Assembly (NCBI GenBank): GCA_048882325.1
Contig: JBHLRS010000004.1
Span: forward strand, 1-19,661
Direction of reading: 5' to 3'
DNA length: 19,661 bases
From: Candidatus Thorarchaeota archaeon
GTDB taxonomy: Archaea; Asgardarchaeota; Thorarchaeia; Thorarchaeales; Thorarchaeaceae
Part shown: one piece after another, positions 1-19,661 of the stretch
Numbering within the stretch: position 1 is the first letter of the stretch
How the letters are laid out: the number at the start of each line of letters is the position of its first letter
Notes under the pieces: generated by a model
Told to the model about the DNA's origin: nothing
Seen by the model: only the letters and a program-made list of their open reading frames with translations
Database searches by the model: none
Program-made: the position numbers and the translations under genes

Positions 1-1950
1 CTTGTATTCTTGCTCTCGCTGGTCAGCTTCAAACTTCGCACGGTCGACCATGGCACTTGGAGTGACAGTTTCACCAACTATCTCATGGATTGAGTTTAAT
101 AGTGCAAGAAGCGCCTGAGGTTTAGTCATAGATTCATCCAAAGCATTCTTGAAACTCTCAACCCACTCCTTTGCTTCCTTTCTCCACTCCTCAGGTCGCT
201 CACTAGCACCTTCGACAGCCGCCTCAAGTTCAATAACCAGGTCAGTTTCTTCAGAAGTCATCTTGTCAATTATTCGATGAACTAATTGCTTTGAGAGAAG
301 AGTATCAGCAACATCAGGGATGACATCTGAAACAAGATCTTGAAACTCATCGAGGAGTTTCATCAATGCTTTCCCATGTTCTGTCAATTCCTCAGAGTCA
401 GGAGTAGAGTACTGTTGTGTAATCTCCTTTCTAGCAACCTCAGCGACATTCTCAAAACCTATGAGATTCCAGATATCAATTGTTTTGAATGAGTCAATAA
501 GTTGTCGTGTGACAACATCCATCAGCTGTTTGAAGTCTTCGTACTGAGAGCCCTCATATGCCTCCTTTGAAAATGTAGCATTAAGCTGTGCTTGTATCTC
601 AGCATAGAAGAGGTCAAAGAGTGTCATATCAGTTGAACTGATGTCATGTTGAAGAGTTTCTTTCTTGAAGTCTTGAAGAGCTGTGAAGAAAGCCTTCTTG
701 GCTGCATTTGTGACGAGATATTGATTTAGCTCCTTTGAAAAGTACTGTGAAACCCTATTTGCATATGCGATAGCGTACCTTATGGTGCCCTTCAGCTCCC
801 ACGCGCGGATTTCACCAGCACCTGAAAATTCTCGAGCCACAGAATTCATGATTCGAGTAACGAGCTCCATAGCAAGTGTGTTCTTTATACCCGATGAAAC
901 TTCACTATTCATAGACACTGCTGAAATCAGTTCTTCCTTGTGTTTGACGATAGTGAGAACTTTTCCTGAACTCAGATGTTTTTCAACAATATGTTCTAGA
1001 GCATTGACCGTTTCTTTGAGTTTCTTAACGAATTCATCAATACGAGGTTTTAGAGCGTTGATGTCAGTCAAGGTAACCTCAGTTTGACCAAGAGAATCCT
1101 TCAAAGTGCCAACGACCCCACTCACTATCTGAGACTCCTCCAGCGCGTAGGCGTAGTAATTCAATTCATTCAATATAGCTTGACCATTCTCTGTCACTGT
1201 TTTTGTTAGAGTGTCAATAGCACTTGGTGTCAATACTCGATGCTTGAAATGAGCAACTAATCGTTCATCAGACTCGTTAGGAAGTTTGAACTCCAGACTC
1301 TTTCGACCCAAAACCTTCAGTCCTGGTGGTTGAAGCGTGAAGTCATCACTTACCACCATCTTAGCTATGAGATCTACGTCAACATGTTCAGGTTTCACTT
1401 GAAGCGAATCCCATGACCCTTGGAACCGACGATCTAGCATGTCAACAAAGAGTACACTGTTCAATCTATCTGCAAATTTCGTCATGACCGTGAGCCCTTC
1501 TAGTTCATAATTCAGATCATTATTGATTACCGCGCTCTCAATGTCTGCAATCTTCTTGGACAGAATCTTCATGTGCTCATCAATCTTGAAGGGATCAACA
1601 ACTCCTTTCTCCCAACTCAAGACACAGACATGAGAACCAACGCCTCCTTCAACACCTCCTGCTACGACGAGTTGCTCAGGCAATACATCAGGTCCAGGTG
1701 TTCTATCAAGGTCCCACTCGATTGAAAGAAGTTCCAGACCTTCAGATGACATCAGAGTGTCACGAATAGAGAATATAAGGGGGGCAATGTTCATGGATAC
1801 AGTTTCGGAGTGCTGCTCTAACATGGTGCCTGCACCAATCGCACTTCCAATTGGGTAACCAAGCCCGGTTGAGGTTCCTAAGACAGAGGCAGATGCCATT
1901 CGAATTGCTTCAACAGTGCTTGGTACTTGAACATCTCTTCGGTCAGACAT
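1..1950 (-). CDS. Large hypothetical protein (>650 aa, runs off the left edge); N-terminal longin/roadblock-like alpha-beta domain followed by a long all-helical region
   Basis: Not in the ORF track. Manual translation from ATG at 1950 (MSDRRDVQVPSTVEAIRMASASVLG...) stays open for 650 codons to base 1 (...FEADQREQEYK). AGGAG SD at 1959-1963. Confidence 0.9.
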   Translation of the reverse strand, partial: MSDRRDVQVPSTVEAIRMASASVLGTSTGLGYPIGSAIGAGTMLEQHSETVSMNIAPLIFSIRDTLMSSEGLELLSIEWDLDRTPGPDVLPEQLVVAGGVEGGVGSHVCVLSWEKGVVDPFKIDEHMKILSKKIADIESAVINNDLNYELEGLTVMTKFADRLNSVLFVDMLDRRFQGSWDSLQVKPEHVDVDLIAKMVVSDDFTLQPPGLKVLGRKSLEFKLPNESDERLVAHFKHRVLTPSAIDTLTKTVTENGQAILNELNYYAYALEESQIVSGVVGTLKDSLGQTEVTLTDINALKPRIDEFVKKLKETVNALEHIVEKHLSSGKVLTIVKHKEELISAVSMNSEVSSGIKNTLAMELVTRIMNSVAREFSGAGEIRAWELKGTIRYAIAYANRVSQYFSKELNQYLVTNAAKKAFFTALQDFKKETLQHDISSTDMTLFDLFYAEIQAQLNATFSKEAYEGSQYEDFKQLMDVVTRQLIDSFKTIDIWNLIGFENVAEVARKEITQQYSTPDSEELTEHGKALMKLLDEFQDLVSDVIPDVADTLLSKQLVHRIIDKMTSEETDLVIELEAAVEGASERPEEWRKEAKEWVESFKNALDESMTKPQALLALLNSIHEIVGETVTPSAMVDRAKFEADQREQEYK

Positions 1951-2025
1951 TGTAGTTTCTCCTAGCGACAGACAGAATTGTATGAAAACAAGAACTCAAT
2001 CTTTTGAATCTAGCTCGGGCAGCTA

Positions 2026-2973
2026 TCACACTCTTGTCCAGATCCCATTTCCGAGATCCCGCACCAAACCAGCTTCCTTCAAACCTACCAATGTCACATG
2101 AATTGTCGTGGTTAGAAGTGCCTCGTAGCTCTGAGGAATAGGTATGCTTCTAGCCTGTTTGATGTCAAATACAAATTGCTCGATGTCTGCGTCGCCTCGA
2201 GCACTTAGTAGTGTTAGTATAGTGTCTTGAAGATGAACCACGCCGTCTTTCACTGCTTCAAACTGTAACCGCGCATCAGCGAAAAGATGAGGCGTATCGT
2301 GTGAAGGAAAGATATGTTCCGCTCCGAGCTTCGACATTACATCTATGGCGGCTAGCTTGGCTACAATACTACCAGTCTTGTCAACATAGAATTTTCGAGG
2401 ATCGTTAGGAAAGTTGTTCAACTCATCCCCAGAGAATAGCGCATTTCTTTTGGTGTCATAAAAGGAACAATGACCAGCAGAGTGCCCACTTGTGTGAATC
2501 ACCTTTAGAGTCGTTTCTCCCACCCCGATGTTTTGCCCATGCGAAAGGATTTCGTATCCATCGATACCACGATAGTTCACTCTAAGAGGGCCTTTATCGA
2601 ACTTCATGGAGAATCGCTCAGCTTTGTCCATCATGAGGCGTTCATTCAAGAATTTCGCAGGTGTTTCGAGAAGCTCAGCGTCGCCCCTATGAATCATTAT
2701 GGACGCACCTGTTGATTTCTTGAGTCTTCCTGCGCCGGCAGCATGATCTGGATGTCCATGGGTGCAGATTATTCCAACAATATTGGTTTTTGGATCTAAA
2801 CCTAGTTCTTTGATTGCTTTCTCAAGACGGTTTCCGGGGTCTCCCGCAGTTCCAGGGTCAATCACTAGGACTTCACCCTCATCTACCACTAGGTAGCTAG
2901 CGATGAATCCAAACTCGCTTGCAAACTTACCTCGCACAACATAAATTCCAGGGATTATTTCAGCTGCTGCCAT
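2026..2973 (-). CDS. MBL-fold metallo-hydrolase (glyoxalase II-like) with a probable C-terminal wHTH-like extension
   Basis: THGHPDH metal motif, GHSAGH, FSGD and PSH. The likely start is ATG 2973 (MAAAEIIPGIY); the ORF track extends to 3039. Confidence 0.9.
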   Translation of the reverse strand: MAAAEIIPGIYVVRGKFASEFGFIASYLVVDEGEVLVIDPGTAGDPGNRLEKAIKELGLDPKTNIVGIICTHGHPDHAAGAGRLKKSTGASIMIHRGDAELLETPAKFLNERLMMDKAERFSMKFDKGPLRVNYRGIDGYEILSHGQNIGVGETTLKVIHTSGHSAGHCSFYDTKRNALFSGDELNNFPNDPRKFYVDKTGSIVAKLAAIDVMSKLGAEHIFPSHDTPHLFADARLQFEAVKDGVVHLQDTILTLLSARGDADIEQFVFDIKQARSIPIPQSYEALLTTTIHVTLVGLKEAGLVRDLGNGIWTRV

Positions 2974-3085
2974 TGGTCTGATTGGTGGTTTTCCTCCAAC
3001 ACTTATGATAATATCGTCTACAAGTAGGATAAACAACAAACACTAAATCTGAGAGAGATTGTGGAAGCACCTACGAGGTCAGTTG

Positions 3086-3544
3086 ATGAAGGGAGTCTAT
3101 GTTCTCATCATTCGAGTTCGAACCCCAGTTGCAATTCAAATCAAATCAATTGGCGAGGTCGCATTTGATTCCGGATTGTGGTTGTATGTTGGCTCAGCCA
3201 TGGGAACAGGATCTACAAATCTAGAGAACAGATTACATAGACATTTCAGGAAAGAGAAGACAGTCTACTGGCACATCGACCATCTTCTTGAATCAAATGT
3301 GGAGATTGTGGAGGCAATATGGTCAGAAAGTCCTGAATCAGCTGAATGTCTCATAGCAAAGGCTATCGAAGCTCATGATGATTTCTCTCCTGGGCCAAGA
3401 GCCTTTGGTTCATCTGACTGCAAAAACGGCTGTCTTGCCCATGTTTTCATTCACAAAGGCAATGACCAAATCCAAGATACGCTTTTCATGATATTTCGTC
3501 AACAAGGACTCCAACCACGTGTAACCAAGACTGGATTGTTGTGA
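3086..3544 (+). CDS. GIY-YIG nuclease family protein (DUF123/Uri-like)
   Basis: KGVYVL...YVGSAMG, LENRLHRH, YWHIDHLL, EC and FGSSDCxxGCxxH motifs. GAGGT SD at 3075-3079. Confidence 0.85.
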   Translation: MKGVYVLIIRVRTPVAIQIKSIGEVAFDSGLWLYVGSAMGTGSTNLENRLHRHFRKEKTVYWHIDHLLESNVEIVEAIWSESPESAECLIAKAIEAHDDFSPGPRAFGSSDCKNGCLAHVFIHKGNDQIQDTLFMIFRQQGLQPRVTKTGLL

Positions 3545-3605
3545 CAGCAAGCAGCAAGTATTAAAGGCTCCATAATCATCACAAGCAAACAGGAGGAAAC
3601 CCAGA

Positions 3606-3839
3606 GTGCCAGATTGGAGGAGCATCTTTCAAGATTTGAAGACAACAGGACAATCATTCACCGTGTACCTACGCTATCAGCAAAAGGATACACTAGCGAA
3701 AATACCGAATGTCCGTGTCCAAGACGTGTTTGATGACCATGTGAAACTGGAAAACCCAAGTGGTTATGGAGTTCTTGGATACGAAGACATTCTGTACGTA
3801 TCAATCCCAAGACAATCAATTGTAAGACCGCTGCAGTAA
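3606..3839 (+). CDS. Small protein, probable Sm/Lsm/Hfq-like fold
   Basis: AGGAGG SD at 3591-3596 before GTG. N-terminal helix plus five-strand pattern aligning by eye to Hfq (IFQDLKTTGQSFTVYL; VQDVFDDHVKLEN; GVLGYEDILYVSIP). Confidence 0.6.
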   Translation: MPDWRSIFQDLKTTGQSFTVYLRYQQKDTLAKIPNVRVQDVFDDHVKLENPSGYGVLGYEDILYVSIPRQSIVRPLQ

Positions 3840-3930
3840 GAAACCATTCCTAGCCGGTACGGCTAAGGTTTAATTGGCAAAACCGGTTTTCCTACATATC
3901 AGCCCAGATTAGTAGTTGGTGTAATCTACT

Positions 3931-4890
3931 GTGTCATCACTAGTATACATTCCAATCGAAAACGAACGTGTCCTAAGTCAACATCAAGAATACATCTTGA
4001 CAAATTACAGATGGATACAGTTCGATAGAGGTTCACGGACCAGTGCAAGTGTCCCACTACACATCATCAAGGAGTATAAGTTGACACCTAACTCCGCGAT
4101 GTGCAAGGTCGTGAATGGTATTGTCAATTTAGTGGGAGCTATGCCAAGAAGAGAAGAGCTACGCGCCGCACTCGGACTTCGAGAGTTCGACAGTCTCAAT
4201 GTTGGAAATCGCAGAAAAATCTGTGAGGTGAGTGGTGTTCCGTTTGTGCATCCGGATCACCCTTACAATCGATGGATTTCGGTAGGATTCCACAGACCAT
4301 TCTCCCGACATTTCTACCAGACTTTTGCATGGTTGAAAGGAGAAGAAGTCTTCACATATCTCCCGGAGAGTTTCATCCTCACAAATTACAGATTGTACCA
4401 GTTTGATGCAAGTACTAGGAAGATGTTCATCTTTCCAATGCACATGGTCGAAACATTTGAAGCTAGACGAAATGAGCTCAAACTCAAAGCCACTTCTGGC
4501 AATTTTAAGATACGAGGAAAAGTACCAAGACAGGACCATCTGGTCACAGTCTGGCAGACACGTGCATGGAGCGATATCTCGAAGGAGCATCTTGATTGGT
4601 TGATTCGCCCCTTCAGCTATATCACACCCCATCATCCATTGTCACAATACATGGTCAGCGATTCAGCTACAGTAGCTCCTACCCCTGTTGCCCAGGAAAC
4701 TACTCAGGAGATGCACGTTGCAGCTGGTAGTGCTGGTGCAGGTACCGTATTTGTCAAACCAGTGATCAAGGACAAATGCACAAATTGCTCTGCTCCGTTG
4801 TCTTGGGAACAGATTGACTGGACTGGTCCAGACCAGTACGCGTGTCCCGCTTGTGGTCACACTCACAGAGTCGACTACGTTAGAATGTAG
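3931..4890 (+). CDS. Tandem PH/GRAM-like domain protein with a C-terminal zinc ribbon
   Basis: Two internal repeats of about 110 aa, each with E-x-V...(Y/F)ILTNYR-x-x-QFD. Low-complexity linker, then CTNC...CPACG. Confidence 0.7.
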   Translation: MSSLVYIPIENERVLSQHQEYILTNYRWIQFDRGSRTSASVPLHIIKEYKLTPNSAMCKVVNGIVNLVGAMPRREELRAALGLREFDSLNVGNRRKICEVSGVPFVHPDHPYNRWISVGFHRPFSRHFYQTFAWLKGEEVFTYLPESFILTNYRLYQFDASTRKMFIFPMHMVETFEARRNELKLKATSGNFKIRGKVPRQDHLVTVWQTRAWSDISKEHLDWLIRPFSYITPHHPLSQYMVSDSATVAPTPVAQETTQEMHVAAGSAGAGTVFVKPVIKDKCTNCSAPLSWEQIDWTGPDQYACPACGHTHRVDYVRM

Positions 4891-4896
4891 ACCTCA

Positions 4897-6789
4897 TTAG
4901 GAGTGGGCTTTGGTCCACTCCAAAGAGAGTCTTTTGATTGTTTTCTCTGTTGGCAAACCTGTTTCTAGATCCCAACCTCTCAATGAGTAGTAATCATCAA
5001 GCATTGGATTGAGATCCACAGTCTGACCTTTCCCCGGACCTTCAGGCATCGGTTCTTTTGTGAACCTATCCGGAAGATTGTCATCCTTTCGAGTGATGCC
5101 TTCGCGGCTATTGAAGAGACGTTTCAATGTGATTTGGCGTTCTGCAATCTTTGTGAGATTCTCAACTTTTCCCAAGTGCTTCTCACCTGTGACAAGCGGC
5201 AACATCTCTGCAAAGTCTTCCATCCAAAATATTGGAGGCCATGAAACTGAGTACCAACATACTATCAGAGTATCACGGATAGAATACGAGTTTTCGCTCT
5301 CAAATACTGCAGTTGCTTTATACTTCTCAGTATAAGGATCGATGATTTCTGGAAGTTTGTCAGCGCCCCATCTCTTTGCTGCCACATCTTCATAACCCAG
5401 TTGATCTACAACGACTAGACTTCTGAGATGGTCAGCGCCTCTTGCACCAGTTGCGTGTCCAAGACCAATACTTCGATGTGTGCGACCATCCTGTCCGGAA
5501 ACCTCCATTCCCTTTACATGAATTGCAAATTTCTCGGAACCTTTCCCAATCTTTTCTGCAGCTCTCTTGCTTCCCTCAGCAAGTAAATCTCCGAAGCCAT
5601 CACGTTCAGCAATCATTTGTAGTAGGCGGATTGTTGTTTCACTGTCGCCCCATTCTAGTTTGAGACCACCTGTATCTTTCTCAGTAATCAGTCCATTCTC
5701 AAAAGCTTCGATCGCAAAACCAATTGTAGCTCCTGCTGAGATGATGTCCATCCCATAGCGGTTGCATATTTGATTTGCCTTGAGGGTGGTTGGATAATCA
5801 TCAATACCTAATGAGCTACCAAATGCCATCAAACCCTCATACTCTGGACCTTCCTCAAGTGTACCAGCAAAAGCCCCAGTCTTAACATAGTTGACCTTTT
5901 TGCAACCTAAGCTACAACCAAAACAAGCTCTGTCAGAGACAGTGAATCTTGGTCGAATGTAATCCCCCGTTAGCTTCTCATATCCAGTGAAGACCCCAGT
6001 GCGATGGTTGTATGTTGGTAACTCTCCAATCTCCTGCTTGACTGCTGTCAAAATCCAAGTCCCCCACTTTCCCATCTCTCGAGCCTGTGGGTTCTTGCGT
6101 ACTCTCATGTGGGCTTTCTTAGCGAGCTCGAAGAATCCTTCGTGGTCATGAACGTCAATACCACCATGACCCCGGATAGCTATTGCCTTAACATTCTTTG
6201 ACCCTAAAACAGCACCCATACCTGTGCGGCCAGCAGCTCGGGCATGGTTCACCATCACAGCAGAGAACCTTACCAAGTGTTCACCTGATGGTCCAATAGC
6301 GGCTACCTGAATATCAGGATCGTGATGCCTCTTCTTGATCCTGAGGGTTGTTTGGTCAGTTGTGGCGCCCCACAACTCCGAGGCATCCTCAAGTTCGAGG
6401 TTCGAGTCTTCAATGTGTATATAAACCGGCTTTTCCGCCTTACCTTCCACGATTAACAAATCATATCCAGCATACTTGAGCTCTGGACCCAGAAATCCCC
6501 CAACATGACTCTCCCCCCAGATTCCAGTCAAAGGAGCTTTTGAGATGAACACAGTCCTGCCGCTCATGGGCCAGAGTGTTCCAGTTATGGGCCCTGTAGC
6601 CAATATCAGCTTATTGTCTTCACTCAGTGGTTCAGTACCTCCGGGTACCTCCTCATAGAGTATTTTGACTCCGAATCCATCTCCCCCAATGTAGTCCTTT
6701 ATCCACTCCTTGGGTAGAGAGTCTTCTTTGAATCTATTATCATTCAAATTTACTCGAAGGATTTTGCCCTTGTAGCCACCAGCTTTCAC
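4897..6789 (-). CDS. aor: Aldehyde:ferredoxin oxidoreductase family protein (tungstopterin)
   Basis: GYKGKILRVNL, AAGRTGMGAVLGSKNVKAI, CFGCSLGC, EGPEYE, CNRYGMDIIS, GADH and YYSLRGWD. The likely start is GTG 6789, directly after the ferredoxin stop, with GGAG upstream. Confidence 0.95.
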   Translation of the reverse strand: MKAGGYKGKILRVNLNDNRFKEDSLPKEWIKDYIGGDGFGVKILYEEVPGGTEPLSEDNKLILATGPITGTLWPMSGRTVFISKAPLTGIWGESHVGGFLGPELKYAGYDLLIVEGKAEKPVYIHIEDSNLELEDASELWGATTDQTTLRIKKRHHDPDIQVAAIGPSGEHLVRFSAVMVNHARAAGRTGMGAVLGSKNVKAIAIRGHGGIDVHDHEGFFELAKKAHMRVRKNPQAREMGKWGTWILTAVKQEIGELPTYNHRTGVFTGYEKLTGDYIRPRFTVSDRACFGCSLGCKKVNYVKTGAFAGTLEEGPEYEGLMAFGSSLGIDDYPTTLKANQICNRYGMDIISAGATIGFAIEAFENGLITEKDTGGLKLEWGDSETTIRLLQMIAERDGFGDLLAEGSKRAAEKIGKGSEKFAIHVKGMEVSGQDGRTHRSIGLGHATGARGADHLRSLVVVDQLGYEDVAAKRWGADKLPEIIDPYTEKYKATAVFESENSYSIRDTLIVCWYSVSWPPIFWMEDFAEMLPLVTGEKHLGKVENLTKIAERQITLKRLFNSREGITRKDDNLPDRFTKEPMPEGPGKGQTVDLNPMLDDYYSLRGWDLETGLPTEKTIKRLSLEWTKAHS

Positions 6790-6790
6790 T

Positions 6791-7324
6791 TCATTCAGCT
6801 CCGCTGGATTCTTGAGCAGTTCGGTCGATTTCACGAAGGTAGCTAGAGATTTTACCGTGACGATCAATCGAAGGGGAAACAGCAACATCAGTGTACATTA
6901 TTGCCCCAGTTGGACAAACCTTTGCGCATTCAGGATCACCGCCACAGTGATCACACTTGATGATTTTCATTCGATTTGTATCAAGTAGAATGACACCGTT
7001 GACACAGGCACCTACGCATGACTTGCAAAGAATGCATTTGCCTTCATCCAGGAAAGTCATTTTTGTAATGGGATTACGCCGTATTGCATAGACAGGACAA
7101 ATGTCAACGCATGGTGCAGTTTCACATGGACCACAGACATTCGGTAAATCAATACCGAGATCGTCATATTTCACAATCTTGAGCCTAGCAAGACTTGGTT
7201 GAAATCGACCTTCCTTAGTTGCTGAACATGCTAATTCACACATTCGACAACCAGTACATTTTGTAAAGTCAACGACCAGATGTGATGGCAGGAAAACCAC
7301 CTCGACACTGAGTAAGTCATGCAA
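6791..7324 (-). CDS. 4Fe-4S electron-transfer subunit (DmsB/HydN-type, four clusters), partner of the AOR
   Basis: CTGCRMCELAC, CGPCETAPCVDICP, CILCKSCVGAC and KCDHC...PECAKVCP. Abuts aor. Start is uncertain (TTG 7324, GTG 7300 or CTG 7291). Confidence 0.93.
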   Translation of the reverse strand: MHDLLSVEVVFLPSHLVVDFTKCTGCRMCELACSATKEGRFQPSLARLKIVKYDDLGIDLPNVCGPCETAPCVDICPVYAIRRNPITKMTFLDEGKCILCKSCVGACVNGVILLDTNRMKIIKCDHCGGDPECAKVCPTGAIMYTDVAVSPSIDRHGKISSYLREIDRTAQESSGAE

Positions 7325-7400
7325 TTCTACACTAAAATGCTTCGGACTATCTATACGGTTTATTAGGTATCAGGTACTACGAACGAACAGGTTGAACATA

Positions 7401-7799
7401 ATGTCAGAGGAAGAAACTGCAGAGACTGAAAATGGAAAGAAGGGCAAGAAAGGCAAAAAGACCGACTACTGCGAAGTCGAGTTCGAGATTGGCAACATCG
7501 AGTTCGAAGCGAAGGGGCGAAGTATTGTTGTTGAGCGTATGTTCAGGATGCTTTTAGAAAAGATCGAGGAAGGTAAACTTGTGGCTGAGTTTAGACTTCA
7601 GGATCCTGATGAAGACGAGGAGGAGGAGGAGGAAGAGATTGAAGAGGAACTTCCACCTTACGATCTTCCTGAAGCACCAGAAATGACCGAAGCACACGCC
7701 TCTGATGACTCGTTGGACCCACCTCCTGCATGGGAAAGCCTGGAAACCGAGGAGCCAGACGTTTCTGAGGCTGAAAAAGAAGAGCTTGGCTTCGAATAG
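7401..7799 (+). CDS. Highly acidic hypothetical protein (small beta-beta-alpha domain plus disordered acidic/Pro tail)
   Basis: ATG at 7401; fills the gap between two minus-strand genes. About 47 of 132 residues are D/E by manual count. Confidence 0.8.
   Translation: MSEEETAETENGKKGKKGKKTDYCEVEFEIGNIEFEAKGRSIVVERMFRMLLEKIEEGKLVAEFRLQDPDEDEEEEEEEIEEELPPYDLPEAPEMTEAHASDDSLDPPPAWESLETEEPDVSEAEKEELGFE
7617..7631 (+). repeat. (GAG)5 trinucleotide run encoding poly-Glu
   Basis: GAGGAGGAGGAGGAG within DEDEEEEEEE. Confidence 0.8.
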
Positions 7800-7812
7800 A
7801 CATCAGATAGAA

Positions 7813-8880
7813 TCATTCCGCCAGAACAACCCAACCATAGGGATCCTCTCGTTCGCCTGATTGAATGCCAATCAGGTCATCAAAGAGGCGCCGTGTCAGC
7901 TCTCCCGTTTGCCCATTTGATACCTTATAGGATGTGTCCTTATACCATAGATTACCCACTGGAGCTATTATGGCTGCAGTTCCACAACCAAAAATCTCCT
8001 TGACCTTCCCTGACCTCAGCCCTTCGATTATTTCATCTATGGAGATCATTCTTTCATGGCGATTCAAGCCATAGTCTTTGACTAGCGTTAGAACCGAGTC
8101 GCGAGTCACTCCAGGGAGAATCGAACCTGAAAGAGGAGGTGTTGCAACTTCATCGTCAAATCTGACGAACAGATTCATTGTTCCAACTTCTTCAATCCAC
8201 TTTCGTTCGAGAGCATCCAGCCAGAGGACCTGAGAGTAACCAACCTTTGTTGCATCCGTCCCTGCTAACAGACTGGCTGCATAATTACCACTTGCCTTTG
8301 CGGATCCAGTTCCACCCCGTACTGCTCTCACATATTTGTCACTGACGTATATTTTGACAGGAGCAAAACCTTCTTTGAAATACGGTCCGACCGGACCTAC
8401 GATGACATAATAGAGATATTCTTGCGAGGGGCGAACACCTAGTTTGGGTTCTGTGGCAATCATTGTCGGTCTGATATACAGTGAACTCCCTGGGACCTCA
8501 GGAACCCAGTCAGCTTCAATCTTGAGTAGTTTCATAAGAGCGCGTAGCGCAAATTCTGCATCTACGTTGGGCATCACCATTCGTTCCGCTGAAACATTGA
8601 GTCGTTTGAAGTTCAATTCAGGTCGAAATAAAAGAACCCGGTCACCTCTTCTATATGCCTTCATGCCCTCGAAAATGCCCTGCCCATAATGAAGACACAA
8701 AGCTGCAGGACTAAGAGATAACGGACCAAAGGGATGAATCCTAGCATCGACCCAGCTACTTCCATCGTAACGCATGGAGAACATATGGTCAGAAAAGACA
8801 GTTCCAAAAGGTACTTGAAGAACGTCTTGTGGCTTTTCTTTGCGTTCATCCTTGGGAACTAGATCTACATCGATGTTCAT
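7813..8880 (-). CDS. ilvE: Branched-chain amino acid aminotransferase (long bacterial/eukaryotic-type subfamily)
   Basis: FGTVFSDHM, LHYGQGIFEGMKAY, LYIRP, AKASGNYAAS (PLP lysine), EEVGTMN, ILPGVTRDS and FGCGTAA. Start is ATG 8880 or GTG 8910. Confidence 0.96.
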   Translation of the reverse strand: MNIDVDLVPKDERKEKPQDVLQVPFGTVFSDHMFSMRYDGSSWVDARIHPFGPLSLSPAALCLHYGQGIFEGMKAYRRGDRVLLFRPELNFKRLNVSAERMVMPNVDAEFALRALMKLLKIEADWVPEVPGSSLYIRPTMIATEPKLGVRPSQEYLYYVIVGPVGPYFKEGFAPVKIYVSDKYVRAVRGGTGSAKASGNYAASLLAGTDATKVGYSQVLWLDALERKWIEEVGTMNLFVRFDDEVATPPLSGSILPGVTRDSVLTLVKDYGLNRHERMISIDEIIEGLRSGKVKEIFGCGTAAIIAPVGNLWYKDTSYKVSNGQTGELTRRLFDDLIGIQSGEREDPYGWVVLAE

Positions 8881-9003
8881 TTCCAAGCACAACAGTTCAA
8901 GAATGTACACTTCCTCCCTTTAAGCGGATAGGTTGGATAATTGCGTATTAGAAAATACCTTAAGTCATACAATATCTGGAAATACATCGTAGGAGTGTAT
9001 CAA

Positions 9004-9609
9004 ATGAGTCATTATGAAGGAGCTCCACCAGAAGACGATTACTACATGGACCCAAAAGAGGTTCTTTCCCAATATAGCGTGGAGTGGGTTTCTCTTAGGA
9101 AATCATATGATGAGATTAAGAAGCAACTCCTTGAAGTTCAATCAGAGCTCAGTCATATTGACCGTCAACTGGAAACTGGGCAGATCACAGATCAAGAACA
9201 TCTAGTGCTCTACAAGGAAAAATGGTCAGAATCCACACAAATTGTTCAAGTGAAGCGAGAAGTGGAAAGTCGACTGTTTGAGATTCAAAGAGAGCTGCGT
9301 GCAGCAAATCGTAAGCTTAAGCAAGAAGAAGCTGAGCGTAAAAGACGTGAGAGAGTTGAACAAGAGAAAGCTAATGCAATGATTGAGTGGATGTCACTCA
9401 AGCAGGGTTTTGACCTAGTTATAGCTAGACGAAATGAGATTAATGCGGAGTCGGATAGATTAGAAGTTCAACGTCGCAGTGGTGGAATCTCGGAAGAGAA
9501 ATATAGAGAGAGTCGAATTGACCACATTAGACAGCTAGCTGAACTTAGCACTGTCGAGTCTGATGTCAAGCGAAGACTTGGTGAGCTCTTAGAAATTATC
9601 AGACGTTGA
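9004..9609 (+). CDS. Coiled-coil protein with two internal repeats (CdvA-like/SHOCT-like)
   Basis: AGGAG SD at 8991-8995 before ATG 9004. Repeats EWVSLRKSYD...GQITDQEH and EWMSLKQGFD...GGISEEKY. Confidence 0.75.
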   Translation: MSHYEGAPPEDDYYMDPKEVLSQYSVEWVSLRKSYDEIKKQLLEVQSELSHIDRQLETGQITDQEHLVLYKEKWSESTQIVQVKREVESRLFEIQRELRAANRKLKQEEAERKRRERVEQEKANAMIEWMSLKQGFDLVIARRNEINAESDRLEVQRRSGGISEEKYRESRIDHIRQLAELSTVESDVKRRLGELLEIIRR

Positions 9610-9640
9610 GTCTTGATTAGAATTTCAGAAAAAGTGTGAA

Positions 9641-9668
9641 TTGCAGAACCCTCGAATGGGTTCTGCAA
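9641..9668. terminator. Perfect 11-bp hairpin between convergent genes; probable terminator or 3' stability hairpin for gdhA
   Basis: TTGCAGAACCC-TCGAAT-GGGTTCTGCAA, followed on the minus strand by TTCACACTTTTTCT. Confidence 0.7.
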
Positions 9669-9674
9669 ATGAAT

Positions 9675-11027
9675 CTATACGCGATGACCTTGCGCTATCA
9701 TTGCATCTGCGACCTTCAGGAAGCCTGCAATGTTAGCACCAACGACATAGTTGCTCTTCTGCTCAAACATCTCAGCAGTCTTGTACGCATTAGCGTGAAT
9801 TGCCTGCATGATATGTTTCAGTTTAGCATCAACCTCTTCACGGGTCCAGAAGAAGCGTTGGCTATTCTGAGCCATCTCAAGACCGGAAACTGAAACACCA
9901 CCCGCGTTAGCAGCTTTACCCGGACCAAAGAGAACTCCGCCTTCAAGAAATATCTCGACACCTTCGGGGACAGTCGGCATGTTTGCACCTTCACCCACAG
10001 CCATGCAACCACTATCAACAAGCATTTTTGCCTCATTAGCATCAACCTCATTCTGAGTTGCGCTTGGAAGTGCGATGTCGCATTTCAGGCTCCAAGGAGT
10101 ACCATCCTTAGTCACAGTATAATCAACCTTGAAATTCTCAGCATACTCCTTGATACGACCTCTGCGGACGTTCTTCAAATCCATAATCCAGGCTAATTTC
10201 TCCCTGTCTATACCGTCAGGGTCGTGAATCCAACCTGTTGAGTCACTCATTGCAATGACCTTGGCGCCAAGGTCGATACACTTCTCAGTCGCGAATTGAG
10301 CAACGTTTCCAGAACCAGAAACTACAACTGTCTTACCCTTCATCTCCTCGCCGCGAGTCTTCAACATCTCTTCAACAAAGTAGACACATCCGTATCCTGT
10401 TGCTTCAGGTCGAATCAGTGAACCACCCCAACCAGCACCCTTACCAGTCAGTACACATGTACCGTGGTTGTTTGTGATCTTTCTATATGCACCATATAAA
10501 TAACCAATTTCACGACCACCTACACCAATATCTCCAGCAGGTACATCAATAAACTGGCCAATGTGTCGGTAGAGCTCAAACATCATACTTTCACAGAAGC
10601 TCTCTACCTCTGCATCTGTCTTGCCCTTGGGATCAAAATCAGACCCTCCCTTTCCACCGCCCATTGGTAGTGTTGTAAGGCTGTTCTTGAAAATTTGTTC
10701 AAAACCAAGAAACTTCAGTATGCCTTGTGTTACTGTAGGATGAAAACGAAGTCCACCCTTGTAAGGACCAAGAGCTGAATTGAATTGAACCCTGAAACCA
10801 CGGTTGACCTGAATCTTGTTATCTCTATCCTTCCAGGGTATACGGAACTGAATTAGTCGCTCAGGTTCCGTAATCCTCTCAAGAATAGAGTTTTCCTTGT
10901 ACTGGGGATACTTCTGGATAGCAGGCTCCAGAGATTCCAGAACTTCCAACGCGGCCTGATGAAAGACCTTCTGATGAGGATCTTTCTCAACGACGCGATT
11001 GTAGACACTTTCTATGTACTTATCCAA
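9675..11027 (-). CDS. gdhA: Glutamate dehydrogenase (NADP-specific GdhA type)
   Basis: GPYKGGLRFHP, MGGGKGGSDFDP, DVPAGDIGVG, GGSLIRPEATGYG, SGSGNVAQ and KAANAGGV. Confidence 0.98.
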   Translation of the reverse strand: MDKYIESVYNRVVEKDPHQKVFHQAALEVLESLEPAIQKYPQYKENSILERITEPERLIQFRIPWKDRDNKIQVNRGFRVQFNSALGPYKGGLRFHPTVTQGILKFLGFEQIFKNSLTTLPMGGGKGGSDFDPKGKTDAEVESFCESMMFELYRHIGQFIDVPAGDIGVGGREIGYLYGAYRKITNNHGTCVLTGKGAGWGGSLIRPEATGYGCVYFVEEMLKTRGEEMKGKTVVVSGSGNVAQFATEKCIDLGAKVIAMSDSTGWIHDPDGIDREKLAWIMDLKNVRRGRIKEYAENFKVDYTVTKDGTPWSLKCDIALPSATQNEVDANEAKMLVDSGCMAVGEGANMPTVPEGVEIFLEGGVLFGPGKAANAGGVSVSGLEMAQNSQRFFWTREEVDAKLKHIMQAIHANAYKTAEMFEQKSNYVVGANIAGFLKVADAMIAQGHRV

Positions 11028-11207
11028 TGGTACTCACTCACCACTAGTTATACGGGTCGTGGCGCATGCTGGGTTCCACATAAATCAATCGGATTCGGAC
11101 CCAAACATAAAAAATCATCTAAATTGGGGTCTCCATCCATCAAAACTCAATTTTGTAAGACAAACAGTCATTAGCCATATTCACTATGAGTTACGCGAGC
11201 TGATGGA

Positions 11208-11849
11208 ATGCCAACATTTGAACAAGAATGGATATCACCGATTCTCGAAGTGTATAAGAAAAGAAAGATTACCGAGAGATATTCTGTTATTTTGGGATTG
11301 AATCCAGTCGGACAAGCTCTCTGCAGAAAACTATACGAAGACAATGAGTTTGAAACTGTTCTACTCTTCAACTCTCCAGCTTTCTCATCATGGAACAGAT
11401 ATCCAATCGATATGAAACCTCCCGTGGTACCAATTCACGGTATGGTTGCGGAGGATTTGATGATTATCTTTGGTGATGTGATGATAAAAGAGTATGATTG
11501 GATGACTGATCTCTTATTCTATCTGAGGGGAAATGTACCAACCAGATTCGTTATTTCTTTAATGACCCACGATGGACCCACCTGCGGACAAGTCCTCTCA
11601 AAGAAAGGTGATAGACTGCTAAAGCGAATGGATGTACCATTGGGTAGATCAGACTTCTATGACGGAGTTACCGCCCCGCTCATCAGTGTTGGCAATGCAG
11701 CAGGTTTAGATCCAGTGATTCTGTTTTTGGAGGCATCAAAAGACAGGGAGATTCTCCTTCAGGTTGATGATGTCGCAGTAACCCAAGCGGATGTTGACGA
11801 AGCTCATATGCTACTTAAGATAGGCCTTGACTTTCAGTTGTCGAGCTAG
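11208..11849 (+). CDS. Divergent PAC2-family (proteasome assembly chaperone, PbaA/PbaB-like) protein
   Basis: The pattern ILGLNPVGQALCRKL...FNSPAF...PPVVPIH...LMIIFGD...DGVTAPLI...GLDPVILFLE follows the PAC2 layout. No C-terminal HbYX motif (ends LSS). Confidence 0.6.
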   Translation: MPTFEQEWISPILEVYKKRKITERYSVILGLNPVGQALCRKLYEDNEFETVLLFNSPAFSSWNRYPIDMKPPVVPIHGMVAEDLMIIFGDVMIKEYDWMTDLLFYLRGNVPTRFVISLMTHDGPTCGQVLSKKGDRLLKRMDVPLGRSDFYDGVTAPLISVGNAAGLDPVILFLEASKDREILLQVDDVAVTQADVDEAHMLLKIGLDFQLSS

Positions 11850-12571
11850 TCGATATCTTCATCAGATATCGTGCGCCCGTAACCAGTACGATCTCGTCCA
11901 GCTAATTGATCAAACCTCTGATGTATGTCACTTCGGGATATACGACTGTCACATTGAGAACACATGAGAGCTCGAGTCTCTTTCGCGTTTACTATTTCAC
12001 CACAAGAGATACAGGTCCAGAGACCACCTTGGATAAGTTTGGTCTTTCGGAATACAACCTTAGCCATGTCACGAAGTGATTCTGGACAGTCGTCTGCAAT
12101 ACCAATTACCCCTTTTTCAGACCACTCACAAAGAACAGACACTAGAGTAGTCATTAGTTCAATGATTCGTGTAGTTCGATCCTCAATCTCGGTTGATAAT
12201 TCAGACTTAGTATCCTTTGGTGCATCAGGAATCCTTGACAATGTTTCAATGAAAGCAAAGAAAGCAGGAGCAGGAAATCTGTCCCTTCCTTTAGCTTCGA
12301 CCATCTGACCTAGAACTGCTGATATCATCAGAGTTTGTGTGTAGTCCTCACGCAGAATCTTCTCAGCTTCGCGTACAATCTTTACAGCATCTATCCGATA
12401 TTTCGAATCCGATAGCCCATGTTCACCTGCTATATTTTTGACAGAGTCGATCAGTCCTATACCCTTAGCCATCATCCGATTGACCTTTCGTGCAATGGTT
12501 TGGTATGGAAGACCAACATCGTTAGCTAACTGCTGCAGTAAATCCCTGGCTGTTAAACTCACACGAAGCAC
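11846..12571 (-). CDS. Hypothetical helical protein with a C-terminal C4 zinc finger
   Basis: 241-aa ORF with WTCISCG...LMCSQCD. Convergent 4-nt overlap with the PAC2-like gene. Confidence 0.75.
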   Translation of the reverse strand: MLRVSLTARDLLQQLANDVGLPYQTIARKVNRMMAKGIGLIDSVKNIAGEHGLSDSKYRIDAVKIVREAEKILREDYTQTLMISAVLGQMVEAKGRDRFPAPAFFAFIETLSRIPDAPKDTKSELSTEIEDRTTRIIELMTTLVSVLCEWSEKGVIGIADDCPESLRDMAKVVFRKTKLIQGGLWTCISCGEIVNAKETRALMCSQCDSRISRSDIHQRFDQLAGRDRTGYGRTISDEDID

Positions 12572-12698
12572 GTACCTGTGGCGGCAAGATTCAATGACAC
12601 CACGACCATTTTAGGTTACCGTAGCACTTCTTGCTGGAAGAGGGCTCGGTGACAAATCTCATAAAGGCAGACTTGTCGCCCACTCTTGGTGGTCTACC

Positions 12699-13685
12699 AT
12701 GAAAGACTATGATGTCATCTTGGCCAGTGGTGCAGAACACCTGAAGGAAAGCTTCCAAGAAGAGGGATATCGAGTATTCACATCTGGACTCAACTATGAT
12801 AGAAGACGCCTTTTCCCCAATGCAGATATCTATGCAAAATTGGAGGATGTTTCAGAACTATCGAACAGACGTGTAGTAATCATTCAAAGCTGCACAGGTT
12901 CAGGTCCTGCAGAGAATGAGTCCTACACGACATCAGATCGGGTTGTGGAACTACTTCTTTTGCTTGATTTGCTCTCAAGACCAGAAGTAGTTCGGGAGAT
13001 AGGACACAAATGCTATGAATGCAAGCCGATAGCTCCTCCAGCGAGTGTAGAGGTTGTACTCACCTTCCAACCATTTGCCTTACAAGACAAATCCTTCCGA
13101 ACGGGAGAAGCTGTGTCTGGGAGGTGGGCAATTGAAACTATGGTCAAGTCCTGCAACAAAGTATGGGTTGTTAATCCACATGCTCCCGATAGTCTTGATT
13201 GGGTCGCAGCCTTGAGGGAGAAGAACCTCTATGAAACGATTGATGTGATCCCAGACCTTGTCAGATTTGCTGAGAAACAGTTCGGTTTCAAGAACTGTAT
13301 TCTCGTTACGCCTGATGAAGGAGCTCAGGAGAGATACAAAATAAAGGGCTTTGGAAAAAGAAGAGAAAACTCATACAAAGTAGACCTTCATGGGGAAATA
13401 GATGTCGAGGATAAAGAGGTCATCATTGTTGATGATTTAACAAAGAGTGGTAGTACTCTACTCAAAGCTGCAGACAGACTCAGAAACCAAGGTGCTGCAG
13501 ATGTTGGAATGGTTGTTGCGCATGTTCTACCACTGACTGAGCGGGGCGAAGATCTCCTTGAGGAACTCATAGAGAAGGCCAGAGGGATGATTGTTTCAAC
13601 AAATACGGTTCACACAGAAATATTCGGTGAACAGAACCCACAATTGACCTACAATATTGTTCATACATTAATCAAGTATCTATAA
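12699..13685 (+). CDS. Divergent ribose-phosphate pyrophosphokinase-like phosphoribosyltransferase
   Basis: FPNADIY, IIQS, LQDKSFRTGEAVS, VNPH, TPDEGA, KRR and the PRPP loop IIVDDLTKSGSTL. Confidence 0.8.
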   Translation: MKDYDVILASGAEHLKESFQEEGYRVFTSGLNYDRRRLFPNADIYAKLEDVSELSNRRVVIIQSCTGSGPAENESYTTSDRVVELLLLLDLLSRPEVVREIGHKCYECKPIAPPASVEVVLTFQPFALQDKSFRTGEAVSGRWAIETMVKSCNKVWVVNPHAPDSLDWVAALREKNLYETIDVIPDLVRFAEKQFGFKNCILVTPDEGAQERYKIKGFGKRRENSYKVDLHGEIDVEDKEVIIVDDLTKSGSTLLKAADRLRNQGAADVGMVVAHVLPLTERGEDLLEELIEKARGMIVSTNTVHTEIFGEQNPQLTYNIVHTLIKYL

Positions 13686-13694
13686 TCGCTGAAC

Positions 13695-13919
13695 TCAATC
13701 TACGTAGTCTTCAGCTGCACCCTTTGCAGTCCATGCTTTAGCACTAAGTCGTTCAACCAGATTTCTCTTCTCGAGGTCAATTAGTGCTTGGACCACATCG
13801 TTCTGATTACAATCAACGTTCCGCCTTCTTAGAATTGAAGCGATAGCATTTGGTCTACGGGCGTCAGCTAAAATGATTCCTAGAATTTTCCTTTGAAGCT
13901 CAGTGATTTCCTCGCTCAT
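13695..13919 (-). CDS. Small winged helix-turn-helix protein
   Basis: ITELQRKILGII...PNAIASIL...DVVQALIDLEKRNLVER...W. Start is ATG 13919 or 13928. Confidence 0.7.
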   Translation of the reverse strand: MSEEITELQRKILGIILADARRPNAIASILRRRNVDCNQNDVVQALIDLEKRNLVERLSAKAWTAKGAAEDYVD

Positions 13920-14029
13920 TATAACCATGCAAGTCGGCTCCTGTTTGGTTCTTAAGCCTATCTCTATCTCAGGCTTATTATTTCGAAACCCTTTTGTTGT
14001 GAGTGACAGCTGCGCCTAAAGATTGTTAC

Positions 14030-14782
14030 ATGACAGACGACAAAGAGTACCACATCAATATTGCACCCGGTGAGATACCTGAGCTTGTTCTCCTACCAGG
14101 TGATCCAGCCCGAGCAAAGAATATAGCAATGAAGTTCTTTGACGAACCTGAGGAGATTGCCAAGAAGAGAGAGTATTGGAGTTTCAAAGGCAAGTGGAAG
14201 GGTGTGTCTGTGGCAGTTTGTTCAACGGGTATTGGTTGTCCTTCAGCCGCTATTGCATTAGAAGAACTAGTGAAGGTTGGATGTACAACATTTCTGCGAG
14301 TCGGAACGTCAGGAGCAATCAGCCGTTCTGTTCATGCAGGTGACCTAATCATCTTCACTGGATCAGTCAGAGATGATGGCACTTCGCGCCAGTATGTTCC
14401 CATCGAGTTTCCTGCTGTTGCTGATCCTGAACTTGTACTCGCCTTGAAAAAAGCAGCTGAGGAGAACGGAACAAGTTACCATGTCGGCATAGGGCATAGC
14501 AAAGACGCATTCTACAGTGAGCATGCGGATTATGTGACAGATCCAGAAGGAACTCGAAAAAAGTGGGAAACGATGAGAGAGATAGGTGTCTTGGCTACTG
14601 AGATGGAAGCTGCGGCATTGTTTGTCATAGGGCATCTTCGTGGTGTAAGGGTCGGAGCCATTTGCGTGGCGATAGGAGAGAATGTGGAGGAAGAAGCTAA
14701 GATTGTAGGCAAACCACCAATCGATGAATTGGTTGCTGTCGGACTTGATGCAGTGATATCCTTCAAGAAACAGTCTGATTAG
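14030..14782 (+). CDS. udp: Uridine/nucleoside phosphorylase (PNP_UDP_1 family)
   Basis: YHI, LLPGDPARA, REY, STGIGCPS, EEL, RVGTSG, DAFY and EMEAA. The likely start is ATG 14030. Confidence 0.9.
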   Translation: MTDDKEYHINIAPGEIPELVLLPGDPARAKNIAMKFFDEPEEIAKKREYWSFKGKWKGVSVAVCSTGIGCPSAAIALEELVKVGCTTFLRVGTSGAISRSVHAGDLIIFTGSVRDDGTSRQYVPIEFPAVADPELVLALKKAAEENGTSYHVGIGHSKDAFYSEHADYVTDPEGTRKKWETMREIGVLATEMEAAALFVIGHLRGVRVGAICVAIGENVEEEAKIVGKPPIDELVAVGLDAVISFKKQSD

Positions 14783-15573
14783 ATATCACCGAACCAGACC
14801 TTCTTCTGCACAGCCATGTGCAGGTCCTCAGCTGTTCTCTTGTCAATTCCCGTCAATGTTGCTAATTGCTCCGGACTGGTTGCTACCAATTCAGTAGTCG
14901 TAGCAATACCCGAGTTGAAGATCAGATTAATTGTGGGCTCAGGAGTTCCTAGTTCTGTTAATAGACCACGTAGATCAGCCATCGTGTCGACGTTTGCTTT
15001 TGGTGCTGCGACCTCTGGCATATCAGCTTCAATTGGATCAGCCTCGAGAGTTTCAGGTGCAGCTGAGGGTTCTGCAGGTTTTGGAGTTGGCTCAGCTGAT
15101 TTTTTCAGATCACGTAACTCAGCCATCTCACCCTTGACACCATATTTCTCAATGAATGATGGCCTAAGGAAGACTAAACCAAGAATTATGCAGCTGATGA
15201 AGATTAGTACAAGCATCTCACTACTTATGTCGCCCCGAATGATAGATGGGCCGAGTCCAGGTGAAGGTAAACCTCCTATGATTCCCTCAGTAAAAAGAGT
15301 AGTCCAAGAGGTCCCAGTGATATCTGCGAAAAGGACAATCCAAAGAGGTGAGAACAGACCAAATCCGCCTGTTTCAAAGATGAGAAATTTACGAATCACA
15401 TCTCTATTTGCAAAGAACACGAGAACGGGAGGAAAAACTCCGATACCAATAGAAACAATGAACCATGTAAAGTAGATATCCCAGGGTAGTGATTGAATCA
15501 GAATAACTGCGCCTCCTAGAAAACACATGAATGGAAGTATCGCTCCAATAAAGATTCCATAAGCATATCTCAT
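14779..15573 (-). CDS. Membrane protein (about 4 TM helices) with a Pro/Ala/Glu linker and a C-terminal helix-hairpin-helix (RadA-N/HHH_5-like) domain
   Basis: Four hydrophobic segments. C-terminus LGTPEPTINLIFNSGIATTTELVATSPEQLATLTGIDKRTAEDL. GAGGTGA SD at 15583-15589. Confidence 0.8.
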   Translation of the reverse strand: MRYAYGIFIGAILPFMCFLGGAVILIQSLPWDIYFTWFIVSIGIGVFPPVLVFFANRDVIRKFLIFETGGFGLFSPLWIVLFADITGTSWTTLFTEGIIGGLPSPGLGPSIIRGDISSEMLVLIFISCIILGLVFLRPSFIEKYGVKGEMAELRDLKKSAEPTPKPAEPSAAPETLEADPIEADMPEVAAPKANVDTMADLRGLLTELGTPEPTINLIFNSGIATTTELVATSPEQLATLTGIDKRTAEDLHMAVQKKVWFGDI

Positions 15574-15753
15574 ATCTCAAACTCACCTCATTAGTCGTGT
15601 CCAAGTCAAGGGTACGAATGAGTCTTTTAGGTCTTTGTAGGATTTCTCCTGAAAGAGAGAAGTTCCAATAATCCCCATCACTGTTTTGTTGTATTTCGAA
15701 AATCGCTCAAAATATGCGGAAGGGCGCTCTAGAGAGCATCTCTAAGCTAAGCC

Positions 15754-15760
15754 TTATAAG
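15754..15760 (+). promoter_or_regulatory. Putative TATA box of the histone gene
   Basis: TTATAAG about 30 nt upstream of the GGAGGAG SD (15791-15797), consistent with a short leadered transcript. Confidence 0.5.
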
Positions 15761-15807
15761 GGTCTAGAGTGTGTTTTAACGCACCCTTTTGGAGGAGTAA
15801 TGAAGAA

Positions 15808-15978
15808 ATGACATTCATTGTGAAGAAGGCAGTGCAAGACTATGCAAAGAAGAAGAAACTCCAAGTTAGTGGAGATTTCTATCCTGCATTAGATAAGAAA
15901 ATCGAGATGCTTCTCGACAAAGCTGCCAAGAGGACAGGCGAGAATAAGCGTAAGACGCTCAAGTCTTACGATCTCTAA
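15808..15978 (+). CDS. Short archaeal histone-fold protein (alpha3-truncated, face-to-face type)
   Basis: MTFIVKKAVQDYAKKKKLQVSGDFYPALDKKIEMLLDKAAKRTGENKRKTLKSYDL (56 aa), ending in the RKTLxxxDL histone motif. Strong SD GGAGGAG. Confidence 0.88.
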   Translation: MTFIVKKAVQDYAKKKKLQVSGDFYPALDKKIEMLLDKAAKRTGENKRKTLKSYDL

Positions 15979-15999
15979 TAGAGTCCTATGATGCCGGGA

Positions 16000-16033
16000 G
16001 TGGGAGCACAAATGTGCTTCCACAACCTTTTTT
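16000..16033 (+). terminator. Hairpin plus T6 tract after the histone gene
   Basis: GTGGGAGCAC-AAAT-GTGCTTCCAC (10 bp including one G:U), then AACC and TTTTTT. Confidence 0.75.
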
Positions 16034-16106
16034 CTTCCTCCTAACACCACTCTTATCTAGTTGTGATGAGGTGGCAAGGTGCTACTACGCTAAGGAGCTA
16101 TTTTCA

Positions 16107-16886
16107 ATGTATAGGGTGTGTCTCACTAACGATGATGGTCCGAGAAGCGAGGGACTGTTAAAGCTTGCAGAATCGCTGATGAAGGTTGTAGAGGTAATAG
16201 TCGTTGTGCCAGATGGACAACGTAGTGCGACTGGTAAGACCTTGACCCTAAAGAGACCAATACGAATCACGGAGAAACATGATACTAATGGTTATCAGTT
16301 TGTCTCTCATGATGGTGCGCCAGCTGATTCAGTGATTCTTGCACAAGCATTCTATGAAAACATTGACCTATTGATTTCTGGAATAAATTCAGGAGCAAAT
16401 GTTGGATATCAGAGCATGTTGACAAGTGGAACAGTCGGAGCAGCCTTCGAGGCGGCCATTAGAGGACTACCATCAATTGCTGTATCTCGGCAAGCTTCAC
16501 CAGAGGAGTGGTTTGAAGCTATAGGTGCTGATGGTGATTGCGAGAAGATGTGTGAGATAATAACTGAGCTCGTTATGAGAGTCCTCAAGAAGGGTATGCC
16601 AAAAGGAATTGACATGTTAAATCTGAACTTTCCGAATAAGCTTTCTGAAGATTCTAAATTAGTAATCACAAAACCGACCAAAGTTCGAATGCATAATGAA
16701 GTTGAGGAAAGAAAAGATCCTATGGGTAGACCGTACTATTGGTATCTAGGAATTGAACGAGACCCTCTGCCAAAATCGGATGCTTATGAGGTATTCATTC
16801 ATGGAAACATCTCCTTGTCACCAGTCATTTTGGATTGGATTACCGAAAAAGAAGTGGAAACATTGGAAGAGTTCATGAAGGATTGA
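16107..16886 (+). CDS. surE: 5'/3'-nucleotidase SurE
   Basis: LTNDDG, DGAPADSV, ISGINSGAN, SGTVGAA, LNLNFP and DPMGRPYYW. AAGGAG SD before ATG 16107. Confidence 0.95.
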   Translation: MYRVCLTNDDGPRSEGLLKLAESLMKVVEVIVVVPDGQRSATGKTLTLKRPIRITEKHDTNGYQFVSHDGAPADSVILAQAFYENIDLLISGINSGANVGYQSMLTSGTVGAAFEAAIRGLPSIAVSRQASPEEWFEAIGADGDCEKMCEIITELVMRVLKKGMPKGIDMLNLNFPNKLSEDSKLVITKPTKVRMHNEVEERKDPMGRPYYWYLGIERDPLPKSDAYEVFIHGNISLSPVILDWITEKEVETLEEFMKD

Positions 16887-17883
16887 CCTTTTTCAGGGCA
16901 TCCCAGAGGGCATCGGTTTCTGGTCGTTCGAGATGGAGTCTATCTGAATCAGTTATGATTATCCTATGATTTGAGTCCTCTACAATTTTGCCAATCACAC
17001 AAGCTGATACACCTCTAGACTGGACTGTATTAACGACTTCAGTAGCATACTCAGCCTTACAGCAGATTATCATGCACCCACTACTGATAAGCTCCATTGG
17101 GTTTACATTTAACAAATCGCAGATCATCCTTGTGGATTCATCAATTGGAATTGCATCTTTGTATATCTCAAATCCTACTTTACTGGCGTCGCAGATTTCA
17201 TGAAGTCCGCCAGAGAGTCCGCCTTCAGTAGGGTCATGCATAGCTGTAACATGCCCTGTTTCAAAGGCAGCAACTCCTTCTGCAACGACACTGAGATCTT
17301 TCCTGAGAGCCTTCGCATTTGTTACAACTACCTCTCCAAGTGTGGATGATAAATAATCAAAGCCTTCAGTGGCGAGTATCGCGGCTCCTTCAAGTGCTAT
17401 TGACTTTGTCACTACAATTGAGTTTCCGGGTTTAGCTCCTGAGGATGTCACATACTCTCCTTCCCCTGTTATGCCTATCATAAACCCAACTACAATTGGT
17501 CTGTCAATCCCTTCTGTTATTTCAGAATGACCTCCAGCAACAGAGATTCCAAGTATACTAGCAGCCTCATCAATTTGCGCTGTGACAAATCCCAGTTGTT
17601 CAGGCGTCGAATCCTTGGGTAGGATAATAGAAGCTAGAAACCATCGTGGATAGACGCCGAAAGTTGCAATGTCATTAGCATTCACGTGAACTGAAAGCCA
17701 ACCTACATCAGACACTGAACCGGTTATGGGATCAGTCGCAGCAATAATAACTTTGTCACCTATTCGAATAACTGAAGCATCCTCACCTAAACTAGGTCCA
17801 AGAAGTACATCGGGATCTTTGACCCCTAACTTTTCGAACACAATCTTCTGAAGGATTTCCGGAGGTACTTTTCCAGGACGCAT
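16873..17883 (-). CDS. AIR synthase-related protein (HypE/PurM-like family)
   Basis: GKVPPEIL, GPSLGEDAS, TDPITG, VHVNANDIAT, AGGHSE, AMHDPTEGG and LISSG. The likely start is ATG 17883. Confidence 0.9.
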   Translation of the reverse strand: MRPGKVPPEILQKIVFEKLGVKDPDVLLGPSLGEDASVIRIGDKVIIAATDPITGSVSDVGWLSVHVNANDIATFGVYPRWFLASIILPKDSTPEQLGFVTAQIDEAASILGISVAGGHSEITEGIDRPIVVGFMIGITGEGEYVTSSGAKPGNSIVVTKSIALEGAAILATEGFDYLSSTLGEVVVTNAKALRKDLSVVAEGVAAFETGHVTAMHDPTEGGLSGGLHEICDASKVGFEIYKDAIPIDESTRMICDLLNVNPMELISSGCMIICCKAEYATEVVNTVQSRGVSACVIGKIVEDSNHRIIITDSDRLHLERPETDALWDALKKVNPS

Positions 17884-17903
17884 TGCAGCCACCACTAAAG
17901 GGA

Positions 17904-18020
17904 TAGGTGCGCACAAAATCCTGTGCCTGACGCATGAAAAGCAGATTCATTGCAACCCAGTACTGGGCTCTCCTCGCTCACTATGACGCCAGGCATTAGG
18001 TGGATCCTGTGCGCATCCTA
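17904..18020 (-). ncRNA. Structured intergenic RNA; candidate K-turn-containing box H/ACA guide RNA
   Basis: Nested stems with G:U pairs that favour the minus strand, a K-turn-like motif, an internal pocket and an ACA triplet 14 nt below the pocket top. Confidence 0.55.
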
Positions 18021-18072
18021 GAAACCGCGTGCATGCTAATAACATAATCGAGAGGGGCACACTATCAAAACA

Positions 18073-19503
18073 TCATTGGGGAAGATATGCTTCCACCTCT
18101 CTGAGATCTTGTTCCCTGAAACGACTTCGTGAAAGACTTCCACTCAGAAGAGTTCCAAGAATAGAGGGTTCTTTGAGAAGATCACGTGAGAGGTAAGCTT
18201 TGCCGCCTGAAGCACGAGCAACAAGATAAGCTCCGAACGTCTTTCGGAATTCTTCCACCATTAGAATAGTTTCTATCGGATCATTTAGTCCTTCTTTTTT
18301 CATTCTCAGCATAGCTGCAAGCTCCAGAGCTTCATGATAAGGGCGTTTGAGAAATCGAGGCCAATTTGATTGCTCGGGATCAACATTAACAGCAACCAAC
18401 CGCACCTTTGCCTTTCTTATGAGTCTTGCAGCTCGAACTAAATCCTGAACTGGAGTGTACTGTTCATGGCCAGGGCCAGCAGTCTGGGCAAGGGGAATGT
18501 TTGGTGAGAAATCGGATACAACTATGACAAGAGGTTCTACGTCATCATTTCTCATTCGCTCCCTTCTTATGGTTTCTAAAGATTTCTTGAGGGCCTCAGC
18601 AATTGGAGTTAGTCCTGAGATACGTAACCGACCCAATGCCCGATAGATCTTGTTCCAGTTAGTTGTAGGCACTTGAATCTCAACTGCTCCGCTGTCCTTG
18701 AATGCAATGATACCGGTACGGTCTTTGGACCCCCGTGTTTCACTTTCTATTCGTTCAAGAAACTCTCGCACCTGTTCCATGCTTCCCTTCATAGACAGAC
18801 TGACATCGATGACTAAGATTATGGTTAATGGAGTCCTACCTGTGAAGACACTCTCTCGTAAGTCATCTCTTGTGATTCTGATGGCATCATCTTCAGTGCG
18901 TCCTGTACGTGCTACAGCTGCAAGCACAGTGGTTGGAATGTGAATGCTACTTGGCTCGCCAGTGGGGATTCGTGATCTCACTGGTCGACCGTGTTTCATT
19001 GTATCAGATGATTTCAGAGACCCTGTAGCCCTAGAACTCACTCTCTTCTTTACCCACCCTCCGGATGACACTCGTGCTCTAATCATGGCACGTTTCTGAA
19101 GTTTCTCTAGATCGAAAAGCTCCTCCCCAGTATCGATATCAGGCATCTTGACAAAGAAGCCATCATCAAGTCCAAACGGGGCCTCTCGTATCTCAGACTT
19201 GGAGCCTGACACCATATCAGGTGTTTCGGGAGTGTAGGGTCTGGTGGCCAGTCCCCACTCATCACCAGGCTCGGGTCTTCCGCCACCAGGTTCAACTGTA
19301 TCAATTCCTGCAGCTGGTCCTGTGTTCCTTCGAGTCATGACTTCAAGCCATTTTCTAATAAGAAAATACATCACTGGTGCAATGACTACGGTATCAATGA
19401 ATAAGACAGGTATTGGTGGAAACTGCAGAATTTGGAGGCCGAACAACCAGTTAATCGGACTGATATATATCCAGGCAAACCAAATGAATGCTACAAACAT
19501 CAT
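18073..19503 (-). CDS. ChlD-type (Mg/Co chelatase medium subunit) vWA domain preceded by a two-TM hairpin; probably the 3' part of a -1 frameshifted gene
   Basis: HGRPVRSRIP...TTVLAAV...DDLRE, MIDAS IDVSLSM, DRTGIIAF, GLTPIAEAL and VVSDFSPNIPL match the ChlD C-terminal half. The frame stays open upstream of the ATG through the A9 run. Confidence 0.85.
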   Translation of the reverse strand: MMFVAFIWFAWIYISPINWLFGLQILQFPPIPVLFIDTVVIAPVMYFLIRKWLEVMTRRNTGPAAGIDTVEPGGGRPEPGDEWGLATRPYTPETPDMVSGSKSEIREAPFGLDDGFFVKMPDIDTGEELFDLEKLQKRAMIRARVSSGGWVKKRVSSRATGSLKSSDTMKHGRPVRSRIPTGEPSSIHIPTTVLAAVARTGRTEDDAIRITRDDLRESVFTGRTPLTIILVIDVSLSMKGSMEQVREFLERIESETRGSKDRTGIIAFKDSGAVEIQVPTTNWNKIYRALGRLRISGLTPIAEALKKSLETIRRERMRNDDVEPLVIVVSDFSPNIPLAQTAGPGHEQYTPVQDLVRAARLIRKAKVRLVAVNVDPEQSNWPRFLKRPYHEALELAAMLRMKKEGLNDPIETILMVEEFRKTFGAYLVARASGGKAYLSRDLLKEPSILGTLLSGSLSRSRFREQDLREVEAYLPQ

Positions 19504-19547
19504 GATTGCGCAGATGGTCCCCTTGATAGGATCACCGCGGGGATTCC

Positions 19548-19661
19548 TTATTCCTCCCGTAGTTTTTTTTTGCCTTCCTGTCTGCCACCTGTGGCAAATC
19601 TCGATCCCCGACCGAATCGTCCTCCACTGACTCTAGGACCCTTTTTATCATCCTCTTCATC
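19548..19661 (-). CDS. 3' end of an upstream ORF (partial), probably the linker end of an AAA+ ChlI/ChlD-like protein
   Basis: The frame from the window edge reads DEEDDKKGPRVSGGRFGRGSRFATGGRQEGKKKLREE* (TAA at 19550-19548). Identity is inferred from context only. Confidence 0.55.
   Translation of the reverse strand, partial: DEEDDKKGPRVSGGRFGRGSRFATGGRQEGKKKLREE
19563..19571 (-). other. A9 slippery sequence; candidate -1 frameshift or transcriptional slippage site
   Basis: GGC AAA AAA AAA CTA in the upstream frame. The -1 frame reads AAA AAA ACT ACG GGA... without a stop into the vWA ORF. Confidence 0.6.

Follow-up and report, generated by a model that had tools for sequence, protein, structure and literature searches.

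The 19,661-nucleotide stretch of DNA analysed here (the window) belongs to a metagenome-assembled genome of a Candidatus Thorarchaeota archaeon, which comprises 89 contigs and is 93% complete. On the minus strand of this window, a vWA-domain gene ends at 18073 and is followed, after a spacer of about 190 nt, by the ATG (17883) of a gene encoding a 336-residue protein of the AIR-synthase (PurM) superfamily (16873–17883), as given by its matches to the Pfam models AIRS and AIRS_C. HypE, ThiL and SelD were tried as more specific identities of this enzyme, all of which scored below the cut-offs, and only generic AIR-synthase family labels were obtained. Public gene calls for this protein come in a 336-residue form and in forms of 353–373 residues; the longer ones are translated through the region at 17884–17994 of the window and its counterparts in the homologues, and they probably represent mis-annotated starts.

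The spacer harbors a hairpin at 17994–17922 of the minus strand. Sequence inspection recovered, base for base, every part of it given in the original prediction, namely the lower stem, the two pocket strands, the upper stem, the K-turn, the apical stem and the ACA 14 nt away. In the lower stem (H1), the 5' strand GCCUGGCG (17987–17994) pairs with the 3' strand CGUCAGGC (17925–17932) via 8 bp, including one G–U. It opens into an internal loop, or pocket, formed by the 5' guide strand UCAUAGU (17980–17986) and the 3' guide strand UUCAUG (17933–17938). Above the pocket, the upper helix H2 is made up of GAGCGA (17974–17979) and UC-U-GCUU (17939–17945): GAGC pairs with GCUU, and the helix continues past the bulged U17943 into a G–C and an A–U pair, giving 6 bp in total. 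H2 leads to a K-turn, the non-bulged strand of which reads G(3n) G(2n) A(1n) G(-1n) (17970–17973) and the bulged strand C(-1b), an AAU bulge, G(1b) A(2b) A(3b) (17946–17952). The -1 pair is formed by G17970 and C17952, followed by the 3-nt bulge AAU (17951–17949), the sheared pairs G17948·A17971 and A17947·G17972, and A17946·G17973 at the position 3b·3n. An apical stem-loop (17954–17969) lies on the canonical-stem side of the K-turn, and the ACA box (17922–17924) is located 14 nt 3' of the upper helix.

The interval originally delimited, 17904–18020, indeed contains this hairpin; what had been left out of its description is an outer helix that clamps the whole element. The 5' strand UGCGCACAGGAUCC (18002–18015) of this clamp pairs with the 3' strand GGAUUUUGUGCGCA (17908–17921), which begins directly after the ACA, so that a helix of 13–14 bp encloses the hairpin (18015–18002 paired with 17921–17908). 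As a result, the ACA sits on the short side of a 7 × 3 internal loop, opposite the segment ACCUAAU (17995–18001). The 131-nt region folds with a free energy of -57 kcal/mol (z = -4.75), and none of 200 shuffled sequences is equally stable. The claim that the hairpin is unannotated agrees with our Rfam search, in which the window matched no family at the gathering thresholds, riboswitch and leader families included, and a 551-nt region searched at permissive thresholds gave only noise (E > 3). The outer helix was also inspected for a bulge-helix-bulge splicing motif, which was rejected given the absence of 3-nt bulges spaced by 4 bp. Besides, the sequence GCACAGGAU occurs twice on the minus strand, once within the 5' strand of the outer helix (18004–18012) and once across the end of the lower stem, the ACA and the first bases of the outer helix (17918–17926). 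Relatives retain only a looser GCACA(A)GG likeness of this duplication, for which no alternative pairing was found.

Covariation and phylogenetic distribution

The hairpin is a real RNA under selection. Folding and covariation analysis across related genomes supported all of its helices. In the alignment of the genus, 12 of 33 pairs show changes on both sides; 7 of these belong to the outer helix, which has 13 pairs, and 4 to the lower stem. In the alignment of the family, compensatory changes are found in 13 of 20 inner pairs, and the lower stem contributes 6 of its 8 pairs; 4 of the 5 pairs of the apical stem are likewise compensatory, whereas its loop varies in both length and sequence. Neither the genus count nor the family count was reached by any of 500 shuffles. 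When the partner strands were slid out of register, the pairing dropped to 24%–55%, compared with about 91% in the true register. RNAalifold returned the same helices, predicted the outer helix independently and left the pocket open, with compensatory changes in 21 of 30 pairs. The two pocket strands had been suspected of pairing partly with each other, a suspicion that the consensus does not bear out: it adds only a ninth pair that extends the lower stem, U17986/G17933, which is U–G in 22 sequences and U–A in 6.

The segment CAUAGU of the 5' guide strand is the same in all 57 sequences compared. The UUCAU of the 3' guide is invariant within the family, and the strand reads CUCAUG in a sister family, as against UUCAUG here. 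CAUAGUGAG, CUUUUCAU and the ACA are unvarying, while the flanking protein has diverged down to 52%–59% identity. In the K-turn, the GA and the closing G of the non-bulged strand are invariant, the AUGA of the bulged strand is nearly so, and the pair G17970–C17952 is retained in 25 of 26 sequences. H2 covaries from C–G to U–A in 10 sequences, and its bulge is shifted by one position in three species. The distance to the ACA is 14 nt and lengthens to 15 nt in variants with a bulged lower stem; distances of 13 or 16 nt were never seen among the relatives with an H2 of 5–6 bp. The loop strand opposite the ACA differs among relatives, and the ACA is identical in all homologues, a pattern that fits recognition of the ACA by a protein.

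By BLAST, 22 of 24 congeneric genomes carry the region, and at least one of the absences coincides with the end of a contig. The covariance model built for the full element matched in 31 of 31 Thorarchaeial loci, which had been retrieved via the downstream protein, in each case on the same strand and directly upstream of the AIR-synthase-family gene; it gave no match upstream of the homologous gene in the loci of Bathyarchaeia, Hod-, Njord- and Atabeyarchaeia. A second covariance model, restricted to the inner hairpin, revealed a single copy per genome. It was positive in 22 of 26 genomes sampled from the family at first and subsequently in 32 of 39, and the element was found in 15 of the 16 genera. 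With the filters off, this model further detected a copy in the sister family, which also lies upstream of the same gene and has an outer helix, although of different sequence (GCGUGCCACUU / AAGUGGCACGC).

Some gene callers run the reading frame across the region to 353–373 residues, and an open reading frame starting with TTG reaches 17916 in the window, which would be expected if the element were an N-terminal extension of the downstream protein. This reading conflicts with single-base indels inside the element between close relatives, with substitutions that are compensatory in the helices rather than confined to third codon positions, and with the Shine-Dalgarno sequence and ATG conserved downstream. 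The indels and compensatory substitutions thus exclude a coding extension, and the fold stability given above argues against a chance hairpin lacking an RNA function, leaving to either idea a probability that we regard as negligible.

Promoter-like motif and the downstream gene

Upstream of the outer helix is a promoter-like motif, CTCGATTAnnTTATTAGC (18035–18052, minus strand), which is kept in all Thorarchaeial loci and contains the TATA-like hexamer TTATTA (18042–18037). In 30 of 30 loci, the end of this hexamer precedes the first base of the outer helix by 21–24 nt. We infer that the CTCGATTAnnTTATTAGC motif is a promoter, from which transcription would start at, or a few nucleotides away from, the outer helix. 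On the other side, in 31 of 31 loci, 21–37 nt separate the RNA from the downstream AIR-synthase-family gene. A search for a terminator between the helix and the start codon found none, the longest T-run being at most 4. A spacer of this length without a long T-run leaves no room for a promoter of the gene's own and holds no terminator for the RNA; the RNA is therefore best regarded as the 5' leader of the AIR-synthase-family mRNA.

Such an arrangement raises the question of a cis-regulatory leader, which would bind a protein (for example L7Ae) or a ligand and control the translation or stability of the mRNA, with the likeness to an H/ACA guide described below being coincidental or co-opted and no guiding in trans taking place. 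The strict linkage to one gene would suit a cis-acting element as well as a guide: the RNA always lies between the promoter-like box and this gene, at the same short distance from the start codon and with no terminator, and the linkage spans two families. Moreover, the ACA is internal, the outer helix resembles the basal stem of a leader element, and the 3' guide strand lacks a good partner in rRNA. Nevertheless, the 6-bp H2 with its bulge, the ACA at 14–15 nt and the orientation of the K-turn are all features that a regulator does not need, and none of the riboswitch or leader families in Rfam was matched. Nor does a conserved pairing hide the Shine-Dalgarno region; a masking by the CACCU that follows the outer helix (CACCU...AGGUG) was considered and rejected, as it is present in this genus without being conserved in the others. 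Furthermore, in genus g17 (L153, L154 and L155, three genomes of 96%–99% completeness), the RNA has been lost, whereas the gene and a promoter-like CTCGATTGAGTTATTAAC motif are kept, with a leader of about 130 nt of unrelated, poorly conserved and weakly structured sequence in its place. The RNA is accordingly dispensable for the gene. Taken together, we consider a purely cis-regulatory leader unlikely.

The outer helix could serve in the protection of a released small RNA, as a mark for cleavage, or in the insulation of the fold from its surroundings. RNase III is uncommon in archaea. A 231-residue protein encoded in this genome (L159:1492-2187 (-), at about 103.8–104.5 kb of contig C3) ends in an RNase III domain (PF00636, scoring 45.9 bits where the cut-off is 27), and it could act on the outer helix. 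Eukaryotic host-gene and polycistronic snoRNAs, for which the stems cut by yeast Rnt1/RNase III are an example, likewise place a guide and a protein-coding gene under one promoter, and the thorarchaeal outer helix could, like the double-stranded stem flanking Rnt1-type snoRNAs, mark the RNA for excision or protect it. The two situations differ in that the RNA is located here in a 5' leader rather than an intron, and its processing is hypothetical, with the RNase III-domain protein as the only hint of a suitable machinery. Among archaeal C/D box sRNAs there are also co-transcribed examples, in which the guide shares a promoter with a protein-coding gene. If the guide were indeed released from the leader by means of its clamp, it would be a prokaryotic counterpart of host-gene and Rnt1-dependent snoRNA biogenesis; a role of the clamp helix as a processing signal would also bear on the origin of snoRNAs encoded in host genes.

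Comparison with archaeal H/ACA RNAs

Rules derived by Muller et al. 2008 from reconstituted Pyrococcus RNPs ask for an H2 of 5–6 bp with at most one bulge and an ANA located 14–15 nt from the target U (PMC2377435). Here, H2 has 6 bp and one bulged U, and the ACA is found at 14 nt, or at 15 nt in the variants with a bulged lower stem. The lower stem that closes the internal loop, for which about 8–9 bp are expected, comprises 8 bp plus the ninth U–G/U–A pair, and both strands of the 7/6-nt pocket are unpaired in the RNAalifold consensus. The upper stem carries a K-turn with a conserved pattern of a C–G -1 pair, a 3-nt bulge, G·A/A·G and A·G at 3b·3n, the non-canonical stem of which points toward the pocket, as required of the K-loop variant. 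The H/ACA-guide layout put forward in the original prediction is well supported by structure, covariation, invariant guide strands, K-turn, ACA and spacing, and it departs from the known pattern in one respect: the ACA is internal and not near a free 3' end. Known archaeal guides carry their ACA close to the 3' end or within a linker that is single-stranded, whereas here, at the level of the DNA, a strand of the conserved 13–14 bp helix directly adjoins it, and access of a PUA domain to an ACA in this setting is hypothetical.

Most of the partner proteins are encoded in the genome. Cbf5 is present in full length, including the PUA domain (431 bits), together with genes for Nop10 and L7Ae. Gar1 was not detected with its Pfam model in the assembly, which is 93% complete; the same model also failed to match in one archaeal control genome. 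As a separate observation, a gene for RNase P RNA (164.6 bits) is located about 55 nt downstream of cbf5 on the same strand (C3:141896-142234 (-) and C3:142289-143245 (-), in L160), and the two may be co-transcribed.

Based on these features of sequence and predicted structure, the thorarchaeal element is probably an archaeal box H/ACA-type RNA with a single hairpin. We propose a putative model for its action, in which transcription from the conserved promoter-like motif would yield the RNA as the opening ~110 nt of the AIR-synthase-family mRNA. It might afterwards be released from the leader, with the outer helix acting as a protective or processing stem, or else be active while still attached. 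L7Ae would bind to the K-turn, and Cbf5–Nop10, with or without Gar1, to the lower stem and ACA. The 7/6-nt internal loop would then pair with a substrate RNA, placing one uridine at the active site of Cbf5 for conversion to pseudouridine. The helix strand that directly follows the ACA speaks against this assignment, as do the missing Gar1 match and the dispensability of the RNA in one genus. A more elaborate scenario, in which the only recognisable classic H/ACA guide of the organism is kept in a host-gene leader and freed or stabilised by the clamp helix, possibly upon cleavage by RNase III, or in which a Cbf5–L7Ae RNP acts in cis and couples expression of the enzyme to the ribosome-modification machinery, appears rather improbable to us at present.

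Structural comparison with the classic single-hairpin sRNAs of archaea, such as Pab91/Pf9 of Pyrococcus and sR115 and sR435 of Sulfolobus islandicus, revealed the same lower stem, two-stranded pocket and upper helix of 5–6 bp, the same K-turn with tandem G·A pairs and the non-canonical stem toward the pocket, and an ACA at 14–15 nt (PMC2377435, PMC11077068). In contrast to these sRNAs, the thorarchaeal ACA is internal, with the outer helix directly after it, and the RNA, known here from its sequence, is the 5' leader of an mRNA and not a free-standing small-RNA gene; no sequence similarity to them was found. The atypical H/ACA-like RNAs of Pyrobaculum and Sulfolobus are likewise non-canonical, yet they bind Cbf5/L7Ae and guide modification (PMC11077068). 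These RNAs are devoid of a lower stem and of an ACA, whereas the thorarchaeal RNA has both and an extra helix in addition.

A descriptor written for the purpose, which encodes the archaeal H/ACA rules, was run over the element's own genome of 3.6 Mb. It retrieved 53 sites, compared with 40 when the sequence was reversed as a control, and this hairpin is the only convincing non-coding one among the 53. A search of the same genome for paralogous H/ACA RNAs by the descriptor and the covariance model gave no credible candidate, as the weak matches lie in open reading frames or lack a K-turn. A stand-alone RNA of the classic H/ACA type was found in another Asgard family (L149:1501-1562 (+), genome G029), located in an AT-rich intergenic spacer. 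It shares with the thorarchaeal element the 8-bp lower stem, the 7/6 pocket, the 6-bp H2 with one bulge and the ACA at 14 nt, and it differs in having a K-loop, the guide strands GUUGAGU / UUCCCC, no outer helix and no position in an mRNA leader. Behind its hairpin come a GC hairpin of 8 bp and another ACA (L149:1501-1600 (+)).

Asgard archaea are the closest known relatives of eukaryotes, and to our knowledge H/ACA guide RNAs have been catalogued only in a few cultured archaea. Our literature search retrieved no paper on H/ACA guide RNAs in Asgard archaea, which is not proof of their absence from the literature. The covariance model built from the element finds what would be a class-wide H/ACA-type RNA, with an architecture that is not known from archaeal guides, in that the ACA is buried between two helices and the guide is fused to an mRNA leader.

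Candidate substrates

A search of the source assembly for 16S and 23S genes showed that neither is assembled; the pairing of the pocket with the host's own rRNA that had been suggested was hence carried over to the rRNAs of five congeneric genomes. These gave a 7-bp match of the 5' guide strand to helix 69 of 23S rRNA, which reads GGGAC-U-A-ACUAUGA-GUC identically in all five. Helix 69 is a conserved hotspot of pseudouridines at the subunit interface. Its loop segment ACUAUGA forms seven contiguous Watson–Crick pairs with UCAUAGU, so the complementarity proposed originally exists in these 23S rRNAs and extends over 7 nt rather than 8. In this duplex, a U-A dinucleotide is left unpaired, placing in the pocket the U equivalent to position 1911 of E. 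coli. The latter number comes from aligning helix 69 by eye with its known counterpart in E. coli; when E. coli genomes were searched by BLAST with this region, no match was obtained by which to fix it.

The other half of the proposed target fares less well. The 3' guide strand aligns with helix 69 as C·U, A–U, G–C, G·A, G–U and C–G, that is, an interrupted 4 of 6 positions with the C·U mismatch right beside the target. In Pyrococcus, the duplex with the 3' guide weighs more for activity (PMC2377435), whereas the classic guides of S. islandicus can work with 8–11 bp including mismatches (PMC11077068). A perfect 7-bp match of the 5' guide was also obtained for 19 of 300 random guides (about 6%), and the total helix 69 score of 11/13 is no better than that of non-cognate guides. 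Covariation between guide and target offers no further help, because both are invariant.

Helix 69 is a recurrent target of archaeal H/ACA RNAs, as seen for motif 3 of Pab40 and for S. islandicus sR148 (for the latter, PMC11077068). The guides Pab40/Pf7/Afu4 motif 3, Haloferax sR-h45 and S. islandicus sR148 act on the same hairpin that is proposed here as substrate. These guides modify the equivalents of E. coli 1915 and 1917, whereas the thorarchaeal pocket registers only on the 1911 equivalent and its 3' guide pairing is much weaker than theirs. U1915 and U1917 of helix 69 were accordingly rejected as targets, since no register allows the pairing. Also discarded was a site near position 619 of 23S rRNA, which has the top bipartite score (7 + 6 bp) and is located in a variable, covarying hairpin. 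Its U gives way to C in one congener; the guide, by contrast, never varies. The 14 tRNAs parsed from ARAGORN, 5S rRNA, RNase P RNA and SRP RNA yielded nothing convincing, and the 16S and 23S rRNAs, tRNAs, 5S rRNA, RNase P RNA and SRP RNA examined hold no better conserved site than helix 69. We thus tentatively put forward the loop of helix 69, at its counterpart of E. coli U1911, as the most likely candidate substrate among stable RNAs, although we hold this assignment at well below even odds.

It is possible, if somewhat doubtful, that a true Cbf5/L7Ae H/ACA RNP forms on this RNA and acts on something else, be it an rRNA segment that the relatives used do not represent, a tRNA, an mRNA or another small RNA, or that the RNA, as an orphan, serves in processing or in the manner of a chaperone; such a view shares the core of the H/ACA assignment and differs only in the target. 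Room for it is left by the poor pairing of the 3' guide to helix 69, by the frequency at which the 5' match arises by chance, and by the absence of the genome's own rRNAs from the assembly. Archaeal guides are also versatile, with tRNAs and crRNAs among their targets (PMC11077068). Across the genome, a relaxed bipartite pattern fits 46 sites, which is about the chance level, and nearly all of them are in coding regions. Set against this, neither guide strand varies across the class, as would be expected of a guide whose substrate is just as invariant, for instance rRNA; no perfect 7-bp match other than that to helix 69 is conserved throughout the five 23S rRNAs, and the tRNAs, 5S rRNA, RNase P RNA and SRP RNA examined hold no comparable site.

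In bacteria, modification of the 1911 position falls to RluD, a protein-only enzyme. If the helix 69 assignment is true, an RNA-guided enzyme would perform in Thorarchaeota what bacteria accomplish with RluD, and the genus that has lost the RNA would provide a natural test. Two further observations concern the rRNA genes retrieved. The 16S and 23S genes are unlinked and, in G017 (L031/L037), are located about 70 kb apart on one contig. In addition, the 16S match spans 2293 nt in G014 (L039) and the 23S match 3862 nt in G009 (L035), which suggests large insertions or introns in these genes.

What the first reader, a model, noticed from the sequence alone, without database searches (positions are those of the whole stretch)
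18073..19661. Candidate programmed -1 frameshift switching a soluble chelatase-type subunit to a membrane-anchored vWA form
Seen: on the minus strand an ORF enters from the window edge with an acidic then Gly/Arg-rich linker, crosses an A9 run (19571-19563) and stops four sense codons later (TAA 19550). A -1 shift on the run continues as KKTTGGIRNPRGDPIKGTICAI-MMFVAF... into the vWA ORF. The first hydrophobic helix begins before the annotated ATG (TICAI), that ATG lacks a good SD, and the -1 frame is closed by TAG at 19635-19633, so it has no earlier start. Flanking elements are an SD-like AGGAAGG just 5' of the run, a hairpin at 19581-19598, and a possible 3' pseudoknot (GGGA/UCCC, with loop AUAAGGA pairing to downstream UCCUAU). 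Established: some prokaryotic chlD genes use poly-A -1 frameshifting in the AAA-vWA linker to make both the small (ChlI-like) and medium (ChlD-like) subunits. Inference: here a two-TM hairpin follows the shift site, which canonical ChlD lacks, so recoding would set the ratio of soluble to membrane-tethered subunits. No chelatase large subunit is visible in this window, so the complex could be a non-tetrapyrrole AAA/vWA remodelling machine.
Basis: partly seen in the sequence, partly recalled or inferred. Interest (0 to 1): 0.9.

Follow-up and report, generated by a model that had tools for sequence, protein, structure and literature searches.

The report
Poly-A slip site in chlD-like gene
A conserved run of nine A's lets one chelatase-type gene of a Thorarchaeota (Asgard) archaeon make a short soluble ATPase and, after a one-base backward slip, a long membrane-anchored ATPase-plus-vWA protein; the slip device is already published for this gene family, so only the lineage and the membrane anchor are new.

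Summary
The A9 run (19571-19563, minus strand), the zero-frame TAA (19550-19548), the TAG closing the -1 frame (19635-19633) and the start-less continuation into the vWA ORF are all present.

The window ends at a 100-N scaffold gap. Beyond the gap lies a ChlI-type AAA+ module (TIGR02442 positions 2-221, E 5e-99).

I examined 63 orthologous loci from 15 genera of the same family.
- 61 keep a run of at least nine A's.
- 56 need the same -1 shift, 5 are naturally in frame (about 900 aa), and 2 need the opposite shift.

The 42 nt before the annotated ATG evolve as coding sequence in the vWA frame (pN/pS 0.20, against 1.6 and 2.5 in the other frames). 44 of 63 loci have no start codon in that stretch. 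Independent contigs from four sequencing runs all read A9.

No CobN/ChlH was found in 86 family genomes.

This is a frameshifted chlD-type (fs-chlD) gene, published in 2013-2022, here in Asgard archaea and with a two-helix membrane hairpin after the shift site. This scan has already reported the same device in other Thorarchaeota genomes. Whether the ribosome or the RNA polymerase slips remains untested.

The parts
19548..19661 (-). 3' end of the zero-frame (ChlI-like) reading frame. It holds the acidic and Gly/Arg-rich tail, three Lys codons, L-R-E-E and the stop TAA at 19550-19548. The AAA+ body lies beyond the window, past the 100-N gap (contig C4, about 19762-20470).
   Evidence: Loose ends of public contigs continue this frame.
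19563..19571 (-). A9 slip site (AAA AAA AAA in the zero frame)
   Evidence: a run of at least 9 in 61 of 63 orthologous loci. No indel in contigs of 4 runs.
19504..19562 (-). Stretch read in the vWA (-1) frame that has no start codon of its own. The first 12 nt overlap the zero-frame tail.
   Evidence: In the last 42 nt, pN/pS is 0.20 in this frame against 1.56 and 2.50 in the others. There are no stops in 61 of 61 loci and no start codon in 44 of 63 loci. Strain SNPs at 19528 and 19540 are synonymous in this frame (read by me).
19633..19635 (-). TAG that closes the vWA frame upstream of the run
18073..19503 (-). vWA ORF as an ORF finder calls it (476 aa from ATG 19503, stop at 18075-18073). 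I read it as the C-terminal part of the shifted product.
   Evidence: TIGR02442 positions 399-616, E 1.8e-29
19462..19527 (-). First hydrophobic helix of the membrane hairpin. It begins before the annotated ATG.
   Evidence: AlphaFold helix 13-34, pLDDT about 80. Hydropathy of the in-frame orthologue.
19333..19413 (-). Second hydrophobic helix of the hairpin, followed by a basic stretch (R-K ... R-R)
   Evidence: AlphaFold helix 51-77
18373..18822 (-). vWA (integrin-I-like) domain, with the D-x-S-x-S metal-site motif at 18793-18807
   Evidence: Pfam VWA_2 and VWA. D, S, S are invariant in 29 sequences. The fold matches solved vWA domains.

Best explanation
This is one chlD-type gene read in two ways.

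Standard decoding gives a ChlI-like AAA+ ATPase of about 400 aa. It ends four codons after the A9 run.

A fraction of the product is shifted by -1 at the run. It continues through a two-helix membrane hairpin and a disordered spacer into a vWA domain with an intact metal-site motif, giving about 890 aa. Both products share the same ATPase module, so they can co-assemble into a mixed ring, as ChlI and ChlD do. The long form ties that ring to the membrane with both domains in the cytoplasm. Slip efficiency sets the ratio of the two forms.

I judge the slip more likely to be RNA polymerase adding one A (about 55%) than tandem tRNA-Lys slippage on the ribosome (about 35%). Both may contribute.

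Shown here: the conserved site, coding in the new frame without a start codon, and the domain identities.
Inferred: two products, co-assembly, membrane topology and mechanism.

The client is unknown. It is probably not a tetrapyrrole, since no CobN/ChlH was found.
For: - Domains. The upstream ORF matches TIGR02442 positions 2-221 (E 5e-99) and BchI/ChlI (E 3e-83). The downstream ORF matches positions 399-616 of the same fused model. This is the only ChlI-type gene in the genome.
- Conservation. Of 63 loci from 15 genera (55-86% aa identity), 56 have the AAA+ frame +1 relative to the vWA frame, with the stop usually 7 codons from the run start. The run is A9 in 45 loci, A10 in 12 and A11 in 4.
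- Coding upstream of the ATG. pN/pS is 0.20 in the vWA frame, with no stops, and 44 of 63 loci lack any start codon there. Third-position entropy equals that of the ORF body.
- Natural fusions. Five orthologues are in frame at 898-913 aa. More distant relatives are uninterrupted and also carry hydrophobic helices.
- Not an assembly error. A9 appears without indel in contigs of 4 runs from 2 studies, including a strain variant.
- Precedent. The Mg-chelatase fs-gene cluster showed 63%, 40% and 10% shifted product with 11, 9 and 7 A's in E. coli, and includes archaea (PMC3711429). See also PMC9227772.
- For polymerase slippage. Runs stay at 9 or more although a ribosomal heptamer needs 7. The run sits in all three codon phases. 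There is no conserved flanking structure. Two loci need the opposite shift.
Against: - No RNA or protein data exist for this organism, so two products are inferred, not seen.
- An ATG is present at the first or second Met position in every locus. Separate initiation of a 476-aa vWA protein may therefore also occur. Antonov et al. saw internal initiation in some constructs.
- 10 of 63 loci have a GTG overlapping the zero-frame stop, which could support re-initiation in those loci.
- In this assembly the AAA+ part and the linker are separated by a gap, so their frame relation here rests on orthologues and on contig loose ends.
- The five in-frame loci and the two opposite-direction loci may be homopolymer errors in those assemblies.
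- One locus has only A7 directly before TAA (L054), which fits ribosomal slippage better.
Confidence: 0.85

Rival explanations
1. Two ordinary neighbouring genes. The ATPase gene ends at TAA 19550. The vWA gene starts independently at ATG 19503, or by re-initiation at the stop. The A-run is just a Lys-Lys-Lys stretch.
For: - Public annotations call the vWA part a separate protein of 492-513 aa.
- An ATG is kept at the first or second Met position in all loci.
- 10 of 63 loci have a GTG overlapping the stop.
- Internal initiation was seen in some published constructs.
Against: - The 42 nt before the ATG are under coding constraint in the vWA frame (pN/pS 0.20), and 44 of 63 loci have no ATG, GTG or TTG there.
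- The first hydrophobic helix begins before the ATG.
- Three Lys codons stay AAA in 61 of 63 loci, while a nearby Lys codon toggles AAG in 35 and AAA in 20.
- In-frame fusions exist in nature.
Confidence: 0.08
2. Homopolymer error. The true sequence is A10 and the gene is one uninterrupted ORF.
For: - The run lies about 90 nt from a contig end and scaffold gap.
- Five related assemblies do have the in-frame length.
Against: - Contigs of four runs from two studies, assembled independently and including a strain with three SNPs, all read A9 with no indel.
- 56 of 63 species assemblies show the same frame break.
- The zero-frame stop sits at a conserved distance from the run.
Confidence: 0.03
3. 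The site is real, but the shift is made only by the ribosome. This would be classical -1 tandem slippage of tRNA-Lys on A_AAA_AAA.
For: - The published name for the family device is programmed ribosomal frameshifting, on A_AAA_AAR.
- An archaeal -1 shift on an A-rich heptamer is reported for a fucosidase gene (abstract of PMC8037382).
- One locus has only A7 followed directly by a stop (L054).
Against: - There is no conserved downstream structure or upstream SD-like motif.
- Selection keeps 9-11 A's where 7 would do, in any codon phase.
- Published reporter tests measured protein only and cannot tell the two mechanisms apart.
- Efficiency rising with run length is typical of polymerase slippage (my own knowledge; run-length selection is analysed in PMC1088944, abstract seen).
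Confidence: 0.35

Closest known systems
Frameshifted chlD genes (fs-chlD; the 'magnesium chelatase' fs-gene cluster). Sources: Antonov et al. 2013 (PMC3711429), Atkins et al. 2016 (PMC5009743), Kuznetsov et al. 2022 (PMC9227772).
   Same: - ChlI-type AAA+ module, poly-A slip site at the AAA+/vWA boundary, -1 direction, and a zero-frame stop just after the site.
- The short product is ChlI-sized and the long product is ChlD-like.
- Fused in-frame relatives exist.
- Archaeal members are known (Methanocaldococcus, Methanococcus).
   Different: - The lineage is Thorarchaeota (Asgard). I found no paper on this in the library.
- A two-helix membrane hairpin and a disordered spacer of about 120 aa follow the shift site.
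- A helical extension of about 100 aa follows the vWA domain.
- There is no conserved downstream RNA structure, although the papers say one is usual.
'Stage 1' organisms of Kuznetsov et al. 2022 (Spirochaeta thermophila, Brevefilum fermentans): fs-chlD only, with no large subunit and no chlorophyll or B12 pathway
   Same: A single recoded chlD-type gene with no CobN/ChlH in the genome; function stated as unknown.
   Different: Those are bacteria, and a membrane anchor is not mentioned. Here the absence of CobN was tested in 86 genomes of one archaeal family.
MoxR-type AAA+ / vWA chaperone pairs such as NorQ/NorD
   Same: An AAA+ ring works with a vWA partner that docks on a client. The vWA model also matches the NorD vWA domain in the fold search (ranks 30 and 37). 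NorQD is reported to insert a metal cofactor into a membrane enzyme (abstract of PMC9976466).
   Different: The ATPase here is ChlI-type, not MoxR-type. The two partners come from one gene and share the ATPase module. No client is known.
dnaX tau/gamma: two products from one gene by slippage on an A-rich site
   Same: One gene gives a full-length form and a form lacking the C-terminal domains, in a set ratio, through an A-rich slip site. The A_AAA_AAG site in E. coli dnaX is stated in the abstract of PMC1851650; the rest is my own knowledge.
   Different: In dnaX the shift truncates the protein. Here the shift extends it. The proteins are unrelated.

Membership tests
fs-chlD (frameshifted chlD-type genes) | ChlI-type AAA+ module encoded upstream of the shift site | tested here: met
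   TIGR02442 positions 2-221, E 4.8e-99, and TIGR02030, E 2.8e-83. Walker A (G-P-K-G-T-G-K-T) and Walker B (V-D-E) motifs are readable.
fs-chlD (frameshifted chlD-type genes) | vWA / integrin-I domain with a metal-site motif encoded downstream in another frame | tested here: met
   Pfam VWA_2 and VWA. TIGR02442 positions 399-616. D-x-S-x-S invariant. vWA fold.
fs-chlD (frameshifted chlD-type genes) | A-rich slip site (A_AAA_AAR or a longer poly-A) at the domain boundary, conserved among orthologues | tested here: met
   A9 here. A run of 9 or more in 61 of 63 loci from 15 genera.
fs-chlD (frameshifted chlD-type genes) | Zero-frame stop soon after the site, giving a ChlI-sized short product | tested here: met
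   The stop is 7 codons from the run start in 45 of 56 loci. The upstream open frame has a median of 410 codons.
fs-chlD (frameshifted chlD-type genes) | Stimulatory RNA structure downstream (described as usual, not obligatory) | tested here: not met
   RNAalifold finds no consensus pairs in 34 sequences. Single-sequence folds give z of about 0.
fs-chlD (frameshifted chlD-type genes) | Both products actually made | not testable with these tools
   No RNA run holds the stretch and no proteomics are available.
Class I ATP-dependent Mg/Co chelatase (ChlIDH / CobNST) | Large catalytic subunit ChlH/CobN encoded in the genome | tested here: not met
   PF02514 was not found in G000 (93% complete) or in any of 86 family genomes. 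Positive controls rang in 5 of 14 known genomes.
Class I ATP-dependent Mg/Co chelatase (ChlIDH / CobNST) | Score above the curated cut-off of the equivalog models (TIGR02442, TIGR02030, TIGR02031) | tested here: inconclusive
   All scores are below cut-off (332 against 779, 280 against 467). However, the query pieces are partial because of the gap and the frame break.

The most novel reading that the evidence does not exclude
In Thorarchaeota the poly-A tract acts at transcription as a rheostat. It sets how many subunits of a ChlI-type AAA+ ring carry a membrane hairpin and a vWA hand. This membrane-tethered machine has nothing to do with tetrapyrroles. It instead loads a metal or remodels a membrane protein complex, in the manner of NorQD. 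It would belong to a wider, undescribed archaeal clade of membrane-anchored ChlD-like proteins found in other Asgard lineages and in Bathyarchaeota.
Probability: 0.3. Interest if true: 0.6.

Novelty: new variant of a known kind. Interest (0 to 1): 0.35.

Why it matters
- It corrects annotation. In about 60 Thorarchaeota species the 'AAA family ATPase' and the neighbouring 'VWA domain-containing protein' are one recoded gene, and gene callers clip the first membrane helix.
- It adds Asgard archaea to the few archaeal cases of conserved frame-shifting sites.
- It points to an uncharacterised membrane-anchored branch of ChlI/ChlD-type machines that lack any CobN/ChlH partner. The function of such orphan ChlI/ChlD pairs is an open question in the literature (PMC9227772).

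The mechanism itself is not new, and this scan has already reported the same device in other Thorarchaeota genomes.

Tried and rejected
- RNA evidence: no RNA holder is listed for this stretch, so expression and A9-versus-A10 in RNA could not be examined.
- Only assembled contigs could be laid, not raw reads. Minor length variants in the DNA population would therefore not show.
- Conserved RNA stimulators: RNAalifold on 34 diverse loci gave zero pairs. Folds of the window sequence were no better than shuffles.
- Pseudogene reading: rejected, because both halves and the junction are under purifying selection in 56 species.
- Link to the neighbouring AIR-synthase-like gene: it lies directly downstream in the two genera checked, but not next to the three distant fused relatives. 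Synteny among close kin proves little, so I draw no functional link.
- Two scripts failed, one on a time limit and one with no answer. Both were re-run successfully.
- I did not run a complex prediction.
- Literature searches for recoding in Asgard archaea and for membrane-anchored ChlD found nothing relevant. The 2020 paper by Antonov on chlD frameshifting is not in the library and is known to me only through PMC9227772.

Full report
**What is in the sequence**

On the minus strand an ORF enters at the window edge. It reads an acidic stretch and then a Gly/Arg-rich stretch, crosses A9 at 19571-19563 as three Lys codons, and stops at TAA 19550-19548 after four more codons. The -1 frame is closed by TAG 19635-19633. 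It contains no ATG, GTG or TTG before ATG 19503, and it reads through the run into the 476-aa vWA ORF.

**What lies beyond the window**

The window is the first 19661 bases of a 150-kb contig. It ends exactly at a 100-N scaffold gap.

On the far side of the gap is the N-terminal 236 aa of a ChlI-type AAA+ ATPase.
- TIGR02442 'putative cobaltochelatase', positions 2-221 of 641, E 4.8e-99.
- BchI/ChlI, E 2.8e-83.

The vWA ORF matches positions 399-616 of the same fused model (E 1.8e-29) and the Pfam VWA families.

Orthologues have a zero-frame product of about 397 aa, so the gap hides about 125 codons, the AAA+ lid. Public contigs that overlap the window end run on for up to 200 nt. The linker frame is therefore the ATPase frame.

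This is the only ChlI-type gene in the genome.

**Is A9 an error?**

No. Contigs assembled independently from four public runs of two studies cover the run with no inserted or deleted letter.

Three of those runs carry a strain variant with three SNPs.
- Those at 19528 and 19540 are synonymous in the vWA frame (CCT to CCC, CCC to CCA).
- The one at 19551 is synonymous in the zero frame (GAA to GAG). In the vWA frame it changes Ile to Val, an exchange also seen among orthologues.

The codon readings are mine.

**Comparative test**

The vWA protein was found in 72 of 87 genomes of the order, in 15 of 17 genera, all in one family. Database names and earlier notes place these genomes in Thorarchaeota, Asgard archaea.

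I read 63 loci.
- In 56 the ATPase frame is +1 relative to the vWA frame, so the same -1 shift is needed.
- Five are in frame, with open frames of 898-913 aa where the full ORF was fetched. Each is one base longer in or next to the run than its nearest kin.
- Two need the opposite shift.
- Run lengths are A9 in 45 loci, A10 in 12, A11 in 4, A8 in 1 and A7 in 1.
- The zero-frame stop is 7 codons from the run start in 45 of 56 loci.

The three Lys codons stay AAA although this genome uses AAA for only 45% of Lys codons. A control Lys codon nearby is AAG in 35 loci and AAA in 20.

**Is the stretch before the ATG translated?**

Yes.
- Between the run and the ATG, variation by codon position in the vWA frame (0.44, 0.23, 1.15 bits) equals that inside the ORF (0.49, 0.31, 1.08).
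- Over 61 loci, the 42 nt before the ATG have pN/pS 0.20 in the vWA frame, against 1.56 and 2.50 in the other two frames.
- No locus has a stop in the vWA frame there, and 44 of 63 loci have no possible start codon after the run.
- The first hydrophobic helix starts four codons before the ATG.

A separate start at the ATG cannot explain these facts, although it may occur in addition. An ATG is always present at the first or second Met position.

**Flanking signals**

- RNAalifold finds no consensus pair in 34 diverse loci.
- Folds of the window sequence equal shuffled controls.
- Upstream of the run only a Gly codon is conserved.

**Mechanism**

Either the ribosome slips back one base on A_AAA_AAA, or RNA polymerase adds one A. 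Four observations make me lean to the polymerase, at about 55 to 35.
- Runs are kept at 9-11 A's where seven would be enough for the ribosome.
- The run sits in all three codon phases.
- There are no conserved stimulators.
- Two loci need the opposite direction.

Published tests measured protein in E. coli and cannot separate the two mechanisms (63%, 40% and 10% shifted product with 11, 9 and 7 A's). One locus, with A7 directly before TAA, argues for the ribosome.

**The long product**

A model built with 29 aligned sequences (mean pLDDT 67) shows four parts.
- Two long helices at residues 13-34 and 51-77, pLDDT about 80.
- A disordered spacer from about residue 78 to 195.
- A confident vWA fold.
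- A helical C-terminal extension.

The vWA fold matches solved vWA domains, including NorD. D-x-S-x-S is invariant. Basic residues flank both ends of the hairpin, so I infer that both the ATPase and the vWA domain face the cytoplasm.

**How unusual is the anchor?**

Of the 137 closest cluster representatives of 590 aa or more, 19 have a strongly hydrophobic segment between the two domains and the rest do not. Named members of these clusters come from Thorarchaeota, Promethearchaeota and Bathyarchaeota, and are uninterrupted ORFs. Three other Asgard families also have uninterrupted anchored forms without an A-run.

The anchor is therefore older and wider than the slip site. In this sample the combination of anchor and slip site is seen only in this family. 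I found no paper on either point.

**Function**

No CobN/ChlH was found in this genome (93% complete) or in any of 86 family genomes, while controls were positive. This matches the published 'stage 1' situation, in which an fs-chlD gene stands alone and its role is unknown. My inference is a membrane-tethered AAA+/vWA machine acting on a non-tetrapyrrole client.

**Comparison and verdict**

The locus meets all structural features of fs-chlD genes except a downstream RNA structure. It fails the chelatase holoenzyme test because no large subunit was found. It is a new lineage and an anchored variant of a published recoding device.

This scan had already reached the same reading in other Thorarchaeota genomes. 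I re-derived it here independently, before seeing those notes.

Noticed in passing
just beyond window 19661 (contig C4 19662-19761): A 100-N scaffold gap splits the gene and hides about 125 codons of the AAA+ lid. Public contigs from four runs also break or fork here, which suggests strain variation rather than a repeat.
   Followed up: partly
window 16873-17916 (-): A PurM-fold, AIR-synthase-related gene, with HypE, ThiL and SelD matches all below cut-off, lies directly downstream on the same strand. It holds the same position in the 28 related loci checked from two genera. It is not beside the three distant fused relatives.
   Followed up: partly
L017, L033, L046, L070, L074; L014, L066: Five orthologues are in frame, each one base longer at the run than its kin. 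Two need the opposite shift: a missing G before the run in L014, and A8 in L066. Whether these are real alleles or homopolymer errors in those assemblies was not resolved.
   Followed up: no
L054 (G066:C37): One orthologue has only A7, followed directly by TAA, with 12 nt deleted relative to the others. The site is minimal: P-K-K-stop in the zero frame.
   Followed up: no
P0014, P0019, P0031 and 16 further cluster representatives; L022, L023, L024: Uninterrupted ChlD-like proteins of 629-1059 aa with hydrophobic helices between the AAA+ and vWA domains occur in other Asgard lineages and in Bathyarchaeota. They are annotated only as 'AAA family ATPase' or 'VWA domain-containing protein'.
   Followed up: partly
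genome contigs C10 69626-69634, C11 35202-35210, C15 22255-22263, C18 29117-29125: Four other runs of nine A/T lie inside long open frames of this genome. I did not check whether any marks another recoding site or simply a gene start.
   Followed up: no
window 19528, 19540, 19551: A co-occurring strain in three public runs differs at three positions around the junction. All three changes are silent or conservative in the frame that I infer to be translated there.
   Followed up: yes
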